A stretch of 64,000 nucleotides of DNA from Candidatus Latescibacterota bacterium (GCA_963707635.1 OY970173.1:416001-480000); one strand, 5' to 3'. Counted from the first letter of the stretch, positions 1 to 64,000 are shown. The notes: generated by a model not told the origin, from the letters alone. Made by a program: numbers and translations.

Positions 1-115
1 ATTTCAGGGCGACCGCGCGGCGGAGCTTCGTGTCTTCCGCTTTGTACACGGTTCCCATGCCGCCGCCTCCGATTTTCTGGAGGATGCGGTAATGTGAAAC
101 GACGCGTCCTATCAT
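1..115 (-). CDS. Ser/Thr protein kinase (Hanks type), N-terminal fragment running off the window edge
   Basis: Manual translation from ATG at 115 gives [38 protein letters not shown] (Gly-rich loop and VALK lysine). Not in the ORF track. Confidence 0.85.
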
Positions 116-244
116 CGACCGTGCCTGGGGGGCGCGACCGCGGTGTCCCCGTCACCGTGGAGGCCGGCCATGAGGCTGGAGTATACGGGATCGTTCACGT
201 CCTGCCAAGCGCGTCGCGTGCGCCACCCGACGTGCGTTGACGCA

Positions 245-272
245 TTGACGAACCGACGAACCGGTCTATACT
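245..272 (+). promoter_or_regulatory. Putative sigma70 promoter for the ACT-domain gene
   Basis: TTGACG-16 nt-TATACT, followed by an AAGGAGG SD just before ATG 307. The spacer carries a direct repeat of GACGAACC. Confidence 0.55.
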
Positions 273-306
273 CGAATCGAAGCGTACGATTCCAAGGAGG
301 CCCCTC

Positions 307-804
307 ATGGCGGATCAAGTTCGCAAAGTAGATTATTGCCACGCGAAGGTGGCGCGCCGCGCCGGCGAAGGCGCGCGCATGCTCGCGGCGCTGCGCGCCG
401 GCAAAGTGAACCTTACCGCGTTTTCCGGCTTTCCCGGCGGGAAGGGGAACGCCCAGCTCGACTTCGTCACCGATCAGATGCCGGCGCTGCGGAAGCTGGG
501 TGCTAAGAACGGCTGGAAGTTGAGCCCGGTCAAGAAAGCGTTCCTCATCACCGGCAGCGACATGGTCGGCGCCGTTCATCGCCACGTGCAGAAGCTGGCG
601 GACGCCCGCATCAGCATCACGGCCGCCGACGCCGTCTGCGCCGGACGTGGCCGGTATGGAATGATTCTGTGGGTGAAGCCTGGCGACTACACGCGCGCCG
701 CGCGGGCGCTGCGGGCCAAGGGATCATCGTCTTCCACCGCGAACCGTGGATCGATACGGGGTGGGACGATCAAGGTTCCCGAGGAAGACACCGGCGGCGA
801 TTAG
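307..804 (+). CDS. Tandem ACT-like domain protein
   Basis: Two beta-alpha-beta-beta-alpha-beta-like units (GEGARMLAALRAGKVNL; GAVHRHVQKLADARISI); strong SD. Confidence 0.6.
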   Translation: MADQVRKVDYCHAKVARRAGEGARMLAALRAGKVNLTAFSGFPGGKGNAQLDFVTDQMPALRKLGAKNGWKLSPVKKAFLITGSDMVGAVHRHVQKLADARISITAADAVCAGRGRYGMILWVKPGDYTRAARALRAKGSSSSTANRGSIRGGTIKVPEEDTGGD

Positions 805-811
805 TCGCCGA

Positions 812-2347
812 TCAAGGTTGAGCCGGGACGTCGCCGCGCCGTTGCAGGGCGCGGCGCGCGAGCCAGACCTGTCGCTTCGCCCGATAGGCGTAGTGTTTCC
901 AGACCGGCACCCGGTTGAACGGGTCGCGCAGCAGTTCCGGCCAACGACTCGCGATCACATCCCGCGGGAACTGTCCTGACCGCTTGTACTCGTCCGGGAG
1001 CCGCAGCATGGCGGTGAAGGACGCCCGGTGTACGAAGGGATACACCCGCGCCGGAACCGCGTCGGCGCAGGCAACCACCCCGGCCCACGATCCCAACCGC
1101 TGCTCCACGTACACCAGGTCCACGACGTGCATGAAACGGGTTGCGGGAAGCGTGTCCAGCCATTTTCGTGCACGCGCGAGGATGTCCGGAAGGGGAGGAA
1201 GCGCGAGTGCGCGCGCGACCGTGTGCTCCGTGAGCGGGAGCCTGTCCCCACCGAGGTCCCGCCAGTAGGATGCGCGCGCGGCCTCGCCACCCGCGCCGGT
1301 CAGCTCCACGCGCGCCGGATCGAGACCGCGCACCGCGCGTATCGCCTGCCATCCGCGTGCACCTCCCACGCACAGGCCGCTGCGCCACAGCCAGGCGTCG
1401 ACCTCCGCCGCGTCCGGTGACCCGCATACGACCACTTCGTGCCGAAGTCCGTGCCGGCGCGCGATCCGGGTAGCCATCTCGACATCGACCCTCGCGCCCC
1501 GGTCGGGCAGCGCGAGCGTATATAAATGAACGCCATCGACGCGGTCACGCGCGCACGCGAGCAGCGTGCGTGAATCGTTTCCGGCCGTGAGCGGAAGGTA
1601 GGCGGGCCGGCGCGCGATGACCGCGGTAATGTGCCGCTCGATGACGCGTGCAACCTCCTGGACAACAGCGGCCGGGTCCGCGCGATCGTCGAGCGGTGCC
1701 GGCGGCCAGTGTCGCTTCACCGACCAGTCGCGCAGGTCGAGAACGTGGTTCGGCAGCAGCCGTTCCACCCCCCGTCGCGAAGTGAGTCCGAAGGCGAGCG
1801 CGAACGAGAGCCCGCCTCTGGCCGCGGGAAGACCGGTCGCGCGAATGAGATCGATCGCATCCTCGCACCCGCGCGAGCCGGGGATGAGGGACGGCGTCGA
1901 CGCCACCAGCTCGTGCGAAGGCGCAAACACCGCCGACAACGACCCCGCGCAATCCAGGTACACGCGCTCGGCTCGCGGCGTGAGGAGAAGCGCAAGAAAC
2001 TTCCCCCCGAACGCGTAGAGTTGCGCTTCGAACTCTTCCGGCGATGGATCCGCGCCCGGCGCGAGCACCACGTCCGAGTCGACCCATCGTCCCGCCGCAT
2101 CGATCGGAAAACCCAGCACCCATCCGATGCCGGAGCCATCCGCCACGCGCATGGCATGGACGGGAAGCGCGGGATGCGAGGCCAGGACCCACCCGTGCGC
2201 CTCGCGCACGACCCACCCCGCCGGCGCCGTTTCCTGCGATCGTCCGAGCACGAACTGCCCGACCAGCGACGTGTGGTCGAAGCGCGTCGCCAGCTCCGAG
2301 AGCGTGGCCACGTTTCCCGCCGCCGGGGTGGAAGTTTGCGCCGTCAC
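812..2347 (-). CDS. Asparagine-synthetase-like (adenine nucleotide alpha-hydrolase) protein
   Basis: PP-loop-like LPLTAGNDSRTLL and TGAGGE motifs. Start moved to GTG 2347, which lies 6 nt after a TTGACA-17-TACAAC promoter. Confidence 0.6.
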   Translation of the reverse strand: MTAQTSTPAAGNVATLSELATRFDHTSLVGQFVLGRSQETAPAGWVVREAHGWVLASHPALPVHAMRVADGSGIGWVLGFPIDAAGRWVDSDVVLAPGADPSPEEFEAQLYAFGGKFLALLLTPRAERVYLDCAGSLSAVFAPSHELVASTPSLIPGSRGCEDAIDLIRATGLPAARGGLSFALAFGLTSRRGVERLLPNHVLDLRDWSVKRHWPPAPLDDRADPAAVVQEVARVIERHITAVIARRPAYLPLTAGNDSRTLLACARDRVDGVHLYTLALPDRGARVDVEMATRIARRHGLRHEVVVCGSPDAAEVDAWLWRSGLCVGGARGWQAIRAVRGLDPARVELTGAGGEAARASYWRDLGGDRLPLTEHTVARALALPPLPDILARARKWLDTLPATRFMHVVDLVYVEQRLGSWAGVVACADAVPARVYPFVHRASFTAMLRLPDEYKRSGQFPRDVIASRWPELLRDPFNRVPVWKHYAYRAKRQVWLARRALQRRGDVPAQP

Positions 2348-2353
2348 ACCGCG

Positions 2354-2382
2354 GTTGTACGCAAACGATTCGCGGGTGTCAA
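2354..2382 (-). promoter_or_regulatory. sigma70 promoter, probably leaderless, for 812-2347
   Basis: Minus strand TTGACA (2382-2377)-17 nt-TACAAC (2359-2354)-6 nt-GTG. Confidence 0.6.
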
Positions 2383-2466
2383 TCGCTGGTTCGCGCACAA
2401 GTGTGTCGTGATACAATTCCGCGATTCGCCGACTCGCCACGCGCGGGTCTGCTGGAGGAGGACACG

Positions 2467-3369
2467 ATGTCGCGGGAGCATGACGACGATCACTCGGCCC
2501 ATCGGCCCGAGCCAAATCACGAAGAGCGGGAGGTGCTGGTCGCGGCCCTCCGGAAGAGTCCGGCGTACCGCATTGCGTACGAGGATCTCGATTTCCTGAA
2601 AGAGGAGTTTCTGCGCCCGACGCGGCTCCAGCTCGAGCTCCTGAAGCCCGAGATGCTCCTGCGCCGACTCAACATTCGCTCGACGATCGTCGTCTTCGGA
2701 AGCGCCCGCATTCTTCCGCCCGAGCAGGCGCGCGCGCGCCTCGACGAGGCGCAAGCCGCGCTGACGGCGCGGCCCAGGGACCCGCAGCTGGCCGCCACGG
2801 TCGCGTTCGCGAAAAAGCAGGTGTCCGTCTCACGATATTACGACGAGGCCAGGACATTCTCGCGGATGATGTCGACGCTCGTGAAGCGCGCCGACCGGCA
2901 CGACTTCGTCGTCGTCACCGGTGGAGGACCCGGCATCATGGAGGCGGCCAATCGCGGGGCGCACGACGTGGCCGCGCTGAGCGCCGCGCTGAACATCACC
3001 CTGCCCCAGGAGCAGGAACCGAATCCATACATCAGCCCCGAGTTGTGCTTCCAGTTCCACTACTTCGCGATCCGCAAGATGCATTTTCTCCTGCGCGCGG
3101 TGGCACTGGTGGCTTTTCCCGGCGGCTACGGCACGCTCGACGAGCTGTTCGAGGCGCTGACGCTGGTGCAAACCGGGAAGGTCCGGCCGATGCCGATCGT
3201 GCTGGTCGGGCGCGAGTTCTGGCAGACGTTCATGAACATGGACGTCATGGTCGACCACGGGGTGATCTCGCGCGAGGACACGAAACTGTTCACGATCGTC
3301 GAAACCGCGGAGGAAGCGGTCCAGGTGATCTATGACTTCTACGGCCGCGAGGTGCCGGAGGTGGAGTAG
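2467..3369 (+). CDS. LOG/SLOG family nucleotide phosphoribohydrolase (TIGR00730-like)
   Basis: VFGSAR, TGGGPGIMEAANRGA, FHYFAIRKMHF and PGGYGTLDELFE motifs; GGAGGAGG SD; extended -10 TGaTACAAT at 2409-2417. Confidence 0.9.
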   Translation: MSREHDDDHSAHRPEPNHEEREVLVAALRKSPAYRIAYEDLDFLKEEFLRPTRLQLELLKPEMLLRRLNIRSTIVVFGSARILPPEQARARLDEAQAALTARPRDPQLAATVAFAKKQVSVSRYYDEARTFSRMMSTLVKRADRHDFVVVTGGGPGIMEAANRGAHDVAALSAALNITLPQEQEPNPYISPELCFQFHYFAIRKMHFLLRAVALVAFPGGYGTLDELFEALTLVQTGKVRPMPIVLVGREFWQTFMNMDVMVDHGVISREDTKLFTIVETAEEAVQVIYDFYGREVPEVE

Positions 3370-3524
3370 CGGCCCTCACTTTCGTGCCGAGTTTGACGCC
3401 TCCTCGCGCGGGAGCTTCCCCGCATCGCGATCACCCTATATAATGAGGCGGTACGGACAACAGGCCACTATGAGAAACTAGAGGGAGGAATCCATATGCT
3501 GCCCGCTAGAGAAAGATCCTCATC

Positions 3525-3908
3525 ATGATCGGCTTTCTGGTTCGCTGCCTCATCACGGCCCTGGGGCTGTGGGTCGCGTCCGCGATCCTGCCGGGCGTGC
3601 ATTCGACCGGCGTGCTCTCGCTCATCGGCGCGGGGCTCATGCTCGGCGTCGTGAACGCGGTGGTTCGGCCCATCATCATCATTCTAACGCTCCCGATCAC
3701 GATCTTCACGCTGGGATTGTTCCTGCTGGTCGTGAACGCGCTGATGGTGCTGCTGGTATCGAAGATGATGCACGGCTTCGGAGTAGACGGCTTCGGTTCG
3801 GCGATGCTGACCGCGATCATCGTGACGGTCGTCGGCTGGGGCGGGAATGCGTTCGTGGGACCGCGCGGGCGTTTCGAGATGTTCACCGGCGGCCGGCGTC
3901 AGGGTTAG
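3525..3908 (+). CDS. Phage-holin-like 4-TM membrane protein (YvlD/DUF360 family)
   Basis: LGVVNAVVRPIIIILTLPITIFTLGLFLLVVNA signature. Confidence 0.85.
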   Translation: MIGFLVRCLITALGLWVASAILPGVHSTGVLSLIGAGLMLGVVNAVVRPIIIILTLPITIFTLGLFLLVVNALMVLLVSKMMHGFGVDGFGSAMLTAIIVTVVGWGGNAFVGPRGRFEMFTGGRRQG

Positions 3909-4675
3909 TGGCAACCCACGAACAGCGTCCGACCCATCGTTTCTCGAGCCGCGCCGACGCCTACGTTCGTTATCGCCCGGGGTATCCGCCCGCGCTGCTC
4001 GACTGGCTCCGCGAGAGAATCGGCCTGGCGTCTTCCTGGGACGTCGCCGATGTCGGCAGCGGGACCGGCTTCTTCGCGTCGGTGCTGCTCGCGAACGGAA
4101 ATCGGGTCTACGGCGTCGAGCCCAATGACGCCATGCGCGCCGTCGCCGAGGAGGCGCTGGCGGGGAATCCTCGCTTCGTGAGCGTGCGCGGCACCGCCGA
4201 GGTCACCGGCCTTCCCGATGGCTGCGTCGACCTGGTCAGCGCCGCGCAGGCCTTCCACTGGTTCGAACTGGCCCCGACCCGGCGCGAGTGGAAGCGAATC
4301 CTCCGCACGGGTGGGCACGTGCTCATCGTCTTCAACTCGCGCCGCATCGACGCGTCGCCATTCATGCGCGCGTACGACGACTTCCTGAAGACAAACGCGA
4401 TCGACTACCGGGACGTCGATCATCGCCGCGTGCTGGGGGAGCGCCTGCGCGGGTTCCTGGACGACCCCATGGAATGGCGGCACCCGTTCACCGTGCGCCA
4501 CGATCTCGCGGCGGTGAAGGGGCTCTCCGCCTCGTCGTCGTACGTGCCTGCGCCGGACCACCCGGCGCACACGGCATTCATGGAAGGACTCGAGCGGCTC
4601 TTCGACGCGCACGCGATCGACGGCCGCGTCGATTTTCTCTACGAAACCGAGGCGTACGTCGGGTGTTTGTGTTGA
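3908..4675 (+). CDS. Class I SAM-dependent methyltransferase
   Basis: YRPGYP, VADVGSGTG, GVEPNDAM and AAQAFHWF motifs. The GTG start overlaps the upstream TAG. Confidence 0.9.
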   Translation: MATHEQRPTHRFSSRADAYVRYRPGYPPALLDWLRERIGLASSWDVADVGSGTGFFASVLLANGNRVYGVEPNDAMRAVAEEALAGNPRFVSVRGTAEVTGLPDGCVDLVSAAQAFHWFELAPTRREWKRILRTGGHVLIVFNSRRIDASPFMRAYDDFLKTNAIDYRDVDHRRVLGERLRGFLDDPMEWRHPFTVRHDLAAVKGLSASSSYVPAPDHPAHTAFMEGLERLFDAHAIDGRVDFLYETEAYVGCLC

Positions 4676-4705
4676 GGTCTCGCGCGTGAGCCTCAGCCGC
4701 CACGT

Positions 4706-5779
4706 TCACCGGAGCGGCTGCGCGAAGATCGCGTCCCACGCCGCCAGCGCTGCCTTCGGGTTCAAGTCCACGTCGACCAGCCCCAGGCGGGCGAAGAGCC
4801 ACACATTAGACGACGGCGGCACGTCGAGATCCGTGAAGGTGAGTTGAAACACCGCGATGGCATTCGTCTCGTCGAGCAGCGCGCGTTGCCGCGAAATGTA
4901 GCGCGCCTGCTCGTCTTCCGATGATGTAATCGCCCCGAGCGTCTCGGACGACCAACCGCCTTCGGTCACCATTACGGGAAGCGAGTGCCCTTCGGTCAGG
5001 CGCGAATAGTAGTCCGGTGGAACGTCTTCGGGCGCGTCGAAACCGGCCAGGTACGGGTACGACGACAGTCCCAGCTCGTCGATGAAGGGAAAATCGACGA
5101 AGTCCGTCGCGATCCCTTCGTACACGCCGCCCCCACCCAGACGCCCCCATGCCCAGTCGACCTGGACGCTGACGCTCAACGCCACGGCGTCGTCGATCGC
5201 GCGCACGTCGGTCGCCGCGTCGTTGGCCACCTGACGAATCGCGGAGTACAGAGGCGCCGGGGCGACGCCGCGAATGAGGTTGGTTTCGAGCGTGAGCCCC
5301 AGGTGTTCGGGGCGCACGATGCTGTCGATCACGACGGCGTAGCGACGAAACATCTGCTGGATTGCCGACTCCGTGATGCTGCGCCCGTGGGCCACCAGCG
5401 CGTCGGACTCTCCGCCGCGGTTGAGCCCGTTTGCCGGGTCGAGATAGATCCAGAGCACGTGTCCCTTCGAGCGGTAGTAGTTGGCGAGCGGGAGCTGGTC
5501 GCGAAGGACCAGCGCCTCGGCCGAAACACCGGCGAGCAGCGAATCCCAGGGCAGCTCGAAGCTCATCATGGCGGCGTCGGCGCGCTGCGACCACATGTCG
5601 ATGGCAGCAATGGCCTGCACGATATCGGCGCGCGGAGGAATGCCCGAGAACCCCATGCGAAACGACCGCCCGGGGGCGTCGCCGGGCGGAGGCGACGCCG
5701 GGTCATCCCCGCACGCCACGCTCATGGCGAGCGCGAGACAGAAAAACAGGCCGGCAGGCCAGATCGGGCGCCGTTGCAT
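4706..5779 (-). CDS. Lipoprotein, putative TIM-barrel glycoside-hydrolase-like protein
   Basis: Lipobox MSVAC; GLSSYPY and PVMVTEGGWSS resemble clan GH-A strand 6/7 motifs. Alternative start at 5806. Confidence 0.55.
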   Translation of the reverse strand: MQRRPIWPAGLFFCLALAMSVACGDDPASPPPGDAPGRSFRMGFSGIPPRADIVQAIAAIDMWSQRADAAMMSFELPWDSLLAGVSAEALVLRDQLPLANYYRSKGHVLWIYLDPANGLNRGGESDALVAHGRSITESAIQQMFRRYAVVIDSIVRPEHLGLTLETNLIRGVAPAPLYSAIRQVANDAATDVRAIDDAVALSVSVQVDWAWGRLGGGGVYEGIATDFVDFPFIDELGLSSYPYLAGFDAPEDVPPDYYSRLTEGHSLPVMVTEGGWSSETLGAITSSEDEQARYISRQRALLDETNAIAVFQLTFTDLDVPPSSNVWLFARLGLVDVDLNPKAALAAWDAIFAQPLR

Positions 5780-5898
5780 CGTCGTGAATAGGGGTCGCAC
5801 GGTCATGCGGAACGCTCGGTGCAAAGGATGGGCCACCCCGGCTTCCGTGTTCAACGCTTGTTCCGCGGATACTCCCGTTGTATGCTGTCTGTGGCAAC

Positions 5899-7242
5899 AT
5901 GTCCTTTCGAACACTGAACCTTTCGGATCCGATCCAGCGCGCGCTCGACGACGCCGGCTACGAGACTCCCACGGAAATACAGGCGCGGGCCATACCACCC
6001 GCGCTCGAAGGCCGCGATATACTGGGCCGTGCCAAGACCGGCACCGGCAAGACCGCCGCGTTCGCGATTCCGATCCTGATCCGGATGCAGGCCAATACGC
6101 TCTCCTCCTCTGAAATGGAGCAGATCCGCGTGCAGGCCGCTGACGAGGCGGCCGACGAGGCGAGCCACCCCGAGCCACGCCGGGAGCGGCGGCCGCGAAA
6201 CGCCCCCCACCACCCGCAACGCAAGGGGCAGGAGAAGCCGCATCGGGTGGTGCGCGCGCTGGTGCTGACGCCTACCCGAGAGCTGTGTGTGCAGAACGAG
6301 GAATCGTTCAAGGCCTACGGCAAGTACCTCGACATCCGCGCGCTCGCCGTCTACGGCGGCGTGCCCATCGAACGACAACTGAAGAAGCTCCGCTCCGGGG
6401 TCGACGTCGTCATCGCCACGCCGGGGCGTCTGCTGGACCACATCGGCCGCCACACCATCGACCTCCGCCATGTCGACTTCTTCGTGCTCGACGAAGTGGA
6501 CCGCATGTTCGACATGGGCTTCATCCAGGACGTGCGCAAGATCATCGCGAAGATTCCGGAAGAGCGCCAGACCCTGCTGTTCTCCGCGACGGTGTCGTCG
6601 GAAGTTCGCCGCCTGGCCGAGCGCGTGCAGAAAGACGCCGTGCTGATCGAGGTGGGCGAACAGCAGAAGCCGACCGACACCGTGACCCAGTACGTGTTCC
6701 CGGTGCCGCGCGATCGCAAGCTCGACCTGCTGCGCACGATCCTGGAAAACGAGCAGTGGGACATGGTGCTGGTGTTTTGTGGCACCAAGGACAACGCGGA
6801 ATTCGTGAAGCGTCGGCTCGCGCACGCCGGTATCGAGGCGGCGGAGCTGCATTCGAACCGTTCGCAAAAGGAGCGCAAGGAAGCGCTCGACGGCTTCAAG
6901 AACGGCGAACACCGCGTGCTGATCGCGACCGACATCGCCGCCCGCGGGCTGGATATCGATGGTATATCCCATGTAGTGAACTTTGACGTGCCGCGCAACG
7001 CAGAGGACTACATCCACCGCATCGGGCGCACCGGCCGCGCGGAGGCCCTCGGCGACGCGGTCACGTTCGTCGCCTTCGACGAGGAGGAGTACCTCGACCG
7101 CATCGAGCAGCACATCGGCACCAAGCTCGAGCGCCGGCGCTACAAGGACTTCGACCACGGCCTGGGCCGCTACGTTCCGTCGAAAAGCGACGTGGGCCGC
7201 ATCCGGACGGGTCGCCGCGGGGCGAAACGCCGCTACGTGTAG
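5899..7242 (+). CDS. DEAD-box RNA helicase (RhlE-like)
   Basis: Q motif PTEIQ, TGTGKT, PTREL, TPGRL, LDEVD, SAT, ARGLD and HRIGRTGR. Confidence 0.95.
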   Translation: MSFRTLNLSDPIQRALDDAGYETPTEIQARAIPPALEGRDILGRAKTGTGKTAAFAIPILIRMQANTLSSSEMEQIRVQAADEAADEASHPEPRRERRPRNAPHHPQRKGQEKPHRVVRALVLTPTRELCVQNEESFKAYGKYLDIRALAVYGGVPIERQLKKLRSGVDVVIATPGRLLDHIGRHTIDLRHVDFFVLDEVDRMFDMGFIQDVRKIIAKIPEERQTLLFSATVSSEVRRLAERVQKDAVLIEVGEQQKPTDTVTQYVFPVPRDRKLDLLRTILENEQWDMVLVFCGTKDNAEFVKRRLAHAGIEAAELHSNRSQKERKEALDGFKNGEHRVLIATDIAARGLDIDGISHVVNFDVPRNAEDYIHRIGRTGRAEALGDAVTFVAFDEEEYLDRIEQHIGTKLERRRYKDFDHGLGRYVPSKSDVGRIRTGRRGAKRRYV

Positions 7243-7435
7243 GGCGAGCGGCGCGATTCGCGCGCGGTCACGGCCGGCAAGACGTGCCGCGCCGATCTTG
7301 CAATCGGCGCCGATCGATTCCCAACCCCGCAGCGGGGAATCGAGCACCCGCAACGCGGCATTCCGCACCGCACGCCTCCGCCAGACTACCTTCCCCGACA
7401 CCGTCGATTTGGGCCGGTCCGTTTCTTGCCGTCAG

Positions 7436-7575
7436 GGGTCCGAAGTTCTCAACCGAATAGCGCGGCGGTCGTGCACCCCGGCGAATGCCAAGAAGCATCG
7501 TAGGGAGTTTGGTGCGCTTTTTGTCAGGTGCGCGAACTTGCGGGGTGCGCGCCGCGCGAGAACCATGGTCGACCC
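7436..7575 (+). ncRNA. Candidate structured cis-regulatory RNA upstream of the DUF805 gene
   Basis: Nested complementary segments GGGTC/GACCC, GTTCTC/GAGAAC, GCGCGGCG/CGCCGCGC and GCACCCCG/CGGGGTGC enclose two inner hairpins. Confidence 0.4.
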
Positions 7576-7627
7576 GGCGCCGCCCGCGAGCGGATGGCGC
7601 GTTGGTCGGAAAGGAGCCCCCGTCTCC

Positions 7628-7972
7628 ATGAGCATTGGATTCAAGATGAATGGCCGTATCGGCCGCAAGGAATACCTGATTTCATCACTGATGGTCACCC
7701 TGCTGGCGGTCGCCGCCTCGATCGCCGCGCTGAGCTTCGCCCTCGGCAATTCCCAGAGCGATACCCCGAACGTGATCGCGATCGCGGCCACGCTGGTGAG
7801 CTACGTCATGCAGAGCGCGCTGATGGTGCGCCGATTCCACGACCTGGGGAAGCCGGGCTGGCACTACTGGCTGACACTGGTCCCATTCTACAATCTCTAT
7901 GTCGGAGTCATTCTGCTGTTCACGCAGGGCGCGAAGGGCTCCAATCAGTACGGTCCCGAGCCGGCGGCGTAG
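7628..7972 (+). CDS. DUF805 (YhaH/YhaI-like) membrane protein
   Basis: GRIGRKEY, VRRFHDLGKPGW and GSNQYGP motifs; AAAGGAG SD upstream. Confidence 0.9.
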   Translation: MSIGFKMNGRIGRKEYLISSLMVTLLAVAASIAALSFALGNSQSDTPNVIAIAATLVSYVMQSALMVRRFHDLGKPGWHYWLTLVPFYNLYVGVILLFTQGAKGSNQYGPEPAA

Positions 7973-8008
7973 CCACACATCAACAATACGAGCGGACCGG
8001 CTCGGCAC

Positions 8009-8045
8009 GCGAAGCCGCCTGGGAGAGTTCCCGGGCGGCTTTCGC
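8009..8045 (+). terminator. Intrinsic terminator-like hairpin
   Basis: AAGCCGCCTGGGA-GAGT-TCCCGGGCGGCTT followed by a short T-containing tail. Confidence 0.55.
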
Positions 8046-8098
8046 TTGCCGGGAGTCATCGCCGGTTGTGCTAGAGTGGGGCCGCGCTGGAGCGCCCC

Positions 8099-8719
8099 AT
8101 GAACGTCGAAACCTGGCTCCTTTTCTGCGCCACCGAGACGGTCTTGTGTTTCACGCCCGGGCCCGCCGTGTTGTGCGTCATATCGACGGCGCTCGCGCGC
8201 GGCGCCGGAGGCGGCGTGGTGGCCAGCCTCGGCATTCTTGCCGCCAACGCGATGTATTTCGCGCTGTCGGCGACCGGCCTCGGCGCGCTGCTGCTCGCGT
8301 CGCGGACACTCTTCGTCGCCATCAAGTGGGTGGGAGCGGGCTACCTCGTCTACCTGGGGTTGCGGATGCTGCTCCGGCGCGCACCGTCGCCACAGGAAGC
8401 ACCCGCGGCACCGGCGCGCCGCGCGAGTCCGTTCGTGAACGCGTTCGTCACCCAGACCGCCAACCCAAAGGCGCTCATCTTTTTCACCGCGCTCCTCCCG
8501 CAATTCATCGACCCCGACCAATCGGCCGCGCGGCAGATTGCCATCCTGGGCGTCAGCTCGGTGGTGATCGAGTTCCTGGTGTTGTGTATCTACGTGGGCG
8601 CCTGCCACGGCGCCCGTCGCTGGGCGCGCGGTCGCCGCTTCGGCGATGCGTTGCACCGCGCGGGCGGCGTCCTGCTGATTGCGGCCGGGGCGAAACTCGC
8701 CGCCATCCGGAGCCAGTGA
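8099..8719 (+). CDS. LysE/RhtB family amino-acid exporter
   Basis: TPGPAVL, KWVGAGYLVYLG and NPKALIFF motifs. Confidence 0.92.
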   Translation: MNVETWLLFCATETVLCFTPGPAVLCVISTALARGAGGGVVASLGILAANAMYFALSATGLGALLLASRTLFVAIKWVGAGYLVYLGLRMLLRRAPSPQEAPAAPARRASPFVNAFVTQTANPKALIFFTALLPQFIDPDQSAARQIAILGVSSVVIEFLVLCIYVGACHGARRWARGRRFGDALHRAGGVLLIAAGAKLAAIRSQ

Positions 8720-9945
8720 TGTCGCGCGTGCACGACGTGGTGGTGGTCGGCGCGGGTCCGGCGGGAAGCGCCACCGCGCTCTACGCGGCGCGCGCCGGGC
8801 TCGACGTGGCCCTCGTCGACAAGCGGGTGTTCCCGCGCGACAAGATCTGCGGCGACGCCATCGCGCGCAAGAGTCTCGCGCATCTGCGGGAGCTGGGGCT
8901 GTTGGACCGCCTGAAGCTCACCGCCCACGAGTCCATCGGCCGCGCGGTGCTCTCCTCGCCGGATGGGCACGAGATCGCCGTCGACCTGTCGTCGGGCGGC
9001 GACCCGGCGCCCCACGCCGTGTGCCGCCGGGAGCTGTTCGACCACGTGCTTTTCGATGCGGCGCGCGGAGAAACCACCGCGCTCGAAGACGCCACCGTCA
9101 CCGATATCCTGCGTACCAACGGCCGCGTGACCGGTGTGGCCTGTCGAGTCGGCGGCCGCGAGAGAGACATTCACGCCCGCGTCGTCGTCGGGGCGGACGG
9201 CTTCGACTCCGTGGTGGCGCGGCGCCTCGGCTTCTATCGCCACGACTCGTCGCGCTGGTTCGTGGCGACCCGCGGTTACTACCGCGGCCTCGACGTCGCC
9301 CCCCGCACCGTCGAGGTGCATTTCGTCCGCGAGACGCTGCCGGGCTTCCTGTGGGTTTTTCCCACCGGCGACGGTGTCGCGAACGTCGGTCTCGGGCTCG
9401 TGCATCGGGACTTGAAACGCCGGCGCGTGCGCCTGCGCGACGTCCACGAAGCCGTGCTCCAGTCGCCCCGGTTTCGCGGCCGTTTTGCGCGCGCGGAGCG
9501 CGTCGGCAACGTTCATGGTTGGAATCTTCCGACGCCCGACCTGCGCCGCACGATCGCCGGCAACGGGTTTCTGCTGGTCGGCGACGCGGCCGGGCTCGTG
9601 GATCCATTCTCCGGCGAAGGCATCGGCAACGCGCTCGCCTCCGCGCGCGTCGCAGCCGATGCGATCGCGCAGGCGATTCGCGAAGACGAACCGGAGCGCG
9701 CCTTCGCGCAGTACCCGTCGCGCCTGTGGTCCGCGGTCGACGCGCGGGAGATCGCGCTTCACTATCGGCTGCGCTCGGTCGCGCGACGCGGACGCGTGAT
9801 CGACTTTGTGGTCGGCCGCGCGGGCGCCCACGCCGACGTACTGCAGTGGGTGCGCACCATGACCTCGGAGCACGGCGCCCTGGCCCACAAGCAGGACCTG
9901 CTCTCGCCGCTCACCTACGCACGATTGCTGCTTCGCCGCCGCTAG
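8719..9945 (+). CDS. Geranylgeranyl-reductase-family FAD-dependent oxidoreductase
   Basis: VVGAGPAGS, FPRDKICGD, GADGFDS and LVGDAAGLVDPFSGEGIGNA motifs; TGATG overlap with the LysE gene. Confidence 0.9.
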   Translation: MSRVHDVVVVGAGPAGSATALYAARAGLDVALVDKRVFPRDKICGDAIARKSLAHLRELGLLDRLKLTAHESIGRAVLSSPDGHEIAVDLSSGGDPAPHAVCRRELFDHVLFDAARGETTALEDATVTDILRTNGRVTGVACRVGGRERDIHARVVVGADGFDSVVARRLGFYRHDSSRWFVATRGYYRGLDVAPRTVEVHFVRETLPGFLWVFPTGDGVANVGLGLVHRDLKRRRVRLRDVHEAVLQSPRFRGRFARAERVGNVHGWNLPTPDLRRTIAGNGFLLVGDAAGLVDPFSGEGIGNALASARVAADAIAQAIREDEPERAFAQYPSRLWSAVDAREIALHYRLRSVARRGRVIDFVVGRAGAHADVLQWVRTMTSEHGALAHKQDLLSPLTYARLLLRRR

Positions 9946-10042
9946 CGCGTCGTGTGCTTGCGATGCCGAGCGCGAATTTCAAGAAGGCGGGCGGGACTAA
10001 CGTGGCTCCGAAGATGGCTATCTCCGGAGTCGGGCGCGCCGA

Positions 10043-10411
10043 CTACTTCGGCGACTCAAGGACGTCGCGCAGCGCGTTTTCGATTTCCGCCACGGTGAAG
10101 GGTTTTTCGACGACGCGGGTGGCGCCGAGGAGCTGGGCGCTCTGGAGAAACACGCGGTTGCTCGGCGCGCTCATCGCCACACAGCGGGTCATGGGACTCT
10201 CCCGCTGGAGATACATGATGACCTCGAGGCCATCCTTCTCCGGCATGAGAATGTCCGCAATCACGACGTCGAAGGACTCCTTGCGCAGCATTTCGATGGC
10301 CTGCTTGCCGTCGCTGGCTTCGCTCACGTCGTAACCTGTGCGCGTGAGCCACGTACGCAGCATGCTCCGTATCTGCGGCTCGTCGTCCACGACCAGAATT
10401 CGGCGTTGCAT
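10043..10411 (-). CDS. Single-domain response regulator (receiver)
   Basis: ILVVDDE, DILMPEKDG and KPF motifs; GGGAG SD before MQRRIL. Confidence 0.9.
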   Translation of the reverse strand: MQRRILVVDDEPQIRSMLRTWLTRTGYDVSEASDGKQAIEMLRKESFDVVIADILMPEKDGLEVIMYLQRESPMTRCVAMSAPSNRVFLQSAQLLGATRVVEKPFTVAEIENALRDVLESPK

Positions 10412-10694
10412 GGTTGGCTCCCGACTAAATGCCCGAACGGCCGGCACCCGAGCTTGACCCGCCGATTGCCCCACCTGGAATCCAGGGAAGCTCTAGTCCT
10501 CGCCCCGCCCCAAAGCATACCCGGAAATTACCCGTGTTTTAAAGGGCTTTTCTCGGTCGGGTGGCAAGGGCGGCCGGCACTCTATCCGGGCAATTCCTGG
10601 CTTGCAAACTGAAACCTGACTGGTGATATTTCCGTTAGTTTCTGCAAGAGGTTCGGAACACCGCACAGTTACCGATTCCTCCTCCTCCGCCAAC

Positions 10695-10710
10695 TGGCGG
10701 AATCTTTGCA
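10695..10710 (+). promoter_or_regulatory. Putative sigma54 (-24/-12) promoter
   Basis: TGGCGG-AATCT-TTGCA matches TGGCAC-N5-TTGCW spacing exactly; 13 nt upstream of ATG 10724. Confidence 0.45.
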
Positions 10711-10723
10711 AGACACCCGGCGA

Positions 10724-11485
10724 ATGCACTCACCGCTCCATATCACTTACGTCGGCCACGCCACGTGCCTGATCGAGATGAACGACGTCCGGATCCTCAC
10801 GGATCCGTTGTTGCGTGATCGCGTGGGGTACATTCGGCGCCAGTCCGCCGCAGTCGACCCGGCCCGCGTCGGCGGCATCGACGCGGTGCTCATCTCTCAC
10901 GCGCACCTCGATCACCTGGACCTGCCTTCGCTGCGCCGGCTCGGGCGCGACAAGCGGATGATCGTGCCCGAGGGGACCGGAAACATGCTCTTGCGCGACG
11001 GCTTCCAGGACGTCGAGGAAGTCCGGCCGGGTGACTGGACACGGGTGGGAGAGGTGGATATCCAGGCCACGGATGCCTCCCACGACGGCGCGCGTTACCC
11101 GTTCGGGCCCGAGTCCGAGACCGTCGGGTTCGTTCTCCACGGCGAGCGGGCGGTCTACTTCGCCGGCGACACCGATCTGTTTCCCGAGATGTCCGACATC
11201 CACGGCGCGCTGGACGTCGCACTGCTGCCGGTCTGGGGCTGGGGCCCGACGCTCGGTTCCGGGCACCTCACACCTCGCCGGGCCGCCGAATCGCTGACCA
11301 TGCTGCGACCGCGCACCGCCATCCCGATCCACTGGGGGACCTTCGCACCGCTGGGTTTCGGCTGGCTCCGGCCGCGCTTCCTGACGCTGCCGCCGTACGA
11401 CTTCGCGGACCACGCGAGCGATCTCGCGCCCGAGGTCGAGGTGCACGTCGTCCACCCCGGCAATTTGTTTCGCCTCCGCCATTGA
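10724..11485 (+). CDS. MBL-fold metallo-hydrolase (UlaG/NAPE-PLD-like)
   Basis: GHAT, TDP, SHAHLDHLD, YFAGDT and PIHWGTF motifs. Confidence 0.92.
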   Translation: MHSPLHITYVGHATCLIEMNDVRILTDPLLRDRVGYIRRQSAAVDPARVGGIDAVLISHAHLDHLDLPSLRRLGRDKRMIVPEGTGNMLLRDGFQDVEEVRPGDWTRVGEVDIQATDASHDGARYPFGPESETVGFVLHGERAVYFAGDTDLFPEMSDIHGALDVALLPVWGWGPTLGSGHLTPRRAAESLTMLRPRTAIPIHWGTFAPLGFGWLRPRFLTLPPYDFADHASDLAPEVEVHVVHPGNLFRLRH

Positions 11486-11506
11486 TGTCCCCTCATAATT
11501 GACCCG

Positions 11507-13573
11507 ATGGGTCATCGAGCCTCCCCCTACTCGCTAGCGCGAAGAGTAGCGGCGTTGTGGACCATCGAGGTGGCAGCCCTGTGGCTCCTCGCCCGCGTGC
11601 TGCCCGGCTTGAGCCTCGAAGGGTGGGGCGCCGCCGTGCTCGGCGTGGCGGTCATCGGGTTCGCCAACGCGCTCGTCCGCCCGATTCTGCTCTTCCTCAC
11701 GCTTCCGTTCACGGTTCTGTCGTTCGGATTCCTCACCCTCGGGCTGAATGCGCTCATCCTGTGGCTGGCGGCGCTCGCCGTTCCCGGCCTGCACGTGAGC
11801 AGTTTCTGGGGAGGCTTCGCCGCCGCCCTCGGCCTGTCCGCGGTCAACACCGCTGCCACGTCGCTGTTGGCATTCGACGAAGAAGACTCGGTCTACCGGA
11901 ACATCGTCAAGCGCATGGCGCGCCGGAGTCATCCGCTGGCGGAGAACCCGACTCCGGGGCTCGTGTTCGTGGAGTTCGACGGTCTTTCGGCGGGCGTGCT
12001 CGAGCGCGCGATCCGTGCCGGATACCTTCCCACGCTCGCGCGCTGGGTCGAGCGCGGAACCCATCGGATCGTGAGCTGGGACTGCGGGGTGCCGTCGCAG
12101 ACCTCGTCGGTCCAGGCGGGAATTCTGTTTGGCAACAATTTCGACATCCCGGGGTTCCGCTGGTACGAGAAGTCGACCGGCGAAATGGTGGTCTCAAACG
12201 ACCCCGCCGACGCCCGGCGCATCGAGCAACGCGTCTCCCGGGGCGCCGGACTCCTGCGCGAGAACGGGATCAGTGTGTTCAACATGTTCACGGGGGACGC
12301 CCGCCGGAGCGTAGCGACCATCAGCACGCTCGCGACCTCGGTGCACGAGGTTCGTGAAGCCAGCTCGACCTATTTCACGTTTTTCGTCAATCCGTACAAC
12401 TTCACGCGCGCACTGGTGTTCATGGCGTGGGAACTGGCGGTCGAGCGGTGGGAGGCGATTCGGCAGTCGCTCCGTGGCGTGCGCCCGAGGGTGTCGCGCG
12501 GAGGCGGATTCCCGTTTCTGCGCGCGATGTCGACGATCTTCCAACGCGACTTCGGGACGCACGCGTTGATGAGCGAAATGTTCGCGGGGGTTCCCATCGC
12601 GTACCTGACGTTCGTGGGCTACGACGTCGTCGCGCATCACGCCGGCCCCGAGCGCCGCGACGCGCTTCGCGTGCTCCGGCACCTCGACCGGCGCGTCGCG
12701 ATGCTCGAACGCACGGGACAGGACGCCCCGCGACCGTACCGGTTCGTTGTGCTCTCCGACCACGGCCAGACGCCGAGCGTGCCGTTCCGCCAGCGGCATG
12801 GCCACTCACTCGACCAGGTGGTGCGTCGCCTGGTGAGCGAGTCGCGCACCGTCCACGCGGCGCCCGAGCACGTCGAGAGCTGGGGGCACCTGAACGCGTT
12901 GCTCTCCGAAGCGATTCGTCACGAGCGCCTGGCTGGACGGGCGGCACGCGGCCTCCTGCGGCGGCGGACCCGCGAGGGAGTTGTGGAGCTGGGAACGAGC
13001 CGCCAGCCCGCGCAGGGCGACGTGATCGTGTGCGCGTCCGGGAACCTCGGGCTGATCTATCTCACGCACGTGAGCGATCGCGTCACGCTCGAGGATATCG
13101 CCACCCAGTTTCCCGGGTTGATCGAAGGCCTCGTCGCCCACGATGGTATCGGCTTCGTGATGGTCCGCTCGGCCGCACACGGCCCGGTGGCCATGGGGCG
13201 CGATGGCGTCCATTACCTGCGGGAGCACATCATCGAAGGGACCGACCCGCTCGCGGAGTACGGCCCGCACGCGGCCGCCCAGCTCGAGCGGCTCGACGGC
13301 TTCCCCCACAGCGGCGACGTGGTGGTCAATGGCCGCTACCATCCCGCCGACGGCTTCGTCGAGAGCTTCGAGGAAATGGTGGGTGCCCACGGCGGTCTCG
13401 GCGGCGCCCAGACCGAGGCGTTTCTGATGGCGCCGCGCAATTGGCCGCTTCCATCCACCACCATGCACAGCCCCGAAGAGATCCATCAGGTGTTCGTGCG
13501 CTGGCGCGACACCATCGCCGCCGGCCGCGAGCCGTCCGGCCGCGTGGACGGGGCCGGCAGCGATGCCCTATAG
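11507..13573 (+). CDS. Holin-like membrane domain fused to an alkaline-phosphatase-superfamily (phosphodiesterase) domain
   Basis: N-terminal NALVRPILLFLTLP; C-terminal EFDGLS, PSQTSSVQAG, GYDVVAHHAGP, VLSDHGQ and GAHGGLGG. Confidence 0.85.
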   Translation: MGHRASPYSLARRVAALWTIEVAALWLLARVLPGLSLEGWGAAVLGVAVIGFANALVRPILLFLTLPFTVLSFGFLTLGLNALILWLAALAVPGLHVSSFWGGFAAALGLSAVNTAATSLLAFDEEDSVYRNIVKRMARRSHPLAENPTPGLVFVEFDGLSAGVLERAIRAGYLPTLARWVERGTHRIVSWDCGVPSQTSSVQAGILFGNNFDIPGFRWYEKSTGEMVVSNDPADARRIEQRVSRGAGLLRENGISVFNMFTGDARRSVATISTLATSVHEVREASSTYFTFFVNPYNFTRALVFMAWELAVERWEAIRQSLRGVRPRVSRGGGFPFLRAMSTIFQRDFGTHALMSEMFAGVPIAYLTFVGYDVVAHHAGPERRDALRVLRHLDRRVAMLERTGQDAPRPYRFVVLSDHGQTPSVPFRQRHGHSLDQVVRRLVSESRTVHAAPEHVESWGHLNALLSEAIRHERLAGRAARGLLRRRTREGVVELGTSRQPAQGDVIVCASGNLGLIYLTHVSDRVTLEDIATQFPGLIEGLVAHDGIGFVMVRSAAHGPVAMGRDGVHYLREHIIEGTDPLAEYGPHAAAQLERLDGFPHSGDVVVNGRYHPADGFVESFEEMVGAHGGLGGAQTEAFLMAPRNWPLPSTTMHSPEEIHQVFVRWRDTIAAGREPSGRVDGAGSDAL

Positions 13574-13581
13574 TCGAACCC

Positions 13582-15219
13582 GTGAGTGAACGCCCGTCGC
13601 AATCCCCGGGGGACCGCCGCCGGATCCAGGAACTCAGCCTCGAGATCGAACAGCTGCGCGCGGAGCTCTACGAGTATCGCCGCGCGCAGGAGTCCGTCCG
13701 CGATACGGCGCAGCGGCTGCGCGCCGTGGTGGAGCACGCCCCGATCGTCGTGTTTGCGGTCGATCGCGACGGCGTGTTCACCCTGTCGGAGGGCCGGGGA
13801 CTGGAGTCGCTCGGGCTCAAGCCCGGCCAGGTGGTCGGAATCTCGGCGCTCGACCTGTACAAGGACGTTCCCCAGATTCAGGAGAACCTGCGCAGGTGCC
13901 TGGCCGGGGAAGCGGTCAATGACGTGGTTCGCGTGGGCGACCTCGTGTTCGAGTCGATCTACACCCCGAGGCGCAACGCCGCCGGGGTCGTCATCGGAGT
14001 CTCGGGCGTCGCCTGGGAGGTCACACAGCGTGTGCGGGCGGAAGAGGCGGCGAAAGCACTCGAGGCCCAGCTCTTCCAGGCCCAGAAGATGGAGACCATC
14101 GGCACCCTGGCCGGTGGTATCGCGCATGATTTCAATAACATCCTCTCACCCATCCTCGGCTACACCGACCTCGCATTGAGCCTGCTGGACGCGAATCACC
14201 CGGTGCGAGAGGACCTCGAGCAGGTGATCCGCGCCGCGCACCGCGCCAAGGAACTCGTCGAGCAGATTCTTATTTTTTCCCGGCGCGGGGACGAAATGAG
14301 GCGTCCGTTGCAGCTTCATCTGATCGTCCTCGAAGCGCTCAAGTTGATCCGGTCGTCGTTGCCCTCGACGATCGAGGTCGAGCAGCACGTGGAGACCCGG
14401 GACGACACCGTGTTCGCCGACCCCGCCCAGATGCACCAGGTATTCATCAATCTGTGCACCAACGCCGCGCACGCGATGCGGGAAACCAACGGCGTTCTGC
14501 GGATCGAAATGGCGCGCGAGACGGTGGACGCCCACACCGCCGCCCGTATCCAGGGACTCAAGCCCGGCGACTACGTCGTGCTTACCGTCCGGGATCAGGG
14601 GGAAGGCATGGAACCCACCACCCAGGCGCGCATCTTCGAGCCGTTCTTTACCACCAAGAAGCCCGGCGAGGGCACGGGCCTCGGGCTCTCCGTGGTGCAC
14701 GGCATCGTGATGAGCCACGGGGGTGCGATCGATGTGACCAGTCAGCGCGGTCAGGGAACTACGTTTCGAGTGTATCTGCCGAGCGCGCCACCCGCGGCAG
14801 CGGACACGGAGAGTGCGCGCGTGCCGGACACGGCGGCGCGAGGCGAGCACATTCTCGTCGTCGACGACGAACCGGACGTCACGCGGGTGCTGACCAGGAT
14901 CCTCGAATCACAGGGATACCGGGTAACGGCGCTGACCTCGAGCGAAGCGGCGCTGGCGGCGTTTCGGCGTGCCCCGGCCGATTTCGCGGCCGTTATCACG
15001 GACCAGACCATGCCGCGCATGACCGGCGTTGAGCTCGCCCGCGAGATTCATGCGGTGAGCGAGCGGACACCGGTGATTCTCACCACCGGCTATCGGGGAA
15101 AGCTCACCGCCGATGCGGTCGCACGCGACATCGCCGCGGTGGCGGCCAAGCCGTTCGACGTGATGACCCTCACCGCCACGCTCCGCGCCGCGCTCGATGG
15201 CACCGGGGAGCAGGGCTAG
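13582..15219 (+). CDS. PAS-domain hybrid sensor histidine kinase/response regulator (CckA-like architecture)
   Basis: PAS region, GGIAHDFNNIL H-box, NLCTNA, DQGEGM, FEPFFTTK, GTGLGL and a C-terminal receiver. Start set at GTG 13582. Confidence 0.92.
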   Translation: MSERPSQSPGDRRRIQELSLEIEQLRAELYEYRRAQESVRDTAQRLRAVVEHAPIVVFAVDRDGVFTLSEGRGLESLGLKPGQVVGISALDLYKDVPQIQENLRRCLAGEAVNDVVRVGDLVFESIYTPRRNAAGVVIGVSGVAWEVTQRVRAEEAAKALEAQLFQAQKMETIGTLAGGIAHDFNNILSPILGYTDLALSLLDANHPVREDLEQVIRAAHRAKELVEQILIFSRRGDEMRRPLQLHLIVLEALKLIRSSLPSTIEVEQHVETRDDTVFADPAQMHQVFINLCTNAAHAMRETNGVLRIEMARETVDAHTAARIQGLKPGDYVVLTVRDQGEGMEPTTQARIFEPFFTTKKPGEGTGLGLSVVHGIVMSHGGAIDVTSQRGQGTTFRVYLPSAPPAAADTESARVPDTAARGEHILVVDDEPDVTRVLTRILESQGYRVTALTSSEAALAAFRRAPADFAAVITDQTMPRMTGVELAREIHAVSERTPVILTTGYRGKLTADAVARDIAAVAAKPFDVMTLTATLRAALDGTGEQG

Positions 15220-15437
15220 CGCTTCAGCGCGGCAACGATCTCGTCGTTAGACGGAAATCGTCCCGTCTCCTTCTTCGAAAACACCAGCGTGCCCTCGCGA
15301 CGAATCTCAAACGCGCCACCCTTCGACTTGATCAGTTCGATCTCGATGGCGGGAAATGCCTTTTCGAGCGCGGCCCTCAAACTGAGGGCCTTGGGAGTGT
15401 AGTCTCAGGGAATGCAGTACTCGATCGACACACGCAT
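15216..15437 (-). CDS. SelT/SelW/SelH (Rdx) family selenoprotein, 73 aa, CxxU motif
   Basis: MRVSIEYCIP-U(TGA 15407-15405)-DYTPKALSLRAALEKAFPAIEIELIKSKGGAFEIRREGTLVFSKKETGRFPSNDEIVAALKR. GGAGG SD and downstream SECIS-like hairpin present. Confidence 0.9.
15372..15390 (-). promoter_or_regulatory. Bacterial SECIS-like hairpin of the Rdx gene
   Basis: GGCCCUC-AGUUU-GAGGGCC begins 14 nt after the UGA; loop GU at +23/+24. Confidence 0.75.
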
Positions 15438-15480
15438 AACAGACCTCCCGGGGCGCGGCACCTTGAACGAGCTTTAACCG

Positions 15481-15509
15481 AGAGTAGGAGAGCCACTCTA
15501 CTGCGTCAA
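15481..15509 (-). promoter_or_regulatory. sigma70 promoter for the Rdx selenoprotein gene
   Basis: Minus strand TTGACG-17 nt-TACTCT, with an AGTAG/CTACT inverted repeat across the spacer and -10. Confidence 0.55.
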
Positions 15510-15633
15510 CCCGCGCCACGTTTTCAATTGATTCCTCTGCAATCAGATAGTGGAAGGCTTTAACCGATCTTCACGACGCCGTCGAAGCACTTGCATGTCA
15601 TCAAACCAGTTAGACATTTGCCCGAGCTCCGCT

Positions 15634-15752
15634 TGTGGAAAAACACCCCCACGCACCTGCGCGAGAGGCTGTAACTCCATTGTTGGCAAAGTGAACGCCG
15701 TGGCGTCCAGAATCAATAAGTTATGCACAACGAAGTGCCGGTTTGTGGAAAA
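15634..15752. promoter_or_regulatory. Cluster of three DnaA boxes plus an IHF-consensus site
   Basis: TGTGGAAAA 15634-15642, TTATGCACA 15721-15729, TGTGGAAAA 15744-15752; AATCAATAAGTTA 15711-15723 matches WATCAANNNNTTR. Confidence 0.55.
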
Positions 15753-15776
15753 CATCCGGACGGCCGGGTGACGTCC

Positions 15777-15817
15777 AAAAGCAAGCACGCCCCCGGGCTC
15801 GAGGCCCGGAGGCGTGC
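15777..15817 (-). terminator. Intrinsic terminator after the bactofilin gene
   Basis: Minus strand hairpin GCACGCCTCCGGGC...GCCCGGGGGCGTGC followed by TTGCTTTT. Confidence 0.65.
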
Positions 15818-15846
15818 AGTCCGACATTCCAGCGGGAACGCGGAGG

Positions 15847-16308
15847 CTATCGTACGGTGATGGGCTCGGGACGCTTCTCTTCCTTGCGAACCCACGCAGC
15901 GTCGGGTTCCTTGTGCGCGCCCGTGCTCGTGCTCGCGGTCGCACCCGCGCCCGCCTGCGAGCCCATCTTGCAGTTGCCCTCGAAGAACACGCCCTCGTCG
16001 ATGACGAGGCGGGCGGTCTGGATATCGCCCTCGACGTGCGAACCGCTCTGGAGCTCGATCTTGTTCGCCGCCGCGATATTCCCAATCAGCTTGCCGCCGA
16101 TGACTGCGTTCTTCACCTTGATTTCGGCCTTTACTACGCCCGACTTGCCGATGATCAGCGTGTCCGGGCATGAGATCGACCCCTCGAACTGGCCGTCGAT
16201 ACGAATCGTACCCTGCAGCTCGATGTCGCCCTTGATCTTGCATCCCTGGCCGAGCATCGAGTTCAGCGTCCCCTGGGTCGTGGTGACTTCTCCGTCCTTA
16301 CCAAACAT
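15847..16308 (-). CDS. Bactofilin (polymer-forming cytoskeletal protein, CcmA family)
   Basis: IKGDIELQGTIRIDGQFEGSI...IDEGVFFEGNCKM; GAGGAGG SD before MFGKDG. Confidence 0.92.
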   Translation of the reverse strand: MFGKDGEVTTTQGTLNSMLGQGCKIKGDIELQGTIRIDGQFEGSISCPDTLIIGKSGVVKAEIKVKNAVIGGKLIGNIAAANKIELQSGSHVEGDIQTARLVIDEGVFFEGNCKMGSQAGAGATASTSTGAHKEPDAAWVRKEEKRPEPITVR

Positions 16309-16392
16309 TGCTTTCGCCTCCTCGTTCGACTGAGTCGTCTTGAAGCCAGATTTCAACATGATGTTCCGGACCCCCTCCAGCTGGACCGCTGT

Positions 16393-17193
16393 CTAGTTCA
16401 GCAGGTACTTCCGTGGATCGACGGGCACGCCGTTCTCTCGAACCTCGAAGTGAAGATGTGGGGCCGTACTCTTGCCGGTGCTCCCGACGAAGGCGATAGT
16501 CTTACCACGGGTTACCCGGTCCCCGACGTTTACCAGATTCCGGGAGTTATGTCCATACACGGAGCGAAGTCCGTACCCGTGGTCGATCTCGACCATCCAT
16601 CCGTAGGTCTCGTCGAAACCGCTCATTTCGACGACACCGTCCGCCACCGCGAACACCGGCGTCTCTCGCGGGGCAGCAATGTCCATGCCCGGGTGATAGT
16701 CCGGGTCCTTTTCGCCGCCGGTTACATGAAATTCCTTTGTAACAAAGCCCTTTAGAGGCCACATCGAGGGCATCGAGTCGAGCATGAGCCGTTGCTCACC
16801 CGCACCGACCGCACCGGCTTCTTCCTCAAAAGAGATGGAAGGACTTTGGTCGGTCGGTGAGAGGCTTGCCACCAGCGTGCTGTCGTCGGGCGAGAGTGCG
16901 ATCCCGAGCATCGACTTGAGCTGAAGCCCCAGCGCATGCAGGCGCAGCATCTCGACCTTGAGGGAGTCGACTTCCGCCAGGCGGGTCCGCAAGGCGTCGT
17001 TCTCATGGGTCAGGGTCATCGATCGGTGCGCGGCCGTGGCGACCCGGCCGTAGGTGACGACGAATGCGAAGCCGGCGATCATCCCGACCGTGGCCAGGAT
17101 GACGAACGCGATCGCCCACCGGTACGAAACGCGGAAGTTCCACGTCGTCCGGTTATCATGGGGAACGACGATGACGGAGAACTGCTTGGACAT
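16393..17193 (-). CDS. M23 family metallopeptidase
   Basis: HPGMDIA, YGHNS and STAPHLHFEV motifs; N-terminal TM segment and coiled coil. Confidence 0.92.
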   Translation of the reverse strand: MSKQFSVIVVPHDNRTTWNFRVSYRWAIAFVILATVGMIAGFAFVVTYGRVATAAHRSMTLTHENDALRTRLAEVDSLKVEMLRLHALGLQLKSMLGIALSPDDSTLVASLSPTDQSPSISFEEEAGAVGAGEQRLMLDSMPSMWPLKGFVTKEFHVTGGEKDPDYHPGMDIAAPRETPVFAVADGVVEMSGFDETYGWMVEIDHGYGLRSVYGHNSRNLVNVGDRVTRGKTIAFVGSTGKSTAPHLHFEVRENGVPVDPRKYLLN

Positions 17194-17204
17194 CTCCGGT
17201 CCCG

Positions 17205-18074
17205 TCAGCGCGGAAGCGGCACTCGCATCAGGGAGGCGAGTCGTTCGAAGTCGTCGTAGGTGTAGAATTCGATCGCGATCCGGCCCTTGCCACCTCGCTT
17301 TTCGTCGATCGAAACACGGGTTCCCAGATGCTGTGAGAACGCGCGCTCCAGATCCGTCAGGTGGGCCGGTTTCTCCTTCGGCGGCCGGCCCATGGACTCC
17401 TTGCGCCGGCGAACCAGCCCGACTTCGGCCTCCACCTGGCGAACGCTCAAGTTGTGCTGGACGATCCGGTGCGCGAGGGCGGTCTGTTCCTTCTGGGTAG
17501 GGAGCGTCAGGAGGGCTCTCGCGTGCCCGCCCGTTATCGCCTCCGCCTCCACCATTTTCTGGACTTCCTCCGGCAGGTTCAACAGGCGCAACGTATTGGC
17601 CACGGAACTGCGATCCTTGCCCACCATCGTGGCCACATCGCCCTGCGAAATACCGAACTCCGAAATCAGCCGCCGATAGGCCTGGGCCTCCTCGATCGCG
17701 TTGAGGTTCTCCCGCTGGATGTTTTCCACGATCGCGAGCCGCAGCGCGTCGGCGTCCTTCACGTCGCGCACCACCACCGGAATCGACGGCATTCCCGCCA
17801 GGCGCGCCGCCTGCAGACGCCGCTCGCCCATGATCAGTTCGAAGTGCGCGCCCTTGCGGCGCACGACCACCGGTTGCAGAACGCCGTCGTTGCGGATGCT
17901 GTCGGCGAGCTCCTTGAGCCGCGTATCGTCGAAATTGCGGCGCGGCTGGAACGGATTCGCCTCGATCACGTCGATGGAAACCTCGGTCACTTTTTCACCC
18001 GGCTGGGGTTCCGCCACGGCCGGACCTGGAATCAATGCTTCGAGCCCGCGACCCAACACTTTCCTAGTGGACAT
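17205..18074 (-). CDS. parB: Chromosome partitioning protein ParB/Spo0J
   Basis: [43 protein letters not shown] and GHARAL. Confidence 0.97.
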
Positions 18075-18828
18075 CTCCGATCACCTCGCGCGCCAGGTCG
18101 AGGTAACTCCTCGCACCCAGGCATTGGACGTCATAGAGCAGAATGGGTTTCCCGAAACTCGGCGACTCGCTCAACTTGACGTTGCGTGGAATCACCGTCT
18201 TGTAGACTTTCTCACCGAAAAAATTGACCGCCTCCTGCGCGACCTGGCTCGCGAGGTTGAGGCGCTTGTCGAACATGGTCAGCAACACACCCTCGATCGC
18301 AAGTCCGGGATTGAGCGACGCCTGCACCATCTTCACGGTGGCAAGCAGCTGGCTCAAGCCTTCCAGCGCATAATACTCGCACTGCAGCGGAATCAGGAGC
18401 GAGTCGGCCGCCGTCAATGTATTCAGCGTGAGCAGGCCGAGGCTGGGCGGACAATCGACGACGAGGTAATCGTAGTCGTCGCGAACGCGCGCCAGGGCCC
18501 GCTTCAGCCGGAACTCGCGCTGGGGTTCGGCGACCAGCTCGATCTCGGCGCCCGCGAGCGCCGGGCTCGACGGCAGGGCGTCCAGAAACGGCATCATGGT
18601 CGGAATGATGGCCTGCCGGACCAGGTTGTCGTCGAACAGCACGTCGTAGATGGTGGTGAGCAACGCTTTCCGATCGAGACCGATGCCCGAGCCCGCGTTC
18701 GCCTGCGGATCCATATCCACGAGCAGCGTCTTGCGTTCCGCCGCGGCCAGGCTGGCGCAGAGATTGACCGCCGTCGTGGTCTTCCCCACTCCACCCTTCT
18801 GATTGGCAATCGCGATGATGCGTCCCAT
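18064..18828 (-). CDS. parA: Chromosome partitioning ATPase ParA/Soj
   Basis: [25 protein letters not shown] and [10 protein letters not shown]; start at ATG 18828. Confidence 0.97.
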
Positions 18829-18842
18829 GGGTGTTGCGCCGC

Positions 18843-20165
18843 TTACGGCGTCGGAGGAGTGCAGGTGGGAGGCGTCGTGAACGGGCTGGCGTTGAGCCAG
18901 GGGCTCACGACGATGCGGGTTGCGACTGCGCCGGAATCCAGTGAATCGTGAATGGTCCCGTCGATGGTCGACTGCTGTGCCACCGGCGCACCCCAGTAGT
19001 TGCAGCTCGCATCCAATTGAGGCACCGAGACATTCTCCGGGAAGCCATTCTCGAGATAGATGTTCATGACCCCCGTTCCGACTCCGTTGCCGCTGAATTG
19101 ATTGAAGTGAATCTGCGGGAACTCGGCGTGCGAGAGGGTAATCCCGCGCGAGAAGTTGAATTCGATCTTGTTGTACTCGATGACGATCGACGCCGATCCA
19201 CTCGGATCCATGATCGCCATCCGAATTCCGCTGCTGCCGTTGATGCGGAGGTCGCAGCCCCGCACGATCACCGAATCGGGAATCGATGCGAAGGCGGCGA
19301 TGGCGATTCCATCGGCGCGACCGTTGCTGATTTCGGTGTCGATCGCGGTGAGTGATCCAGATCCCTCGACCAGTATGCCGGCGTCGCCGCTGCATCGAAT
19401 CATACAATTCGTCACGACAGCGCTCGCGTTATCACGAAGCCGAACTGCCTTCTGGCCGTATCGAATCTCCGTGTAGTCGAGCTCGATGAGCCCATTGACT
19501 CCGCCAATTGACGTTGCACCACGGATTCCCTCCCACCATCCCCGCTCGTCACCGCACTTGAACGTGCGATCGTTGGCCTGGATGACCACCGGCTCGGTAC
19601 TCGTTCCATTTGCGATCAGCGTTGACCCCGCCACGTCGATGACGGTCCCTGGGACGTCGATGAGCAACTCGGTGCCCGCTTCGATTGTTGTCGTCGTACC
19701 TTCGGAGACCGAGAAGATGGGATTTCCGGCCGGAGGCGACACAATATAGGGCGACCTCGCTTTCACGTAGGACGCGAGTGCGGTCTGGCCACTTGCCGCG
19801 TAACCTACTTTTATTAAAGCAGTTACGCTGCTGCTCACCTGGCCGTCGGAAACCCTGACGGTGAGCGTATCGGTGCCAATGGCGACAGGAGTCGCCCATC
19901 GCACGATGGTCTTCTCCGGATTCTGCGGGGTCAGGGCGGTCTTGTTGGGATCGCGGGTGATCGACCACGTGACGGTCAGGGGATCGTCGTCCAGGTCATC
20001 TACCGCCACCGATAAATTGACCGGTACCCCTCTTACCACTCCGATCTTCGTGAACAGGAGGTCGATGGTCGGTGGCCGGTTGACGGGCGTCACGGTGTCG
20101 CCCCCGCTCGTGCAGCCAAGAGCGACCAGGACCAGAAGGAGAGGCGGCAAGCCGCAAAAACGCAT
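18843..20165 (-). CDS. Lipoprotein with an Ig-like domain and a right-handed parallel beta-helix
   Basis: Lipobox ALGC; NRPP...[11 protein letters not shown]g-like motif; SPYIV...TIEAGT...WEGI; repeated GI..I..N units; NYWG. Confidence 0.7.
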
Positions 20166-20293
20166 TTAAATCCTTTTTAAACAACAAGTTATAGCGTGTG
20201 GGGCAGGCGTCTCTTTCCGAAGAATACGCGGCGGTCCGTCTGGGAATCAAGCGTGAATTGCGCACAAGCGCGCTTCAGCTCGTTTGTGGCACT

Positions 20294-20309
20294 GATTTCA
20301 CGTGAAATC
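20294..20309. promoter_or_regulatory. parS: parS-like site 1
   Basis: Perfect 16-bp palindrome GATTTCACGTGAAATC, whose 12-bp core matches the parS consensus TGTTTCACGTGAAACA; upstream of parAB. Confidence 0.75.
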
Positions 20310-20351
20310 TGCCCGGTGGGCCATGATGTGGTCCACTGCTCCCTCGCCTGT

Positions 20352-20367
20352 GGTTTCACGTGAAATC
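20352..20367. promoter_or_regulatory. parS: parS-like site 2
   Basis: GGTTTCACGTGAAATC, 58 bp from site 1. Confidence 0.75.
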
Positions 20368-20383
20368 TCGAAGTCCGTCACGC

Positions 20384-21016
20384 TCACCCTTTTTCGTGCA
20401 TGGTCGGCTTCGGGGTGCCGTACAGCCGAGGGTCGCCATCGAACTTCGCAGCCGTTTCGCTCGAGGCGAAGTAGAACAAACGGCCACCAAATGACCGGAC
20501 TGGGGAGGCATCCGCGGGCTGGAACCGAACCAGGCTTACCGGGTCGGTCACCTTGCCGCAGTAGCGATACGGCGCCGAAACGAAGGTTCTCAACGCCTCG
20601 TCATCTGATACGAAATAGACCTCATGATTCAAGAACGCGCGGTGGGACGCGTCGATAGTCGCGTCGCGGGCGGGATCCACGGCACACTTGAGGTGGGCCC
20701 CCATGTCCAGCAAATACGGTTCCGGACCTTGCACGAAGGTCGCTGCGCAGGGGCTTCAGCAGAACCCAACCGGCTGCCCGTTCACGTAGACCGCCGGCAT
20801 CTTCGGGTTCAGGCGTGTTTTCCTGACCGCACAGCGATCGTTGATGGTCACCAGATTCGTCTCGAAGTAACGCAACCGCGGAAATGAGTCCTCGGGGCTG
20901 ATCACTTCTGCCAGCTCCATGTAGTGGTGCTTGTCCTTGCCCTTCTTGGAACAGGCCGACAGCACCAGCGCCACCAGGGCGGTAATGAGAATCGCTCGCC
21001 AGCGCATCTGAATCAT
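20384..21016 (-). CDS. Putative selenocysteine-containing lipoprotein with three YHS/TRASH-like repeats (210 aa, U87)
   Basis: Track ORFs 20756-21028 and 20384-20734 share a frame and are separated only by TGA 20758-20756. Read-through gives VGFC-U-SPCAATFVQGPEPY. Lipobox LSAC, GGAGGT SD and SECIS-like hairpin present. Confidence 0.8.
20725..20741 (-). promoter_or_regulatory. Bacterial SECIS-like hairpin of the YHS lipoprotein gene
   Basis: GACCUU-CGUGC-AAGGUC begins 14 nt after the UGA; loop GU at +22/+23. Confidence 0.65.
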
Positions 21017-21047
21017 GCGGACCTCCAAGAATCCCCTCTAACGCGAG

Positions 21048-21680
21048 TCATGATACCCCGAAACGGTACAACGCGTATCTCCCGTATTCGCCTGAAGTCG
21101 AAGACATCAATGTGAAGGATCCTCGCGCGCCTTCGGGAGTGCTGTCACGAGGAATTGTCGACATGAATCGAGCCCCCGGCAGGAGGAGCCCCTCGATCTC
21201 ACCCGCCATCTCCAGCGGCGCACCGACCGCCATGGTAACCGCCACGGAGTACCGTCTCCGATGTTTTTCCGAACGGGCGGCGGCATACGCTTCGCCGCCG
21301 AATACCTCGACATTCGCCAGGGGAATAGATCGGACGAGGCGCTCGAGGAAGGCTACCTTGCGCTCGCGGCGTTCGATCAGGAGCACCGGCACACTCGGCT
21401 GCAGGATGGCCCACACGGCTCCGGGGAAGCCGGCCCCCGACCCGATATCCACGATCGCATCGCCTGCCGCTATGGCGACGAGACTCTCGATCTCCAGACT
21501 CTCGAGGAGGAGGCGCTCGCAGGTGGCGACCGGGTCCCGACGCGAGACGAGTGCAATCTCGCGCGTCCAGGTCAGAACCTCGGTCAGATACCGGGTGAGC
21601 CCGTCGACGACGGCTGGCTCATACGATGTAACATATTTATTTACAATTAGTTGCGCTGATTCACCGGGGAGTGGTTCCAT
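21048..21680 (-). CDS. rsmG: 16S rRNA m7G527 methyltransferase RsmG/GidB (divergent)
   Basis: VDIGSGAGFPG and LIERRERKVAFL motifs; directly downstream of mnmG. Confidence 0.85.
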   Translation of the reverse strand: MEPLPGESAQLIVNKYVTSYEPAVVDGLTRYLTEVLTWTREIALVSRRDPVATCERLLLESLEIESLVAIAAGDAIVDIGSGAGFPGAVWAILQPSVPVLLIERRERKVAFLERLVRSIPLANVEVFGGEAYAAARSEKHRRRYSVAVTMAVGAPLEMAGEIEGLLLPGARFMSTIPRDSTPEGARGSFTLMSSTSGEYGRYALYRFGVS

Positions 21681-23543
21681 CTAGGACCGCGGGTGCCGGT
21701 ACCGCTCGACATGAACCGCCAGGATGGACAGATCGGCCGCCCGGACTCCGGCGATTCGCGAGGCTTGACCGATCGTCTCTGGGCGCTTGCGGGTGAGTTT
21801 CTCCCGGGCTTCGGTGCTTAATCCGACCACGCCGTCGAACGCGAAGTCGTGCGGAATCGATCTGGACTCCAGATCGCGGAGCGACTGAACGTCGCGGGCC
21901 TGCCTCGCCACATAGCCTTCGTATTTCACCGAACACTCCACGGCGTCATCGAAGCGTGAATCCTCGCCGATCGCACCCATCTCGCGCAGATGGCGGCAGC
22001 GCACCAGCGGCCGGCGCAACACATCGCGCAGCGACGTGGGATGCCTGACCGGTTCGAGCCCGTGTAGATCGAAGACCTCGTTGCCGATTCCCGCCGGGAA
22101 GCTCGTCGTCCCGAGCCGCGAGACGATATCGTCCACGGCGGTCCGTCGCGCGAGCGCGGCGTCGAGTGCCGCGCTCGGGACGAGCCCGAGCCGATGTCCG
22201 ACATCCATCAGACGCTCGTCGGCGTTGTCCTGCCGGAGCAGCAACCGGAACTCCGCCCGGCTGGTGAACATTCGATAGGGTTCGTCGATCTCTTTCGTGG
22301 TGAGATCGTCCATCATCACGCCGATGTAGGCGAGATCGCGGGCCAGCACGAGCGGGGCTTCGTCGCGCAGAGCCAGCACCGCGTTGACTCCGGCCATGAA
22401 GCCCTGCGCGGCGGCTTCCTCGTAGCCGGAGGTTCCATTGACCTGTCCCGCGAAGTAGAGACGCGGGATGAACTTCGACTCCATCGTGCGATGAAGCTGT
22501 TCGGGCGGGAAGAAATCGTATTCGACCGCGTAGCCGGGGCGCGCCATGCGCGCACGCTCGAAGCCCGGGATGGATTCCAGAATGGCGAGCTGCACGTCGA
22601 CCGGCAGACTCGTGGAGATGCCGTTGAGGTAGAGCTCTGGATGGTCGATCCCTTCCGGCTCGACGAACACCTGGTGCCGGGTCTTGTCGGCGAAACGAAC
22701 CACCTTGTCCTCGATCGACGGGCAGTACCGCGGCCCAATGCCCTCGATGACACCCCCGTAGAGGGGGGAACGAGAAAGATTCTGCCGAATGACGTCGTGC
22801 GTTCGTTCGGTGGTGTATGTGAGGTGGCAAAGAACCTGCGGCTGCTCAATGCGGCGGGTTCGATAGGAGAACGGCACCGGTGGATCGTCGCCCGGCTGGG
22901 GCTCGAAGCGGGACAGATCCACGCTGTCGCGAAACACGCGCGGCGGCGTTCCGGTCTTCAAACGACCCATTCGAAGCCCCAGCGACTGGAGACTCCGGGA
23001 AAGGGACGAGGCAGCGGGCTCTCCCTCACGCCCACCATCGGTGCGACGCTCCCCGGTGTGCATGAGCCCGCGCAGAAAGGTCCCGGTCGTCAGCACACAC
23101 GCCCGCGCGTTTACAATCTCCGAGCCCGCGAGCTTGACTCCAGCGAACCCATTGTCCGACACGAGGATTTCTTCGACCTCGGTCTCAAGGACATCCAGGT
23201 TGGACTGCGCGGCGGTGGTTTCCTGCATGAGCCGGCTGTAGAGCCGTTTGTCAACCTGGGCGCGCGGGGACCACACGGCCGGGCCCTTGGCCCGGTTCAG
23301 CATCCGAAACTGGATGCCCGCGCGGTCCGTCGCCCGGCCGATTTCGCCGCCAAGCGCGTCGAGTTCTTTGACGAGGTGGCCCTTGGCCAGCCCGCCGACG
23401 GCCGGGTTGCACGGCATGTGTCCGATCCGATCGCGCCGGAGCGTCAGCAGCAACGTCTGCAGTCCCATCCGGGCCGAGGCAAGGGCCGCCTCGCAGCCGG
23501 CGTGTCCGCCGCCAATCACGATTATTTCAAATGTCTTAGGCAT
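21681..23543 (-). CDS. mnmG: tRNA uridine-5-carboxymethylaminomethyl modification enzyme MnmG/GidA
   Basis: GGGHAGCEAA, CNPAVGG, KTGTPPR, GPRYCPSIEDK, GQVNGTSGYEEAAAQG and EPYRMFTSRAE. Confidence 0.98.
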   Translation of the reverse strand: MPKTFEIIVIGGGHAGCEAALASARMGLQTLLLTLRRDRIGHMPCNPAVGGLAKGHLVKELDALGGEIGRATDRAGIQFRMLNRAKGPAVWSPRAQVDKRLYSRLMQETTAAQSNLDVLETEVEEILVSDNGFAGVKLAGSEIVNARACVLTTGTFLRGLMHTGERRTDGGREGEPAASSLSRSLQSLGLRMGRLKTGTPPRVFRDSVDLSRFEPQPGDDPPVPFSYRTRRIEQPQVLCHLTYTTERTHDVIRQNLSRSPLYGGVIEGIGPRYCPSIEDKVVRFADKTRHQVFVEPEGIDHPELYLNGISTSLPVDVQLAILESIPGFERARMARPGYAVEYDFFPPEQLHRTMESKFIPRLYFAGQVNGTSGYEEAAAQGFMAGVNAVLALRDEAPLVLARDLAYIGVMMDDLTTKEIDEPYRMFTSRAEFRLLLRQDNADERLMDVGHRLGLVPSAALDAALARRTAVDDIVSRLGTTSFPAGIGNEVFDLHGLEPVRHPTSLRDVLRRPLVRCRHLREMGAIGEDSRFDDAVECSVKYEGYVARQARDVQSLRDLESRSIPHDFAFDGVVGLSTEAREKLTRKRPETIGQASRIAGVRAADLSILAVHVERYRHPRS

Positions 23544-23581
23544 CAAAAATTGACAATCATGGTTCTCGCTGGTTGACAGTT

Positions 23582-24982
23582 TCACTTCCCAATACAGAAC
23601 CGCGAGAAGATCGCGTCCAGGAGTCCGTCGTGATACTGCCGTCCCACGGCTTCCTCATAGTCGGCGAGCACGGATCGGGCGCGAACCGCGATCAGCTCCA
23701 GCGGCTCGCGATCCCGGATCATCCCACCGAGTTCCTCGAGCTGCGACCGCGCGTCCTCCAACAACGCGACCAGGCGGGCATTGAGAATCGCTCGCGCGCG
23801 CGCCATTCGAGTCAGCGCTTCGGCCCCGGTCAGCCGGACCATGGCGGCGCGAAGATCATCCAGGCCGCGGCCGGTGAGCGCCGACACGTGAATTGTCTCG
23901 ATCCCCGGCGCCGTCATCCGCACTCCGCGCTGCGATGCGGACCCGTGCAGCAGGTCGGCCTTATTCATTACCACGAGACTCCGGGCCGCGTCGAGATCAC
24001 GGAGCGACAGCAGTGACTCCCCGTCCAGTTCGCCGGCGGACGCGTCGACCACGAAGAGCACCGCGTCGGCCGCCTGCGTGGCGTCCACCGCTCGATCCAT
24101 GCCGATGGCTTCCACGCGATCCACCTCGCCCGCCCGAAGGCCCGCGGTGTCGTGCAGCACGAATGGCACGCCGTCGATCACCAGCGTCTCGCGGAGCACG
24201 TCCCGCGTGGTCCCCGGGATCTCGGTCACGATGGCGCGGGCCTCTCCCACCAGCCGGTTGAAAAGACTGCTCTTGCCGGCGTTGACCGGCCCGGCGATGA
24301 CCACCCGGTATCCGTCGCGAAGTGGCCGGGCCAGCGCGGCGCTGCCGAGGAGGTCATCGATCTCGTCGCGCTGCCGCGAGATGATTTCCAGCGCCTCCGG
24401 CACATTCAGGGCGTCGATGCCCTCCTCGATGAAATCGATGTTGGCTTCCACCACGCCGAGCAGACCCAACATGTCGTCCGCGAGCGCGCCGACGCGCCGG
24501 GAGAGCCCGCCGGCCAGCTGGCGCTCAGCGACCGAGCGTTGCAGCTCCGAGCGCGCGTGGATCAAGTCCGCCACGGCTTCCGCCTGGATCAGGTCGATCT
24601 TGCCGCTCAAGAATGCCCGTTTGGTGAACTCGCCGGGTTCGGCCGGCCGCGCCTCGCACGCAAACAGCACCTCCAGGACCCGCGCGACCACCGCACTTCC
24701 CCCATGGCAGCTGATCTCGACCACGTCTTCACCGGTGTACGACTCGGGCCCCCGCATCACCGCGGCCATCACGTCGTCGACCCGGGCCCCGTGCGCGTCG
24801 AAGAACCCGCCGTGATAGAGACGGCGATGCTCCCAGGACGGCTCGAACGCGCCGCCGGCGGGTGTACGGAGAACGGTGGCGAGCACGTCCAGCGCCCGCG
24901 AGCCGGACATCCGCACGACCGCAATGCCCGATTCGCCCGGCGGCGTAGCCAACGCCGCGATCGTATCCGTGTGAAGTGCCAT
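23582..24982 (-). CDS. mnmE: tRNA modification GTPase MnmE/TrmE
   Basis: DTIAALATP, SYTGED, GPVNAGKSS, GTTRD, DTAG, NKAD and C-terminal FCIGK; extended -10 TGcTAGAAT 10 nt before the ATG. Confidence 0.98.
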   Translation of the reverse strand: MALHTDTIAALATPPGESGIAVVRMSGSRALDVLATVLRTPAGGAFEPSWEHRRLYHGGFFDAHGARVDDVMAAVMRGPESYTGEDVVEISCHGGSAVVARVLEVLFACEARPAEPGEFTKRAFLSGKIDLIQAEAVADLIHARSELQRSVAERQLAGGLSRRVGALADDMLGLLGVVEANIDFIEEGIDALNVPEALEIISRQRDEIDDLLGSAALARPLRDGYRVVIAGPVNAGKSSLFNRLVGEARAIVTEIPGTTRDVLRETLVIDGVPFVLHDTAGLRAGEVDRVEAIGMDRAVDATQAADAVLFVVDASAGELDGESLLSLRDLDAARSLVVMNKADLLHGSASQRGVRMTAPGIETIHVSALTGRGLDDLRAAMVRLTGAEALTRMARARAILNARLVALLEDARSQLEELGGMIRDREPLELIAVRARSVLADYEEAVGRQYHDGLLDAIFSRFCIGK

Positions 24983-25124
24983 GGAACCTGGAATTCTAGC
25001 ATGCGGAGCGCACTGCCTGAGGGTGGGATGCACTCCCTCGGACGCCAATCCGCAGTCGCGCATTTCAACCATTGTGCGCGGGAGGACGGCGGTAGAGGGA
25101 GTGCAGCCAGCCCCCGTGGCCGCC

Positions 25125-26072
25125 CTAGGGGGTCGGAGGATTCACGTAGAAACCCACCGAGTCGACCGACGTCGAGCCGAATAGCCCGATGCCGCCCTCC
25201 ACATGGAAGATCGGGCGGTTGAACGAGTCCCCGGCCTCGCCGCCGAAACCGATCCCCGCTCCACCCAGCACCGGATCCGTGCGCGCGAGGTCGAACCAGT
25301 TCCGGTCCATGGCGAAGACGCGCATCTTGTAGCTGCCCGCGAAGTAGATCGCGAGCCACGGTATCCGGATGGCGGTCGTCGTCGCCACCGCGAATGGCGG
25401 TGAGCTGTTGGTGCGTGTGAAGTTGTCGAGGTCTTCTTCGTCGAGGAAATCGGCGTCGATGAGAAGCGGCGAGGCGAGGTCGAGGCTGGCGAGCCCAACC
25501 TGATACCCCTGCGCGGGCGTCACGTCCAGCCGGATCTCGACCAGCCCCTCCGTATAGACCAGCTGATTCTCGGGCTGGTAGTACACGGAGTCACCCGTGT
25601 CGGCGAACGTCGACATGCGCTGCAGGACCGTCGCACCGGTATCGTCGAGCAGCACCCACTCGCGCACCTGAATCGGCGCCGGGGTCGTCGTCGTCGCGCG
25701 GAGCGTCCCCCCGTCGGGCAGATCCACGGTGAGATCGTACCGGGTGGAGGGAAGTATTACGGCTCCCGTGATCGGAGCCACGTAGTGGCCGCTGCTTCCA
25801 CCCTGATAGTCGAGGGAGCCACCATTCCAGGAGATCGTCACGGTTGCCGAGGCAATGCCCGCCCTGGCCAGCGAGAAGGGCTCGTCCGGCGCCAGCGTGC
25901 GGGTGAGGTAGAGGTCGGGAAAGGTCTCGCCGACCACGAGCATCGCGTCGACGACCGGCACGCCGACGCCCCCCGGCGCGAACAACTCGTCCGGATCGCG
26001 ATCGGTCGAGCACGCGGCCATCGACATCAGCGCGGCGACACCGATCCACTGCGCGAGCCTTGCACGGCGCAT
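25125..26072 (-). CDS. Lipoprotein partner of the TonB-dependent receptor (DUF4249-like)
   Basis: Lipobox MAAC and C-terminal HVEGGIGLFGS; the ATG overlaps the receptor's TGA. Confidence 0.65.
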   Translation of the reverse strand: MRRARLAQWIGVAALMSMAACSTDRDPDELFAPGGVGVPVVDAMLVVGETFPDLYLTRTLAPDEPFSLARAGIASATVTISWNGGSLDYQGGSSGHYVAPITGAVILPSTRYDLTVDLPDGGTLRATTTTPAPIQVREWVLLDDTGATVLQRMSTFADTGDSVYYQPENQLVYTEGLVEIRLDVTPAQGYQVGLASLDLASPLLIDADFLDEEDLDNFTRTNSSPPFAVATTTAIRIPWLAIYFAGSYKMRVFAMDRNWFDLARTDPVLGGAGIGFGGEAGDSFNRPIFHVEGGIGLFGSTSVDSVGFYVNPPTP

Positions 26073-28327
26073 CAGAACCATACGTTCACTCCCAGGCTGG
26101 GGATGATCGGAAGCATCCTCGCCACGTCCACGTCCACGGTGGAGGTGTCGCGCTGGTACTGCACGAACCACTCGTTGCGGCGGCTGTACACGTTGAACAC
26201 TTCCACCAGCCACTCCGCCCGGGCGCCGAAGAGGGAGAAGTCGCGGGCGACGCCCACATCGAGGCGGTTGTACGGAAGCAGACGGGCGCTGTTCTTGTCG
26301 GCGTAGAGGAGCTCGATGTCCTCGGGGATCACGCCCGTGGTCGGGTCGCGGAGCGAATAGCGGCCGTCCACGGGTGTGAACGCCTGTCCGGTGGCGTAGA
26401 CGAACGCGCCCGAGAACCTCCAGGGCCCGCGCGCGTACGCCGCCACCGCGCTCAGGTCGTGGCGCCGGTCGTACTTGGGTGGAAACTCCGCGCCCTGGTT
26501 GACCTCGGGGAACGTTCGCCGCGTCCAGCCAAGCGTGTACCCCAGCCAGCCGGTGAGCGGTCCCGCGTCACGGCGCAGGAAGAACTCGACTCCGGTGGCG
26601 TAGCCGCTGCCTCCCAGGTAGAACAAGTCGTCCGTCGTGGCCACCTCGGCGTCGACCGGTGTCGAATTGTCGAGCAGGACCAGGTTGTCGAGATCCGTGT
26701 AGTAGCCTTCGACCGACACCAGCCACGACGGCGTCCATCGCCAGTCGACGCCACCGGTCGCCTGCACGGACCGCCCAATATCGGTCGACGCGTCGATCGG
26801 CACGTAGAAGTCGGCCGCCGAAATCGCTTCGGTCGCCACCAGCTGCAGATACTGGTGATAGATACCCCCACCCAGTTTGAGGCGGACCGTCTCGCCGAGA
26901 TTGTCCGCGAGCGCCAGCCGCGGCTCGAACAGCCAGCGCCCGCCGTCGTCGATGTAGCGCACGCGCAGGCCCGCGTTCACGGCCGCCTCCGCCCACGGGG
27001 TCCAGCGATCCTCCGCAAACAGGGCGAGTTCGAACGGCTCGCGCCGGTAGTCGAACACGGTCTCGGAGTTGAAATTCCGCGAGAAGGCCGCCTGGTAGCT
27101 CGAGCCTTCGAGGCCCATCGTCACCGTGTGCCGGAGATTCACGGCCCAGGTGAGTTCCCCCGCCGCCGTGTAGTCTCGAATGCCGTTCTCGAACGAAGCC
27201 GGCGTCGTGAATGCGGTCGCGGTGGTGTAGCTCGCATAATCGCTGTACGAGAGGCGCGCGGTTGCGATCAGCCGCGCGCTGAGCGCGCGCACGAACGCGG
27301 CGCTCACCACCGTGTTGCCCCATTTGAGGTTGAGATACGTGTCCTCGTCGAGCGTGAAGTCGAGCTGGTCGTGTCCGGTATAGACCGACAGCTCAACACG
27401 TCCCCCGCCGGCGGGTACGGCGAACTTCCCATTCGCGTCGTAGAAATAGTAGTCCGGGACCTCGGTGTCCTCGTCTCGAATCAATTCGAGCATTGGCTCC
27501 AGGTGCGTCCGCCGGGCGCTCGCGGACCACGACCCTCGCCCCGCGGGTCCGTCCAGCGCGAGCCGGGACGCGATCGTGCTGATGCCGGCTTTTCCGCCGA
27601 GGTGGCGCGCGGCGGCATCGCGCGTGCGCACGTCGAGCACGGCTCCCAGCCGGCCGCCCCGATCCGCCGGGTAGGCCCCCTTGTACAGGCTCACGTCCCC
27701 GATCGCATCCGCGTTGAAGGTCGAGAAAAAACCGAACGCGTGGGTGGGGTTGTAGACGGTCGCCTGATCGAGGAGTACCAGGGTCTGGTCCGGCCCGCCG
27801 CCGCGGACATACAGGGCGCTGGAAAAATCGGATGCGGCCTGGACCCCGGGGATCAGCTGCAACGTCCGGATCGGGTCCGCCTCCGCGACCCCGGGCAGCG
27901 ACGCGAGCCGGTCGGCGGGGATGGAAACGAAGCCCGTCTGCTCGTCGCGGGCCTGCGTGAGGCGGTCCGCATCGACCCCGACTCCTTCGACCGGAATCGG
28001 CGAGACCGTCAGCGCGGCGTCGAGCGTGTACTCGCGGTCTTCGGCCACGAGCACGCTGTCCTCGCGCATCGTATAGCCGACGCGCGCGAAACGCACGAGG
28101 TAACGGCCGAGCGGGACCGCCGCAAAGAAATACTGCCCGTTGGAAAGACTCAGCTGGCCGCGGGCGACCTCATCGCCCGCGAGTGACCGGCCGAGCAACT
28201 GAACAGTGACGAAGCCCAGCGGCTCGCCAGCTTCCGCGTCGCGCGTCACGCCGCGCACGGTCGACGCCAACGCCTCGACCGGCGACACCAGCGCAACGAC
28301 GAGAGCAATGGATGCAAGTAGGCGCAT
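26072..28327 (-). CDS. TonB-dependent outer-membrane receptor with a carboxypeptidase-regulatory-like N-terminal domain
   Basis: Signal peptide; plug motifs LQLIPGV, YVRGGGPDQTLVLLD and GGRLGAVLDV; barrel ending in C-terminal Phe. Confidence 0.9.
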   Translation of the reverse strand: MRLLASIALVVALVSPVEALASTVRGVTRDAEAGEPLGFVTVQLLGRSLAGDEVARGQLSLSNGQYFFAAVPLGRYLVRFARVGYTMREDSVLVAEDREYTLDAALTVSPIPVEGVGVDADRLTQARDEQTGFVSIPADRLASLPGVAEADPIRTLQLIPGVQAASDFSSALYVRGGGPDQTLVLLDQATVYNPTHAFGFFSTFNADAIGDVSLYKGAYPADRGGRLGAVLDVRTRDAAARHLGGKAGISTIASRLALDGPAGRGSWSASARRTHLEPMLELIRDEDTEVPDYYFYDANGKFAVPAGGGRVELSVYTGHDQLDFTLDEDTYLNLKWGNTVVSAAFVRALSARLIATARLSYSDYASYTTATAFTTPASFENGIRDYTAAGELTWAVNLRHTVTMGLEGSSYQAAFSRNFNSETVFDYRREPFELALFAEDRWTPWAEAAVNAGLRVRYIDDGGRWLFEPRLALADNLGETVRLKLGGGIYHQYLQLVATEAISAADFYVPIDASTDIGRSVQATGGVDWRWTPSWLVSVEGYYTDLDNLVLLDNSTPVDAEVATTDDLFYLGGSGYATGVEFFLRRDAGPLTGWLGYTLGWTRRTFPEVNQGAEFPPKYDRRHDLSAVAAYARGPWRFSGAFVYATGQAFTPVDGRYSLRDPTTGVIPEDIELLYADKNSARLLPYNRLDVGVARDFSLFGARAEWLVEVFNVYSRRNEWFVQYQRDTSTVDVDVARMLPIIPSLGVNVWF

Positions 28328-28527
28328 GGTTGTTTGCCTATCAGGCGGGGCGAGCGTGACATTGCTCGGACGCGAATCCGCAGCGCGCTTTCAACCATCG
28401 CGCGCGAGGACCTGAGCGGAAGAGCGATGTCGCGCTCGCTCCGCTGGATCCCGCAAGCACGGCGGGGGCAATCGGCGACAGGACCCGCGGGGTCAGCAGA
28501 ACGTCGCCATGACGTCCCCCGGCAGAT

Positions 28528-29205
28528 TCAATCCCGGGGCAGATCGTCGGTGGCGGACGTGCGCGGCGAAATAACCACCTTGCGCAGCAACCCGTCGCCG
28601 ATCGTGTAGGTCGTGACGTCGTCGAACTCCGAGACCGCGAGATGGATGATCCGCCGCTCCGAGGCCTTGAGGGGTTCGAAGTCGTATTCCTTCTGCGTCC
28701 TGCGAACCCGTTCCGCGATCTTCTGTGCTTTTTCGACCAGGAGCCGGTGCTTGCGCCGCACGTAGCCGCCGACGTCCACCGTGATCTTGCTGTGCCGCCC
28801 GGTCCGGCTGGTGAAAACGCGATTGACCACGTGCTGGATCGACGTGAGCGTCTCGCCGCGGCGTCCGATCAGCAGTCCGTCGAGTCCGGTGGAGCTGATG
28901 TTGACGAACGTGGTGTCGTCGGACTCCTCGATCTCGATCGTGTGCTCGATCCCCATGAAGCCGAGCACTTCGCCGATGATCGCCCGCACCACTTCCGGGG
29001 TCTCGCCGGCGTCCCCGGCCGCCGCGCTCTCGCGGCGGGTGACGCGGATCCGCACCATCTTGCCGCCGAAGATGCCCCGCAGACCGCTCGGCGATTCCGA
29101 GAGCAGCTTGATGTCGACGTCGTCCTTGCTGGCGCCGAGCTCGCGGAGGGCCTTGTCGAGGGCCTGCTCGATGGTCTTCCCGGTGGTTTCGACCGATGCC
29201 GTCAT
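28528..29205 (-). CDS. jag: RNA-binding protein Jag/KhpB/EloR (Jag_N-KH-R3H)
   Basis: GKTIEQA, GLLIGRRGETL and ERRIIH motifs; follows yidC. Confidence 0.93.
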   Translation of the reverse strand: MTASVETTGKTIEQALDKALRELGASKDDVDIKLLSESPSGLRGIFGGKMVRIRVTRRESAAAGDAGETPEVVRAIIGEVLGFMGIEHTIEIEESDDTTFVNISSTGLDGLLIGRRGETLTSIQHVVNRVFTSRTGRHSKITVDVGGYVRRKHRLLVEKAQKIAERVRRTQKEYDFEPLKASERRIIHLAVSEFDDVTTYTIGDGLLRKVVISPRTSATDDLPRD

Positions 29206-29239
29206 GCCGTCCGTCCCTTCGTACCCCTCCGTCGCTCCG

Positions 29240-31063
29240 CTACGCCTTCTTCGCGTTGCGCGCGCGACCGCGCTTCTTGGGCGTCTCTTCGACGACCGTC
29301 AACTTCCCCCCTCGAGTGTCCCTGACGATGTAGTACTGCTGAACCACCGACAATGCGGTGTTGATGATCCAGTAGATCACCAGGCCGGATGGCATCTTGT
29401 AGAAGAGCACCGTGAACACGATCGGGAGCAGCGTCGTGTAGCCGGGCGGCATCGGCGACGTCGACCCGGTCGGCGATCCTCCCAGTTTCGACTGGGCGAA
29501 CATCGCCCCTCCCATCAGTAGCGGGAGCAGGCTGAAATCGCCGCCAATCAGCGGAAGCGTAATCGGCAGCTTGAACAACACGTCCTGCTGCGAGAGGTCG
29601 TTGATCCAGCCGACGAAGGGGGCCCCGCGCAGCGCGATGTTGAAGCTGAGCACGTTGTAGAGCGCGATGAACACGGGCATCTGCAGGAGCATCGGGAGAC
29701 ACCCGCCCAGCGGGTTCACGCCCGCTTCCTTGTACAGCTTCATCGTCTCCTCGCTGAGGCGGCGCTTGTCGCTCCCGTACTTCTCTTTCAACGCCTGCAG
29801 GCGAGGCTGCAGATCCTGCATCTCCTTCATCGATTTGAAGCTCTTGTGGGTGAGCCGGTAGAAGAGGACCTTCGCGAGCACCGAAATGAGGATGATCACC
29901 AGGCCGTAGTTCGGAATCGCCTTGTAGGTGGTCGTCATCGCCCACAGCACGGCGGTGCAGACGGGCCGAATCCACTGCCACCCGAAGGTGACGTTCTTTT
30001 CGAGCCCGATGCCGAGGCCCTTGAGCAGGTCGTAATCCAGCGGCCCCAGGTACACACGCACCGACTGGGTCACGTCGCCGCCGGCGGTCGTCAGAGGCAG
30101 GGTGATGTCCTCGGAAATGTGGTGGCCGCTCTTGATGCCGCTGATTTCGACCTCGGCGCGCGTCGGCGTGTGGGGAAACAGGGCGGCGAGAAAGTATTTG
30201 GTCTGCACGCTTCCCCAGTTGAGCGTGCCGCTGACGGTCTCGACGTGTTCGCGTCCGAACGCCGCGGGGCGCTTCTGGTGGAGCTCCTCCCCGAGCAGCA
30301 CGGAGGCGCGAAACGCCGCCTGGTCGGTCTTCAGATTCTTTTCGGTGGACGCCAGCCCGGGACCCAGGCTCCACGTGACGCCGGTCGCACCCGGGAGCAC
30401 CGCTTCCGGCGCGCGCAGGGTGGTTTCGAAATCGTAGCGGTCGCCGAAGAAACGATACGTGCGCTCGATGGTTCCGTTCGGTCCCGTCGCGCGAAACACC
30501 ACCTCGGTGGGCTGCTCGCCGGAAACGACCACCCGCGCCCCGTCGGGCAGCGCGCCCACCGCCGTGCTCGCCTCGAAGACCAGGTTGCGCAGCGACAGCG
30601 CGTCGTGCTCGCTCCGCAGCCCGGCGGCCAGCAGGCGGTCGCCCGACCAGCTGTCGCCGGCGGGCAGAAGACTGACCGGCCGGTCGTCGGTGAGGTAGCG
30701 CAGCAGCGTCGCCGACTCGATCTCCGCTCCCCGGGTGCTGAGCGTGATTTCGTAGAGCGGAGACGCAACGACGATGGTTGCCGCCGTCGCCGAATCGGCG
30801 CCTGTGAAGCGCGAGGCCGCTGCCGCCCCGAGCGTATCGTGGCGGGCGGGTGTCGTGAGCGCGGGCGGTGTGCGCGGGGCGCCGATCGTGTCGACTCGCG
30901 CGTGCGCCGTATCCTGCCGCGCCTGCGCAAGCTCGGCGGCCTCACGACGCGCGCGCTGCGCCTTCATCTTGGGACCCAGGTAGAGCGCGTCGTAACCCAG
31001 GAACAGCACCATGGATGCGACGAACGCGATCAGCGCGCGCCGTTCCATCGACATTCCCTTCAT
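29240..31063 (-). CDS. yidC: Membrane protein insertase YidC
   Basis: [37 protein letters not shown] and PSGLVIYW. Confidence 0.97.
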
Positions 31064-31374
31064 GCCGACTCCTTCGCAGCCGGGCGCGCGGGCGCCCGCA
31101 CGGCGCGGTCGGACGGCGGAACCGGGTCGAGGCCCCCCTCACACCACGGGTGGCAGCGTGCGAGCCGCCGAGCCGCCAGCACCAGCCCGCGGAACGGGCC
31201 GTGCGCCGCTATGGCCTCGGCCGCATACGCGGAGCACGAGGGATGAAATCGGCACGCGGGAGGGAGAACTGGAGAGACCCACCGGCGGTAGCCGGCGAGC
31301 AACAAAGAGAGCGGCGCAACGAGCGCCGCGGACAGCTTACGCGGCATGTGACGACCACTTCCTGTGACGATCAT
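31060..31374 (-). CDS. yidD: Membrane protein insertion efficiency factor YidD
   Basis: [17 protein letters not shown] and [14 protein letters not shown]. Start is 31374 (ATGA overlap with rnpA) or 31347. Confidence 0.92.
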
Positions 31375-31757
31375 TCGATGTCTTCCGCACCGAGGAGGCC
31401 GTGAGACACGAGTGCCCGCTCGATGTCGTCCCGAACGTCGCGCGAATTGCGATCCACGATCGACGCCTTCGCGACCAGGACGATCCATACATGGCGGTCC
31501 ATCAATCGATGGACGAACTGCCTCGCCGCCTCGCGCAGCAGCCGCTTGGCGCGGTTTCGCTGCACGGCGCCGCCCACCTTGCGACTGGCGACTACGCCCA
31601 CCCGCACGCCGTCAGGGTCGGCGGGGGACCGAACGAACACGACGGAATGCCGGGTGACGAGCTTGCGTCCGCCGTCGTAGCAATAGCGGAACTGCGCCGG
31701 GCGGGCTAGAGTTCGCAAGCGACGTCGCGGCGAGCGCGCCGACTCACGCGAGGCCAT
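31371..31757 (-). CDS. rnpA: Ribonuclease P protein component
   Basis: [25 protein letters not shown] (RNR motif); expected synteny. Confidence 0.95.
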
Positions 31758-31785
31758 GGCGGCGCCTTCCGGTCGAATCCTCGAC

Positions 31786-31920
31786 CTACGCCGAAAGCCG
31801 CTTGCGGCCCTTTGCCCGACGTCGCTTGAGCACGAGTCTACCGCCGAGGGTGCTCATGCGCTTGCGGAAGCCGTGTTCCCGTTTGCGCTTGATGTTGCGA
31901 GGCTGGAAAGTGCGCTTCAT
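31786..31920 (-). CDS. rpmH: 50S ribosomal protein L34
   Basis: Manual translation [44 protein letters not shown] (44 aa, below the ORF-track cutoff). Confidence 0.98.
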
Positions 31921-32029
31921 GTTCGATGATCCTGTGTAATCGTGATGATACGAAACCGCCAGAGTTCGTTACTGGAGCAACGCCGACGTCGGCAAGCTGT
32001 TCCACGAAGTAACTCACTGTAAAGAAGCG

Positions 32030-32058
32030 ACGATACCCGAATGGCGGGAATTCGTCAA
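32030..32058 (-). promoter_or_regulatory. sigma70 promoter of the rpmH operon
   Basis: Minus strand TTGACG-17 nt-TATCGT. Confidence 0.6.
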
Positions 32059-32133
32059 GGTCTGTGCGCCAGCGAACACGTGGACGAAGAATTGTGCGGG
32101 CGCATCCCCATTCCCTGCCGGGAAATTCCTGTC

Positions 32134-32403
32134 TTATCCACAACCCGCGTGACCCTCAACTGATTTGCACAACTCGACTTCACCTGTTCCTGTGAGCAAC
32201 TCAAATTCGGGGTTGCTGCCATTGTCGCTGCTTTGATACCTTCGGCCCCGTTCGATTCTTCTTACCGGGGTTTAGGGCATTCCAGAAAATTTGGTGTCTC
32301 TTTTCGAGTGGGTACTGTGGACAACTTCGCAGCGACGTCCTCTGATCGCCTCGCAACTCGTTTGTCCACAATGTAGTAGCTGATTATCCACATTTGTGGA
32401 TAA
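32134..32403. promoter_or_regulatory. DnaA-box cluster upstream of dnaA (oriC left part / dnaA autoregulation)
   Basis: TTATCCACA 32134-32142, TGTGGACAA 32316-32324, TTGTCCACA 32362-32370, TTATCCACA 32384-32392 and TGTGGATAA 32395-32403. Confidence 0.85.
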
Positions 32404-32579
32404 CCGGCGTTCTCTCGCGGCTCCCGGTCGTCAAACCGAGTGCCACACAATGAGTTTTCGCCACAACGCCCGCGCGGTGGTGGCGCTTGTCATGGTGATT
32501 TTGCGGTTGATGAAGAAGCGGCTGCCCTCACGGTCATTCCCTGACCGGAGTGTATCCCATGGGAGAAAGGGTACGGTCC

Positions 32580-33944
32580 ATGTCGGTTTCCTCCCGCCAG
32601 CACGACCAAGACCAGATGTGGTCGGAGTTCCTTGCGTCGGTGGCCACACTGGTCAACAAACAGACGTTCGAAACATGGTTCAAGCCGATGCGACTCTCCG
32701 CCGTGGAGGGTTCGAAAGTGGTGATCGACTGTCCCAGTAAGTTTTTCGTGGACTGGGTGAGCGAGCACCACTCTGACAAGATTGTTTTCGCGCTCCGGCC
32801 GTTACTCGGAGCCAGCGCGCAGTTCCTGCTCCAGAACGCGAACGACGCTCCGCCGGAGATCCCCACCCGCCGCAGCGAGTCGTTGGTCACGGCACCCGCG
32901 CGCGCACGCAAGCCCGCTCCCGAGAGTGAGCGGCTCAATCCGAAGTACACCTTCGACGAGTTCGTCGTCGGCAACAACAGTCGCATGACGTACGCGGCAT
33001 GTCTCGCCGTTTCCGAACGGCCCGCCCAGGTCTACAACCCGCTGTTTATCTACGGCGGCGTGGGACTCGGCAAGACCCACCTCATGCAGGCGATCGGCCA
33101 CGGCGTGCTGAAGAGCCACCCCGACGCCCGCGTCCACTACTGCTCGGCGGAAGCCTTCATGAACGAAATGATCATGGCCATCCGCCAGGGGAACGGTCAC
33201 GAGTTCCGCACAAAGTATCGCAACGTCGACCTCCTGCTCATCGACGACGTTCAATTTCTCGCCGGCAAGGAGAGCACGCAGGAAGAGTTTTTCCACACCT
33301 TCAATGCCCTCCATGGCGCGAACCGGCAGATCGTGGTGACGAGCGATCGTCCACCCAAGGAGATCCCGACCCTGGAAGACCGGCTGGTGTCCCGCTTCGA
33401 GTGGGGGCTCATCACCGACATCCAGCCGCCGGACTACGAGACCCGTCTCGCGATTCTGCGCAAGAAAGTGGAGCGTGAGAACATCCAGATTCCGGATGAC
33501 GTGCTCGCGCTTATCGCCGACAGCGTGAAGAGCAATATCCGCGAGCTCGAGGGAAGCCTGGTCAAGCTGCTGGTGCACGCAAGCGTCTACAAGAAGGACA
33601 TCACGAGCGAGATGGCGCACGACGTGCTCAAGGATTTCGTGAAGTCGACGCCCAAAAAGACCAGCATCTCGTTGATCCAGAAGGTGGTTTCGCAGCACTA
33701 CCGCGTGCCGGTGGAATCGATGCGGTCGAAGGTGCGCACGGCCCGCCTCGCGTTTCCGAGGCAGGTCGCGATCTTCCTTGCGCGGGAAATGACGTCGGCG
33801 TCGCTGGCCCAGATCGGCCAGCGCTTCGGCGGCCGCGACCATACCACCGTCATTCACGCGTGCCAGAAGATCACCGACATGGTCGAACGCGACGTCTCGC
33901 TTCGTTCGACCATCAACCAGCTTCGAAAGGAGCTGGCGTCGTAG
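32580..33944 (+). CDS. dnaA: Chromosomal replication initiator DnaA
   Basis: LNPKYTFDEFVVG, YNPLFIYGGVGLGKTHL, DDVQF, SRFEWGL and GGRDHTTV. Confidence 0.99.
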   Translation: MSVSSRQHDQDQMWSEFLASVATLVNKQTFETWFKPMRLSAVEGSKVVIDCPSKFFVDWVSEHHSDKIVFALRPLLGASAQFLLQNANDAPPEIPTRRSESLVTAPARARKPAPESERLNPKYTFDEFVVGNNSRMTYAACLAVSERPAQVYNPLFIYGGVGLGKTHLMQAIGHGVLKSHPDARVHYCSAEAFMNEMIMAIRQGNGHEFRTKYRNVDLLLIDDVQFLAGKESTQEEFFHTFNALHGANRQIVVTSDRPPKEIPTLEDRLVSRFEWGLITDIQPPDYETRLAILRKKVERENIQIPDDVLALIADSVKSNIRELEGSLVKLLVHASVYKKDITSEMAHDVLKDFVKSTPKKTSISLIQKVVSQHYRVPVESMRSKVRTARLAFPRQVAIFLAREMTSASLAQIGQRFGGRDHTTVIHACQKITDMVERDVSLRSTINQLRKELAS

Positions 33945-33972
33945 CCAGACGATCGCCCGGCGCCTCGCGTCC

Positions 33973-34035
33973 AGGGCCAGGGAGCCATGGTGGATGTTGC
34001 AGCGGCAACCGCACCATGGACCCTGGCCCTTTTTT
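33973..34035 (+). terminator. Long intrinsic terminator downstream of dnaA
   Basis: AGGGCCAGGG..CCATGGTG..GTTGC-AGCG-GCAAC..CACCATGG..CCCTGGCCCT followed by TTTTT. Confidence 0.75.
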
Positions 34036-34037
34036 CG

Positions 34038-34380
34038 TGAGGATAATCCAGGTGCTTTCTCCACGCCCGGTCGGGCTTCGGCGTTATCCCCGAATTGTGG
34101 AAACTAGGTGTGCATGACATGGGGGAAGTTATCCCCTGTGTACTAACCGCCCGACTGTCCACGCCGCGTCCCCACCCGGTCCCGAGGCGCCTCCCACACT
34201 AAGCGCCTGCGTTCAGTCGAGTAAGCGCGTGTGTTCCACATTTCAACACACCCTACTGCTACTGCTTTTTTTAATATCTAAAGTAAAGCAGTAGGAAACC
34301 CTGGTTGGCGAGAGCGACCGGCGATCCAGGGGGCGACAACCCGGTGAACACACGATGGCCGAGGCCGAAACTTTTCCACA
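34038..34380. other. oriC: Replication origin oriC (dnaA-dnaN intergenic part, with unwinding element)
   Basis: DnaA-box-like TGAGGATAA 34038, TGTGGAAAC 34096, TGTTCCACA 34232 and TTTTCCACA 34372. CCC-TACTGCTACTGCT trio-like repeats and an AT-rich tract lie at about 34251-34290. Confidence 0.75.
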
Positions 34381-34394
34381 TCGGCACTCGTTTC

Positions 34395-34423
34395 TTGCGA
34401 CGCCTGGGCGCGTGCGCTATAGT
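34395..34423 (+). promoter_or_regulatory. sigma70 promoter of dnaN
   Basis: TTGCGA-17 nt-TATAGT; DnaA box 14 nt upstream; AAGGAGG SD before GTG 34501. Confidence 0.6.
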
Positions 34424-34500
34424 CGTGACCTCGTAGCCCACCCACTGGTTCTGGTAACGCACGGCGCAATTGTCGATGGGACGAAGAAGGAGGAACGGGC

Positions 34501-35613
34501 GTGAAGATCACCGTTGATCAGAAGGATTTGTTGAAGAGTTTACAGGGTATTGCCGCCGTTGTGCCCACCAAGACATCGTTGCCCATCCTCTCGACGTTTC
34601 TCATGGAGACGAAGGGCGACGGCAAGGTCACACTGACCGCGAACGACCTGGATGTTTCACTCACCAACACGCTCGCGTGCGAAACCTCGGGGCATGGAAG
34701 CGTTGCCGTGCCAGGGAAGAAGTTCTTCGAGATCGCACGTTCGCTTCCCGAAGACAGCGTCGTCATCGAAACCGAAGGCGAGCGCATCTCGATCAAATGC
34801 CGCCGCAGTCGCTTCAAGATGCAGGGAAAGAGCGCGGATGAGTTTCCAAAACTTCCATCGCAGAAGCCGATCGTGTCGTTCTCACTGGCCGCGTCGATCC
34901 TCGACGACATGATCAACAAGACCAGCTACGCGGTCTCGACCGACCTCACGCGGCCGTCGCTGTGCGGCGTGTTGTGGGAGATCAAGAAGGGCGTTTTGAG
35001 CATGGTGGCCACCGACGGGCATCGCCTCGCGCGCGTGGAGCAGCCGGGCACCGGGGCCTCCGGCGACGACAAGGACGTGATCGTGTCGCCGAAGGCGCTC
35101 AACATCTACCGCTCTCTTTCCGCCGGTCTCGACACCGCGCACGTCTCGCTGGCCGAAAACCACATCACCATCGACATGGGCGACAGCGTCATCTACTCGC
35201 GGCTGCTCGAGGGGCCCTTCCCGGATTACAACCAGGTTATGCCGAAAAAGAACACGCGAAAGCTCACCGTGAGCCGCGACGAGTTGACCGACGCGTGCCG
35301 CCGGGTGGCGATTCTTTCGAGCGCGATCACGCACCAGGTCAAGCTGGTGATCGAAGACGACCGCCTGACGCTTTCGGTGAAGACCCCGGACGTCGGCGAG
35401 GCGATGGAAGAAGTGACCTGCGCCTACAATTCTCCGAAGATGGAAATCGGCTACAACGCGCGCTACCTGCTCGACATTCTTCGCACCATCCCCGGGGGAG
35501 ACGTCATGTTTCTCCTGGATCGAAGCGACAACGCGGGCGTCGTGGTTCCCGAAACGAACGGCGATGGAATGAAGCACGAGTGTCTGCTCATGCCGCTCCG
35601 ACTGGGCGAATGA
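34501..35613 (+). CDS. dnaN: DNA polymerase III beta sliding clamp
   Basis: LPILS, VATDGHRL, SRLLEGPFPDY, IGYNARYLLD and LLMPLR. Confidence 0.98.
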   Translation: MKITVDQKDLLKSLQGIAAVVPTKTSLPILSTFLMETKGDGKVTLTANDLDVSLTNTLACETSGHGSVAVPGKKFFEIARSLPEDSVVIETEGERISIKCRRSRFKMQGKSADEFPKLPSQKPIVSFSLAASILDDMINKTSYAVSTDLTRPSLCGVLWEIKKGVLSMVATDGHRLARVEQPGTGASGDDKDVIVSPKALNIYRSLSAGLDTAHVSLAENHITIDMGDSVIYSRLLEGPFPDYNQVMPKKNTRKLTVSRDELTDACRRVAILSSAITHQVKLVIEDDRLTLSVKTPDVGEAMEEVTCAYNSPKMEIGYNARYLLDILRTIPGGDVMFLLDRSDNAGVVVPETNGDGMKHECLLMPLRLGE

Positions 35614-35671
35614 ACCACCTTCCCGGGCGGCGCGCGGATCGTGTTTCGCGCGCCGCGCCGGCTTCCCTTCC

Positions 35672-36802
35672 GTGCGCGTCGACCGCTTCGTCTCGCTGAA
35701 TTTCCGCAACCTCGGCCCCGAGGCGATCGAGTTCGGCCCCGGGCTCAACTTGCTCATCGGCGAGAATGGCCAGGGCAAGACCAACCTGCTCGAGGCGATC
35801 TACTACTTTCGATTCGGGAGGTCCTTTCGGGCCCAGACGGACGTGGAGCTCATCCGCTTCGAGGAGCCCTTCTGCCGGGCGGAGGTGACGTGCGGGTTCG
35901 CGGACGGGCACGGCGAGACGTTCGCCATGTCCATCGAGCGCCGCGGGGCGCAGGGTGTGCGGACGATCAAGATCAACGGCCAGACGCTCGCGAGGCGCTC
36001 GGATCTCGCGGGCCGCTTTCCGGCGGTTCTGTTCGGACCCGGCGACCTGCGCATCGTCGCCGGCGAGCCGGAGCACCGGCGTCGTTTCTTCGACATGGTG
36101 GGCACGATGACGGATCCCGCCTACCTGCGCGCGGCCCACGACTACCGCAGAACGCTCGAGCAGCGCAACGCCGCGCTCAAGGCTCGCGCCGCCCGGGACG
36201 AGATGGCCGCGTGGAACGAACGCCTGGTCGCCAGCGGCGTCGAGTTGATCGCGAAGCGCCGGGACCTGGTCGCGTTGATCGAACTCGCCATGACCGCCCA
36301 TGCCCGGGAGCTGGAAAGCCCGTTCGATTTCTCGATGCGCTACGAGTCGCCGCTGCTCGACGCCGCCGCGGAGGCGGGTGCCGGGGAATTGGAAACCGCG
36401 CTCGCGCGCGTCTTCCACGAGCGGCTCGGCGCGGTCGCCTTCGAGGAATCGCGCCGCGGCGTGACGCTGGTCGGCCCGCACCGGGACGACGTAGAGTTTC
36501 GGATGTTCGGACACGACCTGCGCCGTTTCGGGTCGCAGGGGCAGCGGCGCCTGTTTGCCGTGCTGCTGAAGCTGGCGGAACTGGCGCACGTCGAGACCGA
36601 ACTGCACGAGCCGTGCGTGCTCCTTTTGGACGACGTGTTTTCGGAATTCGACCACGTGATTACGCGCCGGCTGCAGGGGCTGCTGGAGGGCCCGCGCCAG
36701 GTGTTCGTCACCAGCCCGGTCGAAATCGAGGCGGGGCGAACGCCGCGCGCGCGCGTCTTCCACATGCACAACGGCACCTGCGTTCGAGCGGCGGCGAAGT
36801 GA
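35672..36802 (+). CDS. recF: DNA replication/repair protein RecF
   Basis: NFRN, GENGQGKTNLLEAI, RRRFFD, GPHRDD, SQGQRR and LLLDDVFSE. Confidence 0.97.
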   Translation: MRVDRFVSLNFRNLGPEAIEFGPGLNLLIGENGQGKTNLLEAIYYFRFGRSFRAQTDVELIRFEEPFCRAEVTCGFADGHGETFAMSIERRGAQGVRTIKINGQTLARRSDLAGRFPAVLFGPGDLRIVAGEPEHRRRFFDMVGTMTDPAYLRAAHDYRRTLEQRNAALKARAARDEMAAWNERLVASGVELIAKRRDLVALIELAMTAHARELESPFDFSMRYESPLLDAAAEAGAGELETALARVFHERLGAVAFEESRRGVTLVGPHRDDVEFRMFGHDLRRFGSQGQRRLFAVLLKLAELAHVETELHEPCVLLLDDVFSEFDHVITRRLQGLLEGPRQVFVTSPVEIEAGRTPRARVFHMHNGTCVRAAAK

Positions 36803-36961
36803 AATGAGTCGCGCGCGAGAGCGGGCCGGGAAGCGCCGGGACCGGAGCCATGTTAACCGGCCGCTAAGCTTTCTAAGTCTCACCCCATCAATGGCTTATT
36901 CGCCGGGTCCGGGGAAGAAAAGAGTTTCCATTCCACCCCGAAACCGCTAGGTTTAGACGGT

Positions 36962-37267
36962 ATGACGCGGCGTTCCTTCGCCCGAATCGGGGATGTCCTC
37001 CCGTCCGTGCTTCGAGACCTCGGGCTCGAGAAGCGATTCAGCGAACGTCACATGGTCGAGAAATGGGCCGGCGTCGTCGGCCCCGAGCTGGCCGAGCGCG
37101 CCCGCGCGACGCGCTACGAGAACGGAACGCTCTTTGTCCGCGTTGATCACGGCGCGTGGATGCAGGAGCTGCACTTCATCGAAAAGGACCTGGTGCGGAA
37201 GCTCCGCGCCGCGTGCCCGGACGTCGACCTGGTGCGAATCAAGTTCAGCGCCCGCGAAATGGAATGA
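36962..37267 (+). CDS. DUF721 / DciA-family helicase loader
   Basis: WAGVVGPELA...GTLFVRVDHGAWMQEL; located between recF and gyrB. Confidence 0.85.
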   Translation: MTRRSFARIGDVLPSVLRDLGLEKRFSERHMVEKWAGVVGPELAERARATRYENGTLFVRVDHGAWMQELHFIEKDLVRKLRAACPDVDLVRIKFSAREME

Positions 37268-37299
37268 CGCGGCCGAGCCGGGACCGGCGCCCCGCGTAG

Positions 37300-39315
<2,016 letters not shown>

Positions 39316-39322
39316 ACCGTTC

Positions 39323-40390
39323 GTGCGGCCGAAACGATCCGATTACCTGACCTGGTCGAAGCACCGCAGCGGAGCCCGCTACAACCTCGCTCGCAGCGGC
39401 GCCCCCCGCTTCCCGCTCGCCGACCTCACGCCGTCGCTCGACGATCTCCTTTCCACCGACCCCCACGAGGACGGATGGCCGCCGCTGGTGGATCGCATCG
39501 CCGCGCGCTACGGTGTGTCCGCGCGAGAGGTGGTGACCACGCACGGGTGCTCGATGGCGAATCACCTCGCGTATGCCGCGCTGCTCGACGCGGGCGACGA
39601 CGTCCTGCTCGAGACGCCGGTCTACGAGCCGTTGGTGACGCTCGCCCGCTATCTGGGCGCGCGTCCGACGTTCGTGGCGCGCCGCGCCGCGGCCGCCTGG
39701 CGGCTGGATCCAGCCGACGTGAAGCGCGCGCTCACGCCGCGCACGAAACTGGTCGTGCTTTCCAATCTGCACAATCCCACCGGCGCGTTCGACGACGGCG
39801 CGAACGTCGCGGAGATCGCGCGGGCCGCGGAGCAGGTGGGGGCGCACGTGCTGGTCGACGAAGTCTACCTCGAGTTCCTGCACGCGGCGGGAATCAAGAC
39901 CCTGGCCGGGATTGCACCCGGTGTGCTGGCCACGCGCAGCCTCACCAAGGCATTCGGTCTCGACACGCTGCGCATCGGGTGGGTGATCGCGGAGCCGGCC
40001 CTCGCGGAGCGGATTCGCCGACTCAACGATCTCTATTCCGTGACCATCGCCCATCCGAGCGAGCGGCTGGCAGCGCGCGCGCTGGATCAGGCTGATGGGA
40101 TCCTCGCGCGCATCAACGCCGACCTCGCGCGCAACCTCGAGACGATGGACGCGTTCGTGCGCGCCCAGCCGAGGCTGTCGTGGGCGCGGCCGAGAGCCGG
40201 CACCGTGGGGCTGGTTCGCGTCGAGGGAGTGGACGTCGACGACTGGGTGGACCGGCTGCACGGCGAACACGAGGTCGCGGTCGTGCCGGGGCGTTTTTTC
40301 GACGCGGCCGGGCATGTTCGCATCGCCCTCGGGGTCGCACCCGACGACTTTCGCGACGCGCTCGAACGCATGGCGAAGACGTTGACGTGA
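39323..40390 (+). CDS. PLP-dependent aminotransferase class I/II
   Basis: NLHNPTG, VDEVY and SLTKAFGLDTLRIGW motifs. Confidence 0.9.
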   Translation: MRPKRSDYLTWSKHRSGARYNLARSGAPRFPLADLTPSLDDLLSTDPHEDGWPPLVDRIAARYGVSAREVVTTHGCSMANHLAYAALLDAGDDVLLETPVYEPLVTLARYLGARPTFVARRAAAAWRLDPADVKRALTPRTKLVVLSNLHNPTGAFDDGANVAEIARAAEQVGAHVLVDEVYLEFLHAAGIKTLAGIAPGVLATRSLTKAFGLDTLRIGWVIAEPALAERIRRLNDLYSVTIAHPSERLAARALDQADGILARINADLARNLETMDAFVRAQPRLSWARPRAGTVGLVRVEGVDVDDWVDRLHGEHEVAVVPGRFFDAAGHVRIALGVAPDDFRDALERMAKTLT

Positions 40391-40406
40391 GTTCCTTCGC
40401 CGCGGC

Positions 40407-42188
40407 CTATTCTCGATACTCGAAGAGCGCTCCCTGCCGGCCCGCGACGAACGTCACCCGGTCCATCCTCCACGTGCTCGTGATCGTTCCCAGAAACGGG
40501 ATGTCGATCGGGTCGCGGGACGTCCCGCCCTCGAGCAGGAACAAGGTGTGCGGGTCACCGACAATGGCGCCGTGACGTTCGTCCAGCGACACGTCCACGA
40601 GCGGGGCATCGCCGTTGGGAAAGGGGACCTCGCTCCACGAACCGTCGATGTACTGGAAGACGCGGCCATTTCCCGACACCGCCATCACGCCGACGCTCCG
40701 GCCGGCGATCGCCTGGAAGCCCGCGCCTTGGAGGCCGCTCTCCTCTGCGTCCCACCTGAGCGATCCGAGCGGTCCCTGGAAGTGCAGCACGGTGCCGCTG
40801 GCGCCGACCGCAAACGCGTCGGTGGGATCCAGCGCCCACACGTCGCGCAGGTCCAGCAGGTACTGGGTTGGCGGAACCATCGGCGTCCAGGCCACGCCGT
40901 CCCATGCGCGGATGGTGCCGCGCCCGCCGACCGCATAGACACGGCTCCCTGCGTTCGTGCGCGCGCCACAGACCCCGTTGAGGACGGCGGTGGTGCCGCT
41001 CGCCATGGGAGTCCACGCCGATCCGTCGAAGTGGAATATTCCTCCCAGGCGTCCGACGGCATACACGTCTTCGGGATCGAAGCCCCACACGGACAGCAGC
41101 TCCTCGCCCGGGAGGACCCATTCGCGCCCGTCGATGTGGCGCACGAAGCCGGTGTTCTCGCCGACGCGCCCGACCGCGAAAACGTCCCCCTCGGAGAATC
41201 CAAACAGGTCCTGGTACGCGTGCGCGCGGCCGTCGAAGGGCGCCTGCCACCGGGATCCGTCGTAAATGGCCACGGTCCCGTTGACCCCCACCGCGATGGC
41301 ACCGCCGGCGTACCCCCAGATGTCCCGCAGATCGGAGGCCGTTCCGCTCTCCACCAGCGACCAGGTCGCGCCGTCGAAATGAACGATGGCACCCCCGTCG
41401 CCGACGGCCCACACGTCGCTGTCGGAGAAACCGTAGACGCCGCGGAGCGTGTTGGTGGTGGGGCTTTGCATCATGGTGAAGGCCGACGACTCCCACCGTC
41501 CGATGCTGCCCTCGCTGCCCACGAAGAACACCGAGGATGACGAGGTTCCCCATGCATCCAGCCAGGTTTCCGACCAGCCGAACTGCCTGAGCGCGATCCA
41601 GAAGCGCCCGGTCGTCTGGCGCGCCACGAAACCACCGGCGCCCGCCACGAACACGTCTTGCGCCCCGGCCGCCCAGACGGCGTATGGCGCGGCCGCGAGC
41701 GTGTCGCGCAGCGCCGTCCACGCGCCGCCGGCGTAGCGCATCACCCTGCCACGGTCCATCTCCACCACGGTGACGAACACCTCACCCGTGCGCGTGCCCC
41801 AGACGTCGGTGAGCTCATCGATGGTGCCAACGGCGAGCTGCGTCCAGGATGAACCATCGAAGTGCAGGGCGAGGCCATCGGTGCCCACCGCGTAGACGTT
41901 GCGCGGCGACGACGCCCACATGGAATTGAACGTGTAGTTGCCGGGCGGCATCGGAACCCGCGACCATGTCTCTCCATCGAAGCGATAGACGGGGTATTCG
42001 GCTCCGAGCGCGATCACGGTGTCGGGCGCGTTGGCCCAGACCGCGTCGAGGCGGTTCTCACCGAGTCCGCCCTCGAGCTTCTGCCACGCCCCGGCGACAC
42101 TGCCCCCGGTGGACGTCGGGATCTCTTCGTTGCACGCCGCCAGGGAGAGAACCAGCAAAGGAAGTATCGATAGCGCGCGCGATCGCAT
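40407..42188 (-). CDS. Lipoprotein with tandem beta-propeller-like repeats
   Basis: Lipobox LAAC; more than ten approximately 40-aa repeats of L.xVWG.....V.AVG..G.I.HFDG..W. Confidence 0.75.
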   Translation of the reverse strand: MRSRALSILPLLVLSLAACNEEIPTSTGGSVAGAWQKLEGGLGENRLDAVWANAPDTVIALGAEYPVYRFDGETWSRVPMPPGNYTFNSMWASSPRNVYAVGTDGLALHFDGSSWTQLAVGTIDELTDVWGTRTGEVFVTVVEMDRGRVMRYAGGAWTALRDTLAAAPYAVWAAGAQDVFVAGAGGFVARQTTGRFWIALRQFGWSETWLDAWGTSSSSVFFVGSEGSIGRWESSAFTMMQSPTTNTLRGVYGFSDSDVWAVGDGGAIVHFDGATWSLVESGTASDLRDIWGYAGGAIAVGVNGTVAIYDGSRWQAPFDGRAHAYQDLFGFSEGDVFAVGRVGENTGFVRHIDGREWVLPGEELLSVWGFDPEDVYAVGRLGGIFHFDGSAWTPMASGTTAVLNGVCGARTNAGSRVYAVGGRGTIRAWDGVAWTPMVPPTQYLLDLRDVWALDPTDAFAVGASGTVLHFQGPLGSLRWDAEESGLQGAGFQAIAGRSVGVMAVSGNGRVFQYIDGSWSEVPFPNGDAPLVDVSLDERHGAIVGDPHTLFLLEGGTSRDPIDIPFLGTITSTWRMDRVTFVAGRQGALFEYRE

Positions 42189-42215
42189 CGCGCTCTCACC
42201 TCACCGGGGCGGGTT

Positions 42216-44873
42216 TCAGGGGCGGGAGAATTCCCGGAGCCAGTGCTCGACCAGGACGACGCCGTCGGCGGTTTCGGACGAAGTCAGCGACTGGGCGCAG
42301 AGAATACGTCCGTCGCCCGCCACCTCCAACTTGCTGAACCCCCAGAGTTCCAGGCGCGCCTGGAGGGTGTTGAGCACCGGCTGGGGAGTTCCCAGGCGGG
42401 GCGAGGCGCCGGTTTCCACCGACACCATTTCCAGTCGGTCGTTGGCGATGAAGTATATGCGATCACCCGCGGGGGACCATCGGGGCCAGTTGGCCTCCCC
42501 GCTGACCGAAACCTGCCACTTGCCCGTCGCCTGCGGAAACGTGGTCATGTATACGCCGTACGTGCCGGTCTCGTCGGACAGGTAGACGATGTATTTCCCG
42601 TCCGGTGACACGGCGGGGTAGCGTTGGTTCCCGGACCCGGCGAACACCAGGACCCGCGTCGTGTCGGCGCCGGTGGCGTCGATCATGAACAAGTCGGCAT
42701 CCCGGACATTGGGGCTGCCGCTCGGGCGGGATGAAAACACGACCCAGCGCCCGTCGGGGGTGAAGACCGGGAGGTTGGCGCTTCTGACCAGGAACTTCGG
42801 CGCTCCGGTTCCGTCTGCGGGGACGACGTACACGTTCTGGTCGTCGACGTTCCGGTAGACGATGGTCTTCCCGTCGGGAGACCATGCCGGTTGAGCGTTG
42901 TAGTTGCCCGAGAACGTGAGCCGGCTGCGCGTCTCTCGCACGAGGTCGATGACCCAGATGTCGCGCGTGGCCGCGTCCCGCATCGACACCGCGACCCGGG
43001 AGCCGTCCGGCGAGAGCGCGATGGAATTTACATTCTGGAGTGCTTCGGTCGCGAAACCCTGGAACACCCCCGCGCCGTCGAACCAGGCCAGGCGCACGCG
43101 GTCTCCGGTGAGCGTGGGCCGATAGGCGAGCAGTTCTTTCCCCGAGGTGCTGCCGTCGCTGGACTTGGGCGCCAGCAGGAATGGTTCCCCGGTAAGCTCC
43201 AGACGCTCCAGCGAGAACGGAACCGCCCACAAACCCGCGTTGTCCGGAATGCGCACGAACAGGAGATGGCCACTGCTCGAGTAATCCACCGACCAGACGT
43301 TCTGTGAGGTGAGGGTGATCAGGTTCCTGCGCTTTCCATCGGCGAAGAGCTGGATCGTGTCGGGACCGTGGCGCTGGCGGTGCTGTATGAAGACGACTCC
43401 CCTGCCTCCGGGGAGCGCGATCGGCTGATGGAAATCCTGCTCGATTTTGGTGTCGACGGGGATGATCTCCTTCGCGTCGCCGCCGCTGGCGGCGACTTCG
43501 TAGATTCCGCCATTTCCGTACGAAAAGACGATACGGCCGTCGGTTCCCCAGGAAGCGCCGGCGCCCCCGCCGAATGCGGCGGGGGAATCGCAGATGGGTG
43601 CCGGGTCGCCCCCATCGGCGCGGACCTTCCAGAGACGCCGCGATGTGGCGTAGCCGACGAGTTCCCCGTCGGGGGACCAGAACGGCGCGACCTCGGACGT
43701 TGCCTCCGCGACCGGGTGGGAATCGAGTTTGTCGAAGTCGCGAATCCAGAGCCTCCCGTCGCAATGGAAGGCGAGGCGCCGGCCATCAGGCGAGAGCCGC
43801 GGGGTTTCCGCCGCGCCCAGCGAATCATTCGCGGTGACGTCGAGCAGGAGCTTGCGAACCGCCGGCTCGGGCGCGGCCGGGGTCAGCATGCGTGTGAGCG
43901 CGCTGGCTCCAGCCGCGACGACGGCGAGCAGCACGGCGACTACGGCCATCGCGCGCGGACCGGCGAAGCGTTGCTTCGGAAGCGACGGCGCTCCCACCGC
44001 GGCCGGCTCGTCGAGCATGCGCCCGGTTCGCACGTCGTCGATCACGAGCACGGCTTCACCGATGTCACGGAGACGGCGCTTGGGATCCTTCTCGAGGCAG
44101 CGCTTGAGCAGGCGACGGATGGCGTGTGGACAATCGGACGGAAGCACGGAAAAATCGACGTCGGCGCGCAGCACGCCGGCGAGTGTGTCACTGACCGTCT
44201 CGCCGGCGAACGCCTGCCGGCCGGTGAGCATCTCGTAGAGGACGGAACCGAAGGCGAAGATATCCGCGCGCTTGTCGACGGTTCGACCGCGCGCCTGCTC
44301 GGGGCTCATGTACGCGGCGGTCCCCAGAATCACGCCCTGAAGCGTGGGGCTGCTGCCGAGCAGGGTCGGCGACTGGGTGAGGTTCGACGCGTTGGTGACC
44401 GGGTCGAGCGCCTTGGCCAGCCCGAAGTCGAGCACCTTCACCGCGCCGGTCGACGACACGACGATATTGCTGGGCTTGAGGTCGCGGTGGATGACGCCGG
44501 CCTCGTGCGCGGCCTCCAGCGCTTCGGCGACCTGGAGCGCGATGGCGAGCGCATCCTCGAGCGGGACGCTTCCGCGCGCGATGCGTCGCGAGAGGTCTTC
44601 CCCGTCGGCCAGCTCGAGCACGAGGAAGCGCCTGCCGTCCGACTCGTCGAGACCATAGATGGCGCCGATGCGCGGGTGGTTGAGCGACGCGAGCAGCCGC
44701 GCTTCGCGCTCGAAACGCGAGAGGCGCTCGGGGTCGCGCGCGAAGGCGTCGGGGAGCAGTTTGAGCGCCACATCGCGGCCGAGCCGGGTGTCGCGCGCGC
44801 GATAGACTTCGCCCATTCCTCCGGCGCCGAGCTTGCCGGTGATGTCGTAGTGCGAGAGACGAGTGGGTTCCAT
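42216..44873 (-). CDS. Ser/Thr protein kinase with a TM segment and C-terminal TolB/PD40 beta-propellers
   Basis: LGAGGMGEVY, HRDLKPSN, DFGLAK and GTAAYMSPEQ; repeated P.WSPDG motifs. Confidence 0.93.
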   Translation of the reverse strand: MEPTRLSHYDITGKLGAGGMGEVYRARDTRLGRDVALKLLPDAFARDPERLSRFEREARLLASLNHPRIGAIYGLDESDGRRFLVLELADGEDLSRRIARGSVPLEDALAIALQVAEALEAAHEAGVIHRDLKPSNIVVSSTGAVKVLDFGLAKALDPVTNASNLTQSPTLLGSSPTLQGVILGTAAYMSPEQARGRTVDKRADIFAFGSVLYEMLTGRQAFAGETVSDTLAGVLRADVDFSVLPSDCPHAIRRLLKRCLEKDPKRRLRDIGEAVLVIDDVRTGRMLDEPAAVGAPSLPKQRFAGPRAMAVVAVLLAVVAAGASALTRMLTPAAPEPAVRKLLLDVTANDSLGAAETPRLSPDGRRLAFHCDGRLWIRDFDKLDSHPVAEATSEVAPFWSPDGELVGYATSRRLWKVRADGGDPAPICDSPAAFGGGAGASWGTDGRIVFSYGNGGIYEVAASGGDAKEIIPVDTKIEQDFHQPIALPGGRGVVFIQHRQRHGPDTIQLFADGKRRNLITLTSQNVWSVDYSSSGHLLFVRIPDNAGLWAVPFSLERLELTGEPFLLAPKSSDGSTSGKELLAYRPTLTGDRVRLAWFDGAGVFQGFATEALQNVNSIALSPDGSRVAVSMRDAATRDIWVIDLVRETRSRLTFSGNYNAQPAWSPDGKTIVYRNVDDQNVYVVPADGTGAPKFLVRSANLPVFTPDGRWVVFSSRPSGSPNVRDADLFMIDATGADTTRVLVFAGSGNQRYPAVSPDGKYIVYLSDETGTYGVYMTTFPQATGKWQVSVSGEANWPRWSPAGDRIYFIANDRLEMVSVETGASPRLGTPQPVLNTLQARLELWGFSKLEVAGDGRILCAQSLTSSETADGVVLVEHWLREFSRP

Positions 44874-44949
44874 GGGCGAGGGCGGCGAGGTAATTGTAAT
44901 CGAAAGCCAGGGTTGCTGTCACTGCGCCATCCTCGGATATAATCAAGTC

Positions 44950-45399
44950 ATGAGTCTCCCCCTGTCGCATCGAATCGGCCCCGCGTCGCCGGAGGATCTG
45001 CCCGAGGTTCACGCGTTGCTGCGAAGCCACGGCCTGCCGACCGAGGGCCTCGAGCCGTTCATCGACACACTGCTCGTTTCGCGCTCACGCGGACAAATCA
45101 TCGGGTGCGCGGCACTCGAGATCTACGGCGCCGCGGCGCTCTTGCGATCGGTGGCGGTGGACGTCGGCTGGCAGGGGCGAGGACTCGGCGCAGATCTGGA
45201 GGAAAAGGCGCGACGGCTCGCTCGCGCTCGCGGTGCGCGCGAGATATTTCTGCTCACCACTACCGCCGCGGAGTACTTCGCGCGTCTGGGCTTTGCGCGC
45301 TGCGCGCGGGAAGATGCGCCGGAGGCGATGCGGAAGTCGCTGCAATTCACCACCCAGTGTCCGTCGAGCGCGGTCGTGATGCGCCGCGCGCTGGAGTGA
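44950..45399 (+). CDS. GNAT N-acetyltransferase, ArsN2-like
   Basis: ALLRSVAV, QGRGLG, FLLTTTAAEYF and QF...CPSSAVVM; TATAAT 6 nt before the ATG. Confidence 0.8.
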   Translation: MSLPLSHRIGPASPEDLPEVHALLRSHGLPTEGLEPFIDTLLVSRSRGQIIGCAALEIYGAAALLRSVAVDVGWQGRGLGADLEEKARRLARARGAREIFLLTTTAAEYFARLGFARCAREDAPEAMRKSLQFTTQCPSSAVVMRRALE

Positions 45400-45644
45400 C
45401 GATCGGCGCTCCCGGAATGACCCGGGAAACAGGCTGTAAGTTGTTATGACTTAATGCCTTGCAGCATGGTTCCGGGCGAAAAAATGGTTCCCATTCCTCC
45501 CCAAACGCTCTATTATAGCGAACACATGAAACTTCTTTCACAACCGGGCGCCACCCCGCGTGGCCGAGGTCGTGAGAGCGGGGTTCCAGAAGTCAGGTAC
45601 AAGGCGTCCATGCGCCGCAAACCCTTGACCGGCAGGAGCACGTT

Positions 45645-48083
45645 ATGGCCCTGAATGAGAGGATCGTTCCGGTACCCATCGAAGACGAGATGCGGAATTC
45701 GTATCTCGACTACTCGATGAGCGTCATTATCTCCCGCGCGCTGCCCGATGTGCGCGATGGCTTGAAGCCGGTGCATCGCCGTGTCCTCACGGCCATGAAC
45801 GACCTCTCGCTCATCCACACGCGCTCCTACCGCAAGTCCGCGAAGGTCACCGGCGACGTGACCGGTAATTACCACCCGCACGGCACGACCGCCGTCTACG
45901 ACACCATCGTGCGCATGGCGCAGGAGTTCGCGCTTCGCTACCCGCTGGTCGACGGCCAGGGGAATTTCGGCTCGATCGACGGCGACCCCGCGGCGGCGGA
46001 GCGGTACACCGAAGTCCGGATGACGCCGTTCGCGGAGGAAATGCTCGCCGATCTCGACAAGGACACGGTCGACTTCGGGCCCAACTACGACGAGTCGCGC
46101 ACGATGCCGCTCGTGCTCCCGGCGAAAGTGCCCAACCTGCTCGTCAACGGCGCCGCCGGCATCGCCGTCGGCATGGCCACCAACATCCCGCCCCACAACA
46201 TCGGGGAGATCTGCGAGGCCAGCATCGCCGTGCTGGAGGATCCGGATACAACCGACGAACACCTGCTGACGATCGTCAAGGGGCCCGATTTTCCCACCGC
46301 CGGCATCGTGCTCGGTCGGCTGGGCATTCGCGAGGCCTACCGAACCGGCCGCGGCCGCATCGTGGTGCGCGCGCGGACCCACGTCGAAGACATGAAGGGC
46401 GACCGCGAAGCCATCATCATCGACGAGCTCCCGTACCAGGTGAACAAGGCCCAGCTCATCGAGCGGATCGCGGAACTGGTCAAGGACGACGTCATCACCG
46501 ACATCGCCGACATCCGCGACGAATCCAGCCGCGAAGGCATGCGCGCCGTCATCATCCTCAAACGAGACGCCGACGCCCGCGTGGTGGAGAACCAGCTCTT
46601 CAAGCACACGCAGATGCAGGTGACCTTCGGGATCATCATGCTCTCGCTGGTCAACAACCGGCCGGAAGTGCTTTCACTGCGCGACATGATCCAGCACTGG
46701 CTCAACCACCGCGAGGCGGTGGTGGTACGGCGGACCAAGTTCGAACTGAAGAAGGCCGAGGAGCGCGCCCACATCCTGGAAGGGCTGCGCATCGCGCTGG
46801 ATCATATCGACGAGGTCGTGGCGCTGATCCGGGCGTCGAAGGACGTCGAGACCGCGCGCTCCGGCTTGATGACGCGCTTCGGGCTCAGCGAGGTCCAGGC
46901 CAACGCCATCCTCGACATGCGCCTCCAGCGCCTCACCGGTCTCGAGCGCCAGAAGGTCGAGGACGAGTACCAGGAGCTCCTGAAACTGATCGCGGAGCTC
47001 AAGAGCGTCCTCGCCGACCGGGCCAAGGTGCTCGCGGTGATCAAGAAAGAAATCGAGGAGATCAAGGAGAAGTACGGCGACGCCCGCAAGACCGAGATCG
47101 TCGACTCGGGCCCGGTGGACTTCAACGTGGAAGACCTGATCGCCGAAGAGGACATGGTGATCACGATCAGCCACGCGGGGTACATCAAGCGCATCGCGCT
47201 CGACGCGTACCGCCAGCAGAAGCGGGGTGGGCGCGGCGTCACCGGCATCAAGATGCGCGACGAAGATTTTGTCGAGCACATCTTCGTCGCCTCGACGCAC
47301 AGCTACATCCTGTTCTTTACGGATTTGGGGCGCTGCCACTGGGTGAAGGTGCACGAGATTCCGGAGGCCGGGCGCGCGGCGCGCGGCAAGGCGATCGTGA
47401 ACCTGCTGGGACTCCAGGAGGGCGAACGTATTTCGGGCCGCGTGCCGGTAAGCGAATTCCGCGAGGATCGCTTTCTCGTGCTCGCGACGCGAAACGGCGT
47501 TATCAAGAAAACCAACCTGAGCGAGTACGGGCGTCCCCGCCGCGGCGGCATCATCGCGGTAAATCTGCGGGATGAGGATCACCTGATCGCGGCCGCGATC
47601 ACCAACGGCGACCAGGACATCGTGCTCGCGAAGCGCAACGGGCGCTCGATTCGTTTCCACGAGAAGGACGTGCGCGGCATGGGCCGCGCCGCAACCGGTG
47701 TCAAGGGCACCACCCTGGTGGGCGACGACCAGGTAGTGGGCATGGTGGTGGTGGCGGCCGGGGCGTCGCTCCTGACGGTGACCGAGAACGGCTTCGGCAA
47801 GCGGTCGCCGCTCGAAGACTATCCGGTGAAGCACCGCGGGGGCATCGGGGTCATCAACATCAAGACCACCGATCGCAACGGCAAGGTCGTCACCATTCAG
47901 GAAGTGAAGGACAACGACCAGATGATGATCATCACCAAGAACGGCATCGTGATTCGGTGCCCGATTTCCGGGATCTCGGTGATCGGCCGCAACACGCAGG
48001 GCGTGCGGCTGATCAACCTCGAAGACGACGACCGCGTGGTCGACGTCGCACACCTGGCCGTGGAAGACGAGGATGAAGCCTAG
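45645..48083 (+). CDS. gyrA: DNA gyrase subunit A
   Basis: [27 protein letters not shown] catalytic Tyr, GyrA-box QKRGGRG and C-terminal pinwheel repeats. Confidence 0.99.
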
Positions 48084-48095
48084 GTGCGGCTCAAA

Positions 48096-48713
48096 ATGGA
48101 GAAGATCTCCGAGTTTACGGTTCGACGCCTTTCGAACTACTACCGGATCCTGCTCGACCTCGAGAAACGGGGCATCACGACGGTCTCGTCGCAGCGCCTC
48201 GCCGATCTCGGCGGGATCACGAGCGCGCAGGTGCGAAAAGACCTCTCGTATTTCGGCAACTTCGGCACCCGCGGGCTCGGCTACAGCGTCAGCGAGCTCA
48301 AGAGTGCGATCATGCAGATCCTCGGGCTCAACGCGAAATGGACGATGGCGCTCTTCGGCGCCGGGTCGCTCGGCCACGCGCTTTTCTTCCACCAGGGCTT
48401 CCGCGAGGACGGCTTCTACTTCAAGCACGTGTTCGACGTCGACCCGGGCAAGGTCGGGACGAAGTGGCTCGACGTCGGCATCTTCCACCAGCGCGACGCC
48501 GAGGACGTGCTCCGTCGCGACCCGGTGAGTATCGCGGTGGTGGCGATACCGCCCGACGCGGCGCAGGACGTGATCGACATGGCGGTGCGCACCGGCATCC
48601 GGGGCATCCTCAACTTTGCACCGACGCAGGTCTCGGTCCCCGAGGGGATCTGGCTTCGTAACGTCAACCTGGCCGTGGCGTTGGAAAGCCTGAGCTTCTA
48701 CCTTTCGATGTGA
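48096..48713 (+). CDS. rex: Redox-sensing transcriptional repressor Rex
   Basis: TVRRLSNYYR, QVRKDLSYFG.FGTRG.GY, GAGSLG and GILNFAP. Alternative GTG start at 48084. Confidence 0.95.
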   Translation: MEKISEFTVRRLSNYYRILLDLEKRGITTVSSQRLADLGGITSAQVRKDLSYFGNFGTRGLGYSVSELKSAIMQILGLNAKWTMALFGAGSLGHALFFHQGFREDGFYFKHVFDVDPGKVGTKWLDVGIFHQRDAEDVLRRDPVSIAVVAIPPDAAQDVIDMAVRTGIRGILNFAPTQVSVPEGIWLRNVNLAVALESLSFYLSM

Positions 48714-48755
48714 GTCGTCGTCGCGGGTCCTGCCGCCGATCTACCCCACCGGAGT

Positions 48756-49664
48756 GTGGCATTGAAGAGAGTTTTGATCACTGGCGCGTCGGGGTTCATC
48801 GGGTACCACTGCTTCGAGCCCCTGCGGGCGCGCGGCTTTGAGATCCACGCCGTGTCCAGCCGGCCGCGCGGAGAAGATCCGCCCGGCGTCAGGTGGCTCC
48901 AGGCGGACCTGCTCGAGTCCGGTGCCGCCGCCGCGATCGTCGGCGCCGTCAAACCGTCGCACTTGCTCCACCTGGCGTGGTCCGTGGTGCCAGGAAAGGT
49001 GATTTCGTCCCGGGAGAATTTCGATTGGGTGCGCGCGAGCATGGAGCTGGTGAGCGCGTTCGCGGAGCAGGGCGGGAAGCGACTCGCGGTATCCGGCACC
49101 GGTTACGAGTACGACTGCACCCGGGGCCGGTGCTCGGAGTACACGACACCCACGGTACCGCAGACGGTCTACGGGTCGTGCAAGCTCGCGCTCAACCTGC
49201 TCGTGCTTGCGCTCTGCGCCCAGGCCGGGGTCAGCGCGACGTGGGGACGTGTCTTTTTCCTGTACGGGCCTCGCGAGCATCCGCAGCGGCTGGCCGCTTC
49301 CGTGATCCTCTCGCTGCTCAAGGGTGAACCGGCGCGATGTTCCCACGGTCGGCAGGTTCGCGACTACATGCACGTGCAAGACGTGGCCGACGGGCTGGTC
49401 GCCCTCCTGGACAGCGGGGTTACCGGCTGTGTCAACATTTCGTCGGGGCGGGAGACGTCGGTGGGCGAGGTCGCCATGACCATCGGGAGACTGTTGGGGC
49501 GGCCGGAGTTGATCCAGCTCGGCGCCATCCCGACTCGCGCCGACGATCTGGCACTGGTGGTGGGCGACAACACACGGCTGGTTTCCGAGGTCGGGTGGAA
49601 GCAGCGCCTCGAACTCGAGGCGGGGCTGCGACAGACCATCGACTGGTGGCGGGCACAGAACTGA
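48756..49664 (+). CDS. NAD-dependent epimerase/dehydratase (extended SDR, NDP-sugar modifying)
   Basis: TGASGFIG, HLAW, YGSCK, YGPRE and RDYMHVQDVA. Confidence 0.9.
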   Translation: MALKRVLITGASGFIGYHCFEPLRARGFEIHAVSSRPRGEDPPGVRWLQADLLESGAAAAIVGAVKPSHLLHLAWSVVPGKVISSRENFDWVRASMELVSAFAEQGGKRLAVSGTGYEYDCTRGRCSEYTTPTVPQTVYGSCKLALNLLVLALCAQAGVSATWGRVFFLYGPREHPQRLAASVILSLLKGEPARCSHGRQVRDYMHVQDVADGLVALLDSGVTGCVNISSGRETSVGEVAMTIGRLLGRPELIQLGAIPTRADDLALVVGDNTRLVSEVGWKQRLELEAGLRQTIDWWRAQN

Positions 49665-49673
49665 TGCGTTGCT

Positions 49674-50975
49674 ATGAGTGAGATCTGCGTTCTGGGCACG
49701 GGCATGGCCGGTTACGGCGCGGCCCATCGCTTGCGCGAGGCGGGCGTGCGCGCGCTGGTGTTCGACAAGCGCGACTATTACGGCGGCCACACGGCGTCGC
49801 ACACGTACGAGGGAAAGTACACCTTCGACGAAGGACCGCACGTGTCGTTCACCAAGGACAAGCGTCTCCAAAAGCTGTTCGCCGAGAACATCGACAACCA
49901 GTACGAAACGCTCCACACGAGCGTGAACAATTACTGGAAAGGACACTGGGTGAAGCACCCGGCCCAGGTGAATCTCTACGGATTGCCGCCCGATCTCGTG
50001 GTTCGCGTGATCGAGGACTTCGTGGAGGCGCAGCGCACGCCGCACGGGGAGATCGTGAATTACGAGCAATGGCTCCGGGCGAGCTTCGGAAACACGTTTG
50101 CGGAAACGTTTCCGATGCAGTACACGATCAAGTACCACACCACCGAAGCGAAGAACATGAGTCTGGACTGGATCGGGCCGCGGCTCTACCAGGCCAGGCT
50201 GGAGGAGGTGCTGCGCGGCGCGCTCACGCCTTCGACGCCGGACGTCCATTACGTCGACCACTTCCGCTACCCGACGCGCGGCGGGTTCGTGTCCTACCTG
50301 AAGCCGTTCATGGAGAGCGCGGACCTGCGCCTGAGCCATGCCCTCGAGCGCATCGATCCCAGACAGAAGGAGATTCGCTTCGCCAACGGCGCGACGGTTT
50401 CCTACCGGGGAATCGTGTCGTCGGTGCCGCTGCCCGCCCTGATCCCGCGCATCGCCGGCGCGCCGAAAGACGTGCTGGCGGCGGCGGCGCGGCTGGCCTG
50501 CACCGAGCTGGTGACCGTGAACCTGGTCGTGGACCGGCCCGACCTCGTCGAAGCGCACTGGACCTACATGTACGACGACGACATCTTCTTCACCCGCTTG
50601 AGCACGCCGCACCGGCAATCGCCGAATAATGTTCCGCCGGGCTGTGGCAGCCTGCAGGCGGAGTGTTATTATTCCAGTAAGTACCGGCCGCTCGATCGCG
50701 AGCCGCGAGACTGCATCGAGCCGACCATCCGCGACCTCAAGCGGATCGGGCTGTTGCGCGCGGAGGACAAGATCCTGTTCCAGGGTGCCATGCACATCGA
50801 ATACGCCAACGTGATCTTCGATCTCGAGCGCGCAGCGTCGCTGAAAACGGTGCACGGCTACCTCGATGACATTGGAATCGCCTACTGCGGTCGGTACGGC
50901 GATTGGGCCTACATCTGGACCGACGAGTCGTTCATGAGCGGCGAGAAGGCCGCGGAAAAGATCCTGGCGAAGTAG
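49674..50975 (+). CDS. FAD-dependent oxidoreductase, UDP-galactopyranose-mutase/protoporphyrinogen-oxidase-like
   Basis: GTGMAG, GGH..S, FDEGPHVSF, FRYPTRGG and GRYGDWAY; follows the sugar epimerase gene. Confidence 0.75.
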   Translation: MSEICVLGTGMAGYGAAHRLREAGVRALVFDKRDYYGGHTASHTYEGKYTFDEGPHVSFTKDKRLQKLFAENIDNQYETLHTSVNNYWKGHWVKHPAQVNLYGLPPDLVVRVIEDFVEAQRTPHGEIVNYEQWLRASFGNTFAETFPMQYTIKYHTTEAKNMSLDWIGPRLYQARLEEVLRGALTPSTPDVHYVDHFRYPTRGGFVSYLKPFMESADLRLSHALERIDPRQKEIRFANGATVSYRGIVSSVPLPALIPRIAGAPKDVLAAAARLACTELVTVNLVVDRPDLVEAHWTYMYDDDIFFTRLSTPHRQSPNNVPPGCGSLQAECYYSSKYRPLDREPRDCIEPTIRDLKRIGLLRAEDKILFQGAMHIEYANVIFDLERAASLKTVHGYLDDIGIAYCGRYGDWAYIWTDESFMSGEKAAEKILAK

Positions 50976-50985
50976 GGGGAGCAGG

Positions 50986-52392
50986 TTGAGAGCAGCGACC
51001 ATACTGGCGACGATTGGATTGACGGCCTCGTGGGTGTCGACCGCCTTCGGGACATCCGGGGGCGAGGCGCAGGCCGCCGACTCCTCCCCCCTGCGCGTCG
51101 CGCCCGGACGGGTCGCGTTCGCGATGACCGCCGACGGCCGCTGGAAGTCCTTCGGCTTGCGCGGCGAGCGGGTCATGGTCAAGGACGGCGGCGTGCTGGT
51201 GTTCGCCGCCGGGCCGGACGAGAAGCTCCTCGAGCTGGCCAACGCCGCATCCGGGGACACGCGATCGCTCACGCCTGGACCAATCGCGATGACGCACGAA
51301 GGCGCGCCCGGAGGCGAGCGGGCCCCGTCCCGGTTCCCCGACGACGACGACGACGCGCGCATCGACGAGGACCCGCTTGACGGAATCGACAACGACCACG
51401 ACGGCGCCATCGACGAGGATTTCGCCGCCATCGGCGACGAAATGACGGCGGCGACGTTCGCGCCTCGAAACCGCCGGTCGCTCGTCATTCACCAGGAATG
51501 CTACGCCTGGTCGCTCTCTCACATCGACGGCACGGTGGTGTCCGCGATCACGGTGCGAAATGCAGGCAAGGACGCGCTCGCGGGCCTGCGCGTCGGCGTT
51601 GCGATCGAGACGGAAGAACGGATGACGGAGGAGCGGGCGCCCCATATCGAAAGCTCGCGCTGGAGCGGCGAACGCGCCGGTGACCTGGTGATGCAGCCGG
51701 TGGTGCTCCGCGGCCGAAACCGCGCGATGGCGCTGGTGCTGTTCGCGCCGCGAACACGCGCGGAGGCGTCGTGGGAGCTGCGCGTGGATGGATCGACGAT
51801 CGTCGTCATCTCCCCGTCGCTGGGTGACCTCGCGCCCGACGGCGAGACCGCCGTGTATGTCGCCTTGATCGCCCTTCCCGACGACGATCTCAAAGTGGCG
51901 CGCGCGATTCACGCGACGGCGCGGACCGTGGTGGGCGACGGATCGACGCGGCTGATCCCACCGCCGGTGTCGGTCACGGCCGGCGACCGCGCGGCGCCTG
52001 CGACCGCGCCCGCGACGGCGGCGGGGGACGGCTCCGGGATCGACCCGTTCTGGAACACGCCCGGGAAGCTCCTCGAAACCCTGGTCGTCGGCTCCCCGAA
52101 TCCATTCCGCGACGCCATCGCGATCGACTACCAGGTACCCGAGCGCGCCGTCGACGAAGACGGCGTGGAGCACGCGCTCTCCGCGGTGTCGGTGTCGACC
52201 AGCGTCAAGGTCTACAACGTGGCGGGACGGCTGGTGGCGACACTCGTCGACACCGAGCACGCCCCCGGGCGCTACCGCACCGGGTGGACCGCGCACAACG
52301 ACACGGGCGAGAACGTCGCGAGCGGGGTCTACTACGTGAAGCTCACTATCGGCAAGCGGTCGGTGACGCAGCGTCTCGTGCAGCTGAAGTAG
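50986..52392 (+). CDS. Secreted protein with an acidic Ca-binding-like repeat and a C-terminal FlgD-Ig/T9SS-like sorting domain
   Basis: Signal peptide; DDDDDARIDEDPLDGIDNDHDGAIDED; PNPF...VYNVAGRLVATLVD...W...VASGVYYVKL. Confidence 0.7.
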   Translation: MRAATILATIGLTASWVSTAFGTSGGEAQAADSSPLRVAPGRVAFAMTADGRWKSFGLRGERVMVKDGGVLVFAAGPDEKLLELANAASGDTRSLTPGPIAMTHEGAPGGERAPSRFPDDDDDARIDEDPLDGIDNDHDGAIDEDFAAIGDEMTAATFAPRNRRSLVIHQECYAWSLSHIDGTVVSAITVRNAGKDALAGLRVGVAIETEERMTEERAPHIESSRWSGERAGDLVMQPVVLRGRNRAMALVLFAPRTRAEASWELRVDGSTIVVISPSLGDLAPDGETAVYVALIALPDDDLKVARAIHATARTVVGDGSTRLIPPPVSVTAGDRAAPATAPATAAGDGSGIDPFWNTPGKLLETLVVGSPNPFRDAIAIDYQVPERAVDEDGVEHALSAVSVSTSVKVYNVAGRLVATLVDTEHAPGRYRTGWTAHNDTGENVASGVYYVKLTIGKRSVTQRLVQLK

Positions 52393-52440
52393 GGCGGCGG
52401 TTTTTTCCCACCCCCGGGCCTACCGGACTGGCCCCGATCT

Positions 52441-52449
52441 TGATATAAT
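52441..52449 (+). promoter_or_regulatory. Extended -10 promoter upstream of hflX
   Basis: TGaTATAAT is a perfect extended -10. Confidence 0.65.
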
Positions 52450-52522
52450 TCCCCCGTCGGCCAACCCGACAAGGAGCAGCCATCGGAACCACGCGTCACC
52501 CACATAACGGAGGCCTTCTCCC

Positions 52523-53827
52523 CTGGTAAAGCGCGCCTTTGAAGTCATCACCCGCGCGCGGGTCGAGAGAGCCTATCTGGTCGGTGTGAACCTCCCCGGG
52601 GGTTCCATGACCGCCGCGCACGAACACCTGGACGAGCTGGAGCAGCTCGCCGCCACGGCGGGCGCCGACGTCATCGGCCGCACGCTGCAGGGCCGCACCC
52701 GCATCAACCCCACGACCTTCATCGGCGAAGGCAAGGTTCGCGAGCTCAAGGAATTCTGCGACAACTGGGCGGTGAATCTGGTCGTATTCGACGACGACCT
52801 GGCTCCCGCGCAGGCCAAGAACCTCGAAAAGCAGCTCAACGTCCGCGTCATCGATCGCACCGAACTGATTCTCGACATCTTCGCGCGCCACGCGAAGACG
52901 CAGCAGTCGAAGATCCAGGTCGAGCTCGCGCAGCTCGAGTACGCGCTGCCGCGACTGAAACACTTCTGGCAGCACCTCGAACGCCAGGCCGGCGGTATCG
53001 GCACGCGCGGTCCCGGTGAAACCCAGCTCGAAGTCGACCGCCGGAAGATCCACCAGCGCATTTCAACCCTGAAGCGCCAGTTGAAGAAGATCGACCAGCG
53101 CCGCGAGACGCTTCGCCGCGCGCGCAACGGGCGGCGCGTGGCGGCGCTGATCGGCTACACCAACGCCGGCAAGTCGACCGTCATGCAGCGGTTGACGGGC
53201 GCCGACGTGCTCGTGCGCGATCAGCTCTTCGCCACCCTCGACACGACCACGCGGCGCATGAACGGCCACAACGGCAACGGCAACGATCACGACGTGCTCC
53301 TGATCGACACGGTGGGATTCATCCGCAAGCTCCCCGACCATCTGAAAACGAGCTTCAAGGCGACGCTCGAGGACACAGCGCAGGCGGAGCTGTACCTTCA
53401 CGTGGTGGACGTCTCGCACCCGGCGTGGGAAGAACAGATGGACATCACGGACACGACGGTGCGTTCGATCGACAACCCGGACGCGAAGACGCTCTACGTC
53501 TTCAACAAGATCGACCGGGTGTCACCGGAGCTGCTCGAGGGCATGCGCGTCCGCTTCCCGGACGCCGTGCAAGTCTCGGCGGCGGATGGCGTCGGCATGG
53601 GCGAGCTTCGGGAGCGGATCGACGAGTTCTTCTTCGGCCGCAACGTGCGCGTCGAGGTGGTGGTCCCGGCCGGGGACGGCAAGACGATCTCGCTGGTGCG
53701 GGGGCTGATCCACGACGCATACAACGCGTACGACCAGGATCTCTGCGTGGTCAGCGGGTCGATCGAGTCGAAACAGATGGGGCGACTGGAAGCGATCCCG
53801 GGCTTGCAAGTCCGCTACTTGATGTAG
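52523..53827 (+). CDS. hflX: GTPase HflX (ribosome splitting factor), probable CTG start
   Basis: RTELILDIFARHA, RGPGETQLE, GYTNAGKST, LFATLD, DTVGFI and NKID. Conserved ERAYLVGV lies upstream of the track's GTG; GGAGG lies 9 nt before CTG 52523. Confidence 0.93.
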   Translation: MVKRAFEVITRARVERAYLVGVNLPGGSMTAAHEHLDELEQLAATAGADVIGRTLQGRTRINPTTFIGEGKVRELKEFCDNWAVNLVVFDDDLAPAQAKNLEKQLNVRVIDRTELILDIFARHAKTQQSKIQVELAQLEYALPRLKHFWQHLERQAGGIGTRGPGETQLEVDRRKIHQRISTLKRQLKKIDQRRETLRRARNGRRVAALIGYTNAGKSTVMQRLTGADVLVRDQLFATLDTTTRRMNGHNGNGNDHDVLLIDTVGFIRKLPDHLKTSFKATLEDTAQAELYLHVVDVSHPAWEEQMDITDTTVRSIDNPDAKTLYVFNKIDRVSPELLEGMRVRFPDAVQVSAADGVGMGELRERIDEFFFGRNVRVEVVVPAGDGKTISLVRGLIHDAYNAYDQDLCVVSGSIESKQMGRLEAIPGLQVRYLM

Positions 53828-53889
53828 TTTGCCGCGCGGGTCCTGGCGCCGACAGCCCGGTGCGCCACCCGCTCGTGCACCAACTTCCA

Positions 53890-53981
53890 CGGGCGATATA
53901 TCGGGCGAAGCGCGATCTCGCGAGTCGCGCGTACCCACTTGTGCGCGCGAGCGGTGAGCGCGGAGTCCGATATATCGCCCG
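53890..53981. repeat. 17-bp inverted repeat pair (REP/MITE-like) between convergent genes
   Basis: CGGGCGATATATCGGGC (53890-53906) and GTCCGATATATCGCCCG (53965-53981) are 16/17 complementary. Confidence 0.6.
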
Positions 53982-53995
53982 CTAGACTTCCCGCG

Positions 53996-55417
53996 CTACT
54001 TCTTCGAGAGCTTCGTCCGCACCAGAATCCAGGTCGTAATCCGTTCCAGCGCCAGCGGGGACATCGTCTCCTCGATGGTCCGGTATTCGGACACCGAACC
54101 CGTGGTCGCGGTCTGGAACAGGTGGTTCAGTTTGGGGAGCACCGCCGTTTCCACGTCCTCGTTGCCTCCCTGGTGGAGCGCCTTCTCGATGGCGGGGAGG
54201 TTTTGCGCCGGCGGAACCTGCAGGTCGAGCTCTCCGTTGAGCGCGAGTACCGGCACCTTCACGCGACGAAGCGTTCTCGCCGGGTCATAGGTGAGCAGGT
54301 ATCGAAACCACGGCGAATTCACCATCGTCACACTGCCCTCGGCCGATGCTTTGGCCGCGTCGCGTTGCGCAGCCGGCAACTGCGCCAGCAGCGCGTCGAC
54401 CTCGGCCTTCAGCTCCGGCTCGGCGGCCGCCGGGTCCGACTCCCTGCGAACGATTTCGAACATTCTCTCCTGCGTGCGCTCGTTCATATCGATGAACGCG
54501 GGGTCCGCGCCGCCCGCTTCGAGAAGCAGCCTGGCTTGCTCGCGAAGCAGCACCGCGATGGGAACACCGGGCCCCGCGAGCAGCACGATGAACGCGACGT
54601 CGGTGGAGCGCGTGGCCACCATGGGCGCGACGTAACCGCCTTCGCTGTGACCGATGAGCCCGATTCGCTTCGGGTCGATCTCGCGGCGAGTCTTGAGATA
54701 CGCCACGCCCGCCAGTACGTCGGAGGCGAAGTCCTCGGTGGTCGCGGCGGCGAACACCCCTTTCGATTTGCCCACCCCGCGGTCGTCGACGCGGAGCACA
54801 GCGATGCCGTTGCGAGTCAGGTGGTCGGCAAGGACCAGAAACGGCCGATGCCCCATCAAGGACTCGTCGCGGTCCTGCGGACCCGAGCCGCTGATCAACA
54901 ACACCGCGGGGTGCGGGCCCTTGCCCTCGGGAATGGTCAGGGTTCCCGCGAGGGTCACGCCCGCGGCCGGATTCGAATAGGTCACGTCTTCGCTCGCGTA
55001 GGGATAGGGGGGCTTCGGTTCCTGGGGGCGCTTCGGGGTGAGCGCGGCCGCGTCGTCGGTGCGCGTCAGCCGGAGCGGCAACTTCGTCCCGCGCTGCGTG
55101 AAATCGCCGGCCAGCTCGTTCCCGTCGTCGGAGAGCGTGCCGTCGTAGCTCGCGCCCAGCGCGTTCATCTCGAAATGGAGCGCGCGACCCTGCAGCGCAA
55201 TGACGTCGATGGGGATGCCGTTCGCGCCCTGGTCGACGCTGTCCATGGTGGCGCGCAGCGCCCCGCTCTCGCCGCGGGTGACGTGGAGAATAAGATGGAG
55301 CTGCACGGCGCCGATCTCGAGCGCCCCGGCCCAGTCGCCGACGATGTCGGCGGGAGCCGCCCAGGCACCCGTCACGAGCGCGCAGAGCATGAGGATCACG
55401 GCGTGTCGTTTCAGCAT
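53996..55417 (-). CDS. Secreted alpha/beta-fold hydrolase
   Basis: Signal peptide; SGSGPQDRDE, DDRGVG, GLIGHSEGG nucleophile elbow, GELDLQV and NHLFQ. Confidence 0.9.
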   Translation of the reverse strand: MLKRHAVILMLCALVTGAWAAPADIVGDWAGALEIGAVQLHLILHVTRGESGALRATMDSVDQGANGIPIDVIALQGRALHFEMNALGASYDGTLSDDGNELAGDFTQRGTKLPLRLTRTDDAAALTPKRPQEPKPPYPYASEDVTYSNPAAGVTLAGTLTIPEGKGPHPAVLLISGSGPQDRDESLMGHRPFLVLADHLTRNGIAVLRVDDRGVGKSKGVFAAATTEDFASDVLAGVAYLKTRREIDPKRIGLIGHSEGGYVAPMVATRSTDVAFIVLLAGPGVPIAVLLREQARLLLEAGGADPAFIDMNERTQERMFEIVRRESDPAAAEPELKAEVDALLAQLPAAQRDAAKASAEGSVTMVNSPWFRYLLTYDPARTLRRVKVPVLALNGELDLQVPPAQNLPAIEKALHQGGNEDVETAVLPKLNHLFQTATTGSVSEYRTIEETMSPLALERITTWILVRTKLSKK

Positions 55418-55444
55418 TGCTCCTGCCGTCTGTTCGCGCCGGCG

Positions 55445-56746
55445 CTACGGCATCTCCGGGAGGCGTTCGCGCGCCTCGGTCCGCTTCGCGTACAGCGCGT
55501 AGAACTGTCCCTTCACGCTGTCGAGCCTCGGCGCGCGGGCTTTCTGCTCGTAGTTCACGTCGAGTTGGGTCAGCACGAAGTACGACAACCCCGCGAATGC
55601 CAGCGGGACCAGATACGGGAGACGCCGCCGCCACGGCCGCTGATACAGCAGCTGCGCCGCCAGCACCGTCCCCGAGGCCAGGATCATGTGGAATCCCACC
55701 GACACCAGGTAGAGGAAACGGATATCCAGCCAGTCCTCCGGAAAGCGGAAGAAACAAAAGGGCGCCACCACGATGTACGTCCAGGCGATGAAGAACCGGA
55801 TGACACGGTTGCCGAACACGAAGCCGAACACCGAATACGAGACGATGCAGAACAGAATGACCAGCCGGATCGCGGTGGCGAACTCGTAGATGAACTTCAC
55901 CACCGGGCCCGCGCCGGTCACCAGCGTGGACGAGTGAATGGGAAACACCATGCGCACCAGGTACGACGCCAGGTTGCGGGGGACGGACCACGAAACTATT
56001 TCCAGGTCGGACGCCCCCGGGATGGCGCGCTGGATCGAGAGCTTGATGGCGAGCACCACGAAGGCCAGTCCGGCGAAGACAACGAGGTTGCGGTCGAATA
56101 TCTTGCGGCCCGTCTGCTCGCGAAAGAACAGGTTGAACGCCAGCATCAACCCCAGCAGGCTGAACGACGTCGTCTTCGACAGCAGGCACAGCGTGAAAAA
56201 CGTGAGGCAGAGGTTGAAATTTCTCCGCCAGATCGCACCGTTTTCCTGGAGCTCGTTCTTCACGTAGAAGACCATGGTGAGCAGCGTCAGCGCGGTGATC
56301 AGCAGGTCGCTGATCCCCGAGACCGTCATCACCGATTTCCCGTAGTTCCCCACCGCGCACTCGAACAGGAGCCCCGAGAGGACGGCGATCGCCCGGTCCT
56401 TCAGAAGGGTCCGGACCAGGTAGTAGACCAGGAAGGCGTTTGCGGAATGCACGAAAATGTTGAAGAGGTAGTACGCCTTTGCATCGAGCTGGAAGGCCTG
56501 GAACTCCAGGAAGAAGACCAGATTCGGGAGCGGCTGGAAGGTCTCGTGGAGGCGGGTGGAGAACACTTCCCTCCAGTTGCCCTCGATCCGCAGCGCCTGG
56601 ATCAGGTACTGCCAGTCGTCCCCGTGCCAGAAGGTGTTGTCGCGCACCAGCGCGAAGAAAACCAGCCCGATCGCGTTGAGAAGGAGGAGAAACGCCAGCT
56701 CTTTGGGGCGGGATGGGCGTTTCGCTGGGGTCGCTTCGGTGGTCAT
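55445..56746 (-). CDS. Polytopic membrane protein, possible GT-C-fold glycosyltransferase
   Basis: About 11 hydrophobic segments; FWHGDDW acidic motif after TM1; YYLFNIFVH, LLSK and RFLYL. Confidence 0.55.
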   Translation of the reverse strand: MTTEATPAKRPSRPKELAFLLLLNAIGLVFFALVRDNTFWHGDDWQYLIQALRIEGNWREVFSTRLHETFQPLPNLVFFLEFQAFQLDAKAYYLFNIFVHSANAFLVYYLVRTLLKDRAIAVLSGLLFECAVGNYGKSVMTVSGISDLLITALTLLTMVFYVKNELQENGAIWRRNFNLCLTFFTLCLLSKTTSFSLLGLMLAFNLFFREQTGRKIFDRNLVVFAGLAFVVLAIKLSIQRAIPGASDLEIVSWSVPRNLASYLVRMVFPIHSSTLVTGAGPVVKFIYEFATAIRLVILFCIVSYSVFGFVFGNRVIRFFIAWTYIVVAPFCFFRFPEDWLDIRFLYLVSVGFHMILASGTVLAAQLLYQRPWRRRLPYLVPLAFAGLSYFVLTQLDVNYEQKARAPRLDSVKGQFYALYAKRTEARERLPEMP

Positions 56747-56934
56747 GGATGGTCGGCGGAACCCTACGAGGTGCCCTGGCGCCGCCTGGTGGCGGGATGA
56801 TACTGGTCGACTTCGGGGCGCGTCCAGCGGTTTGGAATATTGCTTGCTGCATTTTTCGACCCGGTGCTATAAGCGACTCACTTTGCCCGCCGCCGCGGCT
56901 CGTGGTGCGCCGCGCGACGAGGAGAAATCGACCG

Positions 56935-57768
56935 ATGACCGGCATGAACGAGAGGACGCACGTGGGACCGCTCCGCTTCGGCGCGGCCGAATACACGTCG
57001 ATTCGCCCGCTCCTGTACGGACTCCTGCGCGGCGAGTCGGACGCGCACGTGTCGTTCGAGCCGCCGGGTGCCATCGTGGAATCGTTCGCGCGCGGCCGCT
57101 ATGACGCCGCACTCGTGCCCAGCATCGAGTACCTGCGCGGCGTGGGCCGCATGCTCCTCGCCGGCCCCGCCCTCGTCGGCCGGGCCGCGCCGGCCGGCGT
57201 CGTACTGGTCGCGCAGAAGCCGCTCGACGAACTCGAGCGGATCGCGGTGGGCGAATTCTGCCGCACGCCGGTCGCGGCGCTTCGCATCATCCTGGGCGAG
57301 CAGCACCGCGTGTATCCCGACCTCATGGTCGAGAAGCGCATCGCCGAAGACGACTGGCGCGACCGTTACGACGCCGCGCTCCTGACCGGCGACTCGGCTC
57401 TGCTCGAACTGACCGCCGAGAAGAGCGAGGGGCTGGTCCGCTACAACGTGACCGAGATGTGGAAAGCCCTCACCAAGACCCCGCTCGTCCACGCGGTGTG
57501 GGTGTACGACGACGCCGAGCGCGGCGACGAAATCGCGCAGGTCTTGCGCGAGTCGCGCGACCTCGGCGTGACCCGCCTCACCGCCATATCGGAAGAGGTC
57601 TCGCGCATCAAGGGCGTGGATGCCATGGTCCTCTACGACTACTTCACCCGCGCGTGGTCCTACGACCTGGGCGAGCGCGAGCTGGAAGGCCTGCGCACGC
57701 TCAACGACCTCGCGCGAAAGTATGACCTGATCCGCGAGAACCGCCTGGCCGTGGTGGCCAGGGCCTAG
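56935..57768 (+). CDS. MqnA/MqnD-family (chorismate dehydratase-like) protein, divergent
   Basis: LRFG...RPLLYGL, DAALVPSIEY, LLTGDSAL and W..LT..P.V.AVW; GAGGAG SD. Confidence 0.75.
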   Translation: MTGMNERTHVGPLRFGAAEYTSIRPLLYGLLRGESDAHVSFEPPGAIVESFARGRYDAALVPSIEYLRGVGRMLLAGPALVGRAAPAGVVLVAQKPLDELERIAVGEFCRTPVAALRIILGEQHRVYPDLMVEKRIAEDDWRDRYDAALLTGDSALLELTAEKSEGLVRYNVTEMWKALTKTPLVHAVWVYDDAERGDEIAQVLRESRDLGVTRLTAISEEVSRIKGVDAMVLYDYFTRAWSYDLGERELEGLRTLNDLARKYDLIRENRLAVVARA

Positions 57769-57940
57769 ATCCGGAGTCCGTTTCGCACGGCCGCAGTTAC
57801 ACCGCGGCCGCCCCTCCACGCTTCGAATTACTCCTGAACAACGTCTGGCGCGCCCGCGCATCGGCCTTCGAGCGCCACTCCCTCGTGGCGAGGATGGTGA
57901 GAATGCGATATGCTGAGCGGCACGCTACCGGAGGTCTTCC

Positions 57941-58294
57941 ATGTCGGACATGGTCCGAGAATTCAACGAGTACCGTCGCCGGATGAACGACCGCATCCTC
58001 GCGACCGATAACCTCGTCGTCAAACGCTTCTTCAACCTGGACACGAACACGTACCAGGAAGGCGCCCTCCCGGTGAAGACCAAGGAGATGCTGGGGCTGG
58101 CGGCGTCGATGGTGCTGCGCTGCGACGACTGCATCCGCTACCACATCCAGCAATGCCACGAGGCCGGGGTCACGCGCGAAGAGTTCTTCGAAGTGTTCGG
58201 CGTGGGGCTGGTGGTGGGCGGTTCGATCACGATTCCGCACATGCGCCGCGCCGTGGAATTCCTGGATGCGCTGGAGAGTGCGGGGCGCAAGTAG
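57941..58294 (+). CDS. Carboxymuconolactone decarboxylase/AhpD-like protein
   Basis: GALPVKTKEM, LRCDDCIRYH and VVGGSITIPH. Confidence 0.9.
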   Translation: MSDMVREFNEYRRRMNDRILATDNLVVKRFFNLDTNTYQEGALPVKTKEMLGLAASMVLRCDDCIRYHIQQCHEAGVTREEFFEVFGVGLVVGGSITIPHMRRAVEFLDALESAGRK

Positions 58295-58297
58295 CTC

Positions 58298-59278
58298 ATG
58301 TGGAAGCCCATCCGGCAGTTCATCGAGCGGCACGACGCATTCCTCATCACCTCGCACATCAATCCCGACGGTGACGCGATCGGGTCGGAAATCGCGCTGG
58401 CGCTGTTCCTGCGCCAGATCGGCAAGCGAGCCCTCATCGTCAACTCGACCGACATGCCGGACGCGCTGCGCTTTCTCGACCCCGAGAACGAGATTCGCGT
58501 CTACAGCGACCGGGGCTCCCGCGAGCTGATCGAGGGCGTCGACGCCGCCATCATCGTCGACGTGAACAACTGGGAGCACCTCGGCCACATTGGCGAGGCA
58601 CTGCAGAATCGGTCTCTCCCGCGCGCGTGCATCGATCACCACCAGGACACGGCGCCCGGGTTCGCGGACTACACCGTCAGCGACACCAGCGCGGCCGCGG
58701 TGGGGCTCTTGATCCTCGAACTCGTGCGCGCGATGGACGGACGCCTGACGCGGCCGATCGCGGAGGCGATGTATGCCGCCATCATCACCGACACCGGGAC
58801 GTTTCGCTTTTCGAATACGGATGCGCGCGTGCTCCGCGCGTCCGCGGATCTGTGCGACGCGGGCGTCAACGCCTTCGAGATGCACCGCCGGGTGTTCGGG
58901 AGCAAGAGCTGGGGCGCGGGCCGGCTGCTCGGCCCGGTGTTGAGCACGCTCGACTCGGCCGCGGGCGGAAAGCTCGCTGTCATGTCGGCGACGCTCGAGA
59001 TGGTGAACAACGCCGGCGCGAACTACGACGACATGGACGGTTTCGTCGACCTCGTGCGCGCGATCAAGGGCGTAGAGCTGGTCGTCTTCTTCAAGGAAAC
59101 GGTGGAAGGCGACGTCAAGGTGTCGCTGCGCTCCAACGGCAACGTGGACGCGCACGCGATCGCCAAGCACTTCGGGGGCGGCGGGCACACGATGGCGTCG
59201 GGGATGCGGGTGCCCGGGCCGATGGCGAGCGCGATCGAGCGGGTCACGAGAGAGTGTGTGCGGCTCGCGGGGTTCTAG
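58298..59278 (+). CDS. nrnA: DHH-family phosphoesterase (NrnA nanoRNase/pAp phosphatase)
   Basis: HINPDGDAIGS, IDHH, TDTGTFRF, SLRS and FGGGGH. Confidence 0.9.
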   Translation: MWKPIRQFIERHDAFLITSHINPDGDAIGSEIALALFLRQIGKRALIVNSTDMPDALRFLDPENEIRVYSDRGSRELIEGVDAAIIVDVNNWEHLGHIGEALQNRSLPRACIDHHQDTAPGFADYTVSDTSAAAVGLLILELVRAMDGRLTRPIAEAMYAAIITDTGTFRFSNTDARVLRASADLCDAGVNAFEMHRRVFGSKSWGAGRLLGPVLSTLDSAAGGKLAVMSATLEMVNNAGANYDDMDGFVDLVRAIKGVELVVFFKETVEGDVKVSLRSNGNVDAHAIAKHFGGGGHTMASGMRVPGPMASAIERVTRECVRLAGF

Positions 59279-59281
59279 GGG

Positions 59282-61315
59282 TCACTCCACGGTCAGTTCC
59301 CACACCGCGATCTCATCGGTCGCGAACTTCCTTTGAAACACGTCTGCGTGGTCGTCGAACCGCACGGGCACGGTGGTGCGATCGTCCCCGTGCATCCGCC
59401 CGTGTATCCGAAAGACGACGAACACGCGGCGCTGGAGCGAGCGTAGCCGCGCGAGGTCGTCCGCCGACGGGCCGGCCGGGGAGAACACGGTGTCGCGGAG
59501 CCGCTTCCGCGCGCTCATCTCGTCTGCCGGGTAGCCCCAGTTGCGCGCGTAGGTGTCGTTCCCCCAGTAGAGGTCGCGCGAGGCCAGCACGGGGACGCGC
59601 ACGATATCGTCCGCCTCCAGAAAGACCGCGTCGCGAGGCGCGGTCGTCCGAATCCACGCGTACGCCGCCCGCTCTCCCTCGGAAACGACGGCCGTGGACG
59701 CGTCCCGCACCGCGTGGTGGTAGTAGAGTAGGTGGAGCGGCAGCGATGCGCTCGCGACCACGGCCAGCGCGGCGCGACGAGCGCCCGCGTGGTTCCACAG
59801 CCGCTCGAACGCCCCTACCGCCAGCGCGGCCAGCGGGAGTTGGAGGAGAAAGGCGAACTTGGTCTCGTTGTTGGTTGTGAGATCGACGGTGAGCGCTCCG
59901 ATCAACACCCACAGCGTCCACAGCGCGAGCATGCCCGTCGCGCTCACGCTCAGCTCGGCAAAGGCGCGCGCTCCGATGATCTCCGGCGTGTCGCGATGTT
60001 CGCTGGACCGACGGAAGAAGACGAGCGCGAGCACGAGTGCGGGGAGGATGTCGGCCAGGAGCCCGAGCGCGTAGGCCGGCTGGAACGCGAGGCCCACCCC
60101 CGGTCCGCCGCCGCCGCTCTGAGCGGCCACCGATCGGAGGTACGGAATCGTTACCGCCACACCGAGCACGATCCAGCCAAGCAGGCGCACGTACGCGGGC
60201 CCGCCGCGCGACGGTTGCGCGCGGATCCACAGCAGGAGTGCCAGCACCAGCGCAGTGGCGAGCGCGAGTGTCACCCCGGTAACGACGTGCATCGCCAGCG
60301 TTCCCGCGATGCAAAGCACAAACGCCACGTCGTGTCGGCTGCTCCACGCGCCCCGCCGGGCGCTCAGCAAGAGGTACAGCAACGACGCCGCCAGCCCGAG
60401 CGTGAGCGAGAAGGCGGTTCCGACCATGAACTTGTCGAGGAACATGAACTGATTGCCCTCGACCGAGACGAGGTTGAAGGCGGTGGCGTGACCGGCCGGC
60501 GTCCACGGGAAGAATTGGCGGAGCAACTCGAGGCCGTGCGACCGGCCGGCGAGCGCGCGCGCGAGCCGCAGCGGATAGAAGAGATAGAACCAGCCGTTCA
60601 TCGCGAACAGCCACACGCACAGCCCGAGCACACGCGGGCCCGCGCGGCGGGAAAACAGCCCCGACAGGGCGTGAAACGCCAGCGCGCACGAGGTGAGTGC
60701 GATCGCATTCACCAGGATCATGGCGCGGAAGAAGTCGATGCCGGTCAGGGACGCGCACGCGGAGAGGATCGCGTGATAGCAGTACGGGTACTGAAGACGC
60801 AAGCCCGCGAAGTACGGATCCGTCAGGGGCAGGCCGTCGCGGGTGAGCTTGTCCGCCACCGCGGCGTGGAACCAGCTGTCCTCGCGCCAGCGCCACCAGG
60901 TGTCGGTCAGAGGGAGTGCGAACGCCATCACCGCGGCGGCCGCGATCGCCAGCCCCACCAGCGCGCCGGTCCGATGACCGGTGGAGACTGTCTCCCCCGG
61001 CGCCGATGACCGGCCCCACGCGACGAACAGCGCGAGCCCGGCCGCCACGCCGATCCACGCCGCCACGTTCACGTGCAGACCCGCGAACAGCGCGAGCAAC
61101 GTGAACGCCGCGAACATGACGGGAGACAACGCCGTGCCGACCCCGAGCGCCGCGTCGCGCGAACTCCGGGGTGCGACCGCGAGGCCGGGCAGGACGCCGA
61201 TCGCCAGGAACGCCGCCGCGACGCGCGCCGCCGTCGACGGGACTGCGAGCAGGCCCACGACAGCTGCCGCCGTCACGATCCGATGCGATACGCGATCGAA
61301 GACGACGGCTCTCAT
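59282..61315 (-). CDS. Large polytopic membrane protein, possible GT-C-like glycan-modifying enzyme
   Basis: Many TM segments; EDSWFH, P.TDPYFAG..L.YPY.YH; C-terminal soluble AYAWIRTTAPRDAVFL domain. Confidence 0.55.
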   Translation of the reverse strand: MRAVVFDRVSHRIVTAAAVVGLLAVPSTAARVAAAFLAIGVLPGLAVAPRSSRDAALGVGTALSPVMFAAFTLLALFAGLHVNVAAWIGVAAGLALFVAWGRSSAPGETVSTGHRTGALVGLAIAAAAVMAFALPLTDTWWRWREDSWFHAAVADKLTRDGLPLTDPYFAGLRLQYPYCYHAILSACASLTGIDFFRAMILVNAIALTSCALAFHALSGLFSRRAGPRVLGLCVWLFAMNGWFYLFYPLRLARALAGRSHGLELLRQFFPWTPAGHATAFNLVSVEGNQFMFLDKFMVGTAFSLTLGLAASLLYLLLSARRGAWSSRHDVAFVLCIAGTLAMHVVTGVTLALATALVLALLLWIRAQPSRGGPAYVRLLGWIVLGVAVTIPYLRSVAAQSGGGGPGVGLAFQPAYALGLLADILPALVLALVFFRRSSEHRDTPEIIGARAFAELSVSATGMLALWTLWVLIGALTVDLTTNNETKFAFLLQLPLAALAVGAFERLWNHAGARRAALAVVASASLPLHLLYYHHAVRDASTAVVSEGERAAYAWIRTTAPRDAVFLEADDIVRVPVLASRDLYWGNDTYARNWGYPADEMSARKRLRDTVFSPAGPSADDLARLRSLQRRVFVVFRIHGRMHGDDRTTVPVRFDDHADVFQRKFATDEIAVWELTVE

Positions 61316-61334
61316 GGAGCGACGGACGAGTGTC

Positions 61335-61973
61335 TTATCCGACGGCAGCCGGGACGGTGCGGGGCTTCAGGATTCGGTAGATGTACGCGAGCGCGAGTCC
61401 GCTGATCGGCGCGGTCACCAGCAGCCCGACGCCGAGGCAGAGCGCGCCCAGGAAATTGAGGCCGCAGAGCAGAATAAAGAAGAGGAAGAGATCGAGCGTG
61501 TACCCGCGCGTCATGTCCCAGCTGCGCTGGAGGGCTTCGATCGGTCCGACGCGGTCGTCGACGATCGCGAAGCCGACGAACATGAGCCGGAGCATCATCA
61601 CGATCCCGGGCACGACCAGCAGGCACAACCCCAGCGTCACCGCGACGGTGAGAACGATCGAGGCGCCGATCCACACGTAGAAGCGTTGCGCGCCGTCCAT
61701 CAAGGACTCGAACACGGGCCGCTCTCCGTCGCGCAGGCGCAAATAGATCTTGAAGACGCCGAGCATCAGCGTGGCCGCTACGGCCGCGCCGATGATCCAC
61801 AGCGCAACGTGCTGCGCGTCGCTCTTCAGCACCAACCGGCTGGCGGCCTCGATGACCAGGGGAATGCCCCACGCGGCCAGGGTGACGCCGACGAGAAACC
61901 CGAAATGCTTCTGCAGGGTCGCCCACCCGAAGTGGACGGCGTCACCCAGCGGAAGGCCTTTGGTGTTCGGCAT
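61335..61973 (-). CDS. Conserved membrane protein (DUF975/YciC-like)
   Basis: LGLCLLVVPGI, GPIEALQRSWDMTRG and GVGLLVTAP. Confidence 0.7.
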   Translation of the reverse strand: MPNTKGLPLGDAVHFGWATLQKHFGFLVGVTLAAWGIPLVIEAASRLVLKSDAQHVALWIIGAAVAATLMLGVFKIYLRLRDGERPVFESLMDGAQRFYVWIGASIVLTVAVTLGLCLLVVPGIVMMLRLMFVGFAIVDDRVGPIEALQRSWDMTRGYTLDLFLFFILLCGLNFLGALCLGVGLLVTAPISGLALAYIYRILKPRTVPAAVG

Positions 61974-62078
61974 GGCCCTACCTTACACCCATCGGGGCGG
62001 ACTTGTCAGCCGTGACTCCATGCGCCATGATGGAGTGTCCGCCTGTCCAGCACCCCGAATCCCCGAGGTCGGCCTGTA

Positions 62079-62804
62079 ATGATTGAACCTGCTTCCCGAC
62101 TGCTGCTGTTGAGTAACTCGCGCAACGTGGGCGGGGGCTACCTGGACCACGCGGAAGGCTGGATCCGGGCGGCTCTCCAGGGCATCACCCGGGCCGTCTT
62201 CGTCCCCTACGCCGGGGTGACCCTCGCCTGGGACGAGTACGCGGGCACGGTGACGAACCGGTTCGCAGCGTTCGGAGTGAGCGTGACATCGGTGCACACG
62301 TCCAAGCACCCGGTGCGGGAAGTCGAGGGCGCGGCGGCCGTGATCGTCGGGGGTGGAAATACGTTTCATCTGCTCAAACACCTGTACGAAACCGGCACGC
62401 TCTGGGCAATTCGGGCGCGGGTGCGCGCGGGGGCACCGTACGTAGGATGGAGCGCGGGGTCGAACGTCGCGTGTCCGACGATCCGGACCACCAACGACAT
62501 GCCGATCGTGGAACCGGCCCGTCTCGACGCGATGCGCCTGGTTCCCTTTCAGATCAACCCGCACTACACCGACGCCGTGCTCCCCAACCACGGCGGCGAG
62601 ACCCGCGCGCAACGCATTGCGGAGTTCATCGCGGCCAACCCGACGATGACCGTGGTGGGATTGCCGGAAGGAAGCGCGATCGATGTCGCCGCCGGCGCGG
62701 CGACGCTCCTCGGTGCGCACTCGGCGAGAATATTCCGAAGCGGCCGGGAACCGTTCGATGTGAATCCAGGTTCGATGAGTGAGGCATGGGAGGCGCAATC
62801 ATGA
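62079..62804 (+). CDS. pepE: Dipeptidase E (peptidase S51)
   Basis: [50 protein letters not shown] and GETR. Confidence 0.95.
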
Positions 62805-64000
62805 AATGGATCGTGGCAGCAGTCATGGCGACCATCGCGACCGCGAGTAATGCCGGGCGACCGTACGTCCCTGCGCAGACGGTCACAAGCACGAACGCGC
62901 GCGCATCGTTGGTGGAGTTGTTCACATCGGAAGGCTGTTCGAGCTGCCCACCGGCGGAGACCTGGTTGAGCGACCTCGCGACGAGCGAGCGCCTGTGGAA
63001 GGACGTCGTGCCGGTCGCGTTTCACGTCGACTACTGGGATTACCTGGGGTGGGTTGACATCTTCGCACGGCCCGCGTTCAGCGAGCGCCAGCGCGACTAT
63101 GCGGAAGCCTGGAAGGCGGACCGCGTGTACACGCCGGGTTTCGTCGTGAACGGCGTGGAATGGAACGGCTGGCGCGACCGGCGACCGTTGCCGACACCGA
63201 GCGGTAGCGGCGCGATACTGACTTTGGATCTGACGCAGGAGAGTGCCAGGGTGCGGTTCGAACCGGCGCAGAAGCCACACGGCGAGCTCACCGCGCACGT
63301 GACGCTGCTGGGGATGGGCCTCGCGCGGAAGGTTCTCGCGGGGGAGAACAAGGGCAAGACCCTCACCCATGACTTTGTCGTGCTCGACTATCAGCGCGTG
63401 CGGCTCGTCCCCAACGGGGATGCGTTTGGGGGCAAAGGACGATGGAGCTACGCGAAAAACCCCGCACCCGCCGCCTACGCGGTGGCCGTATGGGTCACAG
63501 ATGGCGAGAGCAGTGAACCGATTCAGGCGGCCGGCGCGGCGCTGAACGATGCGAGCCTGCAAGCGCTTCAGTTTTCGCAGAACGGAGGAGAATCCATGAA
63601 CAAGATCAACAAGACGGAAGCCGAGTGGCGGGAGGTTCTCACCCCGGAGGAGTTTCGGGTGGCGCGCGAGAAAGGCACCGAACCGGCGTTCACGGGCCGT
63701 TACTGGAATAACCACGATGCGGGCGTCTATGTGTGCGTGGCGTGCGGACAACCGTTGTTTTCGTCCGATACTAAGTTCGAATCCGGCACCGGCTGGCCGA
63801 GCTTTTTCCGACCGGTCGATGAACGCAACGTGGCGCGAGAAGGCGACGAGAGCCTGGGCATGGACCGCACGGAAGTCATGTGCAGCCGGTGCGATTCGCA
63901 CCTCGGCCACGTCTTCGACGACGGTCCGAAGCCGACGGGTCTCCGCTACTGCATCAACTCGGCCGCGCTCAAGTTCGCGCCCAAGGACCCACAGGCCGAA
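62801..64000 (+). CDS. msrB: Signal peptide + thioredoxin-like DUF1223 domain fused in frame to MsrB (runs off the window)
   Basis: Manual translation gives 400 codons with no stop. Motifs: [39 protein letters not shown], then [32 protein letters not shown] and RYCINS. Not in the ORF track. Confidence 0.88.

Follow-up and report, generated by a model that had tools for sequence, protein, structure and literature searches.

A conserved DUF1223–MsrB fusion gene with a putative internal start and a possible redox partnership between its domains

A single gene in the 64,000-nucleotide stretch of Candidatus Latescibacterota DNA analysed here (the window; GCA_963707635.1 OY970173.1:416001-480000) joins a signal-like peptide, a DUF1223 domain bearing a CSSC motif, and MsrB in one chain. 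As judged from homologous sequences, this fusion is old and conserved, its second start looks selected, and the gene likely makes two isoforms: an exported long form and a short cytoplasmic MsrB. The reading favoured here, which is given a probability of roughly 0.5, is that, beside the existence of two isoforms, DUF1223 is fed by DsbD and reduces the exported one-cysteine (1-Cys) MsrB, with a predicted contact between the domains—the dock—representing the resting state.

The frame opens at ATG 62801 and, like every feature of the gene described below, lies on the + strand; it is stop-free to the window end (62801..64000) and closes 24 nt beyond, at window-equivalent position 64024, giving a protein of 407 residues. 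The upstream gene, included for context only, is pepE (62079..62804, + strand; dipeptidase E, NCBIfam PRK05282, 305 bits against a cut-off of 156), the stop of which overlaps the ATG of the fusion as ATGA. A Shine-Dalgarno (SD)-like GGGAGG (62788..62793) precedes the long form, with an anti-SD pairing of −10.2 kcal/mol. A promoter scan gave one weak sigma-70-like site upstream of pepE, and a terminator scan of the coding strand found none. A Sec-type signal peptide without a twin arginine is predicted at about residues 1–18 (62801..62854) from the sequence, a heuristic, and a modelled helix at residues 4–14. The DUF1223 domain follows (62909..63544) and contains the CSSC motif (Cys46 and Cys49; 62936..62947) and a YTP loop (63128..63136) that falls within the predicted interface. 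A linker of ~17 residues (63545..63595), variable in protein sequence and purine-rich ahead of the second start, leads into the MsrB (SelR) domain (63596..64000), which is of the zinc type with one catalytic Cys. Here are found zinc motif 1, CVAC (Cys312 and Cys315; 63734..63745), inside the predicted dock; Thr330 (63788..63790) of GTGWP, in the place of the resolving Cys (GCGWP) of 2-Cys MsrBs; zinc motif 2, CSRC (Cys361 and Cys364; 63881..63892); and the catalytic Cys384 of RYCIN (63950..63952), outside the predicted interface.

The N-terminal domain matches Pfam PF06764 over residues 37–232 (161 bits, cut-off 30.7) and model positions 1–201 of 202, and combines this full-length match with a CxxC and a predicted thioredoxin-like fold plus beta-sandwich, as in PDB 2AXO (sequence E 8e-20, fold E 2e-12); the family is classed as thioredoxin-like in PMC3091736. 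SelR (PF01641) spans residues 280–394 (180 bits, cut-off 24.9), and the TIGR00357 MsrB profile scores 199 bits against a cut-off of 113. The MsrB part also has the RYC(I/V)N Cys, GWPSF, and a modelled fold within an rmsd of ~1 Å of solved MsrBs; its enzyme activity is predicted. In the structure model, pLDDT is low at linker residues 261–263.

The preliminary description had read one open frame from DUF1223 into MsrB, had called for an architecture search, and had named a recent loss of a stop codon as the alternative. The frame is borne out by the profile matches and the 407-residue ORF, and both domains occur in 117 of the best 120 homologue clusters listed (the window's own included; 42%–100% identity), the other three being proteins of 234–245 residues with SelR alone. 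One homologue (P0015, 63% identical) matches a protein of a genome from the same genus (L004). DUF1223 is present in 17 of the 22 family relatives; 16 of these 17 are fused, the remaining one being truncated where its contig stops ahead of the linker, and in none of the 16 does a stop lie between DUF1223 and MsrB. Recent stop-codon loss or an assembly error is, therefore, refuted, with next to no probability left to it: the assembly does carry one frameshift-like break in another msrA, so errors are possible, but no other support was found, and the explanation is contradicted by 116 other fused clusters from several sources and by the stop-free linkers of the relatives. In a quick 130-row tree, the 58 fused rows used group with three unfused rows (SH-aLRT 87, unstarred support). 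Within the same order, one genome from a different family holds a stand-alone DUF1223 copy (L014). The pre-fusion state may be modelled by an unfused tandem (L134:2609-3740), in which the DUF1223 stop is followed 11 nt on by a signal-less msrB.

The MsrB part begins at an in-frame ATG (Met266; 63596..63598), the predicted start of a short isoform of 142 residues, and sequence and pairing energies place an internal SD, GGAGGAG, at 63584..63590; both are present as first described. The ORF holds six in-frame ATGs, and none of the others pairs as strongly with the anti-SD as this one (−12.8 kcal/mol, against −10.2 for the gene's own start) or has a 40-nt context as weakly folded (−3.0). Just ahead of the MsrB core, a stretch of five residues includes Met in 109 of the 117 homologues, Val in seven, and Leu in one; for windows of that length in other places of the DUF1223 part, the background for Met is 3.9%. 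At the DNA level, 18 fused loci were compared, two of which (L032 and L013) share the same linker and probably come from the same genome. Averaged over these loci, pairing at the internal start is −11.8 kcal/mol, the strongest of 310 codon positions (median −4.8), and its window is the least folded (−3.2) of 155 40-nt windows (median −11.4). In 18/18 loci, pairing is stronger with the real codons than the average over 1000 synonymous recodings (mean z −1.75), the loci being kin and not independent. An SD and an ATG/GTG are kept at the same place in three family genomes (G011, G017, and G018) that have no DUF1223 match and join a signal peptide straight to MsrB; in G011, this signal-peptide MsrB sits at the same pepE locus as the fusion.

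That there is one product only, with the internal SD and Met being unused relics of an ancestral msrB start, is quite improbable. Such a relic would fit L018, where the SD is weak (−3.9) and the start is GTG; the individual loci, only eight of 18 of which singly beat 95% of their own synonymous recodings; and the free exported MsrBs, in which a Met after the signal region also occurs (33 of 50 stand-alone proteins; P0237-P0346). It is at odds with the linker, which is divergent among proteins 45%–65% identical, yet keeps the start codon and an SD written in the rare codons AGG, AGA, GGA, and CGA, and with the Val positions for which DNA was read (L018, L226, and L227), where the codon is GTG. 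A Met just after the signal region is likewise seen in the neighbouring genes of L055, L050, and L238 and in some exported MsrAs (L210, L215, and L220), and Msr genes may commonly achieve dual targeting through a second start.

A heuristic based on hydrophobicity, charge, and AxA scores 93 of the 117 homologues as having a signal peptide (14 fail and 10 are too short), and by the same measure, 0/117 MsrB N-termini have a signal-like hydrophobic stretch. The source genome (G000, 96% complete) has no SelR match besides the fused domain, and in 10 of the 17 fused genomes, the fused MsrB is the sole match; the four extra MsrB copies read in other fused genomes (L230, L232, L234, and L235) each come with a signal peptide and a resolving Cys. 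In the family, MsrA is encoded by separate genes, exported and signal-less. The source genome has an exported MsrA 9 kb downstream of the fusion, and elsewhere a signal-less msrA (G000:C1:170667-171121; L193 and L194) split by a frameshift ~40 codons in, through pseudogene formation or an assembly error; the split in G012 lies at a similar position. A need for two forms would follow from the fused domain being the only MsrB of this genome, while its MsrAs are separate exported and signal-less genes. The two isoforms of the preliminary description are likely, given a start residue of Met, Val, or Leu in 117/117 homologues and an SD position that ranks best of 310. It is highly probable that ribosomes start at both ATG 62801 and ATG 63596; with the same high probability, the long form would pass through Sec and repair Met-R-sulfoxide in the envelope, beside the exported MsrA, and the short form would supply the cytoplasm. 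DsbD with its Cys pairs is present in the source genome, and a DsbD_TM match was found in 22 of 23 family genomes.

Cys46 is kept in 113/113 covering rows and Cys49 in 112/113, with both cysteines retained in 112/113 fused rows; CxxC occurs in 159/159 unfused DUF1223 loci, partly owing to the search pattern. The YTP loop is invariant (117/117) and would occupy the position of the thioredoxin cis-Pro loop. In the MsrB part, Cys384 is present in 115/117 homologues and Cys312/Cys315 in all 117, and no other conserved Cys was found among these 117. The resolving position is Thr in 94, Ser in 23, and Cys in 0 of the 117; the GCGWP motif with the resolving Cys of 2-Cys MsrBs and the RYC(I/V)N catalytic Cys are described in PMC8945050. 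The 1-Cys state was considered as a trait special to the fusion and rejected, with 110/110 free close relatives also having Thr or Ser, marking it as a trait of the clade. In Neisseria PilB, a thioredoxin-like N-terminal domain is followed by MsrA and MsrB; this domain reduces MsrB within the chain, with DsbD as the likely donor, and an internal AUG gives a cytoplasmic Msr-only form (PMC6210582). As the MsrB described here has no resolving Cys, its recycling chemistry must differ from that of PilB, and with 1-Cys MsrBs, thioredoxin can act on the sulfenic acid directly as the reductant (PMC3680461).

The resemblance to PilB, suggested from the outset and strengthened by the published confirmation of the PilB internal AUG, lies in a predicted export signal, an N-terminal CxxC domain of thioredoxin fold fused to MsrB, a putative internal start, and DsbD as the likely donor. 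The fusion differs from PilB, however, in that its N-terminal domain is DUF1223 (thioredoxin fold plus beta-sandwich, with CSSC) rather than TlpA-like, in the absence of MsrA from the chain, and in a zinc-type MsrB without the resolving Cys, so that the target would be a sulfenic acid and not a disulfide. The PilB-type model PRK14018 scores 146 bits against a cut-off of 522, with only the MsrB part matching; a Pfam search of the fused protein gave no Redoxin, AhpC, or Thioredoxin match in the N-terminal domain and no PMSR (MsrA) match anywhere in the chain. As far as these profile and motif comparisons go, the fusion would function in the manner of PilB and yet falls outside its group, from which the whole-protein model, the TlpA-like domain, the MsrA domain, and the resolving Cys set it apart.

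Atu2684 (PDB 2AXO) and SrlA belong to the same DUF1223 family and share the predicted signal peptide and CxxC; those proteins stand alone without a known substrate, whereas here DUF1223 is fused to a candidate one. SrlA of Sinorhizobium meliloti is needed against H2O2 and cumene hydroperoxide, its C61S variant still complements salt sensitivity, and the main text of that study makes no mention of msr (PMC9561847). In the literature searched, no reductase assay is reported for any DUF1223 protein. The MsrB part resembles plant MSRB1 and human MsrB2 and MsrB3 in being of the zinc type with Ser/Thr at the proximal resolving position (PMC3680461 and PMC7475093), and human MsrB3 is its top fold match (54% identity). 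MsrB3, which acts in an oxidising compartment and parks a Cys pair beside its zinc site (PMC7475093), relies on a short CX5C peptide, whereas the prediction here puts an entire folded CxxC domain at the zinc end. A further fold match of the DUF1223 model is HBP35 of Porphyromonas gingivalis (5Y1A; fold E 1.9e-8), which has Cys-dependent thioredoxin activity and internal starts giving shorter cytoplasmic forms (PMC2907840), but which binds haem, has no Msr domain, and is only 14% identical. The literature searched, supplements and most subscription papers aside, holds no description of a DUF1223–MsrB fusion; domain-architecture databases probably list the DUF1223+SelR pairing already, because the Pfam pair is precomputed for these proteins.

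The link between DUF1223 and Msr is also seen outside this family. Of 107 longer DUF1223 proteins, six include Msr domains, which are arranged in three further orders: signal peptide–DUF1223–MsrA–MsrB (P0151, P0155, and P0157, which have the full PilB order, and P0152, which ends early in MsrB), signal peptide–DUF1223–MsrB–MsrA (P0145), and signal peptide–MsrB–MsrA–DUF1223 (P0156). A quick LG+G4 tree built from 55 selected rows led to the rejection of one origin for all DUF1223–Msr fusions (p-AU 0.023). The five other complete fusions have MsrBs without zinc motifs; thus, the shared need is not zinc. In 159 unfused loci picked by DUF1223 similarity alone, an msr gene is the immediate neighbour in 18 (7 of 79 genome loci and 11 of 80 metagenome loci), where fewer than one would be expected given 867 kb of flank and an assumed two to three msr genes per 4 Mb. 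These 18 come from about seven lineages of Verrucomicrobiota, Gammaproteobacteria, and Bdellovibrionota, and most of the neighbouring Msrs have, by eye, an N-terminal signal-like sequence. Zinc motifs are lacking in 7 of 17 neighbouring MsrBs, three neighbouring MsrBA proteins have a resolving Cys, and MsrP/MsrQ-type genes occur in four DUF1223 loci. The repeated fusions and the adjacency support the functional DUF1223–Msr link that the preliminary description had proposed; the other 141 of the 159 loci, many of them short, have no msr gene within the DNA examined, which indicates that DUF1223 has other contexts. DUF1223 is also recurrently fused to PF04784 (named Alteromonas proteins), PF11376, and redoxin/AhpC-TSA domains (P0124-P0158 and P0171-P0224), and in a Bacteriovoracaceae genome, a signal-bearing fusion of Trx-like, AhpC-like, and MsrB domains—identified by eye except for MsrB—lies directly upstream of DUF1223 (L092:3409-4893).

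When folded as separate chains, the two domains were predicted to dock with a score of 0.70 against 0.00 for the best control, passing a mark that 116 of 157 solved pairs attain, but only 2 of 215 mismatched ones, counts that apply roughly to the custom alignment used here. The runs agree in at least 95% of contacts, with a partner pLDDT of at least 88. In the predicted interface, DUF1223 residues 48, 77–81, 91–102, and 107–113 meet MsrB residues 267–281, 309–318, 363, and 391–397. The dock would, thus, cover the zinc end of MsrB and leave out Cys384, with a conserved DYWD and YTP surface beside CSSC placed on MsrB 309–318, 363, and 391–394; the CSSC motif itself contributes Ser48 only, Cys46 not being a listed contact. 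Hydrophobic residues occupy all three of positions 309, 311, and 393 in 116/117 fused MsrBs but in 6/60 short free and 13/50 signal-bearing free ones, and the four MsrB positions most enriched for hydrophobic residues in fused over short free proteins (279, 311, 393, and 309) all lie in the interface. This supports a stable, fusion-specific contact, although the patch evidence is partly circular, the model having seen the fused alignment (but not the free MsrB set). At 393, most of the zinc-type MsrBs that neighbour an unfused DUF1223 carry Arg, His, or Glu, and therefore, the hydrophobic patch is not a general DUF1223 recognition site. An extra Cys by zinc motif 1 (CVCC, at the Ala314 equivalent) is found in 48/60 short free and 26/50 signal-bearing free MsrBs (P0230-P0347) and in 0/117 fused ones; its position falls in the predicted DUF1223 dock.

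The dock, as modelled, counts against a simple, always-productive PilB-like geometry, yet it is compatible with recycling because human MsrB3 parks its resolving disulfide by the zinc site, ~21 Å from the catalytic Cys, and still resolves (PMC7475093). In the favoured reading, turnover would leave Cys384 as a sulfenic acid with no resolving Cys; Cys46 would attack it and Cys49 would resolve the mixed disulfide, as modelled on thioredoxins acting on other 1-Cys MsrBs, a step for which the chances are slightly better than even. The zinc-end dock would be the resting state, with reduction occurring by a swing of the domain or between two molecules. Given the Cys46–Cys384 step, re-reduction of CSSC by DsbD is moderately probable. 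With the dock predicted at the zinc end and not at the catalytic Cys, direct recycling of MsrB by DUF1223 is graded as likely; that DUF1223 would serve MsrB by thiol chemistry in some way is quite probable. The proposal that DUF1223 recycles the catalytic Cys within the chain is partly challenged: the predicted dock omits Cys384, and G018 (92% complete), in which no DUF1223 was found, exports a 1-Cys MsrB. Also counting against recycling are the fusion-specific nature of the hydrophobic patch, the 1-Cys state as a clade trait, the resolving Cys of the three neighbouring MsrBA proteins, the 141 loci without msr, the exported MsrBs without a DUF1223 match of G017 (75% complete) and G011 (68%), and the function of SrlA C61S in salt. 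A more specific version is tentative: DUF1223 would be a dedicated envelope Msr reductant, unlike PilB, that clamps the zinc end via the groove beside CSSC, guards the zinc thiols during export, and acts as a tethered external resolving pair, with the internal start freeing a clamp-less MsrB into the cytoplasm.

Two other accounts of the fusion have to be set against recycling. With the two isoforms retained, DUF1223 may instead be a folding and protection partner whose clamp on the zinc end lets the four zinc-ligand Cys stay reduced despite the oxidising envelope, for which CcmG and apocytochrome c offer an analogy. This is unlikely, even though the placing of the DYWD/YTP surface over Cys312 and Cys315, the position of the four most hydrophobically enriched residues in the interface, and the retention of both cysteines in all 117 homologues are what a guard of the zinc end might produce, and even though a signal peptide without a twin arginine would imply that zinc is loaded after export. 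The non-zinc MsrBs of the five other complete fusions and of 7/17 neighbours speak against it and dispose of zinc protection as a general DUF1223 role; in addition, exported zinc-type MsrBs without DUF1223 exist (L226, L227, and L229), Cys46 is missing from the contacts, and the zinc-side disulfide of MsrB3 lets the position of the dock fit recycling too. Doubtful as well is a merger of two stress genes, in which DUF1223 would give the export signal and a packing surface while having other envelope clients (or Cys-independent work), and MsrB would be recycled by another thioredoxin-like protein. Its appeal comes from DUF1223 being mostly away from msr and fused to PF04784, PF11376, and redoxins, from the plain signal peptide that replaces DUF1223 at the pepE locus of G011 (G017 and G018 fit too), from the unfused tandem of L134, and from the salt function of SrlA C61S (PMC9561847). 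A merger of this kind is harder to reconcile with at least three further domain orders with MsrA/MsrB that arose separately, with the retention of both cysteines in fused rows, and with a dock that uses the conserved surface beside CSSC and not an arbitrary one.

DUF1223 is a widespread family for which a structure has been solved and a mutant (SrlA) is sensitive to peroxide, but with no known substrate in the literature searched. A natural fusion to MsrB, repeated in other domain orders, names a candidate substrate and offers an assay within one protein; should the dedicated-reductant reading be true, this would be the first substrate for a family found in bacteria, fungi, and plants. The fusion also bears on how non-cytoplasmic thiol-type Msr enzymes without a resolving Cys are recycled, and it provides a clean case of an apparently selected internal start, reached independently of PilB, through which a single gene likely supplies two compartments.

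Elsewhere in the window, two long membrane-protein ORFs of 433 and 677 residues lie on the − strand (55445-61315), the latter without a Pfam match; the ORFs between them we take, from the appearance of their sequences, to be MqnA-like, carboxymuconolactone-decarboxylase-like, and DHH-like. In the source genome, an 85-bp repeat at G000:C1:484516-484600 has 25 blastn matches on both strands, 16 of them at >92% identity over at least 82 bases, and is possibly a REP- or MITE-like element.
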